Shown here in pieces: positions 1 to 64,000 of a stretch of 64,000 bases of DNA. A program made the translations under genes and the position numbers. Source of the stretch: an uncultured Spirochaetota bacterium (lineage in GTDB: Bacteria; Spirochaetota; Spirochaetia; SZUA-6; Fen-1364); assembly GCA_963745235.1 (NCBI GenBank), contig CAVUXE010000003.1:32001-96000 (forward strand), read 5' to 3'. The number at the start of each line of letters is the position of its first letter. Position 1 is the first letter of the stretch. Under the pieces are notes generated by a model. The model was not told the origin of the DNA. It was given only the letters and a program-made list of their open reading frames with translations, and ran no database searches.

Positions 1-1406
1 AGGTCTTCGGAAATGAGGAGGATCCCGCTGCCCGAATCCCGGACTTTTCGAAGAAGATCCCTGACTGACACGGCACTGCGAGCGTCGAGGCCTCGCGTGG
101 GGTAGAGGGCGATGACGAGCTTCGGCTCGTGAGCCATCTCCCTTGCAACCACGACGCGCTGCACATTCCCCCCGGAGAGCCCGCCCACCGGCATGGCAAG
201 CCGGGGAAGAGGGAAATCGAGGGTCCGAAACGAATCTCCCATCCTCGTTTCGAGGGAACCCCAGTCTATGGATGCCCCTTTCCAGTAGCGTCGTCCCGTG
301 CCCAGGACGAGATTCTCCCGCACGGACATGCCGGGCACGGCCGCCATTCCCAGGCAATCTTCCGGCACGAAGGCCACACCGGCGTCCCGCATCCTCGCGA
401 TGGACCATCGGGACGCGTCGGCCCCGCGGAAGAGTTTCCTGCCGGCCGCCAGGGGGCGGAGGCCGAGGATGAGGTCCCCGAGCTCCTTCTGTCCGCTCCC
501 GGACACCCCGGCCACGCCGACAATCTCCCCTTCCCCGATCCGCAGCTCGATGTCCCGCAGCGCCGTTTCGCTGCCCCTGGCCCGGGTGCCGGCGCCGTGG
601 AGCTCCAGGAGGTCTTTCGCGCCCCGCGTCGCCCGGCCGGCATCCGGCGTTTGGCCTCGTTCACCGACGCCTTTCTCCCCGAACATCATTGTGACAAGCG
701 TCCCGGCGTCCGCCTTTCCTCGGGGCAGCTCACCGGTAACCCGCCCCTGGCGCATGACGGTGATGCGGTCCGCGCAGGAGATGACTTCCCGCAGCTTGTG
801 CGTGATGAAGAGGATTGCGTACCCTTCCGCCTTCAGCGCCTCGAAGACCTGGAAGAGCTCCAGCACCTCGTGGGGCGCCAGGACTTTCGTCGGTTCGTCC
901 AGGATGAGGACCCTGGCTTCCGCAAGCAGAAGCTTGAGGATCTCCACCTTCTGCTGGTCCCCGATGGAAAGCTGGCGCACTGGCGCGCCGGGATCCACGC
1001 GGAGGCCGAAACGCCCGGCGAGGCGTCGAATGCGCGCCTCCACCGCGGACGTGCGCACCACTGCGGGAAGGTCGGTGAGGAAGAGCGCTATGTTTTCCGC
1101 GACACTGAGGGCAGGGATGAGCATGAAGTTCTGGAAGACCATCCCAATGCCCATGGCCCGCGCGTCTCGCGGGGAGCGCAGGTCGACCGCCGTGCCGCCG
1201 CGGAGGATTTCCCCTGAGTCGGGACGCGTGAAACCGTAGAGGATTTTCGAGAGGGTGCTCTTCCCGGCCCCATTTTCCCCCAGAAGGGCGTGGACCTCAC
1301 CGCCCTTGAGCGTGAGGCTCACCCGGTCGTTTGCCAGGACGCTCCCGTATCTCTTTGTGATGGAGCGCGCCTCGATCAGGTCCGCTCCGTCCGCCGGTAC
1401 GTTCAT
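1..1406 (-). CDS. Sugar/nucleoside ABC transporter ATP-binding protein (two ABC domains); 3' end runs off the window
   Basis: Manual translation from ATG 1406: MNVPADGADLIEARSITKRYGSVLANDRVSLTLKGGEVHALLGENGAGKSTL (Walker A). GGAGGAG RBS upstream. Missing from the ORF track because no stop lies in the window. Confidence 0.9.
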   Translation of the reverse strand, partial: MNVPADGADLIEARSITKRYGSVLANDRVSLTLKGGEVHALLGENGAGKSTLSKILYGFTRPDSGEILRGGTAVDLRSPRDARAMGIGMVFQNFMLIPALSVAENIALFLTDLPAVVRTSAVEARIRRLAGRFGLRVDPGAPVRQLSIGDQQKVEILKLLLAEARVLILDEPTKVLAPHEVLELFQVFEALKAEGYAILFITHKLREVISCADRITVMRQGRVTGELPRGKADAGTLVTMMFGEKGVGERGQTPDAGRATRGAKDLLELHGAGTRARGSETALRDIELRIGEGEIVGVAGVSGSGQKELGDLILGLRPLAAGRKLFRGADASRWSIARMRDAGVAFVPEDCLGMAAVPGMSVRENLVLGTGRRYWKGASIDWGSLETRMGDSFRTLDFPLPRLAMPVGGLSGGNVQRVVVAREMAHEPKLVIALYPTRGLDARSAVSVRDLLRKVRDSGSGILLISED

Positions 1407-1436
1407 CCGACCTCTCCTCCTGGCGTCAGCAGCGCA

Positions 1437-1835
1437 TTACGGCGGGCTGCCCCCCGATCCTGAGCGGGACCCAGTGCTCGCTCCATAGTCCAGCGAGTCC
1501 TGGGAACCTATGCTCGAATAATACTCGATCTCGGCCGTGACGGCGCGCTCCCAGTCCGAGGCGGGAAGCCATTCGCTGGACAGCGGCGGCCCTTCCTCTA
1601 TCCGGTACTCCATCGCATTGTCTCCTCTCAGGACCACGGTGAGAGTCAGCCGCGGATAGCTGTGCAGCGTGACGCCGTCCCTGCGCGCATCGCTTGGCTG
1701 ACAGCCGAACTCGCGTCGAAACGCGCGGGGGAAAGAATCAGGGGAGTCATAGCCGAAGCGCAGGGCGAGCTCGATCACCTTCCTCCCTCCCCCAGTGGAT
1801 AGGACCATTGCGGCCTCGGAAAGCCTGCGCCTGCG
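1437..1835 (-). pseudogene. Degraded AraC-family regulator with GyrI-like effector domain (remnant)
   Basis: Second AraC HTH (RRRLSEAA...IELALRFGYDSPDSFPRAFRREFG) and linker MEYRIEE join directly to SEWLPASDWE...EIEYY. The N-terminus and most of the GyrI domain are missing. The terminal WSEHWVPLR motif is in another frame near 1485. Confidence 0.7.
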
Positions 1836-1916
1836 CGCCCTGCTGGGGCGGCGGCCGCACAACGAATAGCACATTGGCCGGGGAGAGTTGTCCAAAGTGG
1901 ACCCGAAGAGCCGACG

Positions 1917-3377
1917 CTAATCGCCGGATACGGCAATCTCCTCCGTCGGCGACTCCGGCACCTGCTCCCCTTCGATTCGCTGGCCCGCCACCATGTGAGG
2001 CTGGGACGCCATTTTTTCGATGGTTGCCCGTGCCCACCAATAGCCGGCCGCAGCCATGACCAGGTTTGTCGCGGCCAGGGCAATCCACGCGGCCCGAAGC
2101 GGCAGGTTCAGGGGACGAAGCAGGATGTAAGCCGCCGGGATGGCTATGGCGACCCGCACCAGCGTCAGGAAGAACCCGGGCCACGAGCGGCCCACCGCCT
2201 GCAGGGAGCTGATCTCCACGAACAGCATGGCATAGAGACCGTACGTGAAAGGGATCGTGAGGAAGTATGCCCGTGCATATTCGCTCACCCGGGGGTCCGT
2301 GGTGAATACGCCAATGATCTGGTTGTGGAACGCGACTACCGCAAAACCGAAGATCGTTGCGATTCCAAATCCCCACCCGAGGGTTGCACGGTACGCTGCC
2401 CGCACGCGGGCGAATTGCCCTGCGCCGGTGTTCTGCCCCAGCATTGCGAGGGCGGCCACACCGAATCCAATGGCGGGAAGGTAGGCAAAGAACTCCACGC
2501 GGAACCCGATGGAGAAGCTGATTGCTCCCGCTTCAAGGAAGCGGCTCGATATGATCACCGTGAACAGTGACAGAGACAGAGGGCCTACCACGTTTGTCAA
2601 CGCCGCGGGAAGGCCGATATTGAGCACCTGCTTGACCGAGATCCACCGGATGCGCAGGCGCGCCCACCTCAGCGCCACCATCATAGTAGCCCTCTTGAGA
2701 ATGACGAGACCCGCCACCAGGACCATGAGCTCCGCGAAGAGAGTTGCGAGCGCAGAGCCGCTGACCCCCATCGCGGGAAACCCCACCCACCCGAAGATCA
2801 GGATGGGATTCAGGACGGCGTTGACGACCGTGGAGACGACGAACAGGATCGTTACAGTCTTGTTGTCACCCTGGGAGCTGAAAGCGAAGACCACGGAAAA
2901 CATCAGGAAGACCAGGATGGAGCCGCCGGAGACCCAGGTGAAATACTGCAGGGCCAGCGGCAGGATCGAGCCCGTGGCGCCGGAAGCCACCAGAAGCTGG
3001 GTCCGGAAGACGAGGCAGACGGCCGTAAAGACCACGCCCGCGATCGCGGAGAGCACGAAGGACTGGCCAAGGATCCTTTCGGCCTCCGCGATGTTCCTGC
3101 GCCCGATGTTCATGGCCATGAGAACGCCGGAGCCAACGGTGATCCCCATGCTGAGGGAAACCATGATGAACAGAGTGATCTGCGAAATGCTCACGGCCGC
3201 GATGGCTGCGGGAGCGAGCTTGCTCACCCAGAACGCGTCCACCGCGTTGTAGAGAGTCTGGAAAAATATCGAAAGCATGACAGGCCACGCCAGCGACCAT
3301 ATCTGTGGCATGAGCCTCCCCTGCGTCAGGTCCTGTCCGCGCAAAACTGCCTCCTGAACGGGTTGCGCGCGGAGCAT
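1917..3377 (-). CDS. MATE family efflux transporter
   Basis: DLTQG...LAWPVMLSIFFQTLYNAVDAFWVSKL motif, about 12 hydrophobic segments, GQNTGAG in the second half. Start chosen at ATG 3377. Confidence 0.92.
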   Translation of the reverse strand: MLRAQPVQEAVLRGQDLTQGRLMPQIWSLAWPVMLSIFFQTLYNAVDAFWVSKLAPAAIAAVSISQITLFIMVSLSMGITVGSGVLMAMNIGRRNIAEAERILGQSFVLSAIAGVVFTAVCLVFRTQLLVASGATGSILPLALQYFTWVSGGSILVFLMFSVVFAFSSQGDNKTVTILFVVSTVVNAVLNPILIFGWVGFPAMGVSGSALATLFAELMVLVAGLVILKRATMMVALRWARLRIRWISVKQVLNIGLPAALTNVVGPLSLSLFTVIISSRFLEAGAISFSIGFRVEFFAYLPAIGFGVAALAMLGQNTGAGQFARVRAAYRATLGWGFGIATIFGFAVVAFHNQIIGVFTTDPRVSEYARAYFLTIPFTYGLYAMLFVEISSLQAVGRSWPGFFLTLVRVAIAIPAAYILLRPLNLPLRAAWIALAATNLVMAAAGYWWARATIEKMASQPHMVAGQRIEGEQVPESPTEEIAVSGD

Positions 3378-3550
3378 GCGCCGCGCGCTTACCACAAAGG
3401 ATAGTGGCCGGAGGGCGTTGTCGACAATTGGAGCTCAGAAAGGGGATGGCGTCATCCGAGGTTATAGGAGGGTGGTCTGAGAACGGGTATGAGACATTGT
3501 TCTCATATTGTCATATAGTACCACCGTCATACCTTCTGCAAGGAGCTCGT

Positions 3551-5989
3551 GTGAAGCGACTCTTCGCTTTCGGGTATCTGGCAGTCCTGTTCTTTCTGGG
3601 CACGCCGCTGGTGAGGTCGGATCCCCTTGTCGTTGGGGACGGCCCCCACTACAGCCTGGGCGGTCATCTGGAGATCCTGCGGGATGACACGGCCGCCATG
3701 ACGTTCGCCCAGGTTTCAGCGAGCTCCTCCTGGGCGGCCACGCCGGAGGATGAGCCGAACCCCGGGTTCTCGAATGCCGTCTATTGGGTCAGGTTCCAGC
3801 TCGAATCCCGCACGGCACACCGGCTCCTCCTGGTCTTCCAGTACGCCAATGTCGATTTCGTGGATCTGTTCGTGGCCTATCCCGACGGGGGGCTGCGGCA
3901 CATGGCCTCGGGTGACGACATCCCTTTTGCAGAGAGATCGATCGCCCACCGGTATCCGCTTTTCCCGCTGACTCTGCCGACGGCTCAGCCAGTCTGGTGT
4001 TACGTGCAGCTGCGGGATCCAAACAGCCTGTTTCCGCTTTCAGTCTGGGACGAGGCGGCCTTCCGCAGGGCTGACAGCGACCAGCAGCTGGTCATTGGGC
4101 TATTCGTCGGGCTCTTCCTCATCGGCCTTCTGTTCAACGCGCTGTTCTTTCTCGCAACCCGAGACAGGGCGTATCTCTACTATTTCTTCTTTGTGCTGTC
4201 GTACCTCGTCTTCGAGCTCGCGTTCAGGGGCATCGCGGGCGAGTATCTCTGGCCATGGCACACCTGGATTGACGATGCGGTGGAAGTGACCGCGGCCTCT
4301 GTTGCCATCACGATGGGGCTCGCATTCACCCGCAGCTTCCTCCAGACGAAGACCTGGGCGCCCTTCATGCACGTATTCCTCGGCGGGGTTCTTTTCGCGG
4401 GCGCGGTGAACACGCTCTGCACGCTCGTATTTCCGTTTGTGATCATGGTCCAGGTGACGAATGCATACCTCCTTTTCGCGGCGATCGTTCTCATTCCGAG
4501 CGCCTTCATCGTGCTTCGCCGTGGTTTTCGAGCGGCGCGCTTCTACCTGGCCGCGTGGGTCATGCTCCTGGCGGGCGGCATCATCTTTGCGCTCTTGAAC
4601 CTGGGCCTGCTGCCGAGCAACCCGTTCACGCGGAACGCGCTCTCCGTGGGCGGGTCACTCGAAATGGTCCTCCTCTTCCTGGCCATCGTGGACCGGTACC
4701 TGCTCCTGCGTCGCGACGGCGAGAAGATGCAGACGGAACGGCTGGAAGCCGTTGAGAAGAGGCTCTACTCGGACACACTGACGGAGCTTCCCAACCGCAA
4801 CCGGCTCATTGCCGACCTGCAGCAGGGGAAGGCCGTCACGATCATCCTGGTCAACATCGACCATTTCAAGGAGATCAACGACTGCTTCGGACAGAAGGCG
4901 GGAGACCACGTCATCATCGAGCTCGGCAACCGCATTCGTGGCGCGGTTTCCGAGCGCAGCGGCGCGGTCTACCGGCTGCACGCGGATGAGTTCGCCGTCG
5001 TGCTGGAGTCCACCTCGGACGGGAGCGATCTCGCCGCGCTGGGCCGAACGCTCGTCTCGCGCTGCCAGGACCATCCCTACCTGTATGAAAACGAGACCCT
5101 CCGCCTGGATGTCAGCGTGGGAATGGCGGTGACCAGCGCCCGTCACCTGGAGAGAGCAGACATGGCTCTCTCGGTGGCGCGGTCCCGCAAGACGCCGGTC
5201 GTCTACGAGCCCGGGCTCGAGGTGTTGAAGAGGTTCGCCGACAACCTCCACTGGCTGCACGTCATCCGCGAATCGATCGAGGAAGACCGCATCATTCCTT
5301 TCTTCCAGCCCATCCGGAACAACCAGACCGGATCCATCGACAAGTACGAATCCCTCATGAGGATCCGCATGAGGGACGGTGTCTTCGTGGCACCGGGCGC
5401 CTTCTTCCCGGTGGCGAAGAAGAGCAAGCTCTACCCGGAGCTCTCCCGCGTGATCATCGAGAAGACCGCCGGGATCATGAGGACTCTCGACCAGGAAGTG
5501 TCCATCAACGTGTCCCTGGAGGACATTACTCACCCCGACGTCCGCGCGGTCATAGACCAGGTCGTCTCCCAGCGGGACATCGGGCCGCGCGTCGTCTTCG
5601 AGCTGCTCGAATCCGAAGGCATCGAGAACTACGACGAGGTTTCGCACTTCATCCAGCTGATGAAGGACAAGGGATGCAAGATTGCCATCGATGATTTCGG
5701 GGCCGGGTACTCCAACTTCGCGCATATCCTCCGCCTCCGGGTGGATTACCTGAAGCTGGATTCCTCTCTCATCAAGTCCATCGTGGAGGATGCCAACGCC
5801 CGCTGCATAGTCCAGACCATCGTCTCGTTCGCCCGGAGCCTGGGAATTCAGACCATCGCGGAGTTCGTGCACAACGAAGCCGTGCAGAATGTGGTTGACT
5901 CGATGGGGGTGAACCATTCCCAGGGGTATTTCATCGGCGAGCCGCGTCCCATGAAGACAGAATCCCAGATTTTCAAGCCGGCCGAGTGA
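3551..5989 (+). CDS. 7TMR-DISM sensor (extracellular DISMED2 plus 7TM) with degenerate GGDEF and EAL domains; probable c-di-GMP phosphodiesterase
   Basis: GTG start after AGGAG; signal peptide; YWVRFQL...SGDDIPFAER; 7 TM; DTLTELPNR; RLHADEF in place of GGDEF; FQPI...YESLMR, IAIDDFGAGYSN, IAEFV, SQGYF. Confidence 0.9.
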   Translation: MKRLFAFGYLAVLFFLGTPLVRSDPLVVGDGPHYSLGGHLEILRDDTAAMTFAQVSASSSWAATPEDEPNPGFSNAVYWVRFQLESRTAHRLLLVFQYANVDFVDLFVAYPDGGLRHMASGDDIPFAERSIAHRYPLFPLTLPTAQPVWCYVQLRDPNSLFPLSVWDEAAFRRADSDQQLVIGLFVGLFLIGLLFNALFFLATRDRAYLYYFFFVLSYLVFELAFRGIAGEYLWPWHTWIDDAVEVTAASVAITMGLAFTRSFLQTKTWAPFMHVFLGGVLFAGAVNTLCTLVFPFVIMVQVTNAYLLFAAIVLIPSAFIVLRRGFRAARFYLAAWVMLLAGGIIFALLNLGLLPSNPFTRNALSVGGSLEMVLLFLAIVDRYLLLRRDGEKMQTERLEAVEKRLYSDTLTELPNRNRLIADLQQGKAVTIILVNIDHFKEINDCFGQKAGDHVIIELGNRIRGAVSERSGAVYRLHADEFAVVLESTSDGSDLAALGRTLVSRCQDHPYLYENETLRLDVSVGMAVTSARHLERADMALSVARSRKTPVVYEPGLEVLKRFADNLHWLHVIRESIEEDRIIPFFQPIRNNQTGSIDKYESLMRIRMRDGVFVAPGAFFPVAKKSKLYPELSRVIIEKTAGIMRTLDQEVSINVSLEDITHPDVRAVIDQVVSQRDIGPRVVFELLESEGIENYDEVSHFIQLMKDKGCKIAIDDFGAGYSNFAHILRLRVDYLKLDSSLIKSIVEDANARCIVQTIVSFARSLGIQTIAEFVHNEAVQNVVDSMGVNHSQGYFIGEPRPMKTESQIFKPAE

Positions 5990-6040
5990 CGGCCGCCGGG
6001 CACTGGAAGGCAGGAACGGGCCGCGGAGCCAGAAGGGGAA

Positions 6041-7129
6041 TCAACCGTCGGGCAGGAGGTTGCCGCTGCTCCCCGTTTCATCGGAGGGCTGGCTTTCGTA
6101 GAGCTCCCGGAAAACATCCTGGGAACCCCGAAAGACTTTGAGAAGGTCCGGCGAGAAATGCTCTGGCCGTGTCCGCTCGTCCCCGCGGGTCAGGATTTCC
6201 ATGACCTGGGCGTGGCCGTACGCCGGCTTGTAGGGTCGACTGCTTCGCAGCGCGTCGTACTGGTCGCACATCATCAGGATGCGGCCGCACAGGGGTATCG
6301 CCTCCCCCGCAAGACCGCGCGGATATCCGCTCCCGTCCCACCGCTCGTGGTGGGTCAGCGAGATCTCTGCGCCCATTTTCACGTACGGCGTTGTTCCCTT
6401 TTTCAATATGTTCCAGCCGAGGAGCGTGTGGTTCTTCATGATCTCCCACTCCTCGGTATCGAGCGGGCTCGGCTTGAGCAGGATCCGATCCGGAATCCCG
6501 ATCTTTCCGATGTCATGCATCGGGCTGGCATAGAGGATGCAATCCACGTAGTGGTCGTCCATGCCGCACCTTCGCGCAAGCTCTGCTGACAGCGCACTGA
6601 TGCGGCGGACGTGGGCACCGGTGTCCTCATCCCGATATTCGGCCGCGCTGGTCATCAGATAGACGGTCTCCCGGTACTGGTTTCGAAGCTGCGCCGTCCT
6701 TTCCTGGACCTCGGATTCCAGGGTGCGGCTGTGCTGGACGACAATGTCGTGGTATTCCTTCATGCGCAGGAGATTGCGGACCCGGGCCCGCAGCTCGGAT
6801 CTCTCCACGGGCTTGGCCAGGAAATCCTCCGCCCCGGCCTGGAACGCCTCGGTCCGTGAATCGGGGTTCGCGAACCCGGTGATGACAACGATGGGAATGA
6901 CCCGAGACCTCTCCTGCGCTTTCAGCCTCTGAAGGACATCCAATCCACCGATACCGGGCATCACAAGGTCCAGGAGGATCAAGTCCGGCAGCTCCGCTTC
7001 CACCGCCTCCAGGGCTGCCTGCCCGCTCGCGGCAGTCCGCGTCCGGTAGCCGTCCTCCCTGAGCATGGACTCGAACAGGGTGCGGTTCAACTCCTGGTCG
7101 TCGACAATAAGCACTACCGGGTTGTTCAT
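6041..7129 (-). CDS. Response regulator with HD-GYP phosphodiesterase domain (RpfG family)
   Basis: REC (VLIVDD, LLDLVMP, FLAKP) followed by EYRDEDTGAH, HDIGK and HHERWDGSGYP. Confidence 0.93.
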   Translation of the reverse strand: MNNPVVLIVDDQELNRTLFESMLREDGYRTRTAASGQAALEAVEAELPDLILLDLVMPGIGGLDVLQRLKAQERSRVIPIVVITGFANPDSRTEAFQAGAEDFLAKPVERSELRARVRNLLRMKEYHDIVVQHSRTLESEVQERTAQLRNQYRETVYLMTSAAEYRDEDTGAHVRRISALSAELARRCGMDDHYVDCILYASPMHDIGKIGIPDRILLKPSPLDTEEWEIMKNHTLLGWNILKKGTTPYVKMGAEISLTHHERWDGSGYPRGLAGEAIPLCGRILMMCDQYDALRSSRPYKPAYGHAQVMEILTRGDERTRPEHFSPDLLKVFRGSQDVFRELYESQPSDETGSSGNLLPDG

Positions 7130-7185
7130 GCAGGAGCTTCCGCGATCCAATATTGCATAATTCCGCGGTTGGGTCATCATTGGGC

Positions 7186-7647
7186 ATGGCGTTTTCACTG
7201 TCCTCGGCGGGCTTCACGCCCGCAGGCGGAATACCCAGGACATTCACCGCTGACGGCAGGGATATTTCCCCCGCGCTGAGCTGGGAGGACCCGCCGCCGG
7301 GGACCCAGGCTTTTGCTCTCGTCTGCGATGACCCGGACGCCCCCGCGGGAACGTGGGTCCACTGGGTGATCTGGAACATCCCGGCCTCGGCAAAGGGGCT
7401 CGGTGAAGCAGTCCAGCACATCAAGACCCTGCCGGACGGCAGCGCTCAGGGCAAAAACGACTTCGGGCGGATGGGCTACGGGGGCCCGAGCCCTCCGCCC
7501 GGAAAGGCGCACAGGTACTTCTTCCGATTGCATGCGCTGCGGGAAAAGCTTCCCCTTGCAGCCGGGGCAGGCCGCGGGGAGCTGGAACGAGCCATGCAAG
7601 GGAAGATACTCGCCACCGCCGAGGTCTTCGGCACCTACAAGAGATGA
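7186..7647 (+). CDS. YbhB/YbcL family (PEBP/Raf kinase inhibitor-like) protein
   Basis: DISPALSW, DDPDAP, WVHWVIWNIP, GYGGPSPP...HRYFF motifs. Confidence 0.93.
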   Translation: MAFSLSSAGFTPAGGIPRTFTADGRDISPALSWEDPPPGTQAFALVCDDPDAPAGTWVHWVIWNIPASAKGLGEAVQHIKTLPDGSAQGKNDFGRMGYGGPSPPPGKAHRYFFRLHALREKLPLAAGAGRGELERAMQGKILATAEVFGTYKR

Positions 7648-8300
7648 GGACGCTGCTCGATCGTTCTCCCGCGGAGATCGTCCAGGTCATCATCATCATC
7701 GTGATGAGCCTGACGGTCCACGAGTTCGCGCATTCCCTGGTGACCATCACGCTGGGAGACGACACACCCCGGCGCCAGGGCCGGCTGACGTTGAACCCGC
7801 TGGCTCATATTGACCTGGTCGGCTTCATCATGCTGGTCATTGCCGGGTTCGGATGGGCAAAGCCTGTCCAGATCAACCCTGCCAACCTGAAAAAGCCGCG
7901 GCGGGACGAGATCCTGATCGCCCTCGCCGGTCCGGTTTCGAATCTCCTGTTCGCGATGGTGGCCGTTGTCGTCATGGGGGCGGTCTTTTCCACCCATGCG
8001 CTGGTTTCTCCACGCTCGCTGCAGGACTTCGGCAACTTCATGCTGATGCTTGCGGCCATCAACGTGAGCCTCGCCATCTTCAACATGATCCCCATCCCGC
8101 CCCTGGACGGGTCGCACCTGGTGACGCCTTTCCTCGGCAGGATCAACACTGCCGTGGCGGCAACGTACTTCCGCTATGGATCTCTCCTCCTGCTGGGCAT
8201 CATCCTCATTCAAAGCTTCACGAGAGTGGACATACTGCACATCGGCCGCCTCACCTATTCCATCGTGGCCTGGATGCTCCGCCTGGTCGGAATTGCCTGA
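7644..8300 (+). CDS. Site-2 protease family (M50) membrane metalloprotease
   Basis: HEFAH zinc motif, GRLTLNPLAHID, GWAKPV, AGPVSN, FNMIPIPPLDG. ATGA overlap with the upstream gene. Confidence 0.93.
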   Translation: MRTLLDRSPAEIVQVIIIIVMSLTVHEFAHSLVTITLGDDTPRRQGRLTLNPLAHIDLVGFIMLVIAGFGWAKPVQINPANLKKPRRDEILIALAGPVSNLLFAMVAVVVMGAVFSTHALVSPRSLQDFGNFMLMLAAINVSLAIFNMIPIPPLDGSHLVTPFLGRINTAVAATYFRYGSLLLLGIILIQSFTRVDILHIGRLTYSIVAWMLRLVGIA

Positions 8301-8322
8301 GGCGGCACCGGCCCATCTTACG

Positions 8323-8381
8323 TGCTTAAAATTATGCAATAACTCTTGACAGCCGCCGCACATTGTGCTTAAAATTAAGCA
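8323..8381 (+). promoter_or_regulatory. Sigma70-type promoter of the ankyrin-SBP operon flanked by two palindromic operators
   Basis: TGCTTAAAATTATGCA (8323-8338), -35 TTGACA (8346-8351), TGCTTAAAATTAAGCA (8366-8381) overlapping -10 TAAAAT (8370-8375). Confidence 0.75.
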
Positions 8382-8405
8382 TGTTGACGGAAAGGAGGGC
8401 GGATC

Positions 8406-9089
8406 ATGCGACGCATGGCTTTTCTCACCTTTGGCGTGGCGTCTTTGGTTCTTCTGGCCGGGTGCTCAAAGCCGGATACGAGGTCGACGTTTGACATCGC
8501 GCGGGACGGAACACCGCAGGCTGTCAAGACCGCAATCGACAGGGCAAAAGGCACGGACGGCAATACGCGGGAATACACCCAGGGCAAGACCCTGCTGATG
8601 TGGGCTGCCCAGTTCAACAGCAACCCGGAGGTGACCGCGGTGATCCTGAAATCCGGCGCAGATCTGGAGGCGCGGGACTACGACTCATCCGCGTACGGCT
8701 GGACGGCGCTGATGTGGGCGGCAGATTCTTCGAAGAACCCCGAGGTGATCACGACCCTTGTCAAAGCGGGCGCTGATGTCAAGGCAAAGGACAAGGAAGG
8801 CTTTACTCCGCTCCTGATCGCCGCGGAGAACAACGAGAACGCCGCGGTTGTCGCCAGGGTCGCAAGCGTCGGTTCAGACCTGGAGGCGAAGGACAACAAC
8901 GGATATACGGCCCTGATACAGGCCGCAAGCAAGAATCACAACCCTGACGTCGTTGTCGCGCTGCTCAGTGCGGGAGCCAACGCAAAGGTGAAAAACGCCA
9001 AGGGATACACGGCCCTGGACTACGCGAAGGTCAACCAGTATCTGAAAAACACTGACGCATTCAAAAAACTCGAGGAGGCATCCCGGTAG
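8406..9089 (+). CDS. Ankyrin-repeat lipoprotein
   Basis: Lipobox LLAGC; repeated GxTxLxxAA units (GKTLLMWAA, GWTALMWAA, GFTPLLIAA, GYTALIQAA, GYTALDYA); AAGGAGG RBS. Confidence 0.92.
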   Translation: MRRMAFLTFGVASLVLLAGCSKPDTRSTFDIARDGTPQAVKTAIDRAKGTDGNTREYTQGKTLLMWAAQFNSNPEVTAVILKSGADLEARDYDSSAYGWTALMWAADSSKNPEVITTLVKAGADVKAKDKEGFTPLLIAAENNENAAVVARVASVGSDLEAKDNNGYTALIQAASKNHNPDVVVALLSAGANAKVKNAKGYTALDYAKVNQYLKNTDAFKKLEEASR

Positions 9090-9128
9090 ACGGGCCTGGT
9101 CCGCAGGCGACCAGAAGGGAGATCGAGC

Positions 9129-10271
9129 ATGAAATTCCTGCAAGCATCCCTCGCATTTGTCATGGCTGTCAGTGCCGTCGTCATGGGCTGCCAGCAGGCG
9201 CCGAAAGAGGTGAAGATTGCCATTGTCGCGCCTCTCTCAGGCGGCCTCTCGGGGTGGGGGGACCTGCTCCGCAACGGTGTCATGTTGGCAGTGGATGAAT
9301 GGAACGCGCAGGGCGGTGTCCTGGGGAAGAAGATTTCTGTTGTCAGCGCTGACAGCCAGGGTGACCCCGCGGTGGTCGTCAGCGCGGCCAACACGGTGAT
9401 TGCCTCGGAGAAAGTTCACTATATGGTCGGGGATGTCTTCTCCAGCCTTTCAATTCCCCTTTCGAACGCGGCAAACGGCGCAAAGGCCATCGTGATCACG
9501 CCGACATCCACAAACAGTGCGGTCACGGTCGACGCGAATGGCTCAACCAAGGCGTACGTCTTTCGCGCCTGCTTCAGCGATCAGTTCCAGGGCCGTGCGG
9601 GTGCCTCTTTCGCGTTCGGAAATCTGAAAGCCCGAAAGGCCTGCGTGATGTTCGATCCCGCGGATGTCTACGTCCGCGGCCTGGCGGAGGCATTTGCGGA
9701 GGCCTTCACCAGGCGCGGCGGAACCGTCGTGGGAAAGGAGAGCTATTCGAACACTGACACCGACTTCTCAAAGACTCTGGCCGCAATCAAGACCGCGGCT
9801 CCCAATGTCATCTACCTCCCGGCGGCCTCCATCCCACTGGTGAACCTCGTCACGGAAAAGGCAAAGGAGGCGGGGATCGGGGCTGCTTTCCTGGGAGGCG
9901 ATTTCTGGGATTCCCCTCAACTCGACCTTGATGCGGCGGAGGGAAGCTACTTTACGAATCACTACTGGCCGGCTGACCAGAGGCCGGAAGTGCGGGCCTT
10001 CGAAAAGGCATACGATCAGAAATATTCGGCCCCCGGTGCGCCGGACATCGTTGCCGGTTTATCCTACGATGCCGCGAACCTGCTGCTGCAGGCAATCCAG
10101 AAAGCAGGCAGGGACGACGTTGCCAGCGTGAGAGCCGCCCTGGAAGGCATCAGCTTCAAGGGGGTCAGCGGCACAATCACTTTCGACGCTCAGCACAACG
10201 CGGTGAAGAGCGCGACGATTGTCCACGTCACCGGCGGAAAGACGGTCCTTGACTCGTATGTTTCACCTTGA
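9129..10271 (+). CDS. LivJ/LivK-type ABC substrate-binding lipoprotein (paralog 1)
   Basis: VKIAIVAPLSG, NAQGGVLGKKI, YVFRACFSDQFQG, YDAANLLLQAI, FKGVSGTITFD; signal ending VVMGC. Confidence 0.9.
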   Translation: MKFLQASLAFVMAVSAVVMGCQQAPKEVKIAIVAPLSGGLSGWGDLLRNGVMLAVDEWNAQGGVLGKKISVVSADSQGDPAVVVSAANTVIASEKVHYMVGDVFSSLSIPLSNAANGAKAIVITPTSTNSAVTVDANGSTKAYVFRACFSDQFQGRAGASFAFGNLKARKACVMFDPADVYVRGLAEAFAEAFTRRGGTVVGKESYSNTDTDFSKTLAAIKTAAPNVIYLPAASIPLVNLVTEKAKEAGIGAAFLGGDFWDSPQLDLDAAEGSYFTNHYWPADQRPEVRAFEKAYDQKYSAPGAPDIVAGLSYDAANLLLQAIQKAGRDDVASVRAALEGISFKGVSGTITFDAQHNAVKSATIVHVTGGKTVLDSYVSP

Positions 10272-10277
10272 CTCCGA

Positions 10278-11381
10278 TCAGGGCGAAATATACGAGTCGA
10301 AGGCTACTTTTCCTCCCGTGACGTGCTCAACAACAACACCTTTCAGGGGGGTGTGGCTAGCATTCATGGCGATTGTGCCGGTCACCCCCACAAAGGAGAT
10401 CTTTTCCAGCGCGGCACGCACGGCGTCGGTGTTGTCGACCCCGGCGTCGCGGATTGCCGTCAGGAGCAGGTTCGCTGTGTCATAAGAAAGTGCGGCGGCG
10501 AAGCTCGGCGCGTCACTGTACTTTGCGCGATAAGCCTTCACGAAGGCCTGTGCTTCCGGCCGCGGGTCATCCGGCCTGTAATGGGTCGTGAAGTAGCTGC
10601 CATCCGCCGCCTTTGGGTCCAGTGAGGCGTCGTCCCAGCCGTCCCCGCCCATGAAGGTGGCGGTGATCCCTTTCTCTCTGGCCTGCCGCGTGACAAGGTT
10701 CACGATCTGGAGGGAGAGTGCGGAAAGATAGACCAGGTCGGGCCGGGCGCTCCTGATCCGGGCAAGGGTATCGGTGAAATCAGTATCCGTGACGGAATAG
10801 CGCGCCGTTCCCAGCACGGCGCCGCCGAGTCTCGTGAAGCTTGCGGAAAAGATATCCGCAAGGTCGCTGATGTAGACATTGGTGGGATCCACCATGATGA
10901 ATGCCTTCCGTGCCTTCAAGTTCCTGACCGCAAAAGAAGCAGCCAACCTTCCCTGAGTCGCATCGTCAAAGCAGGCTCGAAAGACATAGGGCTTGGGAGC
11001 TCCATGCGTGTCCACAGTCACCGCGGCAACCGTGGAAGTCGGCGTGATCTGAATGACTTTCGCCGCGTTGGCAACCTCGGATACCGCGATGGACAGGGGT
11101 GAAAAGATGTCCCCGATGATGTAGCTGGCATGATCCTTCATTATGACATCCTTCGCTGCCTCGACAGCGGAATCCACGTCGTCAACGCTGGTGCCCTTCA
11201 TGACCATCGTGATCTGTCTCCCCAGCACTCCTCCTCTGGCATTCCACTCATCGATTGCGAGCTGGGCCCCTTCTTGCGCGCCTCCCAGGGAGGCCAGCAC
11301 GGCGATCTTCAAAGGCGCCCTCTGGCAGCCCATTATCAGGGCGAAAGTAAGAGGGACCAGGATCAAGGCTTGACGCTTCAT
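10278..11381 (-). CDS. LivJ/LivK-type ABC substrate-binding lipoprotein (paralog 2)
   Basis: NARGGVLGRQI, YVFRACFDDATQG, YDTANLLLTAI, FVGVTGTI; signal ending LIMGC; clearly homologous to 9129-10271. Confidence 0.9.
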   Translation of the reverse strand: MKRQALILVPLTFALIMGCQRAPLKIAVLASLGGAQEGAQLAIDEWNARGGVLGRQITMVMKGTSVDDVDSAVEAAKDVIMKDHASYIIGDIFSPLSIAVSEVANAAKVIQITPTSTVAAVTVDTHGAPKPYVFRACFDDATQGRLAASFAVRNLKARKAFIMVDPTNVYISDLADIFSASFTRLGGAVLGTARYSVTDTDFTDTLARIRSARPDLVYLSALSLQIVNLVTRQAREKGITATFMGGDGWDDASLDPKAADGSYFTTHYRPDDPRPEAQAFVKAYRAKYSDAPSFAAALSYDTANLLLTAIRDAGVDNTDAVRAALEKISFVGVTGTIAMNASHTPLKGVVVEHVTGGKVAFDSYISP

Positions 11382-11429
11382 GGGAACCTCCGCTCGCCCT
11401 GCTGATGCCCCCGACCGACAGAAGTGCTG

Positions 11430-12911
11430 CTAACTTTTTACCCGGTCGTTTCTGCCCCAGGCGTCCAGCACTCGCCAACCTCCCGCCTCTTTCTCCATTG
11501 TGAATGTGAAGTCGTCAAGATAGTCCCCTGTTTCCAGGAGGAGGCGCACAACGGCCGTGTCTCCGGAGACGGTTATCGCCGGGTCGTAGAAGGTCTGGAA
11601 CTTGAACATGCCGAAGTCCTGCTCTATGACGCGTTGGCAATACGGTGATGCAACCGGAAACTTAGTATACCAGCATGTCCGCGGCATGTAGAGTCCGCCC
11701 TGTACAAACACTGAAAGCATCCCTTGCAGGCTGTGAGAGTTGAACCCATTCTCGAATTGGATCAAGGTATCGAGGATTCGTGCCTCATCCGCGTTCCTGA
11801 CCCTGTATTCCGTCAGGTAGAGCGAGCCATACCTCTTCCCCGGGTCCTGCCCTGTTGCGCCCAGCAGCGCCGCGGCAAGAAGCAGGAGCGCGGCAAGGCC
11901 GGACAAGGCGAGGCACTTTTTCACGGATTTTCGTTCTCCGACGATTGTTCGGATCCTGTCTTTGAGGATCTTTTTCCTTCCTCCCGAGAAGCTGAGCCCC
12001 GCGAACAGCGCCGGTTCCCGGCACAGCTGCGCCGCATCCAGGATGCAGGCCGCGTACGCTTGCGGACGAACTCCGCTTTCGATCACCGCTTCATCGCATG
12101 CTTTTTCCTGCTCCAGATAGAGCCGCGCGTAAGCGGCCCAGACCGGCGGCACGAACCACAGGAGAGAGCAGATCCAGTACGCGATGGCAAGCGTGCATGA
12201 GTCTCCACGCCTGACGTGACGAAGCTCGTGGAGCAGGACGGATTGCCTGCCAGCCGGGGACCATCCCCTGATGCCGGACGGCAGGAAGATGACCGGGCGG
12301 ATTATTCCGCGAGTCATCGGAGTGACGCAGAGCTCGCTCTCCACCACGCTGACCTTCCGGCGGATGCCGATGCGCCGGGAAAGACCCCGGACCATGCGCT
12401 CGTATCCGCGCGTCGTGTCACGGGTTTTTCGTGAAAGACCCAGGAGCTGGAGCCTGCCCCGGATGATTCGTAACCATCCCGCCGCGGCGCCCGCGATCCA
12501 GGCGAGCATGGCGACTGACGGCCAGAGGCTGAGCCACACCTGACCCGTCGATATCTGGCGCCATTCCCGGGCCGCCAGGGGAGGCATGCCTCCCGACAAT
12601 CCGAAGGTCCCCGACGATGGAAGCAGCGCGGAGGAAAGCGCGGCAAGAGCGCCGTGGGTGCCGGGCGCACTGTGTGGGAGAGGCACGTGGAAAACCGGTC
12701 CCGTGAGCGTCAGCGCGAAAATGACGAGGCTGCCTGCGATGGCGGACAGCCAGAGGATGTGCCTCAGCTTCGCGGACGCTTGCTTCAAGATCCACAGGGC
12801 GCCGAATGATACGGCAAGCAGGATTGACACCCTGAAGCAGGCCAACAGGAGGGCCGGAATGAACGGGAGCGCCGTCCGGGCGGCCGCCAGGAGAATGGAG
12901 GGCTCTGTCAT
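11430..12911 (-). CDS. BlaR1/MecR1-like M56 metallopeptidase with a C-terminal NTF2/SnoaL-like extracytoplasmic domain
   Basis: N-terminal TMs, LRHILW, PMTRGIIRPVIFLP, HELRH, EKACDEAV, LKDRI, a further TM, then about 135 aa ending ITVSGDTAVV...FTMEKEAGGWRV (NTF2-like pattern, inferred). Confidence 0.88.
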   Translation of the reverse strand: MTEPSILLAAARTALPFIPALLLACFRVSILLAVSFGALWILKQASAKLRHILWLSAIAGSLVIFALTLTGPVFHVPLPHSAPGTHGALAALSSALLPSSGTFGLSGGMPPLAAREWRQISTGQVWLSLWPSVAMLAWIAGAAAGWLRIIRGRLQLLGLSRKTRDTTRGYERMVRGLSRRIGIRRKVSVVESELCVTPMTRGIIRPVIFLPSGIRGWSPAGRQSVLLHELRHVRRGDSCTLAIAYWICSLLWFVPPVWAAYARLYLEQEKACDEAVIESGVRPQAYAACILDAAQLCREPALFAGLSFSGGRKKILKDRIRTIVGERKSVKKCLALSGLAALLLLAAALLGATGQDPGKRYGSLYLTEYRVRNADEARILDTLIQFENGFNSHSLQGMLSVFVQGGLYMPRTCWYTKFPVASPYCQRVIEQDFGMFKFQTFYDPAITVSGDTAVVRLLLETGDYLDDFTFTMEKEAGGWRVLDAWGRNDRVKS

Positions 12912-13291
12912 GACGAGTCACCTTTCTTCGACTGCTCGATGACCTGGATGAGCTCGCGCACGTCCTCATCGCTCAGGTCCCCGGCATGCAGCGCCACCAT
13001 TGCGGCCACGGCCCGGGGAAGCGAGTCTCCGAAGTAGGTGCTGAGAAGGCTCTTCACCGCGCCCCGGACAGCCTTCGTGCGCGGGGCGGTCGGACTATAG
13101 ATGTACTTCTTGCCGCGCTTGACGTGCTTGAGGTGCCCTTTGCGCTCGAGCACATTCACGATGACGCGCACCGCCGAGTAGCTTGCCGGTTCGGGCATTG
13201 CGGCCCGGATCTCCTCCACTGACGCGCTGGAGCCGCGGTAGATGATTTCCATGACCTGCCGCTCCCGCCTGCTCAGAGCCGAATGAAGCAA
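12908..13291 (-). CDS. BlaI/MecI/CopY family transcriptional repressor
   Basis: LSRRERQVMEIIY...SYSAVRVIVNVLERKGHL...YIYSP...LLSTYFGDS. TTG start at 13291 with GGAGGG RBS; ATGA overlap with the M56 gene. Confidence 0.92.
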   Translation of the reverse strand: MLHSALSRRERQVMEIIYRGSSASVEEIRAAMPEPASYSAVRVIVNVLERKGHLKHVKRGKKYIYSPTAPRTKAVRGAVKSLLSTYFGDSLPRAVAAMVALHAGDLSDEDVRELIQVIEQSKKGDSS

Positions 13292-13305
13292 TGACCCTCC
13301 TCTCG

Positions 13306-13341
13306 TGCTTAATTTTGAGCATAAAATCGAGGGGGTGTCAA
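13306..13341 (-). promoter_or_regulatory. Promoter and autoregulatory operator of the blaI-like operon
   Basis: Minus strand reads TTGACA (13341-13336), 14 bp, then TGCTCAAAATTAAGCA (13321-13306). Same geometry as 8346-8381. Confidence 0.75.
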
Positions 13342-13434
13342 GACGGCGGGTGTCACGACGGCGCGGCAATTGACGCGTCTCCCGCGGCCGAGATAAAGTT
13401 TCCTGTTTCCCTCGATCACGTTCGATCACTTTCG

Positions 13435-16400
13435 ATGAGACGCCTGGGAATAGATATCGGGTCCCTCACCCTCTCCATGGTCCTCCTCGAGGAGGGGCGG
13501 ATCGTGGCACGGCACTCCTGCGCGCACGAGGGGAGGCCGGGCCCCCTCGTGAAGTCACTGGTCGACCGCGCTCCTTTCTTTCCCTGGGAATGCGCGGGAG
13601 TGACGGGAAGCCTCGCGGGCGCGGGCAAGGGAATCATCGACAACACCCTGGCGACCATCGAGGGAGCTCGCAGGCTCCTTCCCACCTGCGGCAACCTCAT
13701 CGCGATGGGAGGCCAGAGCTTCTCTCTCATCCTTCTTGATGGCGACGGCCGCTACATCGAGCACGTGTCCAACCCGCCGTGTGCGTCAGGCACCGGTTCA
13801 TTCCTGGAGCAGCAAGCCGAGCGGTTGGGGCTCGGCATCCAGGACTTTGCGGAGCGCGCTGCCGCCTTCTCGGGGGAGATTCCGAGGATAGCGACACGCT
13901 GCGCGGTCTTTGCAAAGACGGACATCGTTCACGCAATGCAGGAAGGCTACTGCCTGGACGCCATCTGCGCCGGACTGTGCGAGGGAATTGCCCGCAGCAT
14001 GCTGGACATGCTCCTCAAGGGAAGACGGTTGTCGCCGCCTGTCGGCCTGGTGGGCGGAGTTGCCCTCAATGAGAAGATCGTACAGACCATCGGCCGGATC
14101 CTCGGGATGACAGTGGCGGTCCCTGAGGACTGCCAGTACGCCGGGGCGCTCGGCGCCGCTCTCCTGGGATCGGATGCGACCCTCGGAGACCTGCATCCGG
14201 CGCGCGGGGGCCGCGCGGTCCGACAGCCCCTTCCCAGCGTGCTTGCCGACTACCCTTCCCTTGACGGTTTCGACGTCTCCCTGCGGGATGACGTGGAAGT
14301 ATTCAGACCACGGGAGCGCCCCGACGGAGACGGCTTCTTCCTCGGCATCGACATAGGCTCTACGAGCACGAAGGCGGTGCTCGTAGGCGCCGACGGGAAG
14401 ATCGGAGACGGGTTCTACACTCGCACGAGCGGAGATCCCGTGGGCGCCGTGCAGCGGTTGCTCACGGCCGTGGAAGGCGTGCGCGGCGGCGACGCACCAC
14501 GCCTTCTCGGAGTAGCCACAACGGGGTCCGGCCGGTCCATCATCCGCCACGTGTTCCAGGCTGACCGCGAGATGAACGAGATCACGGCCCACGCAAAGGC
14601 CGCGGTTTTCCTCCAGCCGGACGTGGACACCATCATCGAGATAGGAGGGCAGGACTCGAAGTTCACGCGCATCAGGGACGGCGAGGTGTACTTCTCCACG
14701 ATGAACTACGTCTGCGCGGCGGGCACGGGGAGCTTCATCGAGGAGCAGGCAAAGAGGCTGGGCGCAAGCCTTGCGGATTTCTCTGACATGGCCCTTTCCG
14801 AGCCCGCGCCTTTCACGAGCGACCGGTGCACTGTCTACATGGAGCGGGACCTCGCGGCACTGGTCGGGGAAGGATGGCCGCGGGAGACCCTGGCCGCGGC
14901 CGTCCTGCACTCTGTGCGGGACAATTACCTCTCCAAGGTCGTAGGCAAGAGCGCCCTGGGAGAGACCATCGTTTTTCAGGGGGCCACCGCGCGCAACAAG
15001 GCGCTGGTGGCCGCCTTCGAGCAGCACCTGGGCAAGCCGCTGCACGTGTCTCCGTGGTGCCACCTGACGGGCGCGGTCGGCGCCGCTCTTCTCTGCCGCG
15101 AGGAGGGACTGGCAGCTTCCCGCTTCCTCTGGGAGACGGGACCGATTGCACTCGAATCAGAAGAATGCCGGCTGTGCGCGAACCACTGCCGCCTTACGGT
15201 CATGGACCGCGGCGGCCTTCGCAGCGGCTGGGGAATGAAGTGCGGGCGCGAATACGCGGACAGAAAGCCTCTGCGGCCGGCGGGCCGGACCTCCTCAGTC
15301 TCCTCTATCATAGAGAGGTTCCAGGAAGCCATGCAGCCCCTCTACCAGCAACCAGAGGCGCTCTCCCAATCCGCCCAGCGCAGGAAGTCGATCTCAATCG
15401 GTGTGCCCCGCAGCCTGTACAACGTTTCCTACGAGCCGCTGTGGCACAGCTTCCTTTCCCGCCTTGGGTTCTCCGTGGCCGGCTCGGACCAGCGCACGGG
15501 CGCCCGGGAAGCCGGAACAGAGCTCGTGAACTCTGATTTCTGCGCTCCCATGGTCCTCTCCCATGGTCATGTCAGACGCCTGGTAGACGCGGGGGCAGAC
15601 TTTGTCTTCCTGCCGGGCAGTGGAGAACAGCGCAGAGGGACCCGAGCCGATCCGCTCCACGTTCCGCAGAAGGGACTCGGACAGCGCGTACTGCTACTAC
15701 TCCCAGTACCTGCCGTCGGTTGTCGGGAAGCTGCCGGGCATTCCCCGTCTCAGAGCGCCTCATCTCGCCGCTGCTGCCGCTTCGTGAAAGAAGCCCTGAG
15801 GAGACAAGCGGACTCCTCCATGACGCTCTTGCGGCGAAGGTCCCCGGCTTGACCCGTGAGGAGACGCAGCAGGCATTCACGGAGGCAAACGCCCTTTTCA
15901 CGGCGGCGCGGACACGGCTCGCGGGGAGTTTCCAGCGTGCAGGAAATGACGAGAGTGGGCTGCGCATCCTCCTGCTGGGCAGGCCCTACGTTGTTTTCGA
16001 TGAGAGCCTGAGCCTCTCCCTGCCGCAGACTTTCGAAGAGCTGGGGGCCGCGGTGTTCTGGCAGGAGGAGCTTGACCTGGAGGGCTTCGCGCTGACGTAC
16101 GGGGCCCAGTACCTGGAGCGCATGCACTGGCATTACGGCAAGCTCATCGTGAGAGCCGCTGAGTTCGCGGCTCGCACGGAGAACCTGTTCCCCGTCTTTC
16201 TGACCTGCTTCCGATGCAGCCCGGATTCCTTCCTGATGAGCTACGTGAAGGACATCCTGACCCATTTCGGAAAGCCATTCCTGTTCCTCCAGCTCGACTC
16301 CCACGCTTCGGACGTCGGCTACCTGACCCGGATCGAGGCCGCCCTGCATTCGTTCCGCAACTACCGCAAGGGGGAAAAAGCCGCGCGAAAGGCGCCATTG

Positions 16401-17651
16401 CCCCCTGCCGTCGTCCACGCCCGGAATGACAGCCTCTCTGCAGGTGACACAATCCTCATCCCGGCCATCGACACGCTGATCAGCCGGTTCTGGGGTGATG
16501 TCTTCTCGCGCATGGGCCACCCCGTCGTCCTCCTGGAGGCGGGGGCCACCGCGCTGAACACCGGTTATCGTTTCGCGAGCGGCGGTGAGTGCATGCCCCT
16601 GGTCTCCATCGTGGGAGCGGCCATCGAGAGGATCCGGGATGGAGCCCTCGACCCTTCCAGGACATTCTTTTTCATGCCTACCTCGCCTTTCTCCTGCAAC
16701 ATGCCGCAGTTCCCGGTGTTTTCCGACATGGCATTTCGCGCGGCCGGCATCCGGGGCTTGAAGATCGGCCAGCTGAACTTCATGGCCCTCGGGGACACGC
16801 TTCCACAGACACTCGCCGGGAAGGTCCTGGAGACCTACATCGTCGCGTGCCTTCTGTACAAGCTGACATCCAGGATCAGGCCGTACGAGAAAAGGCGGGG
16901 GGACACGGACCACGCCCTTTGCCATGCGGAAGCCAGAATCCGCGCGGCCATCATGTCCGGCGGAGACTTGCGCTCTTCGCTTGCCGGATGTGTCGAGCTT
17001 TTCCGCGGAGTCGAGCGGGACGAGTCAGCAGGCCGCAAGCCGCGCATCGCGCTGCTCGGGGACCTGTACGTGAAGTACAACGCCGTGTTGAACGAGGGCA
17101 TCCAGTCCCTCGTTGAAGCCCTCGGCGGAGAGATGGTCATCTCATCAATGACGGAGTACCCGGCCCACCTGCTGGACATCGGCGCGCGCCGCTACGGTGA
17201 GGACCCCCGTTCGGCACGGATCCTCAAGACCGTGGAACAGCGCTATGAAAAGCTCGCTGAGGACCTGATTGGAGACCAGGCGGAGCCCGACTTCGCGGAG
17301 TGCGTGAGGCTGATGAAGGAAAACGGCTTCTCCCACTACATCGCCGGTGAGACGTCGATCAACGTCGGAAGGGCGCTGTGGTATTGCGCTCACCACGCCG
17401 TGGAGGCAATTGTCCATGTCAATCCCATGTTCTGCTGCCCCGGTGTCGTCACGGCCTCCCTGTTCCGCAAGATCCAGGCGGACTTTGGAGTTCCCCTCAT
17501 CGACATCTTTTTTGACGGGACGGGAAGCACGTCGCGAGTGCTCATCCCGCACTTGCACTACCTGCGGCCGGCAAGGACAGGCGCGGCCGTGATATACTCG
17601 AGCTCACAAGGTAATGTCCATGAAAAAGACCATTCGTCTGCTGATCGCTGA
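13435..17651 (+). CDS. Large acyl-CoA dehydratase activase-related fusion (2x BcrAD/BadFG ASKHA ATPase, DUF2229 and HgdD-like C-terminus); frameshifts near 15615 and 15740
   Basis: LGIDIGS...CASGTGSFLEQQA...RCAVF; second GIDIGSTSTK...IEIGGQDSK...CAAGTGSFIEEQA...RCTVY; CRLCANHC; FCAPMVLSHGH; CFRCSPDSF; GGECMP; NPMFCC. The bridging frame reads VENSAE...AYCYYSQYLP. Confidence 0.85.
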
Positions 17652-18295
17652 CGATCACGGCATTGTCCGCAAGGGCATCAAGGCCCTCCTGGCCACGGAG
17701 AAAGACATGCAGGTTGTCGGGGAGGCGGAGAACGGCGCCCAGGCCCTGGAGAAGGCCGCGGCCCTGAAGCCGGATGTCGTCCTGATGGACCTCGTGATGC
17801 CGGAGATGGACGGGATAGAGGCGACGCGCCGGATCACCGCGGAGCAGCCCGGCACCAGGATCCTTGTCCTCACGAGCTTCGCCGCTGATGACAAGGTCTT
17901 CCCGGCAGTCAAGGCCGGCGCCCTCGGATACCTGTTGAAGGACTCGACTCCCGAGCAGCTCCTGGAGGCAATCCGCCAGGTCTACCGGGGCGAGCCTTCC
18001 CTGGAACCCTCCATCGCGCGCAAGGTGCTGCAGGAGCTGTCCCATCCCGGCCAGGGCAAGCAGACAGCGGAACCGCTCACCGAGAGAGAGCTGGAAGTGC
18101 TGCGGCTCATCGCGCAGGGAATGAGCAACAAGGACATCGCGGCAAAGATCTTCGTCGCGGAGTGGACCGTGCGCAGCCATGTCAGCAACATCCTTGGCAA
18201 GCTTCACCTGGCCGAGCCGGACGCAGGCCGCCCTCTATGCCCTTCGCTCGGGCATAGCGTCCCTTTCCGACGCGTCGGCTTCCGATCACGCCTGA
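17620..18295 (+). CDS. NarL/FixJ family DNA-binding response regulator (frameshift near 18214)
   Basis: LIADDH, LMDLVMP, YLLKD, LTERELEVL...HVSNILGKL. Removing one base at 18214 restores SRTQAALYA and a stop at 18295. Confidence 0.9.
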
Positions 18296-18352
18296 GACAA
18301 TCACACATTTTATCGATGCAAGCAGGCGGCGGGGCGGACCTATACTCGTATC

Positions 18353-18721
18353 GTGAGAATCATCATCGCCGACGACCAGAAGCACACGAGAAACGGCTTG
18401 CGGGCCGTGCTTTCGGCGTGCCTGGATGCGCCCGAGATATGGGAAGCGACCACGGGGCTTGAAGCGGAGCATCTCGCGGAGGCGGTTCACCCTCATCTCA
18501 TCGTGATGGACATCCGCATGCCGGGCCGTGACGGGCTGTCCGCCACCAGGCGGATCAAGTCCGAGCACCCGGAGATCAAGGTCCTGGTGCTGTCCCTGCG
18601 CGCCGATGGCTCGCGGGATGCGCTGGCCGCCGGGGCGGACGCGTTCGTGAGCAAGGGCGAGAGCCCCCAGCGGCTCCTCGCCGCAATAGCGGAGCTTGCG
18701 GACGGGCGCCCCCGGCCGTAG
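18353..18721 (+). CDS. Single-domain response regulator (REC only)
   Basis: IIIADD, VMDIRMPGRDG, AFVSK; no output domain. Confidence 0.88.
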   Translation: MRIIIADDQKHTRNGLRAVLSACLDAPEIWEATTGLEAEHLAEAVHPHLIVMDIRMPGRDGLSATRRIKSEHPEIKVLVLSLRADGSRDALAAGADAFVSKGESPQRLLAAIAELADGRPRP

Positions 18722-18732
18722 TATCGGAGGTC

Positions 18733-21073
18733 ATGCGGCGGAGAGTCAGTCGGGAAGCTTTTTCCCTCGCGGAAACGGATCTCCAGACGTGGAGGACGCG
18801 GGCGCTGAGCCTTGTCCTGGTTGTCGTGGCAGTTGCGGGCCTGCCGGCCTTCTTCACCGTCGTCGCAAACGCATATCTCAGCGACAGGTTGTCCCCGCTG
18901 CTCATCGCCTATTCCACGGTCTACATCGGCTTTGTTGCGCTGGCCATACTGCGGCGGGTCCCCATCGCAATCAGGACCTGGCTCTTCATTGGCCTCGCCT
19001 ACGTCATTGCCGCGGCCAGCTTCGCCAGGGTCGGCCTGGTTGGAAGCGGGAGGCTGTACCTGGTCTTCCTTCCTGCGCTCGCCATCGTTCTGGTAGGGCA
19101 GCGCGCGGGCTACCTGTGCCTCGGCGTGAGCCTCTTCGAGTTTGCCATTTTTACCGAGATAGCCAGGCTCGGTTTCCTGTCGAAGTGGCTCACCGAGACT
19201 GCCAACCCCGTTGACGTCGGGACCTGGATAGAGTCCGGGGCGGCCCTCGCGGTGATCCTCCTGACCCTGAGCGTGCTGCTGGAGCGCTTCTTTACGCGGC
19301 ACGTGTTCACGCTCGAAGTGAGTCACAAGATCAGGGGCGAGCTGGAGAAGGCATACAGGGCGCTCAAGCAGCGCGTCACGGAACGCACACGCGAGCTTGC
19401 ACTGCTGAACTCAGTGGCGGCGGTGGCAAGCGGGCTCACCGATATCCGCCGGATCCTGACGGTGTCCCTGGAGAAGACCCTGGAGGCGTTCGGGATCGAG
19501 GCCGGGGGCGCATACGGAATGGAGGAAGACACCGGCACCATGGTCATGCTTGCTCATACGGGGCTGTCGGAAAACTTTCTTCGGCAGATGGAGCGGCTGG
19601 TCCTCAAGGATGCCCTGGCGGGCAGGCAGCTCAGCCTGGAGGAGCCGCTCGCCTGGGGCATCGACGAGGTCCCGGACGGGCCCATGCGGCAGTTCCTGGT
19701 TGATGAGGGGCTGCGGTGGATCATCGGGGTCCCCCTGGTGGCCAAAGGGAAGCTTGTCGGCGGGCTGATCGCCAACTCCCGGTCCGAGCGGATGCTTACC
19801 CCTGAGGAAGGGTCCCTCCTCATTGCCGTCGGTCAGCAGATCGGGCTTGCCATGGAGAATGCCCGGCTCCTGGAAACGCAGCGCGCGCAGCGTGAGGAGG
19901 AGGAGAAACGCCGCAAAGTTGCCGAAGGGATGCGGGAGATACTGGCCATCCTCAACTCCAACCGGCAGCCCCAGGAAACCCTGGATTTCGTCATCTCCCA
20001 GGCCTGCCCGGCTCATGGAGTGCGACGCCTCCTCGCTCTTCCAGATCGAGGCACCTGAGGGCCAGCTTCGACTCCGGGCAGCCTGCGGTGTGGACATGGC
20101 CGCGGTAACAACCATCCGCCTTGCCCTGGGCGAGGGCGCGGTTGAAAGAGCATTCCGCTGGAAGCAGCCCATTACCGTCCAGGACACCGAGGCATACATC
20201 GAGTGGCAGAAGCAGGAGTCGAACCCCGAGTTCGCTGAGGATTTGAGCGGGCTGGAGCTGCTCATGGACCAGGGATTCAGGGCAATCCTTGCGGTGCCTC
20301 TGATCGTCTCCGGCGCGACCTACGGCGGTATCACGTTGTACTACCGGGAGCCGCGGAGCTTCACTGAGGAGGACATCTCCCTCGCCATGGCCATCGGCCG
20401 ACAGGCTGCCCTGGCCATCGAGAACGCGCAGCTGCGGGCCCAGGCCGAACAGAGCGCCGCATTCGCGGAGCGAAACCGCCTTGCCCGTGAGCTCCATGAC
20501 TCGGTGACGCAGTCCCTGTACAGCGTGACGCTGTATGCCGAGGCTGCCGCGCGCCTGCTCCAGGGCGGGCAGAGCGCGGAGGCAGCGGGGCACCTTCGAG
20601 ACCTGGGCACCACGGCCCGGGAAGCGCTTCGCGAAATGCGCCTCCTCATCTTCGAATTGAGCCCCCCCGCCCTGGAGGGCGGCAGCCTGGCGGAAGCAAT
20701 CCAGACGAGGCTGGACGCCGTTGAGGCGCGCGGCGGCATGACGGTCAACTTCCGCGTGGAGGGAGACGAATGCCTTTCCGCGAAGACCCGGCAGGAGCTC
20801 TACCAGATTGCGCAGGAAGCGCTGAACAACGCCTTGAAGCATTCCCGTGCCCAGGCCGTGCGGATTCTCCTCATCCACGGCGGGGCCCAGACCCGGTTGG
20901 AGATCAGTGATGACGGGGTCGGCTTTCGCATGGAACAGGCGCAAAAAAGCGGCGGCCTGGGGCTGAGGGGAATGACGGAGAGGGTGGAAAGGATCAGCGG
21001 CACCCTCTCGGTTGACAGCGTCCCCGGCGGCGGGACAAAGGTGACCGTGGTGGCACCTTCGGCGCGCGCGTAG
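18733..21073 (+). CDS. Membrane sensor histidine kinase, TM-GAF-GAF-HisKA_3-HATPase (frameshift near 20008)
   Basis: 5-6 TMs, two GAF domains (GVPLVAKGKLVG; AVPLIVSG), ERNRLARELHDSVTQ, EALNNALKH, DDGVGF, GLGLRGM; split across two ORFs. Confidence 0.88.
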
Positions 21074-21247
21074 CGACGCGGCGCGTGCCGAGCCACCGGG
21101 TGAGGTGACCCGAACCGTGTGACCGGCGGCCGAACGGCTTTGGATAGCGTGGTGTAAGTAGCGCTTCTTTACAACGCGCGAACTTGAAGAGCACTTGGAT
21201 GCAGCTATCGGCGGAAAACGGCAAGCATCCGAGGGGCGAAAAAACAC

Positions 21248-21283
21248 TTGCAGTCATAGCTACACAGATGTATAGTACCTGCC
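21248..21283 (+). promoter_or_regulatory. Sigma70-type promoter giving a probable leaderless transcript, with a palindrome in the spacer
   Basis: TTGCAG-17 bp-TATAGT, 7 bp before ATG 21284; no SD; TACACAGATGTA palindrome at 21261-21272. Confidence 0.55.
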
Positions 21284-22614
21284 ATGGAGAACCTCGAGGA
21301 ACTCGGTCAGGAGATCGCCAGCTTGTCCGCCCACCTGGATGCAGCCGCCCATCGTCTGCTGGAATGCATCCGACGCTTCGATGAGGCGTGCGGATGGCAC
21401 GAGCAGGGCGCGGTGTCCTGCGCTCACTGGCTGGCGTGGCGCCTCGGATGGGACCTGGCCACCGCCCGCGAGAAGGTACGGGTGGCACGCGCGCTGGGTA
21501 GGCTGCCCGCCATCAACGAATCGTTGCGCACTGCCAGGCTATCCTACGCCAAGGTCCGCGCGCTCACTCGGGTGGCGACCCCCGAGAACGAAGCGAAGCT
21601 GCTGGAGATGGCGCTGATGGCAACCGGGGCGCAGCTTGAGCGGCTGTGCCGAGGCTATCGAGGGGTGCTGGACTCTGAAAGGACGCCGGCGCCGGAGGAG
21701 CGTTCGGTACGCCAGCGGCTGCTGCCGGGGGGGATGGTCAAGCTGGAGTTGGTGCTTGAGCCTGACGAGGCGGATTTGATCCTGCGCGCCATCGAGCGCG
21801 CCCGGGAGGTGCACGCCCGCAGGGCAGCGCCGCTGGAGACAGAGGCTCCCGGAGCGCCTGTCGTCGTGCCTCCGGTACCTGCGGCGCGGGGGGAGGCGGA
21901 GGCAGTTGAAGCCGCCGGCATTTCCCCGGAAACGTGCTGGCCCTCGCGGGCTGATGGCGCGGTGAAGCTCGCCGAGTCGTTCCTGGCAGGCAATCCCGTG
22001 ACGGGAACCGGCGGGGAGCGCTTCCAGGTCATGGTTCACCTGGATCAGGAGGTGCTTGGGCCAGACAGTGCTTGGGCGGCCACCCTGGAGGACGGAACCC
22101 GCATTTCCGCGGAAACGTTGCGCCGGGTGGCCTGCGATTGCGGCCTGGTGGCCACAGGCGGAGATGGGGAGGCACTGAACATCGGCCGCCGCGCCCGCAG
22201 TATTCCGCCCGCCATACGTCGCGCACTGATGCTGCGTGACCGCGGCTGCGCCTTTCCGGGGTGCACTCACACGGCCTTCCTCCACGGGCACCACATCCAG
22301 CACTGGCTGCACGGCGGAGAAACCAGCCTGGTCAATGCTGTCCTGCTCTGCAGCGTGCATCATCACCTGGTTCACGAAGGCGGGTGGACCGTAACCCATG
22401 GAGCCGACGGCGTTTTGCCTTCCACTCGCCTGCCGGCAAGCTGCTCGCGCCCGAGCCGCCGCGCGAGTTGGTTGACGACACGCTGGACTGGCTGCGGGAG
22501 TGGGCGGATGAGCACGAGCTGGACCTTGGCCCTGACGTCAACGTGCCGCAGTGGGATGGGAAGACACCGGACTACAACGCTGCTGTGGGATGGCTGCTGG
22601 CGGCTGACCTGTAG
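21284..22614 (+). CDS. DUF222 (13E12-repeat family) protein with C-terminal HNH endonuclease (frameshift near 22415)
   Basis: GWHEQGAVSCAHWLAWR, LSYAKVRALTR, RRVACDC, LNIGRRARSIPPAIRRALMLRDRGCAFPGC...HGHHIQHW..GGETSL.N.VLLC..HH.LVH. The C-terminus continues in the 22261-22614 frame. Confidence 0.88.
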
Positions 22615-22660
22615 CCGCTGGCGCCCACGGCGATTGTCAAGCTATTTCTGTAACATTACA

Positions 22661-23161
22661 CTAGCTCGCCAGGCGGGCCTCGCCGTGTCGCCGCAGGGAG
22701 CGAAGCCGCTTGCGCACCCCTGAGATGGACAGCCCCACCTCCTGCGCTGTTTCGGCCAGAGTCTTCTCCTCCAGGTAATGCATGCGGGCCGCCAGCTGCG
22801 TGCTCTCCCTGACGCCAAGGAAGACCTGTTCCAGCTCCCAGGAGTCGAGCACACGGTCCTCCGTGCTGTCGCGCCCGGCAATGGCGCTCATGAAGGGCTC
22901 GGCGCTGACGGTGAACTTGCGCCGGCGGCTTCGCATGGCGTTCAGGCAGGTATTCGTGGCAATGCGGTACAGGAGGCTCGAGGGATAGCGGGCATTCAGG
23001 CTGGACCTGTGGCGAAGCACCTGGACGAAGGTCTCCTGCATGGCGTCTGCGGCAAGGTCCTCATCCCTCAGCATCCCCCGGCACCTGCGCAGCACCATGG
23101 GCCCGTACCGGCGGTACAGGTCTTCCACGTCAATGGTTTCACGTTCTCTCGTTTCATTCAT
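22661..23161 (-). CDS. ECF RNA polymerase sigma factor
   Basis: Region 2 LYRRYGPMVLRRC...AADAMQETF...LYRIATNTCLN; region 4 KTLAETAQEVGLSISGVRKRL. Confidence 0.9.
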   Translation of the reverse strand: MNETRERETIDVEDLYRRYGPMVLRRCRGMLRDEDLAADAMQETFVQVLRHRSSLNARYPSSLLYRIATNTCLNAMRSRRRKFTVSAEPFMSAIAGRDSTEDRVLDSWELEQVFLGVRESTQLAARMHYLEEKTLAETAQEVGLSISGVRKRLRSLRRHGEARLAS

Positions 23162-23261
23162 GACTTCCTCGCTCCTGTCACCCCTACTGTAGGCCGTGGC
23201 GGATTCCCATCGCATCACCAAAATGTGGGATTTGGCAGGGGAAAAAAGTGCGGCCCCCGGT

Positions 23262-23307
23262 GCAGGCGGGAGGCAGCCAGGAGGCAGGCGGGAAGCAGCT
23301 GGGAGGC
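23262..23307. repeat. Four imperfect 11-bp tandem repeats (GCAGsyrGGAr)
   Basis: GCAGGCGGGAG GCAGCCAGGAG GCAGGCGGGAA GCAGCTGGGAG, directly upstream of TTGACG (23313-23318). Confidence 0.7.
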
Positions 23308-23364
23308 CGAGCTTGACGTGCGGGCCGGGGTCGATCAAATTCAATCGCAGGAAGGAAGGTTGAG

Positions 23365-24720
23365 ATGGCTGGGAGATCGGCTCGATTCGTGATTCTTGCG
23401 GCTTTGATCGGAGCCTTTTCCGTGACGAGCGTTGGCGCGCAGACAAAGGGCTTCAAGGCGCCACCAGGCAAGATGGTGATCTGGGCCTTCGGGCAGCCGA
23501 AGTTCCTGCAGCTCCAGATCGACGACTATTTCCAGCGCAACCCGTCGGAGGTCCAGGGGGTCACCGCCGAAGTGGTTGCGACAAAGGGAGAAGAAGAGGT
23601 CAGGCAGAAGACCATGCTCGCCTACGCGTCGCAGACCTGGGACGACATGGCGGACGTCATCTCCACGTTCCCTGTCAGCATGCAAGCCATGGCGGAAGCC
23701 GGGGTGCTGATGGACGTCACCTCCTACCTGGCGCCGTTCAAGGACAAGTTCGTGGCCGGCGCGTACGACCAGGCCCTCTATAAGGGCAGGCTGTGGGCGC
23801 TTCCCCGGTCTCTTCGGCCGCAGCTTCTCTTCTATAACAGGCAGATCCTGGAGAAGTACGGAATCGACCCGAAGCAGATGACCACCTTCGAGGGATATCT
23901 GGAGGTGGGACGCAAGCTCAAGGCAGCGAGCAATGGGCAGGTCTTCCTGTCCTACGAAGATCCCGGTTCGCGCACATGGCGCTACTGGGGCCGCCGCGGC
24001 CTGATGCCGCAGGCAGGAGCCAGGATCTGGGATGATGACGGGAACGTCGTCATTGACAAGGACGCGGGGGCTCTCAAGGCGCTGCAGTATTTCGAGACGC
24101 TGCACAAGGAAGGGCTCCTCTTCAACTCCGTCATCCTCCAGCCCCCGCTGTACCAGGCCACGCGGGAAGGCAAGATCGCCACGTTCTACATCGGCGCCTT
24201 CTATGACGAGTTCCTGAAAGCGAACGACAAGGACATGGCGGGCGCGTGGCGCGTGATGGCGCCTCCGGTCTTCTCGGGTGTCAACCTCGGCGGCGCTCCG
24301 GTTGTGGACATCGTGGGAATCACGGCCAAGCCCAACGCCCCGTATGCCGAGCTCTACAAGAGGATATGGTACGACTACAACTTCAACAGCCCGGCCCGAC
24401 AGGCCTATACGCTGGAGGTCCTGCACCAGAACGGCCCGGTGCAGAACCCGCTGTCCAAGGCCATGCTGGAGGAGGCGTTCTGGAAGGAGCCTGACCCGTA
24501 CTACGGGGGGGAGTCGTTCAAGCAGATGGAAGGGCTGGGGCTCCGCAACGTGTCGAAGAACATGCGGGTGACGACGGCAGACGCGGAGGCGGACACCATC
24601 ATCTCCGCGGAGCTTGAAAAGTTCGTCGCGAATGCCCAGACCATGGACCAGGCCATCGCGAACATGGGCTCGGTGCTGCGGGAGAAGATCGGCACGGCCC
24701 CCGCGAACCCTGACAGGTAG
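23365..24720 (+). CDS. Carbohydrate ABC transporter substrate-binding protein
   Basis: Signal peptide; YKGRLWALP...LFYNRQILEKYG; adjacent CUT1 permeases. Confidence 0.88.
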   Translation: MAGRSARFVILAALIGAFSVTSVGAQTKGFKAPPGKMVIWAFGQPKFLQLQIDDYFQRNPSEVQGVTAEVVATKGEEEVRQKTMLAYASQTWDDMADVISTFPVSMQAMAEAGVLMDVTSYLAPFKDKFVAGAYDQALYKGRLWALPRSLRPQLLFYNRQILEKYGIDPKQMTTFEGYLEVGRKLKAASNGQVFLSYEDPGSRTWRYWGRRGLMPQAGARIWDDDGNVVIDKDAGALKALQYFETLHKEGLLFNSVILQPPLYQATREGKIATFYIGAFYDEFLKANDKDMAGAWRVMAPPVFSGVNLGGAPVVDIVGITAKPNAPYAELYKRIWYDYNFNSPARQAYTLEVLHQNGPVQNPLSKAMLEEAFWKEPDPYYGGESFKQMEGLGLRNVSKNMRVTTADAEADTIISAELEKFVANAQTMDQAIANMGSVLREKIGTAPANPDR

Positions 24721-24743
24721 CTGTCACGCGGACCTTTCGGCGC

Positions 24744-25621
24744 ATGTGGGCGATGCGGCATGCCTATGCCTTCATCGCCCCCTTCTACCTCCTGTTCCTG
24801 GTTTTTGGAGCCTTCCCCCTCGTGTGGTCGCTGTACCTGAGCTTCCAGGAATGGGACGGGCTTCGACCCATGAAGCACGTGGGCCTGCGGAACTTCGCCA
24901 TGCTCCTGCGGGACCACAGGTTCCTGGACGCCCTGGGCAACACGGCCATCTACTGGACGGTCGACGTCGCCTTCATCATCTGTCTTGCCCTCGTCATGGC
25001 TGTGCTTCTGCACACGCCCCGCCTTTCCGGCAGGCGTTTCTACCGCCTCGTTCTGTTTCTGCCGAATGTCACTGCCACTGTCGCGGTCGGCCTTGTGTTC
25101 ATCATGCTCTTCGATTTCAACAGCGGCCTCATCAACGGTCTCCTCGGGTCCCTGGGGCTTCCGAGGCTCGGCTGGCTGAACAGCACCGGACTTTCGAAGG
25201 TGCCCGTGATGGTGCTCGCCATCTGGCGGGCCACTCCGTGGTACATGCTGATCCTCCTCTCGGGGCTCCAGGCCATCAATCCGGAGCTCTACCAGGCGGC
25301 AACGGTTGACGGCGCCGGACCGGTCCAGAAGCTCTTTCGCATCACCATCCCGAGCCTTGCGACGGTGCTCTTCTTCTGCTTCCTGACGGAAACGATTGAC
25401 TCGTTTCGGCTCTTCACCGAGCCGTACATCACGACGGGCGGCGGGCCGGGATCCTCCTCCCTTTCCATTGTGCAGTATCTCTATGAGAGCGGCTTCACGG
25501 TCTTCAAGCTGGGTTACGCGTCCGCCATCGGCTACGTGCTGACCGTCATCCTCCTGGTGATATCCGCGGCCCAGGTGATTTTCCTCCGCCGGGGGGAGGC
25601 GCAATCGGGAGCGCGCAGTGA
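24744..25621 (+). CDS. Carbohydrate ABC transporter permease (MalF-type); probable indel in the G-run at 25591-25596
   Basis: YAFIAP, VGLRNF, GLINGLL, LSGLQAINPELYQAATVDGA, TTGGGP, GYASAIG. Adding one G gives a TGA at 25619-25621 overlapping the next GTG. Confidence 0.88.
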
Positions 25622-26451
25622 GGTCCGCCGCGCGGCGCGCTCACGCGCCCGTTCACCTCGTTCTCCTGGCGTGGTGCGCGCTCTCCGTGTTCCCGCTCCT
25701 GTGGATGGTGGGGACATCCATGAAGCCCGTTGCCGAAGGCATAGGCGGGCTCGGCTCCATGATCCCGAATGTCCCGACCATCGTGAACTACGAGGCGGTG
25801 GCAGGCCTCCTGCCCCTTGCGCGCAACACTCTCAACAGCTTCATTGCGGCCACGGCGGGGACGCTCAGCACCGTGTTCCTCTGCTCTCTCGCCGGCTTCG
25901 CCTTTGCCAAGTACAGCTTCCCCGGTCGGGACTTCCTGTTCCTCTTTCTCCTGGCCACCATGCTGATCCCGCCCGAGGTGGGCATCGTGCCCACGTTCCT
26001 CATCATGAGGCGCCTGCGCTGGATCAACACCTACTGGGCGCTGATAGTCCCCCGCGCCGCGACCGCAATAGGGATCTTCTACATGCGCCAGTACATCGCC
26101 GGCTTCCCCACGGAGGTCATTGAGCAGGGGCGGCTGGACGGCTGCGGGGAGTTCCGCGTCTACTGGCAGCTGGTCCTGCCCTCCATCTCCCCGGCGCTTG
26201 CGGCGTGGGCCACCATATCTTTCATTGCGCGATGGAACGACTTCATGTGGCCGCTGCTGCTCATGCGCTCGAAACAGATGTATACCCTCATGGTGTCCAT
26301 ATCTGTGCTGCCGGTGAGCGAAGGGCTGTCCACGCCCTGGCCGGTCATCATGGCCGGGTCCACTATTGCGGTTCTGCCCCTGATCTGCATCTACTTTGTG
26401 CTGCAGAGATTCCAGGTCTCGGGGCTCATGGTAGGCGCGGTCAAGGGATAG
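25618..26451 (+). CDS. Carbohydrate ABC transporter permease (MalG-type)
   Basis: AGFAFAKYSFPGR, LATMLIP, EQGRLDGC (EAA loop), WNDFMWPL, GAVKG. Confidence 0.92.
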   Translation: MRSAARRAHAPVHLVLLAWCALSVFPLLWMVGTSMKPVAEGIGGLGSMIPNVPTIVNYEAVAGLLPLARNTLNSFIAATAGTLSTVFLCSLAGFAFAKYSFPGRDFLFLFLLATMLIPPEVGIVPTFLIMRRLRWINTYWALIVPRAATAIGIFYMRQYIAGFPTEVIEQGRLDGCGEFRVYWQLVLPSISPALAAWATISFIARWNDFMWPLLLMRSKQMYTLMVSISVLPVSEGLSTPWPVIMAGSTIAVLPLICIYFVLQRFQVSGLMVGAVKG

Positions 26452-26460
26452 GAGGACTCT

Positions 26461-27399
26461 ATGAACAAGCGGGATGCGTTGTTGAAGCTCGTTGATCCGT
26501 CGTACAAGCCGGAGTCGGTGCCGGCAGCGTTCTTCCTCCATTTCGACCCGGCTTTCCATCGCGGACAGGCAGCCGTGGACAAGCACCTGGATTTCTTCCG
26601 GTTTACCGGCATGGACATGGTCAAGATCCAATTCGAGCACCGGATGCCGCCCGTGGAGATCAAGCAGCCCCGGGACTGGGCGAGCGTGCCCATGAGGGAC
26701 AAGGAGTTCTGGGGTGACCCGCTTGCCGTGGTGAAGGGCCTCGTTCAGGCCGCGGGGAAGGATGCCGTCGTCGTCCTCACCCTGTACTCCCCGTTCATGC
26801 TGGCAGGCCAGATTGCGGGAGCCGAGACTGTTGTCCGCCACATCCAGGAAGACCCCACGGCGTTCAAGAAGGGAATTCAGATCATAACGGAGGGACTGCT
26901 TGTCTTCGTGAAGGAATGCGCCAGGATCGGGTTGGACGGCTTCTACGCATCCACCCAGGGCGGTGAGAAAGGTCGCCTGGCGGACAGGAAGTCCTTCGAC
27001 GACTGCGTGCGGCCCTACGACCTGGCCGTCATGACAGAGATCAACCGATCCTGCCGCTTCAACATCCTGCACGTGTGCGACTACCACCTGCCCTACGCGG
27101 ACATCGCACCGTTTGCGAGCTACCCCGGTCATGTCGTGAATACGAGCTTGAAGCTCGTGGAGAAAGACATCAGCGCCCGTGATGTTTCGCGGATGTTCAA
27201 CCGGCCTTTCATGGGCGGGCTGGACAGAAAGGGCGTCATAGCAACCGGTCCGGCGGAGGCAATCCGCCAGGAAGTCCGCGCGGCTGTCGACGCTGCCCCG
27301 CAACGCTTCATCCTGGGGGCGGACTGCACCGTCCCCGCGGACACCCCGTGGGAGAACCTGAAGCTCGCAATCCAGACCGCCCATGACTACCGCCGGTAG
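26461..27399 (+). CDS. Uroporphyrinogen decarboxylase/MtaA superfamily protein
   Basis: TLYSPF, IGLDGFY, ILHVC, FMGGLD, FILGADC; GGAGG RBS. Confidence 0.85.
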   Translation: MNKRDALLKLVDPSYKPESVPAAFFLHFDPAFHRGQAAVDKHLDFFRFTGMDMVKIQFEHRMPPVEIKQPRDWASVPMRDKEFWGDPLAVVKGLVQAAGKDAVVVLTLYSPFMLAGQIAGAETVVRHIQEDPTAFKKGIQIITEGLLVFVKECARIGLDGFYASTQGGEKGRLADRKSFDDCVRPYDLAVMTEINRSCRFNILHVCDYHLPYADIAPFASYPGHVVNTSLKLVEKDISARDVSRMFNRPFMGGLDRKGVIATGPAEAIRQEVRAAVDAAPQRFILGADCTVPADTPWENLKLAIQTAHDYRR

Positions 27400-27421
27400 G
27401 CCGGCTTCCCGCTGAGTGCAC

Positions 27422-27463
27422 CGCAAGATCCGGGTTGCGCGCGCGGCCCCCTGTCGTGATACT
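27422..27463 (+). promoter_or_regulatory. Candidate promoter with palindrome upstream of the ada/ogt-like gene
   Basis: CGCAA-N8-TTGCG (27422-27439) overlaps -35 TTGCGC; 17 bp; -10 GATACT. Confidence 0.4.
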
Positions 27464-27504
27464 TGACTCATGCGGCACCGCACAGCCGCCATGGAGACAT
27501 GAGC

Positions 27505-28383
27505 ATGACGACAATGGAAGTGCTGGAGGAAGATTACCTCCGCGTGGAAAAAGCAATACGGTTCATCGAGACCGAAGCCCTCAGGCAGCCTTCGCTTGCC
27601 GAGATTGCCGCCAGCGTCGGTCTCAGCGAGTTCCATTTCCAGAGGCTGTTCAGCAGGTGGGTCGGAATCAGCCCGAAGCGCTTCCTCCAGTTCCTGACAA
27701 AGGAATACGCGCGGAAACTCCTGGAGGAGTCGCGGGACGTCCTCAGCGTGACCTACGACGCCGGGCTGTCGAGTCCGGGCAGGCTGCACGAGCTTTTCGT
27801 GACATGCGAGGCGGTGACGCCCGGCGAGGTCAAGACCCGGGGGGAGGGGCTGGCAATCCAGTACGGCTTCCATCCGTCGCCCTTCGGCCGCTGCCTGCTT
27901 GCCCGGACGGACCGGGGCATCTGCGGGCTCTCCTTCGTGCAGGAAGAGGCGCCGGAGGCCGTCCTCGTGAAACACCTGCGCTCCCGGTGGCCCGGTGCGC
28001 GCATCCAGGAGGGCGCGGAGTCCACCGCGGGGCTCGTGAAGCAGGTGTTCGCCTTTCCGGAGAAGCATGATCCCGCCCCGCTTCACCTTTTCATTCGGGG
28101 CACGAACTTCCAGATCCAGGTATGGCAGGCCCTGATCCGGATCCCCTTCGGGAAAGCCGTTGCATATGAGGACATAGCGCGCCACATCGGGATGCCGGCA
28201 GCAAGCCGCGCGGTGGGCAACGCGGTGGGAAGCAACCCCATCCCGTTCCTCATTCCCTGCCACAGGGTGATACGAAAGCTCGGTGAGTTTGGAAACTACG
28301 GCGAAGGCCCCGAGAGAAAGAAAGCCATCCTTGGATGGGAGGCGGCGTTTGCACTCGGAGAGGCAGCGGCAAAGGCCGTATAG
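27505..28383 (+). CDS. Bifunctional AraC-HTH / methylated-DNA--protein-cysteine methyltransferase (Ada/Ogt-like, no N-terminal Zn domain)
   Basis: QPSLAEIA..VGLSEFHFQRLFSRWVGISPKRF; GTNFQIQVW; RAVGNAVGSNP; active site PCHRV. Confidence 0.92.
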   Translation: MTTMEVLEEDYLRVEKAIRFIETEALRQPSLAEIAASVGLSEFHFQRLFSRWVGISPKRFLQFLTKEYARKLLEESRDVLSVTYDAGLSSPGRLHELFVTCEAVTPGEVKTRGEGLAIQYGFHPSPFGRCLLARTDRGICGLSFVQEEAPEAVLVKHLRSRWPGARIQEGAESTAGLVKQVFAFPEKHDPAPLHLFIRGTNFQIQVWQALIRIPFGKAVAYEDIARHIGMPAASRAVGNAVGSNPIPFLIPCHRVIRKLGEFGNYGEGPERKKAILGWEAAFALGEAAAKAV

Positions 28384-28436
28384 GTTTCGCGACGCCGACG
28401 CCCGCGCGCTGCAGCATGCGAACCATCGGCGGGCCG

Positions 28437-29810
28437 TCAGCGCCGCCAGGCGCCCGTTGAAAGATCGATGGTGATGTCGTTGTCCGCAGGCTCCAGGTCG
28501 TCCCACATCCCTTCAATCAGGTCTCCGCGAGCGGCCACGACAAGCCCCCCCATGAAGCTGAGCCCCTTTTTCTTCAGCTTTTCGGCGCGCGTGAACTTCT
28601 CGTCTCCCTCGAAATGAGCGGCAAATGCCTCGGAAATCTGGCAAGACAGGAGCGCCGCCTCGTCCGCGGGGAGATAGCAGGCGGTGAGGAGCCGGGCTGC
28701 AATGCGTGCGATTGCCTCGCGGAGCGATTGCCGCGAGAAGCTCCTGAAGTCCCTTCCGCATGCCGCGAATGAGGGCAGCTCAGTAATGAATGACGATTGG
28801 ATCTGCATCTGCTGCTCCGCGTCGATTTCCACGTGTCGAACGGGATCTGGATCAGTGACCAGGGACCCTGTTTCGACGTCATAGAGAAACCTGCCGTCAT
28901 CCCACCTCTTCACCGTGACGTCCTGGGCATGGAAGTGGCCGCTAAAGACAGTCCGGACATGATAGGCGGCCAGAAGCCCGGACACCTCACGCCAGTCCTT
29001 TACCAGGTAATCCCCGTAGTACTTCTCCTGGCCTTTGAAGTGCTCAACTGCCCCATGATGCATCATTGCAACCACGGGGATTTTCTCCCGCGCCGCCCGG
29101 GAGAGCACCTCCCTTATCCACGGGACTGTCGCAGCGCCGAGCCTGCCCCCGGATTCCGCGGCGCGTCTGCCGGGGTTGTGCCGGTAGTCGCAGGCATCCA
29201 GTGCAAGCAGCCAGAGGCCGGGGACCGGCTGGGCGACGTAGCTCAGGGAATCCGTGTCCCGGAACAAGGCTGCTCCGTATCCGAAATCCCTGTACAGCTC
29301 CGCGAACTCCCCAGGAGACACGTTTTCGACGTGCTTCGTTCCTGAAGCGCTGTAGCTGAAAGCCCTGGGGTTGAGTATGTCATGGTTGCCGGGGACAACG
29401 TACGCCGGGACGCCGCTTTCCCGGAGCTCTTCGAGATACTTCACGAAAAGCTCATGGTCCTGCCTCTCACCGTCCTTCGTGAGGTCCCCGGGAACGAGCA
29501 GGAACTGGACATGAAGGTCCCGCACCCTCCTGACCGCCTCCCGGAGGATTTCCTCGCTCTCAATGAGCAGCCTGCCGTCTTCCGCAGCGCATTCCTCGAA
29601 GGCCTTTCCGCTGATGCCGAGGCTTGCATCGTAGAGGTGGGGATCACTGAAGACGGCGAAGCTGGTCGCCGGAAAGAGCGCGGCGGGAGAGGAGAGGGCG
29701 GCCGCCGTCTGTGCATCTGGGGCAGGACGGTAGCTGATGCCTGCGCAGGAGATGCAGAGCGCGGCCGCCAGGAGGACTGCGGGGGCGCGCAGCGCGCCTT
29801 TGTCTGTCAT
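28437..29810 (-). CDS. Calcineurin-like metallophosphoesterase, probable lipoprotein
   Basis: SDPH, GDLTKDG, PGNHD, MHH, SGHFH motifs; N-terminal signal with Cys. Confidence 0.88.
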   Translation of the reverse strand: MTDKGALRAPAVLLAAALCISCAGISYRPAPDAQTAAALSSPAALFPATSFAVFSDPHLYDASLGISGKAFEECAAEDGRLLIESEEILREAVRRVRDLHVQFLLVPGDLTKDGERQDHELFVKYLEELRESGVPAYVVPGNHDILNPRAFSYSASGTKHVENVSPGEFAELYRDFGYGAALFRDTDSLSYVAQPVPGLWLLALDACDYRHNPGRRAAESGGRLGAATVPWIREVLSRAAREKIPVVAMMHHGAVEHFKGQEKYYGDYLVKDWREVSGLLAAYHVRTVFSGHFHAQDVTVKRWDDGRFLYDVETGSLVTDPDPVRHVEIDAEQQMQIQSSFITELPSFAACGRDFRSFSRQSLREAIARIAARLLTACYLPADEAALLSCQISEAFAAHFEGDEKFTRAEKLKKKGLSFMGGLVVAARGDLIEGMWDDLEPADNDITIDLSTGAWRR

Positions 29811-29828
29811 GGGACGGCGCGGGTCTCC

Positions 29829-30947
29829 TTATCTTTTCCCTGCGTAGCTTTCAGCCAGAACCGTTTCCAGCCCGCCCCGGTTCTTCTCCGGGTGATAGTA
29901 GCAGTCGACGATCTTCTCATGGGGAAGGCTGTCGATCCTCTCGTTCATGATCTGGAGGGCGCGCGCGTTTATCCTGACGGCATCCAGGACGGGCATGTGC
30001 TCCGGGTTGATGTCCGCGCCGAAGTGTTCCCGGTACCCGATAGCCTTCAGGGAATAGAGCAGGGCTTCCGTGTCCTGCCAGGAGATGACCCCGACGTTGA
30101 GGTCCTGATCGTAGTTGCCCAGGGGCTGGCTGTTCACATGGATATGAGAAAGCCGGCTTTCCCGGGCTATCCGCAGATACGCCTGTGGAAGTATCTCGTA
30201 TCCCATGAGAAGGTGACCAATCTCGGGCTGGAATCCGACGATGCAATGGCCTTCGGAAAGCAGCTTTCTGTTGACGGGGCTCTTGAGCCGAGCCTCCACG
30301 TCGCGGGCCATGAGGAGCCCATCCCCCGTTGTCCGGTAGATGTTGTTGGGGACGGGCTCATAGGGTTTCGTCTCGAGCCCGATGCGTACGCCGGGGACCT
30401 CGTCCAGGCATTCAGCGAGGGCTCCCTCGAACCAGTCCCACATCTGGTAGAACACGGTGCCCAGGGGATAGAGAAACCCGTCGTTCCCTGGCCACAATCC
30501 CATGTGCGTGGCCCCTGCTTCCTTCACCAGCTTCAGGGCGCCGATGACCGTTTCCTGCGCCCGCCTGCGCTTGGCCGGGTCAGGATTGCTCAGAGTGCCG
30601 AACTCCCCGTCCTTGCCGCGGAAGCTGTCCGGGCCCAGCCCTATGAGCTTCACTCCTGATTCCTTCTCCAGCTTCCTGTACAGGGGGAGGTTCTCCTCGT
30701 TGACCTCCGAGGGATAGTGCGCTTCGATCCCCTTGACCCCGTAGCGCGCCATCTCAGCGGCAAGCTCCAGCCGCTGCGGGATGGTCATCTCCGGGACATA
30801 GCGGTCATGGAACCGTCCCCCTCCCGGGGCGAAGTACCAGATCCCGACGGTGAGCTTGATGTCGAGCGTGAAGCTCTTGAGGTGGGCAAGCAACTGTTCA
30901 GGCGTGCGTCTCTCAGCCTGGTAGCGAAGATCGGCGAGTGTATACAT
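29829..30947 (-). CDS. Xylose-isomerase-family TIM-barrel sugar isomerase
   Basis: GIWYF, IEAH, LWPGNDG, ETKPYEP, QPEIGH, HIHVN...YDQDL, ADINP match XylA-type metal ligands; substrate uncertain. Confidence 0.82.
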   Translation of the reverse strand: MYTLADLRYQAERRTPEQLLAHLKSFTLDIKLTVGIWYFAPGGGRFHDRYVPEMTIPQRLELAAEMARYGVKGIEAHYPSEVNEENLPLYRKLEKESGVKLIGLGPDSFRGKDGEFGTLSNPDPAKRRRAQETVIGALKLVKEAGATHMGLWPGNDGFLYPLGTVFYQMWDWFEGALAECLDEVPGVRIGLETKPYEPVPNNIYRTTGDGLLMARDVEARLKSPVNRKLLSEGHCIVGFQPEIGHLLMGYEILPQAYLRIARESRLSHIHVNSQPLGNYDQDLNVGVISWQDTEALLYSLKAIGYREHFGADINPEHMPVLDAVRINARALQIMNERIDSLPHEKIVDCYYHPEKNRGGLETVLAESYAGKR

Positions 30948-30970
30948 TACTGAATCCTCCCCTATGACAC

Positions 30971-30982
30971 CGTGATATCACG
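30971..30982. promoter_or_regulatory. Perfect 12-bp palindrome upstream of the sugar isomerase (candidate operator)
   Basis: CGTGATATCACG, 24 bp upstream of the start codon at 30947. Confidence 0.45.
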
Positions 30983-31046
30983 TTCATAACGACTCGGGAA
31001 GGGAGACACGTACGGGAAGACGACACTCAAAGCGCGGGATAAAGTC

Positions 31047-31152
31047 GCCAGCAGGAAGATACCCCGCTTGATCAATGGAACATTTTCACTTCGTCTTTAC
31101 GTTTAGGTATGAGTACTTTCAGCCCTGACTTTTTTCCTATCTTCCTGCTGGC
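31047..31152. repeat. Perfect 15-bp inverted repeat flanking a 76-bp AT-rich spacer
   Basis: GCCAGCAGGAAGATA (31047-31061) and TATCTTCCTGCTGGC (31138-31152). Confidence 0.85.
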
Positions 31153-31214
31153 CGGTCTCAACTTTATGGTCTCATTTTAGTCCGGTTGCCTCAAGATGCA
31201 ATAAGCCAAATGTC

Positions 31215-32123
31215 TCATTTTGGAGAATTTATCAGGTTCATTAGCTGAATTTTGTTTGTAACCCCTGTCTTCTGGTAGATGTGATAAATATGGTTCTTCA
31301 CCGTGGTCGAAGAGATGAAAAGCTTCTCCCCAATGATCCTGTTCGTGTAGCCTTGGACAAGCATTGTGATGATTTCCCGCTCCCGCGGCGAGATCCCGTA
31401 CTGCTTCACGATCCCTTCCGGCAGCTGGTAGGCCGCGCCGAACTCCGCCACAAAGAGGTATTGCGCGGCGTAGAAGAGGAGAAGGCCGCCAGTCGCAAAA
31501 AGGAAGAGGACCTGGACAAGGGGAAAATCCCGAAGGAACGGGGGAGCCTGAAGCGTTGCCTGTCCGATGATCTGGACGATCATGGCCGCGATCATCACGA
31601 ACGCCGCTGCGAGCAGGCTGCGAACAAGGGCCAGGAGGCGCGGATGCCTGATCTTCTCTATTCGTCCAAGGATCAACACCACCCCGTAGGCCTGGACCGC
31701 GGTCAGGCAGGCATCATTCAGGAACCGCAGGAACCTCTGCGGCATCACGACGCTCGCGCCCCCGACCACGGCGACGCCTGCGGCAAGGAAAAGGTAGGCT
31801 GCCATTCGCGCGGGAGAAAGGGGAAGCAGGACGACCCCCGCGGCAAGGATGCAGACCATGTACGCCAGGAGGCCATTTCCCGGAATGATCAGGGCAAGGG
31901 AGATGGCGGGGAGGGCGCCGCCGAACACGTGCTCGACGGTCGCAAGCTCATACGTCTTGAGAATCCTGCACAGCACGAGAAGGAGAATTGCAAAGTACAA
32001 GAGGGCAATGTGCCTGAAGGCGGAAATCCCGGACCTCGCATAGGCGAGCAGGCTGAGGGCGATGACCACGAGGCCCAGAGATGAGGCGAACAGGTACACT
32101 GCGAGAAATGCATGGAGCACCAA
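31215..32123 (-). CDS. Membrane-bound LuxR-family one-component regulator (about 7 TM plus HTH)
   Basis: Hydrophobic N-terminal region of about 230 aa; ISPREREII...GYTNRIIGEKLFISSTTVKNHIYHIYQK. Confidence 0.9.
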   Translation of the reverse strand: MVLHAFLAVYLFASSLGLVVIALSLLAYARSGISAFRHIALLYFAILLLVLCRILKTYELATVEHVFGGALPAISLALIIPGNGLLAYMVCILAAGVVLLPLSPARMAAYLFLAAGVAVVGGASVVMPQRFLRFLNDACLTAVQAYGVVLILGRIEKIRHPRLLALVRSLLAAAFVMIAAMIVQIIGQATLQAPPFLRDFPLVQVLFLFATGGLLLFYAAQYLFVAEFGAAYQLPEGIVKQYGISPREREIITMLVQGYTNRIIGEKLFISSTTVKNHIYHIYQKTGVTNKIQLMNLINSPK

Positions 32124-32162
32124 ACCCTCCGTTCGAACATTTTTTTTGTTGAAGTTGAGCTG

Positions 32163-32192
32163 AGAATATCAAGAAAATATCCAAAATGTCAA
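32163..32192 (-). promoter_or_regulatory. Sigma70-type promoter of the LuxR regulator
   Basis: Minus strand reads TTGACA-18 bp-TATTCT with an extended TGn. Confidence 0.55.
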
Positions 32193-32225
32193 GACGGTCC
32201 GATCTCTAAATAAGATAAACTGCGT

Positions 32226-33191
32226 TCAGACGGACATGACCCGAACGTTCGGGTCGAGCTCCTTTTTGAGGAACTCCTCGACGAAATCCAGGGTCCCCGT
32301 CTGCGCGCTGGGACATCCCTTGCACGCACCCGCGTACTTTATGTAGACCGCGGTTACCTCACCATCAGATTTCATGTCAACGACTTCCAGGTTGCCCCCG
32401 TCCCTGATGAGCGCGGGACGGACCTTCTCATCAAGCACCTTTTCAACAGCACGGTGCTTCTGGATCAGGCTGAGGCTGGCAAAACTCTTTGCCTCGGTGG
32501 TCCCGGGGGCGCCTTCGCGTTCCATCTCGGCTCGTGTCTCCCGAAGGATATCGACGAGGTAATGGCGTCGGGCCTCATGGCCGCCGGGCCGGATGCAGGA
32601 CTTGCAGAAGGCTCCCGCCTTGGTGTAGCGGGTGATATCCTCCACGGTCGTCAGGTTGTTGATCCGGATCACCTCCTTGACCGTCCGAAGACTTACCCGC
32701 GCGCACTGGCAGACGACCTCCTCCTCTTCCAGGGAGTCCATGTCAACGCCCTTGTAAACGGCGGCAGCCTTGCGGATCACGTCGTAGGCCATGACGCTGC
32801 AGTGCATCTTCTGGGGCGGGATGGCGGCCGTGGCTTCCTCGTCGCGCAGGGCGCGCTCCACGTCGATGTTCGTGATCTTCATGGCCTCATCCACGGTCTT
32901 GCCGACGATCATCTCGCACATCATGTCGCTGGAGGCGATTGCGGTGCCGCACCCGAATGTCTTGAAACGGGCGTCAAGGATCCTGTTTGTGCGCGGATCA
33001 ACGGCCCAGAAAGCCCGGATGGCGTCCCCGCACACCTCGGCGCCCCAGTCCGCGACAACGAGGCGGGCGCCGAGCTTTTCCGCATCGGCGCCCGTGATTT
33101 CCCCGAGGTGCCGGGGGTTCAGCATCCGGTCGTTCACCTTGTTCGAGTAGCTCTCCCAGAGGGTCCCGCCTATCAGGTCAGCTTTTGCCAT
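32226..33191 (-). CDS. nifU: Fe-S scaffold NifU (NifU_N, BFD-like 2Fe-2S and Nfu domains)
   Basis: GAEVCGD, FKTFGCGTAIASS, PPQKMHCS; VCQC...CKSC; DGGNLE...GACKGCPSA. Confidence 0.93.
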   Translation of the reverse strand: MAKADLIGGTLWESYSNKVNDRMLNPRHLGEITGADAEKLGARLVVADWGAEVCGDAIRAFWAVDPRTNRILDARFKTFGCGTAIASSDMMCEMIVGKTVDEAMKITNIDVERALRDEEATAAIPPQKMHCSVMAYDVIRKAAAVYKGVDMDSLEEEEVVCQCARVSLRTVKEVIRINNLTTVEDITRYTKAGAFCKSCIRPGGHEARRHYLVDILRETRAEMEREGAPGTTEAKSFASLSLIQKHRAVEKVLDEKVRPALIRDGGNLEVVDMKSDGEVTAVYIKYAGACKGCPSAQTGTLDFVEEFLKKELDPNVRVMSV

Positions 33192-33229
33192 GACAGTTCT
33201 CCTCGCTCCGATTCATCACCACGCCGCGC

Positions 33230-34408
<1,179 letters not shown>

Positions 34409-34442
34409 CTATACCCGGGCGCTCAGTGAGTGTCGAGCCGCC

Positions 34443-35447
34443 TCATTTCACCTTCTTGCGCAGCTTTCGAGGGCTGGGTCTCGGCCCGGCGTCCTGCGGC
34501 ACCGGCTGGCGCGCGCGGGCGCGAAACGCGGCCATAGCGATCACCGCCCCTGCGATCAGAAGCACGTTGAGGATCTGCCCGGTGGAGAAGTTGAACCAGC
34601 TGAACTGGCCCGGGTTGCTCACGGGAGCAAGGGTGATGGGGAAGCCGATTCCCTTGTCCGGTTCGCGGGCATACTCGATGAAGAACCGGAATACGCCGTA
34701 GCCGATCATGTACCACGCGATCACGAAGCCGTTGTATGGCTTGCGCTTCCGCACGATGAACCAGATGATCAGCCACAGCACAAGACCCTCGAAGAACGCC
34801 TCGTAGAGCTGGCTGGGGTGCCGGGGAAGGTTGACCAGCGCGGCGCCGTTGACCGGCATGCCCACGGCCGCCGCGAAATCCCTGACCCACGGCATTGTGG
34901 CGGGGAAACCGTCAGCCGCGGGGAACACCATGCCCCACGAGACCTTTGTGATCCTTCCGTAGAGCTCGCCGTTGATGAAGTTCCCCAGCCGGCCGAAGGT
35001 GTATCCCAGCGGGATGCCGGCCACCAGCATGTCCCCCCAGTCCAGGATGCTGATCTTCTTCACCCGCATGAAGATGGCAAGTGCGATGACCGCCCCCACC
35101 AGGCCGCCGTGATAGGACATGCCCGCGATTCCCGTGAGGCGAAGCCGCCCGTCAACGACGGCAACGGGGAGGATGATCTGGAGGGGATGGTGGAGGTAGT
35201 AGCCGGTCGGGTCATAGATGGTGACGGCAAACGCCCTGGCTCCGATCAGGAGGCCGATGATTGCCCAGAAGAACATGTCGAGGACCAGGTCCTGCTGCGG
35301 CTTTTCCTTGCGCTCCCTGAGCTGCCACGTGAAGAGGAGGTACGTAATGACAAAGGCCACCAGGTACATGAGCCCGTACCAGCGGATGGGCAGCCAGGGT
35401 ACGATCTCAGGATGTATCCACGAAGGATACTGGATATATGCGAGCAT
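34443..35447 (-). CDS. lgt: Prolipoprotein diacylglyceryl transferase
   Basis: IRWYGLMY, GMSYHGG, GRLGNFINGELYGR, RHPSQLYE, RFFIEYAREPD. Confidence 0.96.
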   Translation of the reverse strand: MLAYIQYPSWIHPEIVPWLPIRWYGLMYLVAFVITYLLFTWQLRERKEKPQQDLVLDMFFWAIIGLLIGARAFAVTIYDPTGYYLHHPLQIILPVAVVDGRLRLTGIAGMSYHGGLVGAVIALAIFMRVKKISILDWGDMLVAGIPLGYTFGRLGNFINGELYGRITKVSWGMVFPAADGFPATMPWVRDFAAAVGMPVNGAALVNLPRHPSQLYEAFFEGLVLWLIIWFIVRKRKPYNGFVIAWYMIGYGVFRFFIEYAREPDKGIGFPITLAPVSNPGQFSWFNFSTGQILNVLLIAGAVIAMAAFRARARQPVPQDAGPRPSPRKLRKKVK

Positions 35448-35466
35448 GCGTCTCTCCTTGATGCCG

Positions 35467-38419
35467 TTACATCTTTTCCGCGATTTTCCCCTGCACCTGG
35501 TCGAAGTACAGGGTGATCATGTTCTTCGGCGTCCGCGTTTCCCACCGTCGGCCGTGGCTTTCGATCACCGCGCCGGGGAAAAGCGTTCCGCGCACGACGA
35601 TCTCCGAACGGACGTGAAGGTCAAACGTGTCATGAAGGGTGATCAGGCGCTTCTTGCGAAGCTCGATTGCCCTCAGGGCCTGGGCCTTTTCCGCCCGCGC
35701 CTGCGAAAGCGCCGTTGCATCCAGTGGTCTGCCGGCAAGCGCCTCCCGCTGGATCCTCTTCATCTCGGCATCCAGCTCCACCGCCCGCCTTGCGATGGCG
35801 GCAACTTCGCGCTCCTCCCGCTCGATCTGGTCCTTGAGCAGGTAGTCCTGGCCAAAGAGGACCAGCGTGGGGATCCCTGTGGCCGAGCCGAGGTTCTGCA
35901 CGGCAACGCCCTGGCGAGCCCGCACTTCACCTCCCACCAGGTTTCCCTTCTCCGAGTCCAGGAGCAGCTTGCCGTTGCATTTCACCTGGCAGCGCAGGCA
36001 CGCCCCCTTCAGGCGCACGTTCTCCGTTGCAATGAGAATGGCCTGCTCGGCGAACGGTGAGGTGATGTCCTTCTTTGCCCTCAGGATTGCCTTCCCCTCC
36101 CCCTTGATCCCCTGCCCGATGAGGATGGAGCCTTCGGAGGACAACAGCGCGGCGTCCACAGTCTCATCCACCTCGATGTCACCGGCTGCCAGGATGCGGA
36201 AGCCCGGTTGAACCGTGCCGTTCACGCGGACGATGCCGGGGAAGTTCACGTTGCCGCTCGTCATGTCCACGTCTCCGGCCACCGTGTGAACCTGCTGGAC
36301 CGTGATGACCGTCCCGTCACGAACCAGCTCGCCGTCAGCCTCCGCGTAGAAGAAGAGGCTCCCGTCCGGCTGGCGCGCCGCGGACACACCGCGCCCTGCC
36401 TGCAGGCCCGAGAGGGCTCCCGCCGGTGGCGGGACGGATTTGCCCGGTCACGTCCCACGACTCCAGGCCTTCCGGAGGAGGCGGCATCACCGTGGCCACG
36501 TGCGCGCCTTTGCCGACGTGGGTGATCCGGTCCTGCGCGCGAAAATCCGCGCGGCCGTCGTCCAGAATCGTCAACGCCTTTCCCGTGGCAAGGCGGATGT
36601 GGAAGGTCACCCGGTTCTCCTCACCCGCGGGCGGGAGCTTCCCCTCTGCGATGAGGCAGTTCTTGAAGAACTTCCCTCGAGCCACGAGGTCCAGTGCCTT
36701 GAGGAGCTTTGTTTCGTCGACCCCCTTGATGATGCCCGCGTCCTGGATCCGGGCCCGCACCTCCTGCACGTCAAGGGAAGCACCCGTCCCCCGCGCGGGA
36801 GTGAACGTGATGAAGCCTTTCATCCGGTCGTCGGAGATGGTGACAACCAGGTCCGCATCCCGGTGGCGTCGCACGCGCAGCAGGATGGTCATGCCATCGC
36901 TGCCTTTTTCCAGGATGCCTTCCTCCAGCGCAATCACCGTCTCGCGCCGCTGCTGAAGTCCCTCGAAAAGGCGCACCTCAGGGGCGGCGCCCTTCAGACC
37001 GGGGATGGTGGCGCCGAACACGTCCACGCCGGAAGCGCCGACCTGTCCCTGCACGATCCGCAGCACGGGCATTTCCGCGGTCACGAGGCCGATGGATTCC
37101 ACCCGCTCCAGCGGGAATTGCGTGAGGGAAGGGACTTCGGCAAGCGCCGCGGTCCTCGTCGCGCTGAATGCTCGAATCCTGTCCGACTCCTCCACCGGGA
37201 GGAACTTCACCAGCCACTCGACGCTTCCGTCCTTGCCGCGCTCGGGAGCCTGGCCGGCAGCGAGTTGGTAGTCCACCAGCTCGTTCTCCGTGCCCTTGAA
37301 GAACTCCTGGAGATCCTTCCTGATCGTCTCTATCGTGTACCTGCGCACCTTGCTGAGGCGGATGGCATCGCTGGCAATGGCGAGTGTCAGGGGCTTCCCT
37401 CCCCCGCGTCCCTTGCGGAGGAAGAGAGTCGCGGCGAGGTTGTCCGGGGAAACCGTGACCACTGCCGCTCCATCGGATGAGGGGCTGAGGGATTTTCCGG
37501 AGAGCGGAGTCCCCGACGTCACCGCCTCCTTCAGGATGGAGGCGATTTCCCCGGCGCTGATCAGCGCCGCGGGGGCGAACCCGATCTTCACGGCCTCGGC
37601 GATGACTTCATCAGCCGTGGGGAGCGGTAGAGCAGGGTCCCCCGGGTCGAAGGAGAGCAGGCAGGTTGCGCCGTCCGCTGAGGCGGAGACCCGCACGGCG
37701 TGATCCCGGAAGGAGACGACGTCCGCCCAGTTTGCCCCGCGCCGCAGGAAGCCATCCCGGACAGACTTGACCTCACTCCCGGTCCTCGCAAGGCCGTCCA
37801 GGAACAGGAACGCCGCCATTTCTGCGCGCTTCGCCGGGACCAGCCTGCCGAAAACGCTCCTGCCCTCCTTCCCGGGCTTCCCCGGCCTGACCTTCGCAAC
37901 GAGCGCGCCTTTGTGCACGAAGCCCGTTGCGGTGACGGCAGGATCTATGGCAACGTCTTGCCGCACCATCTTCTTCTCCACCACCACCTCGATCTCCTCC
38001 CGGGGCGGGAGAAACGGCAGTGATGGCTTGCGCATCACCTTCTTTTCTTTTTTGATTCTCTCTTCGCGAAGGCGAAAACCCCTGGGCGGGGGGGCCTTTT
38101 CCAGCGCCGTTCGCGCGACCCCCGCCAGCCGCGGAGGAATGGGGCAGGGCTCGAACTCCGCCTGCTCAGGCTCCGGGGGGCGCGGCATGATTCCCGCCGC
38201 GGCAACAAAGGTCACCGGTTCACTCTTCTTGCGGGCAACGGATCGGAGTGCTTTCTCGATGGCCTCGGTGTCTATCCCCTCCCGAACCCTCTTCTCCTCG
38301 AGGATGGCAACAAGACTGTCGGTGGACAGCTCCGTCCCGGTTTCGCTGGGCACGATGGTGACGCGCGCCTCGATGCCCTGTTCGTCGAACTCGAGCTTCA
38401 GGTCCCCCTTGACGTTCAT
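35467..38419 (-). CDS. fapA: FapA (DUF342) flagellar assembly protein A family, long spirochaete-like form; frameshift near 36445
   Basis: Repeated ...VSPDNLAATL / ISDDRMKGFI units, G.DVFG, VAGDVDMTSGNVNFPG, GNLVGGEV, GTLFPG. Removing one base at 36443-36447 joins the two ORFs. Confidence 0.82.
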
Positions 38420-38456
38420 CTCTCCGGCTCAAGTCACAGGATAAAGCAAAGCCCTG

Positions 38457-39956
38457 TCATCCGACAAGGGTGAGCACGGCCAGCGCCGCGAACACCGCGG
38501 CGAGGCCAAGCTTTACCTTCCCCATGTGCGCCTGGAAGAGGGAGGTGATCTTCCCCGAGCTGACGCCGAACCAGGACCCCAGAAAAACTGCAAGCAGGGG
38601 CAGAATGAAACACAGGTTGTACAGCAGCAGAAGCGCGAGGGCTGTGGCGCCGCCGCGTATGCGAACCAGGTATGCGAGCATGGGAAGGTACACCTGTCCC
38701 GTGCACGCGAACTCGAAGATGGACACCAGGAACCCAAGGGCCAGGGAGCTGCCGGCCAGTGCCGCCGTGCGAACGCGCGTGCGGATGGTTGCGTGGATCT
38801 GCTTCTTCAACGAGGACGGGAGCTGGAGGAGGATCTGGTTTGCTCTCCCCTGACGGATGAGGGCGTAGTCGTACAGGCTCATGCCGGCAAAGACCGCGAG
38901 GATGCCCACGAGGGCCCAGCGAAGTCCCAGAGAAACGATGAAGACAGTGCTTGCCGCGCGCAGCACGGCGAACAGGCCGCAGCCGATGCCCAGATACGTG
39001 AGGAAAACGGAGGTCGTGAAAAGCGCGCCGATCAGGACTATGTCCCTCCTGCCTCTCCCCGCGAGCGCCAGGGACGCCAGCAGGAATATCAGGGTCGTGA
39101 ACGCGCAGGGGTTGACGCCATCGATCAGCCCGGCGAGGGCGATGGGCAGCGCCGCCACGCCTCCCGAAGCGAACACCGCCGACAATGGAGACCACACCAA
39201 CGGGGACGGAGGGCTCGCCGCGGCTGCCGCCTCTTTTCGCTGCGCCTCCAGCGCGCCGGCAAGGTTCCTGCGGATGTTCGCGTCGCCTTGCAGGAGGATG
39301 TTCCCGATCGCCAGGGCGGGGATCTCATGAACGGTCGCTCCGCGGGCGGAAGCGAAAGCGGCAAGCTCCTCGTAAAGCGCCGGCTGCAGGACGTCCCGGC
39401 GCTCCACGATGATCGAAAGACCGAGCTCCCGCGACAGCCTCGGTATCTCGGTTGCAAGGAACTGCTCGCAGCTTCTGCAGCCGGGCGTGTAGTAATATGT
39501 CACCCTGACAGGCGCGTCCGCGGCAGGCCCGGCGCCGGAGCCGGTGGACAGGCTTCCCGTCAGGGAGGCACGCCGCTCGGCGCGCACGACGCCCCTGATG
39601 GTGTAGTAGGGAGGAGCAACGCCCGGCTGCCTGGTCTGAACGATGAAGTCCTTGCGGGTGATTCCCGTGTCGTCCGTTGAATCGTAGGCAATCAAGAAGG
39701 TGCCCTCACCGCCAGGCCTGAGGGTGCGCTCAGCCGGCGTCACCGTGAGACACGTGCACGTCGGCAGGAGACTGATGGTTACATCGTCCTGCCCGGCGTT
39801 TTTCACCGTGACCGCAGTCTGGATCTTCTCTCCCTTCATGATCATTCCGAACTTCCACTCTGGCGGGGAAAAGACCACGGTGGGGCTCCCGGCCGAAGGA
39901 AAGGCCCCGGCGCAGATGAGGAGGAGGGCGGAAAGATACCTGGCAGACGACGTCAC
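38457..39956 (-). CDS. DUF1573 (Ig-like), thioredoxin-like CXXC and CcdA/DsbD transmembrane fusion
   Basis: Signal peptide; PTCTCLT; YYYTPGCRSC; DGVNPCAF and FACTGQVY TM cysteines; GTGA overlap with the upstream gene. Confidence 0.8.
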   Translation of the reverse strand: MTSSARYLSALLLICAGAFPSAGSPTVVFSPPEWKFGMIMKGEKIQTAVTVKNAGQDDVTISLLPTCTCLTVTPAERTLRPGGEGTFLIAYDSTDDTGITRKDFIVQTRQPGVAPPYYTIRGVVRAERRASLTGSLSTGSGAGPAADAPVRVTYYYTPGCRSCEQFLATEIPRLSRELGLSIIVERRDVLQPALYEELAAFASARGATVHEIPALAIGNILLQGDANIRRNLAGALEAQRKEAAAAASPPSPLVWSPLSAVFASGGVAALPIALAGLIDGVNPCAFTTLIFLLASLALAGRGRRDIVLIGALFTTSVFLTYLGIGCGLFAVLRAASTVFIVSLGLRWALVGILAVFAGMSLYDYALIRQGRANQILLQLPSSLKKQIHATIRTRVRTAALAGSSLALGFLVSIFEFACTGQVYLPMLAYLVRIRGGATALALLLLYNLCFILPLLAVFLGSWFGVSSGKITSLFQAHMGKVKLGLAAVFAALAVLTLVG

Positions 39957-40393
39957 GGTACTGCCGGGAACGACGATCTTTTTTCCGGGCGCCACCGGAT
40001 GAGAGCCGCCAGGAAGAGCAGGTCGAAGATGAATACCGCGAAGAGCACCGCGCCCTGGCTGAGGACCACGGGGCCGATCTGCAGGACCTCGGTGCGCGCG
40101 GAGATCAGGGCCGCTCCGGACAGCATGAGCAGGAGGAAAGAGAAGAGGGAGAGAAGCTTTCCGAGCCTGAGAAATCCGATCATCTCGCCATATCTCTCCG
40201 GGAAGAGTGAAAGCATGAAGCCGCCGACAGCCACCAGGAGGTTCCCGGACCCTCCCAGGAGAAGCCACGGGATGATTCCGGGCCCGCCATTCCCGGCGGC
40301 ATGAAAGAGCTGCGCGAGGAGAGAGATGACAATGAAGAATCTGGCGGTTTCCCAGAGGGAGCCGGCCAGGATGAAAGCATGTCTCACCGCCAT
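39953..40393 (-). CDS. Hypothetical 4-TM membrane protein
   Basis: Four hydrophobic segments; coupled to the downstream gene; TTGACC-17-TACACT upstream. Confidence 0.7.
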   Translation of the reverse strand: MAVRHAFILAGSLWETARFFIVISLLAQLFHAAGNGGPGIIPWLLLGGSGNLLVAVGGFMLSLFPERYGEMIGFLRLGKLLSLFSFLLLMLSGAALISARTEVLQIGPVVLSQGAVLFAVFIFDLLFLAALIRWRPEKRSSFPAVP

Positions 40394-40510
40394 TGTCCGG
40401 CCGAGTGTAGACGGGTCCAGGACAGCGGTCAATACCTGGGGGTCTTGTCTTCGTTGACAAGGTGGTCATAGATGCAGATCATGGATATCATTCATATGAT
40501 GGAGAACTGA

Positions 40511-41920
40511 ATGAAGCGTATCAAAGCTCGCGAACGGGTCGTGTGGGTCGTCGTCACCGCGGTCCTCCTCGCTGCTCTCGCCCTGTTCTCTTTCTCTCCA
40601 CGGCTGCTGGCGGGGAGCCCGGAGGATGAGACGCAGGCGTACCTCAGCACGATCGGCGAGATGTTCCGGTACATCCGCGACAACTACGTGGACGCGGACA
40701 AGGCCCAGCCAAAAAGCCTGTACGAGGGCGCCCTGAAAGGGTTGTTCGAATCCCTCGGTGATCCCTATTCGGCATACACCAACGCCGCGGATTGGCGCAT
40801 GATTTCCGACACGACCACGGGCACCTTCGGAGGCGTCGGGCTTACCATCACGAAGATCGACAAGGTCGGCGCGGAGGTGGTCACGGCCATCGAGGGGACC
40901 CCCGCGTACAAGGCGGGAATCTCCGCCGGTGACATCATCATCAAGGTCAACGGGGAAGCGGTGGACAAGCTTTCCATTGACCAGATCGTGGACCGCCTGA
41001 GAGGAGCACCGAAGACGGACGTGACGGTCACCGTGAAGCGCGGGGACTCCATTGTCTTCGACGCCACCATCACGCGGGACGTGATCGAGCTCCCCATCGT
41101 CAAGTATGCCATGATCCCCGGCGGCATCGGCTACCTTCGCATAACAGAGTTCACGCCCCAGACCGCGGAGCGCTCCCGGGAGGCGCTGCGGTTCTTCAAG
41201 GACAACAACTACACCTCCCTGGTCATCGACCTGCGAGGCAACGGGGGAGGGCTTCTGTCCGCCGCCGTCGACATGGCAAATCTCTTCATTGACAACGGCC
41301 TGATCGTCGAGATCAGGAGCGAGCGGGTGGCCCGGGAGAACGTGAAATACGAGGCCCGGCCCAACCGGATGATGGTTGATCCCCAGATCCCCATCGTGGT
41401 CCTCGTGGACAAGTATTCCGCATCCGCCTCGGAGATACTCTCCGGCGCGCTGAAGGACCACCACCGCGCGACGCTCATGGGAGAGAAGACTTACGGAAAG
41501 GGCTCCGTGCAGACGGTGATGTCGCTGGGAGACGGAGGGTTCCGCCTCACCACCGCGCGCTACTACCTGCCGTCAGGCGTGACAATCGACAAGATCGGGA
41601 TACAGACGGACAAGCCCGTGGAGGAGCCCGCCCTCACGGACGCGGACCAGAAGGCGCTGAACGACCTCCTGAACGGCTCCTATCTGAAGGATTTCGTGAA
41701 GGCCAACCCGAAGCCCACGGAGGCGGAGGTCGGAGCGTTCATCACCGGCCTGCATGGGAAGGGGATCGCGCTCAGCGACAGGTACCTGAGAAAGCTGGTG
41801 AGAAACGAGGTCAACCGGACGAACAACAATCCGCCCCTGTATGACCTCGACTTCGACATCGTGCTCCAGGCTGCGGTGAAAGCGCTGCAGAATCACGAAA
41901 TCCAGGCCGCGAAGAACTAG
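40511..41920 (+). CDS. ctpA: S41 family carboxy-terminal processing protease (PDZ plus S41)
   Basis: LGDPYS, FGGVG, IDLRGNGGG, SASASEI, TYGKGSVQ, TTARYYLPSG. Confidence 0.93.
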   Translation: MKRIKARERVVWVVVTAVLLAALALFSFSPRLLAGSPEDETQAYLSTIGEMFRYIRDNYVDADKAQPKSLYEGALKGLFESLGDPYSAYTNAADWRMISDTTTGTFGGVGLTITKIDKVGAEVVTAIEGTPAYKAGISAGDIIIKVNGEAVDKLSIDQIVDRLRGAPKTDVTVTVKRGDSIVFDATITRDVIELPIVKYAMIPGGIGYLRITEFTPQTAERSREALRFFKDNNYTSLVIDLRGNGGGLLSAAVDMANLFIDNGLIVEIRSERVARENVKYEARPNRMMVDPQIPIVVLVDKYSASASEILSGALKDHHRATLMGEKTYGKGSVQTVMSLGDGGFRLTTARYYLPSGVTIDKIGIQTDKPVEEPALTDADQKALNDLLNGSYLKDFVKANPKPTEAEVGAFITGLHGKGIALSDRYLRKLVRNEVNRTNNNPPLYDLDFDIVLQAAVKALQNHEIQAAKN

Positions 41921-41926
41921 GGACGT

Positions 41927-42685
41927 CTGAAGCAGTTTCTCTTACCAGGCTGGTACGCGGGACAGGCACGCATCTCGATCTCCGGAGAAGACCACCGGTA
42001 CCTCGCCCGCGTGCTGCGGCTGCGGGAAGGCACCGAGATCACCGCGGTGGACGCGCACGGCGCGAGGTATGTCATGAAGCTCGCGCGGATCAGCCGCTCG
42101 GGCTGCGAGGCGGAGCTGCGGCCGGCCGAGGCGCCTGCGCCGGCGTCCGGGTCCGCGGCCATCACACTCCTGCAGTGCTTGCCAAAAGGGCGGAAAATCG
42201 ATCTGATTATCCGCCAGGCGACTGAAGCCGGGGTTTCGCGGATTGTCCTCCTGGAAAGCCAAAGGTCCATAGCACGGGCAACAGAGGACGCCAACCGGAT
42301 GGCGCGCCTGGAGAAAGTTTCCCGGGAAGCGCTCCAGCAGAGCGGCAACCCGCGCCTGCCGGTCATGGATCCTCCCCGGCCCCTCGAGACGCTGCGCGGC
42401 ACGGCCGGGCAATGGGGCATGGCGCTGTTCTTCCATGAGGAGCGGCTCTCCGCAAGCACCCTTCACGAGCTGCTTGCCGAGCCAGCGGGGCGCGTGAGCA
42501 TTCTCATCGGTCCCGAAGGCGGGTTGTCGCCCATGGAGAGAGAGCTGCTGGCCGGCGCGGGGTTTCGCCCCGCCTTCCTGGGCCAAACGGTGCTGCGCGT
42601 CGAAACGGCAGCTATTTACGCCATTGCAGCGGTGCAGACGATTCTACAGGAGAGGGACGCGTGGAGATCGGCGCAGAAAAGGTGA
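41927..42685 (+). CDS. rsmE: 16S rRNA (uracil1498-N3)-methyltransferase
   Basis: HRYLARVLRL, LPKGRKIDLIIRQATEAGV, EALQQSG, IGPEGG, VLRVETA. The conserved N-terminus (KQFLL) lies upstream of the tracked start and begins at CTG 41927. Confidence 0.92.
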   Translation: MKQFLLPGWYAGQARISISGEDHRYLARVLRLREGTEITAVDAHGARYVMKLARISRSGCEAELRPAEAPAPASGSAAITLLQCLPKGRKIDLIIRQATEAGVSRIVLLESQRSIARATEDANRMARLEKVSREALQQSGNPRLPVMDPPRPLETLRGTAGQWGMALFFHEERLSASTLHELLAEPAGRVSILIGPEGGLSPMERELLAGAGFRPAFLGQTVLRVETAAIYAIAAVQTILQERDAWRSAQKR

Positions 42686-43413
42686 AGCGGATCAAGGTCC
42701 TCGATGTCCCGGTGGATGCCGTGGACCCGGACATGGCCGGCAAGGCCATCGAGGATCTGCTCGGCAATTCCCAGGCAAACCAGATCGTTTTTCTCTCCTT
42801 GCGGGGACTGCTGCGGGCACGCCGCGACGCCGAGCTCATGCGATGCCTTCGGGAAGCGGCCCTTGTCCTCCCCACGTCGCTTGCCATCGTCCGGGGAGCC
42901 GGGTTCCTCGGCACGGGGAAGCTGAGCCTTTTCAACCCTTTCGAGTTCATCATCCGCATCCTCAGCGTCGTAGAGAAATGCAAGGGATCCGTGTACCTGC
43001 TCGGCACTCACAAGAGCCTCCTGGAGACAGCTGAGGTCAATCTCCTGGGGTCCTTCCACGACATCCGGGTGGTCGGGCGCTTCTACGGATTTTTCCCCCG
43101 CGCCGTAGAAGGAGACATCGTCACCGCAATAAAGAAGTCTTCCCCCTCGCTGCTCCTGGTGGGAACGGGCGTGCCGGGGAAAGAGAAATGGCTGCTGCGG
43201 CACAAGAAGGAGCTCAACCCGGGAATCTCCCTGTGGGCGGACAACTGCTTCGAGGTCTTCGCGGGCACGCAAAAGCAGATGTCCCGGAGGCTCCATGCGA
43301 TGGGGCTGGGCGTCCTGTCCGGCATCGGCCGCAAGCCCTGGCGGCTCGCCATGATCATCCCCTACTTCTGGTACCTGATCCTGGTCCTGAGCTACAGGAT
43401 CTTCAGGCTGTAG
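42661..43413 (+). CDS. WecB/TagA/CpsF family glycosyltransferase
   Basis: VLDVPVD, SVYLLG, VVGRFYGFF, LLLVGTGVPGKEKW, KPWRL. Confidence 0.85.
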   Translation: MEIGAEKVKRIKVLDVPVDAVDPDMAGKAIEDLLGNSQANQIVFLSLRGLLRARRDAELMRCLREAALVLPTSLAIVRGAGFLGTGKLSLFNPFEFIIRILSVVEKCKGSVYLLGTHKSLLETAEVNLLGSFHDIRVVGRFYGFFPRAVEGDIVTAIKKSSPSLLLVGTGVPGKEKWLLRHKKELNPGISLWADNCFEVFAGTQKQMSRRLHAMGLGVLSGIGRKPWRLAMIIPYFWYLILVLSYRIFRL

Positions 43414-43420
43414 AGGCGGC

Positions 43421-44047
43421 ATGAGCTACGCCAGCTTCCTCAAGCTCATAGAGGTATTCGGGGTCCTGGCTTTCAGCATGACGGGGATCTTCGAGGCCCG
43501 GCGGCTGAAAATGGACATCGTCGGGACCTACTCGGTAGCCATGATAACGGCATTCGGCGGCGGCACCCTGCGGGACCTGTTCCTCCGCCGCTACCCGCTT
43601 TTCTGGATCCAGGAATGGGCGTACGGCGTCGTCATCCTGGTCCTCTCCATCATCTCCGTTGCCATCCTCCGCCAGATCAGGGACAAAAAGAGCAGGACGC
43701 TCGTGCTCGTCGTCACGGTGTTCGATGCCCTGGGGCTTGGCCTTTTCAGCGTGCTCGGCGCGGTGTACTCGCTGCAGGTCTATCCGGGCCTCTTCTTCAT
43801 AGCGGTCATCATGGGGGTCATCACGGGATGTTTCGGAGGAGTCATCCGGGACATCATTGGCAACAAGGTCCCGACGGTTTTCCAGAAGTCCCAGCTCTAT
43901 GCCACGTGCAGCCTGGCCGGCTGCGTCATGTACCTGCTTCTTGCCTCTCTCGATATCCCCGCCGCTGTTTCGATTCCCCTGGGAGTCGCCGTGACGTTCG
44001 TGGTTCGCATGCTCGCTGTGAAATACAACGTCTCGCTGCCGCTGTAG
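43421..44047 (+). CDS. TRIC/UPF0126 (YadS-like) membrane protein
   Basis: Two repeats: ITAFGGGTLRD and DALGLGLF...TGCFGGVIRD, LYA. Confidence 0.9.
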   Translation: MSYASFLKLIEVFGVLAFSMTGIFEARRLKMDIVGTYSVAMITAFGGGTLRDLFLRRYPLFWIQEWAYGVVILVLSIISVAILRQIRDKKSRTLVLVVTVFDALGLGLFSVLGAVYSLQVYPGLFFIAVIMGVITGCFGGVIRDIIGNKVPTVFQKSQLYATCSLAGCVMYLLLASLDIPAAVSIPLGVAVTFVVRMLAVKYNVSLPL

Positions 44048-44056
44048 ATTTCACCC

Positions 44057-44515
44057 TCACGAGCGTTCGAGCTCGCCGAGCCGCAGGTAATCGTAAAGTT
44101 CTTTGAGCCCTCGGTCCATTCTTCTTGCCAGAGCCCTCGCAAGGACGGCTCGAAGGGAAGGGACCAGGAGCAGGTATCCGAGCAGGTCCGTCAGGAAGCC
44201 GGGGGTGACCAGAAAAATGGCGCCTGCCAGGATCCCCAGGAGATCGACGAACTCAGGCCCCGGGTACTCCCTTCTGCGGATCTTTCCCCGCAGGCGCTCC
44301 AGGGCGTCCTGCACCTGGTTCTGGGCAACGAGCACGCCGGGGAGTCCCACGAGCACCGCAAGGACCAGCACGAGCCAGTTCCTGACCAGCGTGGTGAGAT
44401 AGATGAAGAAGACTATTTCGGCGAGCGGAACCAGGGAAAACAACAGGAGCGCAAAGATCAGCTTGAACAGAAAGTCTTTCTCGATGAGTTGGATGAACAG
44501 TCGTAGCTCTCTCAT
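44057..44515 (-). CDS. fxsA: FxsA family membrane protein
   Basis: VPLAEI...GAIFLVTPGFLTDLLGYLLLVP. Confidence 0.85.
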   Translation of the reverse strand: MRELRLFIQLIEKDFLFKLIFALLLFSLVPLAEIVFFIYLTTLVRNWLVLVLAVLVGLPGVLVAQNQVQDALERLRGKIRRREYPGPEFVDLLGILAGAIFLVTPGFLTDLLGYLLLVPSLRAVLARALARRMDRGLKELYDYLRLGELERS

Positions 44516-44565
44516 GATGCGGGGAGTGTAGCAGGACCGGGGAAGGTCTGTCAGGCCGGGGGCGG

Positions 44566-44751
44566 TCAGGCTTCTGTGTCGATCTTTGTTCCCAGGGATG
44601 CGTCTTCGACCTTCTCCTGCACCTGGGCCTTCATGATCTTCTCAGCGATGCCCATTGACTGGTCGTTCGCATTCTTCAGAATGTCCGCGAGTCCCTGGAT
44701 GGATCGAGCCAGCTCTGCAACCGAAGCCCCGTGACCAATATCTGCGATCAT
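44566..44751 (-). CDS. Small protein, YjfB-like (putative motility protein)
   Basis: 61 aa, helical, ending LGTKID; preceded by a sigma28-like promoter. Confidence 0.65.
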   Translation of the reverse strand: MIADIGHGASVAELARSIQGLADILKNANDQSMGIAEKIMKAQVQEKVEDASLGTKIDTEA

Positions 44752-44757
44752 ACGATC

Positions 44758-44785
44758 TTATCGGCAGCACACGGCATAATTTTCA
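44758..44785 (-). promoter_or_regulatory. FliA/sigma28-type promoter
   Basis: Minus strand reads TGAAA-N15-GCCGATAA; the -10 matches the sigma28 consensus exactly and lies 6 bp from ATG 44751. Confidence 0.7.
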
Positions 44786-44807
44786 CGCGGGACGCCCGTT
44801 TCCTCGT

Positions 44808-44870
44808 TTGACTGCTTTCGCAATTTGAGTTATCTTAAGCATAGGCTGTCTATGCATCGATTCTCTATGC
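44808..44870 (+). promoter_or_regulatory. Sigma70-type promoter followed by two tandem palindromic boxes
   Basis: TTGACT-17-TATCTT; GCATAGGCTGTCTATGC (44839-44855) and GCATCGATTCTCTATGC (44854-44870); AGGAG RBS. Confidence 0.55.
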
Positions 44871-44886
44871 ATAACAGGAGCTCGTA

Positions 44887-46038
44887 ATGTTCACCATTGC
44901 CGCATTTCTCGGGCGCGCGCTGCCGGCGCTCTTCATCCTCGGAACCCTGTACTTCCTTCTGCTTTCAGCCTCGAACGTTCTGTGGCTGCGGCTGAGCTCG
45001 CGGCCGCCCCGCATCAGGCGGGGCAGAATGGTCTCCGTCCTGATCCCGGCGCGGGACGAGGAGGAGAACATCGGCGCCTGCATTGATTCGCTCCTGACCC
45101 AGAGCTACACCAACTACGAGATCGTGGCTCTCGACGACCAGTCCCACGACGGCACGTGGAATATCATCGAGGGTTTCGCCCGCCGTTTCCCCGACCGCGT
45201 GCGGGGAATCCGGGGAAAGCCTCTTCCGGCGAGCGGATGGAGCGGGAAGACGCATGCCATGCAGCAGCTTGCCCGCCACGCGCGCGGGGAGTACCTGATG
45301 TTCACGGACGCGGACACGGTGCATGGCCGGGACAGCATCTCGTGGGCGGTGACGAACATTGAGGCGCACCGGGCGGACTGCATCTCCGGGTACGTTTTCC
45401 AGGAGCTCGCGACGCTGGGGGAGCTTTTCATAGTTCCCACCATCTACATAATGAGCGCGATGGTCCTCCCCCTGTGGCTCATCGGCGCCACAAGGACCCC
45501 CGGGCTTTCTTTCGCCATCGGCCAGCTCATTGTGTTCCGCCGCAGCGCCTTCGAGGCGATTGGCGGGTATGCGTCGGTCAGGGGACAGATCAGCGATGAC
45601 GTCGCCATAGCGCGGGAGCTGAAGCGGGCCGGCTTCAGACAGGTGTTCCTGGACATGCGCAGGCACGTGAGATGCCGGATGTACAGCGGCTACCGGGCGT
45701 CCTTCAACGGCATCGCCAAGAACATCTACGACTTCGCCAAGCACAGGACGCTCTTCCTCGCCGCCGCCATCACGCTCCTGGTCGGGCTCGTCGTGTTCCC
45801 CTTCGCGCTGCTCCCCGTTCTCCTGGTGACGGGAAATCCTGCAATCCAGTTCGCGTCCCTGTGCGTCGTTCTTTTCCTGGCCGCGTGGACGCTTGCCCTC
45901 TATGATCGCGGACTGCCCTGGTGGTCGCCCCTTCTCTACCCCGTCATGTTCCTTCACCTTCTCTACATGGCCTGGTGGAGCATCGCACGGGCGTTCGGCG
46001 GCCATGCGGTGGTCTGGAAGGGGCGCGCGCTGCGATGA
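44887..46038 (+). CDS. GT2 family glycosyltransferase (CrtQ/HpnB-like, membrane-anchored)
   Basis: VSVLIPARDEE, DDQSHDGT, GWSGKTHA, FTDAD, AIGGY...SDDVAIA, CRMY, WKGR. Confidence 0.9.
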   Translation: MFTIAAFLGRALPALFILGTLYFLLLSASNVLWLRLSSRPPRIRRGRMVSVLIPARDEEENIGACIDSLLTQSYTNYEIVALDDQSHDGTWNIIEGFARRFPDRVRGIRGKPLPASGWSGKTHAMQQLARHARGEYLMFTDADTVHGRDSISWAVTNIEAHRADCISGYVFQELATLGELFIVPTIYIMSAMVLPLWLIGATRTPGLSFAIGQLIVFRRSAFEAIGGYASVRGQISDDVAIARELKRAGFRQVFLDMRRHVRCRMYSGYRASFNGIAKNIYDFAKHRTLFLAAAITLLVGLVVFPFALLPVLLVTGNPAIQFASLCVVLFLAAWTLALYDRGLPWWSPLLYPVMFLHLLYMAWWSIARAFGGHAVVWKGRALR

Positions 46039-46875
46039 ATGGAAGAGAACCAAAGAAAAAACATGGCATATCGAAAAGGGAATGACATCGTGGGGTTCAC
46101 CCCCTCGTTCCTGCCCTTCCGGGCGGTGTTCCGGATGGTGATGCTGCCCGTGCACCTGGTGAACTGGCTGTTCTACCGGACGCGCGTCAGGGGGAGGGAG
46201 AACCTCGGCGGGGAGGCAGGCCCGACCCGGCCCGCGGGCGCAATCCTTGTCAGCAACCACACAATGATGATGGACCCGGCCGTGATCGCCCATGCGCTGG
46301 GCCGGCGCCGGACCTACTTCACCATGCTGGAGGAGACGGCGCTGATCCCGTACCTCGGCACCTTCGTGCGGCTGCTTGGCGCCCTCCCCATTCCCGAGGG
46401 GCCGGGCGCCCTGCTCTCAATGGAGGGCGCCGCAAACCGCGCGCTCTCCGAGATGGGCCTCATTCACTTCTTCCCCGAGGGGGAGTGCTACCGCTGGAGC
46501 CAGGACATCCAGCCCTTCAGGCCCGGAGCATTCCTCCTTGCCTGTCGCCTCGGTCTGCCCGTGATCCCCATGACCACCGTTCTGCACGAGAGGAGGTGGC
46601 GCGGACGCACCAGCGTCCGCGTCCTTGGGCGGACGGTGCCTGTCCCCCCGGTCGTGACGGTGATCATCGGCAGACCCATCATGCCCCCCGCGGCGCCGGA
46701 CCCTCACGCGCTGCGGGGCGCCGCGTTGCGCATGGGCGTCCAGGTGAGAGCGCTGATGCAGGAGAGCATTGATGCGCTGGGAGGCAGCCGCGACATCTAT
46801 CGCGGGAGGATGCCGCGGCTGGTGAAAAAGCCCGTGATGGACGGACAGCCGCTGGCGGCTCGGCGGGCGGGCTGA
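46039..46875 (+). CDS. Lysophospholipid acyltransferase (PlsC family)
   Basis: SNHTMMMD (HX4D), FFPEG, FRPGAF, LPVIP. Confidence 0.88.
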   Translation: MEENQRKNMAYRKGNDIVGFTPSFLPFRAVFRMVMLPVHLVNWLFYRTRVRGRENLGGEAGPTRPAGAILVSNHTMMMDPAVIAHALGRRRTYFTMLEETALIPYLGTFVRLLGALPIPEGPGALLSMEGAANRALSEMGLIHFFPEGECYRWSQDIQPFRPGAFLLACRLGLPVIPMTTVLHERRWRGRTSVRVLGRTVPVPPVVTVIIGRPIMPPAAPDPHALRGAALRMGVQVRALMQESIDALGGSRDIYRGRMPRLVKKPVMDGQPLAARRAG

Positions 46876-46878
46876 GGG

Positions 46879-47115
46879 TCAGTCGCTGATACCCTTCTTC
46901 GGGTCCGGCGGGTTTTCTTTCAGGTACTCGTGCTCGAAGCGAACCTGGTCAACGAGGTCCTTGATCTTCCATTCCAGGTTGGTCGGTGTCGTAATGGCAA
47001 ACGCAATCTCCCCGGGGTCGGGGGCCGCCGCCTTGACGGCGCGCATCATGGCGACTGCCTCTTCGTTGGAAAAACCGTGTATCAGGATCAGCTTCCCTTC
47101 GCGCATGCCCTCCAA
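46879..47115 (-). CDS. Small DUF3783-like protein
   Basis: LIHGFSNEE...FAITTPTNLEWKIKDL...EHEY pattern. Confidence 0.75.
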   Translation of the reverse strand: MEGMREGKLILIHGFSNEEAVAMMRAVKAAAPDPGEIAFAITTPTNLEWKIKDLVDQVRFEHEYLKENPPDPKKGISD

Positions 47116-47197
47116 CGTATACGCAAGCTGGGACCGGGGTCAAATCCTTCCCTTGAATCTTGCCGCGCCCGCGGCGCTGATATAGATTCTAACTGGT

Positions 47198-47809
47198 ATG
47201 GGTGACGCCTCGGGCCCCGCGGATGAGCCCCGCTATCTCGGGGGCTACCTCCTCATTTCAGATATCAACCTGATGGACCCGAACTTCCACCGCTCCGTTG
47301 TGCTCATGATAACGCATGATGACAACGGCGCCTTCGGGCTCGTGGTGAACAGGCCGTCGCGGTTCACCCTGGGGGAGCTTGCAGAGGGCATGGGGGAGTC
47401 GCCGGCTGCCTCCATCCCGGTCTACATCGGCGGCCCGCTGCAGCAGGAGTTCCTGTTCATCCTGCACGCCGAGTTCCCGGGAAGCACGGGAAGCGAGCAC
47501 ACGGAACGGCCGGCGGACGGGGTAGTGTTCGAGCCTGCCACGCAGTCAGTCGTTGACTACCTGAAGGATGAATGGAGCCCCCTGCCGGAAGCGGAGCGAC
47601 CGTCCGTCCGGCTCTACGCGGGGTACGCCGGGTGGGGCCCGGGACAGGTAGAGGGCGAGCTGAAGTCCGAGGCCTGGGTTGTCCTCAAGGCCACCCCGGA
47701 GATCGTCTTTCACCGCAACCCCGAGCAGGGATGGTCGGATGCCTTCGGGCAAAAAGGGCCGCTGCACCAGATCATACTCCAGACAGGTTTCAAGCCGTCC
47801 ATGAACTGA
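47198..47809 (+). CDS. YqgE/AlgH (DUF179) family protein
   Basis: DPNFHRSVVL, GAFGLVVNRP, YIGGP, GYAGWGPGQVEGE. Confidence 0.92.
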   Translation: MGDASGPADEPRYLGGYLLISDINLMDPNFHRSVVLMITHDDNGAFGLVVNRPSRFTLGELAEGMGESPAASIPVYIGGPLQQEFLFILHAEFPGSTGSEHTERPADGVVFEPATQSVVDYLKDEWSPLPEAERPSVRLYAGYAGWGPGQVEGELKSEAWVVLKATPEIVFHRNPEQGWSDAFGQKGPLHQIILQTGFKPSMN

Positions 47810-47893
47810 GTGAGCTGAGCGCGCCCTTGCGGCCGCTGCTGTTTTGACCTATACCTGTCCCGTCCGAGCGAATGAGAAAAAAGTGAGCGTCCC

Positions 47894-49024
47894 ATGGTGA
47901 AAGTATTGTTCATAGATGATGATCCCGAAGCCCATCGGACAATGAAGCACGTCCTTCCTGATCCATACCTGCTCGTCTCCGCGTGCACAGGGGAGGCCGG
48001 GCTCTCCGCGGCAGCCAGCGAAGGGCCGGACGTGGTCATCCTGGACATCAACCTGCCCGATGTTGACGGGATTGCCGTTCTCAGACGCCTGGTGAGCACG
48101 CACGCTCCACCCCCCGTCGTGATGCTGTCAGCGCTGAGTGACGCCCGGCTCATCCGGGATGCACTTCTCGGCGGCGCGGTCGACTACATCGTGAAGCCGT
48201 TTGACCTGAAGGAGCTGCTGGGCGCCTTGCGCACGGCGGTGATCAACTCTGACGCGCGTCGCCAGGCGGCCGGGGCCCTGGGAGAGACGCTCCTGGCCGG
48301 GCTGCTCGGGGAGAATCACCTGATGAAGGAAGTGAAGCAGCTCATCCTGCGCTACGCCCCGTCGGATTCTCCCGTGCTCGTGCAGGGGGAGAGTGGGACA
48401 GGGAAAGAGCTGGTGGCTCGCTCCCTGCATGAGGCATCGCGGCGACGGGAGGCTCCCTGCGTTGCCATCAACTGCGGCGCCCTCCCCGAGACGCTCCTGG
48501 AGACCGAGCTGTTCGGCTCCGAGAGAGGAGCGTTCACGGACGCAGTCACGCGGCCGGGGAGCTTCGAGCGCGCCAACGGGGGCACCCTTTTCCTGGACGA
48601 GATCGGTGACATGTCCCTTCCCGCCCAGGCGCGCCTGCTGCGGGTCATCGAGCAGAGGGAGCTCACGCGAGTAGGGGGAAGCAGGTCCATCGTCCTGGAC
48701 GTGCGCGTGGTATCCGCGACGCACCGAAACCTGCGCGCGGAGGTGGCGCGCGGTTCGTTTCGCGCGGACCTCTTCTACCGCCTGGGAGTGCTGCCCATCC
48801 GGGTGCCCGCCCTCCGCGAACGTTCAGACGACATCCCGCTCCTGGCGGCGCACTTCCTCGCGGTCCTGGGAGGGCCGAGTTCAACCCTGGACAACGGCGC
48901 GCTGGATGCGCTGTGCGCACATCCCTGGCCGGGCAACGTCCGCGAGCTTCGAAACGTCCTGGAAAGGGCTGCGCTCAACGCGGGGGGCCAGCGCATCATG
49001 GCGCGCCACATCAGCTTCGATTAG
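47894..49024 (+). CDS. Sigma54-dependent NtrC-family response regulator lacking a C-terminal HTH
   Basis: REC; GESGTGKE, ELFGSERGAFTDA, LFLDEIGD, FRADLFYRL, WPGNVRELRN; stop about 20 aa later. Confidence 0.9.
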   Translation: MVKVLFIDDDPEAHRTMKHVLPDPYLLVSACTGEAGLSAAASEGPDVVILDINLPDVDGIAVLRRLVSTHAPPPVVMLSALSDARLIRDALLGGAVDYIVKPFDLKELLGALRTAVINSDARRQAAGALGETLLAGLLGENHLMKEVKQLILRYAPSDSPVLVQGESGTGKELVARSLHEASRRREAPCVAINCGALPETLLETELFGSERGAFTDAVTRPGSFERANGGTLFLDEIGDMSLPAQARLLRVIEQRELTRVGGSRSIVLDVRVVSATHRNLRAEVARGSFRADLFYRLGVLPIRVPALRERSDDIPLLAAHFLAVLGGPSSTLDNGALDALCAHPWPGNVRELRNVLERAALNAGGQRIMARHISFD

Positions 49025-49037
49025 CGGTCTGAGGGGC

Positions 49038-49514
49038 CTATTCCACCGAGCGGACGAAGAAGCCCTGGACGACGACCCGTTTGTCTCCCATGGGCGATCT
49101 TGTCACCTCGACGGGGCGGCCGACCACGATCACGCGGGAGTTGATTGCGATGGTTCCCACAACCGGGTTTCTTGGCGGCCGTGCGGGGAAGACCTTGAAA
49201 TATTCCGGGCCGGTGAAATCGACATAGCAGGAGTAGCTCTTCACGTCCTCCGTGCCGATCCACTCTCCCGTGATGACCTCTATCCGTACGCGAAAGGACG
49301 CTTCCTTCTGATCGACAACGTCCACGTCGGAGACCGTGCCGTTGATGATGACCATCTTCCCTGACGGCAGGCTCTCACGGCCTTCCGCGACGGCGGCGAG
49401 GTCTTTCAGCGTAATGGAAAAATCGACCACTCTCTCGAAGTCCGCGCGGGAAATGGCGTGTGCGGCGGTGGTGAGGACCAGGCTCATCATGACGGCGGGC
49501 AGGATTCTTCGCAT
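49038..49514 (-). CDS. Hypothetical exported protein (possible OB-fold)
   Basis: Signal peptide ending TAAHA; beta-rich body; AAGGAG RBS. Confidence 0.7.
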   Translation of the reverse strand: MRRILPAVMMSLVLTTAAHAISRADFERVVDFSITLKDLAAVAEGRESLPSGKMVIINGTVSDVDVVDQKEASFRVRIEVITGEWIGTEDVKSYSCYVDFTGPEYFKVFPARPPRNPVVGTIAINSRVIVVGRPVEVTRSPMGDKRVVVQGFFVRSVE

Positions 49515-49535
49515 GGGAGACTCCTTGCGGCAATA

Positions 49536-50279
49536 CTATGGAGGATTGGATTCGGGGTCAATTCCTCTCTTCGTGATGAGCCCCGCGATCTTGCGGAAAA
49601 TGACGCCGATGTGCCTGGCTTCGTTCACCGAGAGCCCCGCGCGTCCCAGGATGTCCTTGAAAAAGACGGCCATCTGGTCGGGGCCGACCAGGTGGAAAAA
49701 GCCGATGCGCTTCAGCGAGCGCGTTATGACGGATACCAGCGAGTCGAGCTCCGCCACGCTCACGGGAGAGAAAGGCGTCAGGTGCCCGGAGGAACGTGCC
49801 CGGAAGATTTCGTAGCATATCACCTGCACGGCGTGGGAAAGATTCAGCGATGGGAACTCCCGCGATGCCGGTATGGTGACCGCGAGGTGACAGAGGGAGA
49901 GCTCCTCGTCGGTCAGGCCTGTCTCCTCGTTGCCGAAGAGGACCGCGATAGTTCCGGCCCCCAGGGATGCCACCCGTTCTCCGAGCTGCTCGGGGAAAAT
50001 GCTGAAATACTTGCGGTTCCTGCCCCGCCGGCGCGTGGTACCGGCGACCAGGACCGCATCCTTCACCGCGTCGGAAAGCCGGGGATAGATGGTGGCGCTG
50101 TCCAGCACGTCCGCCGCGTAGTGCGCCAGTGTGCGCGCCTGCGTCGGATCCAGGATCGCGTCCGGCACGATGCCAAGGGAGGTAATGCCCATGCACTTCA
50201 TGGCGCGGCAGGCCGCCCCGACATTCCGCGGGTCCCGCGGCCGGACAAGCACCACCCTCACATCGGTTTGACCGCTCAT
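49536..50279 (-). CDS. SPOUT RNA methyltransferase, TrmJ/LasT family
   Basis: VVLVRP..PRNVGAACRAMKCMG, AGTTRR, LFGNEETGL, SLNLSHAVQVICYE. Confidence 0.9.
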   Translation of the reverse strand: MSGQTDVRVVLVRPRDPRNVGAACRAMKCMGITSLGIVPDAILDPTQARTLAHYAADVLDSATIYPRLSDAVKDAVLVAGTTRRRGRNRKYFSIFPEQLGERVASLGAGTIAVLFGNEETGLTDEELSLCHLAVTIPASREFPSLNLSHAVQVICYEIFRARSSGHLTPFSPVSVAELDSLVSVITRSLKRIGFFHLVGPDQMAVFFKDILGRAGLSVNEARHIGVIFRKIAGLITKRGIDPESNPP

Positions 50280-50394
50280 ACGGCAACGAGAGTAGCCGAA
50301 AAGCTCCCGACGAAGGAAGTATTCGAAGAAAATCCAAGGCAATCTCAGCGCGCGAGCGCTCATGAAGCTTGCGACAGCAGCCGAAAAGCTGATT

Positions 50395-51051
50395 ATGAAG
50401 AAATGTCTTTTCCTCCTGATGACCTGCCTGTGTCTTCCCGCGGATGCCCTGGACTGGGAGCTCCCCGTCTTCACCCTCAGGTACGAGCTGGCGCATGGTG
50501 TGCGCGAAGACCCCGAGGAGGAAACCCTCCTCCCCTCGTCGCTGCGAAACACTGCATCCCTTCGGATCAAGGAGGTCGCTGACCCCGCCGTGTTCGATCT
50601 GACCGTTCGCTACTCCCTGAAGAACTACTTCCTGGCGACCGGGGACTACAGCTATCTGGAGCTGGAGCATGAGCAGAGCTGGCGAGTGAGCGATGCTTTG
50701 AAGCTGGGGTTCCTTGTGGGCGCAAAGAAGGTCGACTTTCCCGACCCCGACGCGGAGGGCTGGGTCAAGGACTACCTGTCCTTCAAGGTCGGGCCCACGG
50801 CGTCCCTGGAGATAGCCGAAGGAACGAAACTGGACGGCACGGTCAGCGCCCGCTACGACATGGCGGAGAACCAGGCCAGGTCGTTCCAGGCATACGTGCT
50901 TTCCACCGGCCTGACCACGCGGATGGACGGGTGGCAGGTTGCCGCACGCTACCGCGGGGAGTTCCGGCTTCCCTTTGACCAGGCGAGCGCCGTCGGTCGG
51001 CTCGGCTACAACACGTGCAGCCTCACCCTCCAGTGGGACCCCTCGAAATGA
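50395..51051 (+). CDS. Hypothetical exported protein, possible outer-membrane beta-barrel
   Basis: Signal peptide; many alternating amphipathic strands with aromatic residues; ends LTLQW. Confidence 0.65.
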   Translation: MKKCLFLLMTCLCLPADALDWELPVFTLRYELAHGVREDPEEETLLPSSLRNTASLRIKEVADPAVFDLTVRYSLKNYFLATGDYSYLELEHEQSWRVSDALKLGFLVGAKKVDFPDPDAEGWVKDYLSFKVGPTASLEIAEGTKLDGTVSARYDMAENQARSFQAYVLSTGLTTRMDGWQVAARYRGEFRLPFDQASAVGRLGYNTCSLTLQWDPSK

Positions 51052-51084
51052 CCGGCGCGGGTGCGGCCATAACTCCTCCTCTAT

Positions 51085-51183
51085 TTGACAAGTGTGCGGG
51101 AAAGACGATAAGATATTCAGGATCCGGTATCGTGATTGTCGTTCGACGAAACCCTTGCGGCACACATGCGCGGGGACTATACT
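51085..51183 (+). promoter_or_regulatory. Two candidate sigma70 promoters upstream of the STAS-pspA cluster
   Basis: TTGACA-18-TAAGAT (51085-51114) and TTGCGG-17-TATACT (51155-51183). Confidence 0.5.
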
Positions 51184-51223
51184 AGAATGGACCAAAGGGT
51201 ATCTTTGAAGGCAAAGGGGCGCC

Positions 51224-51775
51224 ATGAGTAACAACGAGATAGTTCAAGGTTTCGACGACGAAAAGGACGACAGCCTCAAGATTCGCCTCCAGAAGATCGA
51301 CGACACAGACGGGTGCCTTGTTCTGTACCTCACGGGCTACATCGACACCTATAACTCGAACTATTTTCAAAAGCGTGTTGCCAAGGCGATCGAGGGAAAC
51401 TTCATCAAGTTGATCTTCCATTGCGCTGGCTTGAACTACGTCTCCAGCACCGGGATCGGCTCCTTCACGGCATTCCTGAAAGCCGTCAAGCCGCGCGGCG
51501 GTGACCTTGTGCTCCTTGAAATCCAGCCGAAGGTCTACGAGGTTTTCCAGCTCCTCGGGTTCTCCCAGTTCTTCAACATCAAGGAAAACCTTGATGAAGC
51601 GGTGTCGTTCTTCGCGGCACGCGGGGAGGAGGGCAAGGGGAACATCTTCCCCCGCATCTTCAAGTGTCCCATCTGCAGCAAGAAGCTCAAGGCATCCAAG
51701 GCGGGAAGGTTCCGCTGCTCGGAGTGCAAAACAATACTCGCCATTGACAACGCCGGTCAGGTATTTTTAGGTTGA
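51224..51775 (+). CDS. STAS-domain anti-sigma-factor antagonist with C-terminal zinc ribbon
   Basis: LTGYIDTYNS, LNYVSSTGIG, VYEVFQLLGF; CPIC...CSEC. Confidence 0.88.
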   Translation: MSNNEIVQGFDDEKDDSLKIRLQKIDDTDGCLVLYLTGYIDTYNSNYFQKRVAKAIEGNFIKLIFHCAGLNYVSSTGIGSFTAFLKAVKPRGGDLVLLEIQPKVYEVFQLLGFSQFFNIKENLDEAVSFFAARGEEGKGNIFPRIFKCPICSKKLKASKAGRFRCSECKTILAIDNAGQVFLG

Positions 51776-51785
51776 CGGCTGATCC

Positions 51786-52175
51786 ATGACCGCCCGGGAG
51801 AAAATAGAAAGCTACCTCGTCCGACTTGCCCTCAGCTTCCAGCAGCCAACCGCCGGTACCTGGGTGGTCTCGGACGCCCAGAGAGGGCTCCACAACCTCA
51901 TCATCGCCCTGACGGACTCCCTGGTGGTCATGAGAATGAACGTCATGGAGGTGCCTGCAACCGGCAAAGAAAAGCTCTTCGAAGAGCTGCTTCGGCTCAA
52001 CGCCGCTGACCTTGTCCACGGCGCCTACGGGATAGATGGCCGCAGCGTCATCCTCATCGACACCCTGGAGGCGGAGGGAATGGGTCTGGAAGAGTTCGAG
52101 TCCTCCCTTGATGCCATCGGCCTCGCCGTTGCGCAGCATTACCGCATCCTCTCCGCCTACCGCGTGAAAGCTTGA
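51786..52175 (+). CDS. YbjN/CesT-like chaperone-fold protein
   Basis: LFEELLRLNA.DLVHGAYGI, LIDTLE; directly upstream of pspA. Confidence 0.78.
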   Translation: MTAREKIESYLVRLALSFQQPTAGTWVVSDAQRGLHNLIIALTDSLVVMRMNVMEVPATGKEKLFEELLRLNAADLVHGAYGIDGRSVILIDTLEAEGMGLEEFESSLDAIGLAVAQHYRILSAYRVKA

Positions 52176-52187
52176 CAGGAGAAATCC

Positions 52188-52884
52188 ATGGGGATTCTTG
52201 AAAGAATACGCACTGTTCTCAAATCGAATATCAACGCCCTCATCAGCAAGGCGGAAGACCCTGAGAAGATGCTGAACCAGCTCATCATCGACATGAACGA
52301 GCAGCTCCTGGAGGCCAAGAAGCAGGTCGCCATGGCCATCGCGGACGAGAAGAAGCTCGAGCGGCAGACGCTGGAGAACAAGGGGCAGGCCGAGGACTGG
52401 GAAAAGAAGGCCATGCTCGCCGTCAAGGCGGGCAAGGATGACCTGGCCAAGGAAGCGCTGCTGCGCAAGCAGGAATACGATGGCTACGCGAGCTCCTTCC
52501 AGAAGGAGTACGACAGCCAGCACACCGCCGTGGAACAGCTCAAGGACGCCCTGCGTCAGCTTTCCGGGCAAGATCGATGAGGCCAGCCGAAAGAAGAACC
52601 TCCTCATCGCGCGGGCCAAGCGTGCCGAGGCGCAGAAGCAGATCCAGCAGACCATGGGCTCCCTCAGCGCCGGCTCATCCTTCGACACCTTCGACCGCAT
52701 GGCGGAGAAGGTGGACCAGATAGAGGCGGAAGCGGACGCCATGAAGGAGCTCGGAGAGGTGACCGCGGACCAGAAGCTGGAGGACAAGTTCAAAGAGCTC
52801 GAGTCATCGGACTCCAGCGCGGACAAGATGCTGGAAGATCTCAAGGCCAAGATGGGGCAGATTGAAGACAAAGAAAAAAAGTGA
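52188..52884 (+). CDS. pspA: PspA/IM30 family protein (frameshift near 52566)
   Basis: MGILERI...NINALISKAEDPEKMLNQLI.DM, DDLAKEAL, then ARAKRAEA...FDRMAEKV in the next frame. Confidence 0.9.
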
Positions 52885-53500
52885 CCCCCGGTTCACCGTG
52901 CGGATGATCGGGCTCGACACAGTGATGTTCGAACGAGTGAGGGCTTCCCTGCGGGGAAGCCCGTTTCATTTCGAGAGAGAAGGCCCGGGAGACGGCAGCC
53001 CGGCGGAGCAGCCGGATCTCTACGTTGCGCGGGCGGAAGACCTGGGCCTGCTCTCCAGCGGGGGGACCCCCGTCATGGCCTGCGGTCCCGCCGGTCTCCT
53101 GCGTTCCGCGTTCCTGGGAGGATGCGCGGATTACCTTCGCGAGCCCTGGCTCCCGGAAGAGCTCGAGCTTCGCGCGTTGGCGATTCTCTCCCGGGAGCGC
53201 CGCCGGTTCCAGTTTCCCTGGGGGACAGTGTGCTTTGAAGGACAGGACCTGCGCACCCCGACAGGGCTCGTGCGCCTCACTCATGGGGAGTCCAGGATTC
53301 TCCGGCTCCTCCTTCGCGCCAGAGGAGAACCGGTCCCGCGCGCGGCAATTGCGTTCGATCTCTGGGGGAGCCCGGCACGGGCCGCCGGCAGGGCAATCGA
53401 CATGCACGTCGCCTGCGTCAGGAAGAAAGTCAGGCGCGTGGAGACGGCCGCGGGCCGGTTCATTACCTGCGTGAGGGGCAGGGGGTATATGATCCCATGA
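52862..53500 (+). CDS. Atypical OmpR-like regulator (degenerate receiver plus winged helix); start uncertain
   Basis: GCADYLREPWLPEELELR; LTHGESRIL; RAIDMHVACVRKK; ITCVRGRGY; canonical acidic pocket and Lys not evident. Confidence 0.78.
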   Translation: MKTKKKSDPRFTVRMIGLDTVMFERVRASLRGSPFHFEREGPGDGSPAEQPDLYVARAEDLGLLSSGGTPVMACGPAGLLRSAFLGGCADYLREPWLPEELELRALAILSRERRRFQFPWGTVCFEGQDLRTPTGLVRLTHGESRILRLLLRARGEPVPRAAIAFDLWGSPARAAGRAIDMHVACVRKKVRRVETAAGRFITCVRGRGYMIP

Positions 53501-53553
53501 CCGCACGGGCTCGTCTTTGCAAACTCCCGACGGGATGATACGCTGGGGGACCG

Positions 53554-54528
53554 GTGAAAGAGCCACTGAAGCTGCCCTTTGTCTTCCTCTTCATCCTCCT
53601 GTGCGTGACAGTGGTTCTTTCAGCACTCGCGCTTTTTTCCGCGTGGGGGCGGTCCGGCTCCGGCGCTCCGTTCGACCTCGCGTGGCTCCTGGGGCATTTC
53701 GCCGCGGCGGCCTTCGAGGTGCTCATCCCCGCCGTCGTCATCTCCATCGTGCTGCTCGGCTTTCGCATGGCGCGCCGTCCCTTTTCCCGGCTCGGCGGCT
53801 TCCTGATCACGTTGTGCGTCGGCTATATCGTCCTGGTGAACGGAATGATTCTTCTTTCCTCCCTGTCAGGCAAGGCAGGGCCGGCGACGTCTGAGGCACG
53901 GGGCTCTCTGCAGCCGCAGACATTCACGCGCCTCGGCACCGCGGTTATTGCCCCTGCGGCCGTGTCAGGTGACAGGCTCGGCGGCGTGCTCCTCTACGAT
54001 GCAGCTGCCCCGCAGGAGCATCTCACCGTGTACCCGGCGGGCAGCGTGTCCGCGGGGGAAGGCGGCCTCTCGGTAACCCTTATTGGGCGAACGCAGCGGG
54101 AGGTCTCCGGGGAGCCCCTGGCTGCACGCTCATCCCTGTTCGCCCCGGACGCCCTCTCCGCCTCGCTCCTTCGCGACACCAGCACCCTCACGGAAGACTT
54201 CCAGCAGCTCATGCAGAGAGGGCTCCCGGACTTCTTTGCCGCTTGTTTTGCGCTGGTATTCCTCTGCGCGGCCTCGCTGGCTATCCTGAGGGTGACCCGC
54301 TGGCCGCTTGCCAACATCATGCTCCTCATGCTGGCGGTCCGCGGATATTTCCTTCTCTACCACCTCCTGGCCACCCGTTTTGCGCCCGCCGTTGCGGGCG
54401 CGGTCACCGACCCGCTCCTGGCCCGACTCTTCCCGTCTGCGTCCTTCATTGTCCTTGGTGTCCTTCTCCTCCTCGTCGACATTCTCTTCATCCCCGCCGA
54501 CAGGTGGTCGCGGATCGAGCCGGCATGA
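53554..54528 (+). CDS. Hypothetical membrane protein with 3TM-soluble domain-3TM topology (LptF/G-like)
   Basis: Hydropathy read by eye; beta-rich middle domain; ATGA coupled to the next gene. Confidence 0.65.
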   Translation: MKEPLKLPFVFLFILLCVTVVLSALALFSAWGRSGSGAPFDLAWLLGHFAAAAFEVLIPAVVISIVLLGFRMARRPFSRLGGFLITLCVGYIVLVNGMILLSSLSGKAGPATSEARGSLQPQTFTRLGTAVIAPAAVSGDRLGGVLLYDAAAPQEHLTVYPAGSVSAGEGGLSVTLIGRTQREVSGEPLAARSSLFAPDALSASLLRDTSTLTEDFQQLMQRGLPDFFAACFALVFLCAASLAILRVTRWPLANIMLLMLAVRGYFLLYHLLATRFAPAVAGAVTDPLLARLFPSASFIVLGVLLLLVDILFIPADRWSRIEPA

Positions 54529-56228
54529 ACAGATCACTCCTCGGAAGGATCAGCGCATTCCTTTTCGCTTTCTACGGCCTTTCCTTCGGGGTCTTCTACC
54601 TCGTGTCCGCCCTTCGCTTCACCTCGGAGCTGGTCCTGCCCTCCCTTCGATGGACGTATGCCCTTGATCAGGCCTTCATCCTGTTCATCGACTACCTCCT
54701 TCCCGTCCACGCGGCTGCCATTGCGGTTGCAGCATCCCTGTCACAGCGCGCCGAACCTGCGTCGCAGGCGCAGCCATTCAACAGACTTGTCGCCTCCAGC
54801 CTCGTGACATTCCTCCTTCTCAGTGCCGCCTACACGCTGGCCTTCGAGATCACCTACCCGGCGGCACGCCACCGGCTGACGGACCTCCAGCACACGAGCA
54901 GCCTCGCGCGTCAGATCAGGACGCAATCAGAGCAGGCGGAGCAGAGCAGGGACTACAGGACGAGCCTCGGCCTGGTCAATCGTTATCTCACCCTGGACCC
55001 GGGCAACCGGCAGATGGAAGACCGCAGGGATGCGCTGGAGACCCTTGCAGCGCATCAGGCGGCGCCGCCCCTGCCTCCCAAGCCCCCGGGTGAAGAGGCA
55101 GGCTCGGTGGTGGGCGCCCAGGCGCTGATGGAGAAGGCGCAAGGATATTTCGCCAGCAAGGACTGGTTCTCCGCGCACTACTATGCGCAGAAGGCGAACC
55201 TCCTTGATCCTCGCCGCACGGATGCGCTGCGTCTTGCCGCCGAGGCATCCCAGATGCTCGCGGAGGCCGCCACGCCGGGCCCCAAAAAAGATGCCATGCG
55301 CGCCGCGCTGTACCAGAAGAAAAGAGAAGCCTACCTGCTCCTGAGCGGAGGAAACTCGCTGGAAGCCTATTACAGCTTCACGAAGCTCGCGGTCCTCTAT
55401 CCGCAGGACAGGGACATTGCCACCTATCTGGGGATAGCCAGCGAAGAGGTGAGCAGGAAGTCCTTCTTCCTGGACGAGGCGCGGAGAGTGGAAGCGCTGC
55501 CCGGTGTGGAGCGGATCCTTTTTTACAACAGGGTGGGCGCGGATGGAATGGAGGCGGTTGCCTTCGGGCGGATGGTGCAGGCCAGGGAAGGAACCTATTT
55601 CCTCGACGTCGAGGCGATGCGATACGATGCGGCGGGGAACGTGGCATGGCATTTCCGTGCACCCTATGGGAAGCTCCAGGACAGCACCATCCTTCTGCGG
55701 TGCGTGGACAGGAACAACGCCGCCGTCCAGTTCGTGCCCCTGTACTTGCAGGGCACCCGGCCCGCCCAGGAAAGGGCCTTTCTTCGCATGGCGCCCGCGC
55801 AAGATGAGCTGCAGTTCCTGTCCACTCAGAAGGACACCCTGGCGGATGCCGGCCCCGTCGAGCTGTGGCGCCTGCGCGACTCCCTGGGATCCTTCGGGTT
55901 GTCCCGGGTCGCCCTCACCGTGCAGCTCGTGATGAAGCTCGTCATGCCTTTCGCGTTCCTCATCCTGTCCCTGCTCGCCCTGCCTTTCGGCTGGGCGTTT
56001 CGGGCGCGCTCCGGCGCGGCTCCGTCCGGTTTTGCCGTCCTGCTGGTTCCCCTCGTCCCCATCGTTCTCTCCGTCCTGACCATGCTGTACGTATACGCCC
56101 ACCGTGTGCTCCTGGGATTCGCCGTGCTTGCGTTCGGCTTCACCGCCGCGCTGGTCCTCGGCGCCATCCTCCAGTTCGTGCTGCTCGCGACGGCGCTCGT
56201 CATTCTGGCAGGGCAATCGAGCGCTTGA
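54525..56228 (+). CDS. Hypothetical membrane protein, 3TM-TPR-like/beta domain-3TM (LptF/G-like)
   Basis: 3 N-terminal TMs; TPR-like helices (YLTLDP, ANLLDP, LYPQD); [20 protein letters not shown], then 2 more TMs. Confidence 0.68.
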
Positions 56229-57013
56229 TGGCAATCGCCGGCAAGCTCATTGGGGCCCTGATCGGCTCCATCGCCGGGCCGTTCGGTGCGATCTTTGGAG
56301 GGCTGATTGGGCACCTGTTCGATCGGGCCGTAGAGGACCGCCAACTGCCTGGCTGGCGAAGAGACCCGCGCCTCGGACGCGACCCCTGGACGCAGGGACC
56401 CGTTGACCCTGTTTCCCAGGCGCAAGTCAATTTTCTCACCTGCCTGATCGGCCTTTCCCTCGCCGTGGCGGAGACCGACGGCGCCGTGAGGGTATCTCAC
56501 CTCACGGCAATGAAGGACTTCTTTCGCCGCAACTTCTCCTTCCCCTCCGTGGACCAGGAGCTTCTCCAGAGGCTGATCGACGAGATGTACGCAAACAGGC
56601 ACCGCATCGACGTCCCGGGGTTGTGCGCCTATTACGTCGGTGTCTCCACCTCGGAAGGCCGGGTGCTGCTGCTGCGTCTTCTCTTCCAGATTGCGCTGTC
56701 GGACCCGCTCGGCGTCAGCAGCGGCGAAGAGGAACGCATCCGCCGCATCTCCCTCCTCCTCGGGATGGAAGACGGGGTCTTTCGGCGTGTGCGCGCGGAG
56801 TTCGTGGGCAACGGGCAGGCCGCGTGGGAAGTGCTGGGGGTGTCACCGGACTCCGACGTTGATGAGATCAAGGCGGCCTACCGCCAGATGGCCCTCCAGA
56901 ACCACCCCGACAGGGTCGCCAACCTGGGCCCCGAGTTCGTGAGGATGGCGGAGGAAAAGTTCAAGGCCGTCCAGGAAGCCTACGAGGAGATACGCAGGCA
57001 GAGAGGCTTCTGA
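56228..57013 (+). CDS. DjlA-like co-chaperone (TM, TerB-like and J-domain)
   Basis: [26 protein letters not shown]; AETDG; WEVLGV...[15 protein letters not shown]...[10 protein letters not shown]. Confidence 0.88.
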
Positions 57014-57038
57014 GAGGAAACGGCCTCCGCGGCCCGGC

Positions 57039-57587
57039 TTATTTCACAAGAAAGACGAAACGGGCGCTGATGTAGAGGACGTCCACGAAGTTCTGCGAAA
57101 AAGTCGAGTTGGCTGGCATGATGAGATAGACGCCTCCTCCCAGCCGGAACCACGGGGCAAGCTCGACGCTCGCGTTGATGTCGGAGAGCACCAGGGACTG
57201 GGCCGTGAGGCTTGCCAGGCCGAGCCCGAAAGCGCCAAAAATGAAGCCGCCGGCAGTTGCTTCCAGCACGACCGGGCTCAGGTGCAGCTCCAGGAAAGCC
57301 TCGGGATAGATGAGGCTGATGATAAAGAGCGTTGGGATGCGGACCCCGATCCCGCCCCGCAGCAGCCCTTCCTCCCCGAACTGGTAGTAGGCGCGAAAAT
57401 CCGGAACGAGGAAGTAGTACTTCGAGATGTCCAGGCTGGTTCCTCCGAAAAGGGTGGACGAGCTGTTGATTCCAATACTGAGCGGCCAGGCGAGGTTCCC
57501 TTCCAACCGCGCCTGGGCGCCGGCGCTCATCGTCCCCCGGAGCACGAGGAGCGCAACAAGCATGGACAGGACTGTGGCTTTTTTCAT
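57039..57587 (-). CDS. Hypothetical exported or outer-membrane protein
   Basis: GAGGAGG RBS, signal peptide, amphipathic beta-strand pattern ending ISARF. Confidence 0.65.
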   Translation of the reverse strand: MKKATVLSMLVALLVLRGTMSAGAQARLEGNLAWPLSIGINSSSTLFGGTSLDISKYYFLVPDFRAYYQFGEEGLLRGGIGVRIPTLFIISLIYPEAFLELHLSPVVLEATAGGFIFGAFGLGLASLTAQSLVLSDINASVELAPWFRLGGGVYLIMPANSTFSQNFVDVLYISARFVFLVK

Positions 57588-57623
57588 GACTTTCCTCCTC
57601 ACACTGTTTTCAAAATCGCCTTC

Positions 57624-58906
57624 TTATGCACCGTTCTTGCGGATCCTGGCACCGAGGCTCTGGAGCCTCTGTGTCAGGTTCTCGTACCCCCTTTCGATCT
57701 GGTAGACGTTCTGGATGGTGCTCCGCCCCTGGGCGCACAGGGCCGCAATGAGCATGGCCATGCCGGCCCGGACGTCGGGAGAGACCAGCTCTGATCCCGC
57801 CAGGCGGGACGGGCCCGACACCACCGCGCGGTGCGGGTCGCAGAGGATGATCTTTGCCCCCATCCCGATCAGCTTGTCTACATAGAACATGCGGGATTCG
57901 AACATCTTCTCGTGGATGAGGACCGTCCCCTCCGCCTGCGTTGCCGCCACCAGGGCAATGCTGATGATATCAGCGGGGAACCCCGGCCATGGCGCATCGT
58001 CGATCTTGGGGATCTGGCCGCCCATGGTCGGCACCACCTTGAGGCCCTGGGATGCCGGGACGTGGATCGTGTCCCCCGAGGTCTCCCAGGCAATCCCGAG
58101 CTTTGCCAGGGCCGAACCTCGTCATGCGCATGTTCTGCGGGGCGGCGTCTTCGATCTCCAGCTCGCCGCGCGTGGCCGCGGCGAGACCGATCAGGGAGCC
58201 GACCTCCATGTAGTCGCTGCCGATGCGGAACTCCGTCCCGGAGAGCCGCGTGACCCCCTCGATGGAAAGGATGTTGGAGCCGATGCCGCTGATGCGGGCG
58301 CCCATGGAGACGAGCATCCGGCACAGGTCCTGGACGTGCGGCTCGGATGCCGCGTTCTCGATGACGGTGGTGCCCTCCGCCAGCACCGCGGCCATGAGCG
58401 CGTTCTCCGTTGCGGTGACGGAAGCCTCGTCCAGGAAAATAGGGGCGCCCTTGAGCTTGTTGGCGAGCAGCGTGAAGAAGCTTCCCAGCTCCACGCGGGT
58501 CCCCAGCTCCATCAACGCGAGGAAGTGCGTATCCAGCGGCCTCCTGCCGATCCCATCCCCGCCCGGGAGGCGGCAGCAGCACCCGGCCTTTCCGCGCCAG
58601 GAGCGGGCCGGCGAACAGGATGGATGCGCGGATCTTCTGCGAGAGATGGGGGGGGATCTCTTCCCGCTTTATGTCCAGGCACTGGAAGCGCCAGCGGTTG
58701 TGGTCCAGCTTTTCCGCTGAGCAGCCGAGGACCTTGAGGATCTCGATCATCACGTGAACGTCTTCGATCTCCGGGAGGTTCGACAGGATGACGGGTTGGT
58801 CGGTGAGGAGCGTCGCCGCGAGGCACGGCAGGGCGGAGTTCTTGTTCCCGCTCGCCTTGATCCGGCCCTTGAGGGGGAAGCCACCCTCGATCTCGTAGTG
58901 GCACAT
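57624..58906 (-). CDS. murA: UDP-N-acetylglucosamine 1-carboxyvinyltransferase (frameshifts near 58565 and 58110)
   Basis: [80 protein letters not shown], spread over three frames. Confidence 0.93.
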
Positions 58907-59018
58907 AAGACCCATTATAGCATTTTCTTTCCTTGTGTCCCCGGTTTCTATACCTTTGGTACGAGCACGCACATATCCTATTGCGTTCCGCAAAAGTCTG
59001 CAGGAGAGGAGAGTCACC

Positions 59019-59414
59019 ATGCCTGAATTGAAGGATCTGTTCCAGTCAGCGGATTGGAAAAAGGAAAAGCACGCGCCGGTCATCGAGACCCCGGAGACGG
59101 TAAAAAAGGGGGAAGCGGTTGCCGTGAACGTCAGCGTCGGCAAGGAGATCCCGCATCCCAACACCACTCCCCACCACATCCGGTGGATCGAGGTCTTCTT
59201 CCACCCGGATGGCGCAAAGTTCCCCTTCCAGGTTGCTCGCGTGGAGTTCACCGCCCACGGCGAGTCGGCGGACGGGCCTGACACGAGCAGCATCTACACG
59301 AACCCCGCGCTCGCCTGCTCCTTCAAGACCGAGAAGCCCGGGACAATCCTTGCCTCCTCGTACTGCAACATCCACGGCCTCTGGCAGAGCGAAAAGAAGA
59401 TCGGGATCGCGTAG
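59019..59414 (+). CDS. Superoxide reductase (neelaredoxin, class II SORL)
   Basis: EKHAP, HPNTTPHHIRWI, YCNIHGLW. Confidence 0.93.
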   Translation: MPELKDLFQSADWKKEKHAPVIETPETVKKGEAVAVNVSVGKEIPHPNTTPHHIRWIEVFFHPDGAKFPFQVARVEFTAHGESADGPDTSSIYTNPALACSFKTEKPGTILASSYCNIHGLWQSEKKIGIA

Positions 59415-59423
59415 GAGGGATTC

Positions 59424-59909
59424 ATGGACGCGCAACTGGAGAAGCTCCTTCAGGACCAGATCAGGAACGAATGGTACTCCGCATATCTGTACCTCTCCAT
59501 GGCGGTGTGGGCGGAGATGATGAACCTGGAAGGTTTCGCCAACTGGATGAAAAAGCAGGCTGGCGAAGAGCAGGTGCACGGACAGAAGATGTTCGACTTC
59601 CTGATAGACCGCGGTGTGAAGGTGGTCCTGCAGGGAATCCCCCAGCCGCCTTCGGATTTCGCGTCGCCGCTGGACGTCTTCCAGAAGTCGCTGGAACATG
59701 AGAAGAAGGTAACGACCATGATCCACGCCATCGCGGACATGGCGGAAAAGGTGAATGATCACCCGACGAAGGTCTTCATCCAGTGGTTCGTGACCGAGCA
59801 GATTGAAGAAGAGAAGAACGCCTCGCACTACACGGAGCTTCTGAAACGGGTTCCCGCCGACTCGGGGGGCATCTTCCAGATAGACCACCAGCTGTCAAAG
59901 CGGGAATAG
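59424..59909 (+). CDS. ftnA: Non-heme ferritin
   Basis: QIRNEWYSAYLYLSM, QAGEEQVH, HEKKVT, QWFVTEQIEEE. Confidence 0.92.
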   Translation: MDAQLEKLLQDQIRNEWYSAYLYLSMAVWAEMMNLEGFANWMKKQAGEEQVHGQKMFDFLIDRGVKVVLQGIPQPPSDFASPLDVFQKSLEHEKKVTTMIHAIADMAEKVNDHPTKVFIQWFVTEQIEEEKNASHYTELLKRVPADSGGIFQIDHQLSKRE

Positions 59910-60497
59910 GGGCATGGCCATGCGGCGAAACGCGAACGCATGGCCTGCCACGACCAGGGGAGGGGTTTCGCTCACCACGGCGAAGCCCAGCCTCTGGTAA
60001 AGCCGTTGGGCGTCCGGGTTGTCGGTCTCGACGTCCAGAACCATGCGGCTCGCCCCTGCCCGTCCTGCCTCATCACGGGCCCGGGCGACCAGCAGCGCGC
60101 CAATTCCCCTGCCGCGATGCTCGGGATAGACTGCAACGTTGCTGATGTAATACTCGTCCCTGCGGATCCGTCCCACGGCGGACTGCGACCTCAGCAAGGC
60201 CGGGAGACGACGGACCATGTCCGACCTGAGAAGGAGGAGGAGCGCCAGTCCGGTGCGCAGGTCCTGTGCTCCCTTTGCCTGCCCTGCATACCCAAGGAGC
60301 ATCCCCCGGACGCCTCCCTCCTCTTCCGCGATCAAGGCGTGCTCATGGCCAAAAAGCGTCCCCTGGCCCGCTGCAAGTCCTTCGAGGGCCCGCGCTATGC
60401 CCGGACCGAAGACCGCGGGGAGAAAGTGCGGTGCGGAAAGGAGCATGAGGCGCGCGATGTCAGGTGCATCACCCGCGCGCGCGCCGCGAATCTCCAT
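59895..60497 (-). CDS. GNAT family N-acetyltransferase
   Basis: YISNVAVYPEHRGRGIG, LDVETDNPDAQRLYQRLGF. Confidence 0.9.
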   Translation of the reverse strand: MEIRGARAGDAPDIARLMLLSAPHFLPAVFGPGIARALEGLAAGQGTLFGHEHALIAEEEGGVRGMLLGYAGQAKGAQDLRTGLALLLLLRSDMVRRLPALLRSQSAVGRIRRDEYYISNVAVYPEHRGRGIGALLVARARDEAGRAGASRMVLDVETDNPDAQRLYQRLGFAVVSETPPLVVAGHAFAFRRMAMPLFPL

Positions 60498-60594
60498 TCT
60501 CTGTGCAAGCTGGGTCACCACGCACGCTCACTGTTCTTGACAACCGGACCGGTCGCCCCGTATTGTACCATGACCATATGAGAAAGGAGAGAGT

Positions 60595-62148
60595 ATGAGA
60601 AGACTCATCACGCTGCTAGCGGTTTTTGCCCTGCTGGGGGCGGCTGTCGTCACATGGGCGCAGGCCAACGACACGCTGGTGTACGGGACCACGGACAAGG
60701 TCACCGACATGGACCCGGCAAGCGCTTACGATTTCCATACGTGGGAAATCTTCCAGAACGTCAGCTCGGGTCTCCTTGCATACACCCCTGGCACCACCAA
60801 GATCGTGCCGGGGCTGGCCACGGGCTACACGGTCAGCGAAGGAGGTGACGAGTACACCTTCAGCTTGCGAAAGGGAGTGAAGTTCTCCAACGGCAACCCT
60901 TTCAACGCAGAGGCGGTGAAGTGGAGCATCGACAGGGTAGCCAAGCTCAATGGGGACCCGGCCGCGCTGGTGACCCAGTACGTCAAGTCCGTGGAGGTCG
61001 TGGATGACGCCACGGTGAAGTTCATCCTCAAGCAGCCCGTCGGGTACTTCCCCGCGCTCGTCGCCACCCCCACCTACTTCCCCATGGACCCCAGCGTCTA
61101 CCCTGAGGACAAGATCGTGAAGGACGTGGGTGAGCTGAACGGCGGGGAGATTGCCGCCCTCGGGCCGTACAAGCTGACTTCCTTCAAGAGGGATGAAGAG
61201 GCGGTCTTCGAGAACAACCCGAACTATTGGGGCAAACAGCCGCCCATCAAGAAGATCATCATCCGCTACTTCGCTGACGCAACCACCATGAGGCTGGCCC
61301 TCGAGAAGGGGGAGATCGACCTGGCGTTCAAGTCCATGAACCCCTCCGATATCGCTGACCTGCTGAAAAATACAAAGTACAACTCCTGGAAGATCCCGGG
61401 GCCGCAGATCCGCTACCTGTGCTTCGAGACCTCGGAGAGCGTGTTCAAGGAGAAGAAGGCCCGCCAGGCGGTGGCCGCGCTGATCAACAGGCCGCAGATC
61501 AACAGAAGGTCTACCTCGGAGAGAATGCGCCCCTGTACTCCATGATCCCCATGGGCATGAGCTATCATACCGACTACTTCAAGTCCACGTGGGGAGACGG
61601 GAACGTGGCAGCCGCGGATAAGCTGCTGAAGAGCCTTGGCTACACGAAGGCGAAGCCCTTCGAGTTCGACCTGTGGTACACCCCGAGCCATTACGGCGAC
61701 CCCGAGGTGAACATGGCAGAGGTCCTGAAGGCCCAGATGGAGAAGAGCGCGCTCGTGAAGGTGAACATCAAGTCGGCGGAGTGGGCGACCTACAAGCAGC
61801 AGTGGGACCAGAAGCAGATGCCCGCGTTCCTCCTCGGCTGGTATCCCGACTACATCGATCCGGACGACTACACCTCTCCCTTCGCGCAGACCGAAGGCTC
61901 AAAGGGCATGGGGATTTTCTTCACCAACGCGGACTGGGACAAGCTCTTCCTCAAGGAGCAGTCAGCAAGCGATGACGCCGTGCGCAGACGCCACCTTCGC
62001 GAAGATCCAGAAGATGTGGACGGACGAGGTCATGACCGTTCCCATCTTCCAGGGCAACCTGTACGTCTTCACGAAGAAGAACCTGACCGGCGTCAGGATC
62101 GGACCGACTCTGATCTTCAACTACGACCAGCTGAAGTTCGTGAAATAG
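60595..62148 (+). CDS. Peptide/nickel ABC substrate-binding protein, family 5 (frameshifts near 61503 and 61987)
   Basis: DMDPA, PGLAT, YTFSLRKGVKFSNG.PFNAEAVKWS, GPYKL, GWYPDYIDPD; the third frame ends QLKFVK* at 62148. Confidence 0.9.
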
Positions 62149-62162
62149 AGCAGGCAACCGTC

Positions 62163-62188
62163 GTCGGGTCCCCGCCGGGGGACCCGAC
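62163..62188 (+). terminator. Strong intercistronic stem-loop after the SBP gene (terminator or mRNA stabiliser)
   Basis: GTCGGGTCCCC-GCCG-GGGGACCCGAC followed by ACCTTTT. Confidence 0.7.
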
Positions 62189-62202
62189 ACCTTTTCCTTC
62201 CC

Positions 62203-63219
62203 ATGAGACACCTCCTCAGCTACGTCATCACCAGGCTCGTCCTGGCCGTCCCCATGGTCTTCATCCTGCTGACCCTCGTGTTCGTCGTTCTGCGGGTCAT
62301 GCCGGGAGACCCGGTGGGCGCCATGCTGGGAGGTCACGCCCCGCAGAAGGTGATCGATCAGAAGAAAGAGGAGCTGGGGCTCAACAAGCCAATCACCGTG
62401 CAGTACGTGGAATACCTTGGCCAACTCCTCCGCCTGGACCTCGGTGAGTCGATGATCTTCAAGCAGAAAGTCAGCCAGCCCATCGTGGAGAAGCTCCCCG
62501 CCACCATCGAGCTGACCCTCGCCGGGCTTCTGGTGAGCCTTGGCATCGGCGTGCCGCTGGGGGCATACGCGGCGCAGCGGAGGCGGACAGGGCGCGACTA
62601 TGCGGCCCGGCTGTACGCGAATATCGCCTACTGCATACCGGTGTTCTGGATGGGGCTCATGTTCCAGCTGATCTTCGGGGTGTGGCTGGGGTGGTTCCCG
62701 ATTGCCGGGAGAACCGGAGCTCGCGTGGACGTCTCCTTGTTCAGCAGGACCGGCTTTTACCTCTTCGACACGCTGCGCGCTGGCAACATCGGCGCCTTCG
62801 TGGACGTCCTGTGGCACCTTGTCCTTCCCGCCGTGACTCTCGGGGTGGTGCTGTCCGGCATTTTCGTCCGCCTCACCCGGGCGAACATGCTGGACGTCCT
62901 GAAGAGCGACTATATCCTGGCAGCCCGGGCGCGGGGGATCCCCGAGCGAAGGGTGGTGTACAGCCATGGCCTGCGCAACGCGCTCATCCCGGTGGTCACA
63001 ATGCTGGGGCTCCAGTTCAGCCTCCTCCTGGCGGGGGCAATCCTCACGGAGAGCACCTTCTCATGGCCCGGCATGGGCCGCCTGCTCCTGGAACGGATCT
63101 ACCTGCGGGACTACCCGGTGATCCAGGGGGTGATCATCGTGTACACGCTTTTCGTGAGCGTCGTATCCCTCCTTGTGGACCTCCTGTACGCGGCCATTGA
63201 TCCGCGGGTGAAATACTGA
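62203..63219 (+). CDS. Peptide ABC transporter permease (DppB/OppB-type)
   Basis: MPGDP, GLNKP, DLGES, PATIEL, DYILAARARG, LRNALIP, FSWPGMG, DPRV. Confidence 0.93.
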   Translation: MRHLLSYVITRLVLAVPMVFILLTLVFVVLRVMPGDPVGAMLGGHAPQKVIDQKKEELGLNKPITVQYVEYLGQLLRLDLGESMIFKQKVSQPIVEKLPATIELTLAGLLVSLGIGVPLGAYAAQRRRTGRDYAARLYANIAYCIPVFWMGLMFQLIFGVWLGWFPIAGRTGARVDVSLFSRTGFYLFDTLRAGNIGAFVDVLWHLVLPAVTLGVVLSGIFVRLTRANMLDVLKSDYILAARARGIPERRVVYSHGLRNALIPVVTMLGLQFSLLLAGAILTESTFSWPGMGRLLLERIYLRDYPVIQGVIIVYTLFVSVVSLLVDLLYAAIDPRVKY

Positions 63220-64000
63220 TGGGCAATCAGCAGCCGCCCCGCCGCCTCCTGCGCTTTTCCCCGGCGGCAGGGATCGCGTCACTGATCAGGAAATACGGCG
63301 GAGAGTGGTGGATCCTCATGGCGGGCGCTCTCATCATCGTCTTCATCGTTTTCATGACGGCGTTCCCGCGGGTTTTCACGCGCTACAGCCCGCTGGACCA
63401 GGAGGCGGGCGGTCAGATGACGGCCCCCAGCAGGGCGCATATCATGGGGACGGACAACCTGAGCCGCGACGTGTGGGCGCGCGTGGTCTACGGAGCGCAG
63501 ACCATCCTGGGGGTCGCCCTGGCCGCGGCCCTGATGTCCGCGTTGATCGGCATTCCCCTTGGCCTGCTCTCCGGCTTTGCCGGCGGCATCTTCGACCGGA
63601 TCCTTTCCCTCGTCATGGACTCCGTGTATTCGTTCCCGGGGCTGATCCTCGCAATCGCCTTTGCCGCCATGCTGGGTCCCGGGGTCATCAACATCACCCT
63701 CGCGGTGGCCGTGGTCTATATTCCCACATACTTCCGCCTGGTGCGCGGCCAGACCCTGTCCATCAAGGAAGAGGTCTACGTGGAAGCGGCTCGGGCCATC
63801 GGCGCCCGACGCCCGACCATTCTCAGCCGCTACGTGTTCCCCAACGTGATCGCCACCGTGGTCGTGATATTCTCCCTGAACATCGCGGATGCCATCATGA
63901 CCGAGGCAGCGCTTTCCTACATCGGGCTGGGGCTCCCCGCGGGAATTCCGGACTGGGGGATGGACCTTTCCATGGGGAAGAAGTTCCTTCCATCCGGCAT
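63219..64000 (+). CDS. Peptide ABC transporter permease (DppC/OppC-type); 3' end runs off the window
   Basis: Manual translation from ATG 63219: HIMGTDNLSRDVWARVVYG...RLVRGQTLSIKEEVYVEAARAIG...EAALSYIGLG. Confidence 0.9.
   Translation, partial: MGNQQPPRRLLRFSPAAGIASLIRKYGGEWWILMAGALIIVFIVFMTAFPRVFTRYSPLDQEAGGQMTAPSRAHIMGTDNLSRDVWARVVYGAQTILGVALAAALMSALIGIPLGLLSGFAGGIFDRILSLVMDSVYSFPGLILAIAFAAMLGPGVINITLAVAVVYIPTYFRLVRGQTLSIKEEVYVEAARAIGARRPTILSRYVFPNVIATVVVIFSLNIADAIMTEAALSYIGLGLPAGIPDWGMDLSMGKKFLPSG

Follow-up and report, generated by a model that had tools for sequence, protein, structure and literature searches.

We propose, with a probability of about 0.7, that the locus described here is a non-canonical regulated-proteolysis switch of the BlaI/BlaR1 type in an uncultured spirochaete; we infer the steps of its mechanism from the sequence. 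The module itself appears to be real, autoregulated, and of a non-canonical BlaI/M56 type. Pfam assigns both families of the BlaI/M56 pair and bears out the gene order given in the first-pass annotation, which is ankyrin lipoprotein > SBP1 >< SBP2 < M56 < BlaI (Table 1). Two promoters with the same 16-bp palindrome face each other across the module. The sensing domain and the DNA site set it apart from penicillin-sensor switches, as a member of a common, little-studied type of switch. Throughout, the window means the whole 64-kb stretch of DNA that was analyzed.

In the proposed mechanism, BlaI dimers sitting on the palindrome would block RNA polymerase. With its single operator, the blaI-M56(-SBP2) promoter would be autoregulated, and probably leaky enough for some sensor to stay present in the membrane. 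The ankyrin-SBP1 operators lie 43 bp apart, or about four helical turns, and flank the -35, an arrangement that would give tighter and possibly cooperative repression. A periplasmic signal, probably a small molecule and presumably something other than a β-lactam sensed canonically, would act on the C-terminal, NTF2-like domain of M56. The cytoplasmic zinc protease of M56 would then become active, BlaI would be inactivated, and both units would be derepressed. The products made on derepression would be the ankyrin lipoprotein and the two LivJ-like binding lipoproteins, without transporter genes nearby.

Table 1. Features of the module, in window coordinates.
Feature	Position	Strand	Sequence or basis
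Distal operator O1, ankyrin-SBP1 promoter (predicted)	8323-8338	+	TGCTTAAAATTATGCA
-35 TTGACA, ankyrin-SBP1 promoter	8346-8351	+	sequence, promoter consensus scan
Proximal operator O2, ankyrin-SBP1 promoter (predicted)	8366-8381	+	TGCTTAAAATTAAGCA
-10 TAAAAT within O2	8370-8375	+	consensus scan
Ankyrin-repeat lipoprotein, 227 aa, lipobox LLAGC	8406-9089	+	Pfam Ank_2, 114.9 bits
SBP1, LivJ-type solute-binding lipoprotein	9129-10271	+	Peripla_BP_6, 218 bits
SBP2, solute-binding lipoprotein, SBP1 paralogue	10278-11381	-	Peripla_BP_6, 188 bits
M56 (BlaR1-type) membrane zinc protease, 493 aa	11430-12911	-	Pfam Peptidase_M56
BlaI-family winged-helix repressor, 128 aa, TTG start	12908-13294	-	Pfam Penicillinase_R
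Single operator, blaI-M56-SBP2 promoter (predicted), -10 CAAAAT inside	13306-13321	-	TGCTCAAAATTAAGCA, read on the minus strand
-35 TTGACA, blaI promoter	13336-13341	-	sequence, promoter consensus scan

The three copies of the 16-bp near-palindrome have the coordinates and sequences that had been claimed for them, and all conform to TGCT[TC]AAAATTA[AT]GCA. A search for TGCTYAAAATTAWGCA across all 64 kb of the window, with 2 mismatches at most, finds only these three places. They count as four matches because the 8366 site matches both strands, to be compared with 0.01 expected; at least 4 matches are reached by none of 100 dinucleotide-preserving shuffles. The claim that at each outer end one site covers the -10, with a perfect TTGACA 14 nt before it, agrees with both the sequence and the consensus scan: the spacing is 14 nt from TTGACA (8346-8351) to the 8366 site on the plus strand, and 14 nt from TTGACA (13341-13336) to the 13321 site on the minus strand. 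The top two promoter-like sites of the region 8200-13500 are TTGACA-18-TAAAAT (11/12) and TTGACA-18-CAAAAT (10/12), and at both of them the -10 falls inside the palindrome. The ankyrin-SBP1 unit thus has its own promoter with two palindromic sites, the end of O1 being 7 nt from the -35. Other genes of the window look frameshifted, so that single-base assembly errors are possible; the 14-nt spacing is found independently in other loci.

The start of the repressor was placed through an alignment of homologues. It matches Penicillinase_R (PF03965) with 94.6 bits, for a cut-off of 22.6, over residues 7-121 of 128. The profile of its clade matches MecI (1okr) over residues 7-122 (E 4e-10), and it aligns with MecI and BlaI structures over their full length. 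A CopY/TcrY copper repressor was rejected, since the protein scores 44.4 bits with TIGR02698 (CopY_TcrY), below the cut-off of 121.95, and has no Cys in its C-terminal half that could form a Cys-x-Cys metal site. The scissile Asn-Phe (N-F) pair of the staphylococcal repressors, which we take to lie in the dimerisation domain, is not conserved in this clade, where 'AAL/M-V' (A-[M/L]-V) is found opposite the 'LNF' of MecI/BlaI.

The stop of blaI and the start of the M56 gene overlap by 4 nt, and the order blaI then M56 is held in the related loci L001-L013. The protease matches Peptidase_M56 (PF05569) with 93.4 bits (cut-off 31). It has the motifs H228-E-x-x-H232 (HExxH) and E269-x-x-x-D273 (ExxxD), and none of H228, E229, H232, E269, and D273 varies among the 23 M56 homologues that were aligned. 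The C-terminal ~140 residues make up an NTF2-like periplasmic domain that replaces the penicillin-binding domain: the profile of this sensor domain matches the NTF2-like structures 3ejv (E 5.7e-5) and 3d9r (E 7e-4), and DUF4440 is matched by 9 of its 13 members. Free secreted copies of the domain reach up to 49% identity, and the signal peptides of free-standing relatives imply that the domain sits outside the cytoplasm.

All three exported proteins have Cys-containing lipobox-like N-termini (LLAGC, VVMGC, LIMGC), and the lipobox Cys is nearly invariant among relatives of the SBPs. SBP1 and SBP2 are 54% identical to each other, and among solved structures 3td9 comes closest (E 9e-50); SBP1 groups with P0177 (91%) and P0197 (74%) in a clade apart. 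The ankyrin lipoprotein is 35-38% identical to the ankyrin lipoprotein of L001, which is likewise found behind a twin-operator promoter. That all three lipoproteins are outputs, as first suggested, holds in part. The ankyrin-SBP1 promoter with its two sites supports it for that unit, SBP1 beginning 39 nt after the ankyrin gene. SBP2 may be an output, given the 48-nt gap that separates it from M56 on the same strand. No promoter-like or terminator-like site was found in either gap.

Could the lipoproteins be parts of the sensor, and not outputs? We find this unlikely. In this reading SBP2, and perhaps the other two lipoproteins as well, would bind a ligand or a partner in the periplasm and dock on M56, as detached versions of domains that are fused to other M56 proteins. 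SBP2 would then be co-transcribed with M56 as a sensor component. A scan of 55 ORFs in the 64-kb window found no LivHMGF-type permease or ATPase genes, thus both SBPs are orphans, which suits a sensing role; the sole permease found in the window (62203-63219) goes with an SBP_bac_5 gene. Other M56 proteins do have C-terminal ankyrin (P0077, P0093), SBP_bac_1 (P0080), and DJ-1/PfpI (P0017) domains, but the SBP fused in P0080 is from another SBP family. Also in line with a sensor part are the small membrane-anchored or secreted protein encoded directly after M56 in L001 and L002, and an 8-residue deletion in the first loop of the SBP2 clade with respect to common spirochaete SBPs. An SBP2-like protein (P0148, 62%) and an M56 protein (P0005, 58%) share the value of 9389 nt for their longest contig, a hint of recurrent linkage, but one that may be a coincidence and is no proof of it. 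On the other hand, SBP1 and SBP2 are found in 0/24 related loci, and for SBP1 and the ankyrin protein a position behind the promoter predicted to be most tightly repressed suits an induced output better than a standing part of a sensor.

The reading of the lipoproteins as outputs has to accommodate the same survey. Synteny of the lipoprotein neighbours does not hold up: with no SBP in the related loci and the ankyrin gene in 1/24, they are not conserved partners, and what is found under the operator in relatives are other secreted proteins. Thus the outputs are lineage-specific, and they could be passengers.

A broader idea, which we regard as doubtful, is that in this family of spirochaete BlaI/M56 modules the periplasmic domains fused to M56 and the exported proteins controlled by the operator are drawn from one shared pool of domains, and are sometimes direct paralogues. 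Such a pool would comprise NTF2-like domains, DJ-1/PfpI, ankyrin repeats, SBPs, and a 'WTD' domain of ~130 residues that is unclassified. As examples, in L007 the free protein behind the twin-operator promoter shares 29% identity with the C-terminal part of the M56 next to it, including the last membrane helix, and L008 has a free DJ-1 protein that shares 48% identity with the domain fused in the M56 of L005. If true, this would generalise the logic of BlaR1, whose sensor domain is related to a resistance enzyme. The receptor copy would sense a periplasmic ligand or enzyme, and soluble copies would then be released to bind it, neutralise it, or titrate it. In the window, the ankyrin and SBP lipoproteins would on this view be inducible periplasmic binders or inhibitors, or else detachable receptors.

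Is the palindrome an operator of BlaI? We compared 18 promoters from the window and L001-L013 (14 blaI promoters and 4 second promoters), the related blaI promoters coming from Spirochaetota and Acidobacteriota MAGs. The position and sequence of the motif are kept at homologous BlaI-M56 pairs, as the first-pass annotation would expect: 13 of the 14 blaI promoters have a TG..CA palindrome 14 nt past the -35 hexamer, with consensus TGCTnA-N4-TnAGCA. The arrangement of TTGAC[ACG], 14-15 nt, and a 16-bp TG..CA palindrome is found in 17/18 promoters; in this comparison, the L004 blaI promoter has no recognisable proximal operator. The TTGACA of the ankyrin-SBP1 promoter is invariant across 12 aligned promoters, and a counterpart of O1, 7-8 nt upstream of the -35, is present in 9 of the 18. 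A relaxed pattern with at most 1 mismatch has 37 matches in 366 kb, of which 26 are within the 18-promoter set and the remaining 11 are at the level of the shuffle background (4-13). The window, L001, L007, and L008 have one operator at the blaI promoter and a nearby second promoter with two, which drives exported proteins. L002, L003, L005, L006, and L009 have two operators at the blaI promoter itself.

The variable base of the half-site co-varies with one residue of the DNA-binding segment of BlaI, the one following the invariant R43, in a sample of few lineages that is confounded by relatedness. This residue is V with half-site TGCTTA (window, L001-L006, L008), A with TGCTAA (L007, L010-L012), S with TGCTGA (L009), and G with TGCCAA (L013). 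We predict that the palindrome behaves as the operator of BlaI.

It is very unlikely that the palindrome is instead part of the promoter, or a site for some other regulator, copied along with a duplicated promoter. The A/T-rich center of the palindrome does also serve as the -10. Between them, the two window promoters make up an inverted repeat of 38 nt with 76% complementarity, and in the promoter alignment the ankyrin promoter has a spacer similar to the one in the L005/L006 blaI promoters, so that shared ancestry alone could explain part of the similarity. But the conserved bases are the outer TGCT/AGCA, unneeded for a -10, and the distal copy is found upstream of the -35, a place that has no need of a -10. 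Moreover, the motif goes with blaI in two phyla and varies in step with the BlaI DNA-binding segment. In what we draw from PMC1935004 and PMC8457756, members of the family as a rule regulate themselves at a palindrome.

A canonical response to β-lactams or cell-wall damage, like that of BlaR1/MecR1, is most improbable, because despite the family membership of both proteins and blaR1_generic being the best NCBIfam match of M56, that match has 81 bits for a cut-off of 400, Pfam finds neither PF00905 nor another penicillin-binding domain in the window M56, with its NTF2-like C-terminus, nor a β-lactamase or PBP gene within the module, and only ~6% of M56 proteins have a penicillin-binding domain (PMC13492132).

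The module shares with BlaI/BlaR1 and MecI/MecR1 (Staphylococcus aureus, Bacillus licheniformis) a repressor gene with an M56 protease gene behind it, a winged-helix repressor alignable over its full length, the HExxH and ExxxD motifs, a palindrome for autoregulation that overlies the promoter, and operator sites in pairs, which are predicted for the window. It differs in its sensor and outputs, in the N-F pair, and in the operator. The operator was correctly called non-canonical: its outer edges are conserved, and TACANNTGTA, the site given for BlaI/MecI in the part of PMC1935004 used here, is not seen at either promoter in the window sequence. The BlaI_0696 and BlaI_1845 repressors of Clostridium thermocellum also have operators unlike TACA/TGTA, namely inverted GTCTAT repeats 5 nt apart, with sites for two dimers and small regulons that include their own operon. 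Their half-site, phylum, and outputs are different, and their sites were measured (DAP-seq, EMSA) whereas those of the window are predicted. The TACA/TGTA-type feature is not universal in the BlaI/MecI/CopY family, going by the relevant portion of PMC8457756.

BlaI/M56 systems without a transpeptidase domain are the majority: according to the sections of PMC13492132 considered here, ~94% of M56 proteins have no penicillin-binding domain and 96% are near a BlaI. One of them is CenIR of Clostridioides difficile, a BlaI-type repressor with an M56 protein lacking the transpeptidase domain. The C-terminus of CenR is short and largely disordered, and that of the window M56 is a folded NTF2-like domain. 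The legend of Fig. 7 in the same source has nine M56 architectures with at least 100 entries, and NTF2-like, DJ-1, and ankyrin are not named in it. The first-pass annotation knew of no description of this arrangement. That needs narrowing, as BlaI/M56 systems not for β-lactams (PMC13492132) and non-TACA operators (PMC8457756) are already published. The CenIR account, in those sections of PMC13492132, describes neither an operator nor a regulon of the window's kind.

The CopY/CopR copper repressors have the same fold family and a 16-base operator, often in two copies that are proposed to act separately, one blocking the -35 and the other the polymerase (PMC7253601, in the excerpt used). The window repressor lacks the C-terminal Cys-x-Cys and would be controlled by its partner protease and not by metal. 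Finally, PvmSR of Pseudomonas aeruginosa (bioRxiv 10.64898/2026.08.03.742534) and mycobacterial BlaIR (PMC8265638; same preprint) are, in the passages of these sources at hand, BlaI/M56 pairs with a role that is not, or not only, β-lactam resistance. Their M56 proteins are without an extracytoplasmic sensor domain, whereas the window M56 has one.

The first-pass annotation had placed the same 16-bp palindrome at three sites around a group of genes for a BlaI repressor, an M56 peptidase, an ankyrin lipoprotein and two solute-binding lipoproteins (SBP1 and SBP2). Each of the three sites is confirmed, and allowing up to 2 mismatches there is no further such place in the entire window (0.01 expected; none of 100 shuffles matched this result). 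At both outer promoters TTGACA lies exactly 14 nt ahead of the site, which covers the -10 as originally described: the -10 (TAAAAT in one, CAAAAT in the other) is the A/T-rich centre of the site, with an 18-nt spacing from TTGACA. These two TTGACA/-10 pairs are the top two promoter-like matches within 8200-13500, and a repeat finder pairs the two promoters, on either side of the module, as an inverted repeat of 38 nt with 76% complementarity. An Rfam scan of 7500-14000 gave no match at E-values up to 0.1.

Pfam and NCBIfam assignments, together with lipobox-like N-termini in all three exported proteins (LLAGC, VVMGC and LIMGC), bear out the proposed gene order. The blaI stop and the M56 start overlap by 4 nt, 39 nt separate the ankyrin gene from SBP1 and 48 nt the M56 gene from SBP2, and both SBP genes are preceded by a Shine-Dalgarno sequence. 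Neither of these gaps contains a promoter-like or terminator-like site. The 55 window ORFs scanned (8 + 47) include no permease or ATPase gene of LivHMGF type; this set was picked greedily by length, and small genes could be missed. PADLOC reported generic ankyrin and winged-helix matches only, and a plasmid search with BlaI a single distant match (29% identity).

Coordinates of the module, of operators and genes in related loci (L numbers), and of other features in the window
Feature	Sequence	Position	Strand	Remark
Peptidase_M50 gene	window	7644-8300
16-bp palindrome (distal operator)	window	8323-8338	+
16-bp palindrome	window	8366-8381	+	14 nt after TTGACA 8346-8351
Ankyrin repeats	window	8406-9089	+	Pfam/NCBIfam
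SBP1, Peripla_BP_6 (LivJ type)	window	9129-10271	+	Pfam/NCBIfam
Inverted repeat at SBP1/SBP2 3' ends	window	10215-10334
SBP2, Peripla_BP_6 (LivJ type)	window	10278-11381	-	Pfam/NCBIfam
Peptidase_M56	window	11430-12911	-	Pfam/NCBIfam
Penicillinase_R (BlaI family)	window	12908-13294	-	Pfam/NCBIfam
16-bp palindrome	window	13321-13306	-	14 nt after TTGACA 13341-13336 (-)
CoA-enzyme-activase-like gene	window	13435-17651		ORFs 13435-15852 and 15720-17651
FapA_N and FapA ORFs	window	35467-38419
SBP_bac_5 ORFs	window	60595-62447
WTD gene	L001	790-1263	-
WTD gene	L001	3640-4095	+
WTD gene	L002	9492-9932
WTD gene	L007	10020-10490
Second palindrome	L011	7441-7456	-	14 nt after TTGATT
Cys-rich membrane protein	L011	6891-7412	-
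Abutting palindromes	L012	1366-1397		14 nt after TTGACA

When the M56 alignment is scanned against species-representative genomes, 297 stretches match and 24 of them encode a relative. L001-L011 are Spirochaetota MAGs with M56 proteins 28-55% identical to that of the window, L012 and L013 are Acidobacteriota, and the remaining loci hold distant M56 genes from other phyla; contig ends shorten L003, L004, L008 and L010. From the blaI upstream regions, 12 aligned promoters and 18 checked by script, we observe that 17/18 promoters share one design, namely TTGAC[ACG], 14 nt (15 nt in two), and then a 16-bp TG..CA palindrome. Among blaI promoters, 13 of 14 have this design; L004 departs from it and keeps the upstream site only. 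The predicted operator consensus is TGCTnA-N4-TnAGCA, and this relaxed pattern with at most one mismatch has 37 matches in 366 kb, 26 of them inside these promoters and the remaining 11 within the shuffle background of 4-13. Nine promoters carry a second site 7-8 nt upstream of the -35, with 43-45 bp between the centres of the two sites.

Base five of the half-site varies, and it does so in step with the BlaI residue immediately after the invariant R43. Valine goes with TGCTTA (window, L001-L006, L008), alanine with TGCTAA (L007, L010-L012), serine with TGCTGA (L009), and glycine with TGCCAA (L013). That residue sits in the segment aligning with MecI 'IRTLITRLYKKG', which we take to be the recognition helix in the MecI/BlaI structures. 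The correlation, drawn from few lineages and dependent on their kinship, is as expected if BlaI reads this base directly. In the Acidobacteriota MAG L012, two perfect palindromes upstream of blaI, TGCTAAATATTTAGCA and TGCTAAAATTTTAGCA, directly abut each other, a two-site geometry that differs from the 43-45 bp spacing in spirochaetes. In L011 a second palindrome, TGCTAAATAATTAGCA, lies upstream of a Cys-rich membrane protein of 173 residues without a Pfam match, and the C-terminal end of the M56 protein of that locus is a Peptidase_M23 domain.

Gene content is another matter. The first-pass annotation had proposed one signal-response module with the three lipoproteins as its outputs. A tblastn comparison of nine window proteins with all 24 loci finds BlaI directly upstream of M56 in 16/24, the ankyrin protein in one (L001), and SBP1, SBP2, M50, PEBP and the two CoA-activase ORFs in none. 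Overall, what was noted in the sequence holds, and its interpretation finds partial support. We also considered the upstream M50 protease and PEBP genes as module members and rejected both, neither being in any of the 24 loci; the small M50 gene (site-2 protease family), which stops 22 nt short of the distal operator, is therefore probably unrelated to the module.

The window M56 protein keeps H228-E-x-x-H232 and E269-x-x-x-D273, which are invariant in a 23-row alignment of homologues that took in 22 of the 120 listed proteins; the top homologues among those listed, P0001 and P0002, are 99% and 88% identical to it. Pfam finds no PF00905 domain in it, and the blaR1_generic model gives 81 bits versus a cut-off of 400. 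C-terminal to the last hydrophobic segment are ~140 residues that, searched alone, have no above-threshold match. Compared with 1.84 billion representative proteins, this C-terminus matches 22 at E-values up to 1e-3, and 10 of the 11 matches examined are free-standing proteins (144-174 residues, up to 49% identity) in which a hydrophobic N-terminal leader is followed by the same domain. A 13-member profile of the domain matches the NTF2-like structure 3ejv (E 5.7e-5) and the ketosteroid-isomerase-like 3d9r (E 7e-4), and DUF4440 and SnoaL_2 are matched by 9/13 and 8/13 members. Because of the free-standing relatives with leaders, the profile and these family matches, we call the C-terminus a putative NTF2-like domain, predicted to be periplasmic. 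NTF2-like domains are reported to bind, typically, small hydrophobic ligands, and also to have a regulatory role when fused to ECF sigma factors (PMC5766207, PMC7730460), precedents that may serve as leads for function and not as tests.

The module, whose anatomy and conservation can be observed directly, is best read as a proteolytic switch under autoregulation. Dimers of BlaI would occupy the palindromes and obstruct the -10, and at the output promoter they would additionally lie on both sides of the -35. A ligand in the periplasm, sensed through the NTF2-like domain, would render the M56 protease active, BlaI would be inactivated, presumably by cleavage, and both units, each presumably co-transcribed, would then be expressed. 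In our alignment, the N-F pair at what we take to be the position of staphylococcal cleavage is not conserved in this BlaI clade.

In four loci, a single operator at blaI is accompanied by a nearby twin-operator promoter ahead of exported-protein genes: ankyrin and SBP1 in the window, a 158-residue secreted protein followed by an ankyrin lipoprotein (35-38% identity to that of the window) in L001, a secreted DJ-1/PfpI protein in L008, and a 156-residue secreted protein in L007. In L002, L003, L005, L006 and L009 both operators are at blaI itself, with no further site within the flanks examined. The spacer of the window ankyrin promoter resembles those of the L005 and L006 blaI promoters, which suggests a promoter duplication.

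L001 (with two genes), L002 and L007 encode small secreted proteins of one family, which we name WTD for its conserved motif. They have ~150 residues, are secreted or membrane-anchored, and show motifs like FYGTW...KWTDxxGNxWY...YxIxYR; searches of PDB and Pfam gave nothing convincing (best E 0.03). One WTD copy is directly 3' of M56 in L001 and L002, the position of SBP2 in the window, and the WTD domain is also the C-terminus of the L007 and L009 M56 proteins. The free WTD protein of L007 is 29% identical to the end of the neighbouring M56 (E 5e-15), from the last membrane helix on. The domain fused at the C-terminus of the L005 M56 has 48% identity to the free DJ-1 protein of L008. Among more distant M56 proteins, P0077 and P0093 carry ankyrin repeats at the C-terminus and P0080 an SBP_bac_1 domain. 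Thus the fused "sensor" domains and the operator-linked exported proteins appear to share one domain pool. Strict sensor-equals-output pairing is seen in one locus only, L007, and the window has no free-standing NTF2-like, WTD or DJ-1 gene. Periplasmic ankyrin proteins are reported as inhibitors or immunity proteins (PMC4686830; bioRxiv 10.1101/2023.03.28.534661), again possible leads for function rather than tests.

A recent inverted duplication giving rise to SBP1 and SBP2 can be rejected, as the two share 54% identity and belong to different clades (100/100 support each), apart from the abundant 383-residue spirochaete SBPs, in a tree of 32 rows (the two window proteins plus 30 out of 120 homologues listed). 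An 8-residue first-loop deletion is common to the SBP2 clade. Among the listed homologues, orthologues reach 62-94% identity for SBP2 (94% for P0141) and 67-91% for SBP1. Longest contigs of equal length are given for P0141 and P0177 (4008 nt), for P0143 and P0197 (7229 nt), P0177 and P0197 being members of the SBP1 clade, and for the SBP2-like P0148 and the M56 homologue P0005 (9389 nt). These three pairs hint that closer relatives outside the species representatives again have the SBP pair and an M56-SBP2 linkage; the ankyrin homologues have no longest-contig coincidence with M56 or SBP homologues. The convergent 3' ends of SBP1 and SBP2, with 6 nt between stop codons, contain a 53-nt inverted repeat whose RNA fold has -62 kcal/mol (z = -8.6, 0/200 shuffles as stable) and lacks a U-tract; the hairpin could be a bidirectional transcript end or a stabiliser.

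How new is this arrangement, of which the first-pass annotation knew no description? The canonical BlaI-family operator core is TACANNTGTA (PMC1935004), the CopY operator is RNYKACANNTGTMRNY, 16 bases long and frequently present twice (PMC7253601), and C. thermocellum BlaI proteins bind GTCTAT-type inverted repeats at paired sites (PMC8457756). PvmSR of P. aeruginosa is described as a pair without β-lactam-resistance control (bioRxiv 10.64898/2026.08.03.742534). A survey of ~15,000 M56 proteins reports 254 architectures, a penicillin-binding domain in only ~6% (~94% without a β-lactam sensor), and 96% within five genes of BlaI, and it describes the signals, operators and regulons of those without the sensor as almost all unknown (PMC13492132). 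The class is therefore already known; what is new is the operator, a fixed promoter register shared by two phyla, the contrast between single- and twin-operator promoters, a sensor of NTF2-like type, and the group of exported proteins serving as outputs. Literature searches on spirochaete BlaI/M56 or ankyrin-linked BlaI systems returned nothing relevant among the top-ranked results, which is weak evidence of absence. By itself the locus reveals no new kind of mechanism. Together with its relatives it supplies, for one clade, a concrete predicted operator, a fixed promoter design (operator over the -10, starting 14 nt past the -35; upstream second site optional), a candidate specificity residue in the repressor, and a first list of predicted controlled genes, exported proteins only. 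Regulon prediction by motif scanning could become possible in uncultured spirochaete and acidobacteria genomes.

Divergent from blaI, a CoA-enzyme-activase-like gene is spread over at least 2 frames, with DUF2229 profile positions 2-78 in its first ORF and 116-216 in the second, and frame switches are visible in a three-frame view of 15600-15900; it is either a frameshifted gene or a product of assembly indels. An SBP_bac_5 gene is apparently split as well (profile positions 1-234 and 233-366 in separate overlapping ORFs), as is a gene with FapA_N and FapA in separate overlapping ORFs, and the three together suggest single-base indel errors in the assembly. The window holds no tRNA gene. Signalling genes abound in it (7TMR-DISM GGDEF-EAL, an HD-GYP-type response regulator, MASE11-GAF, STAS, and LuxR-type and sigma-54-type response regulators). 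GC content is 62.6% for the whole window and 58-60% within the module.
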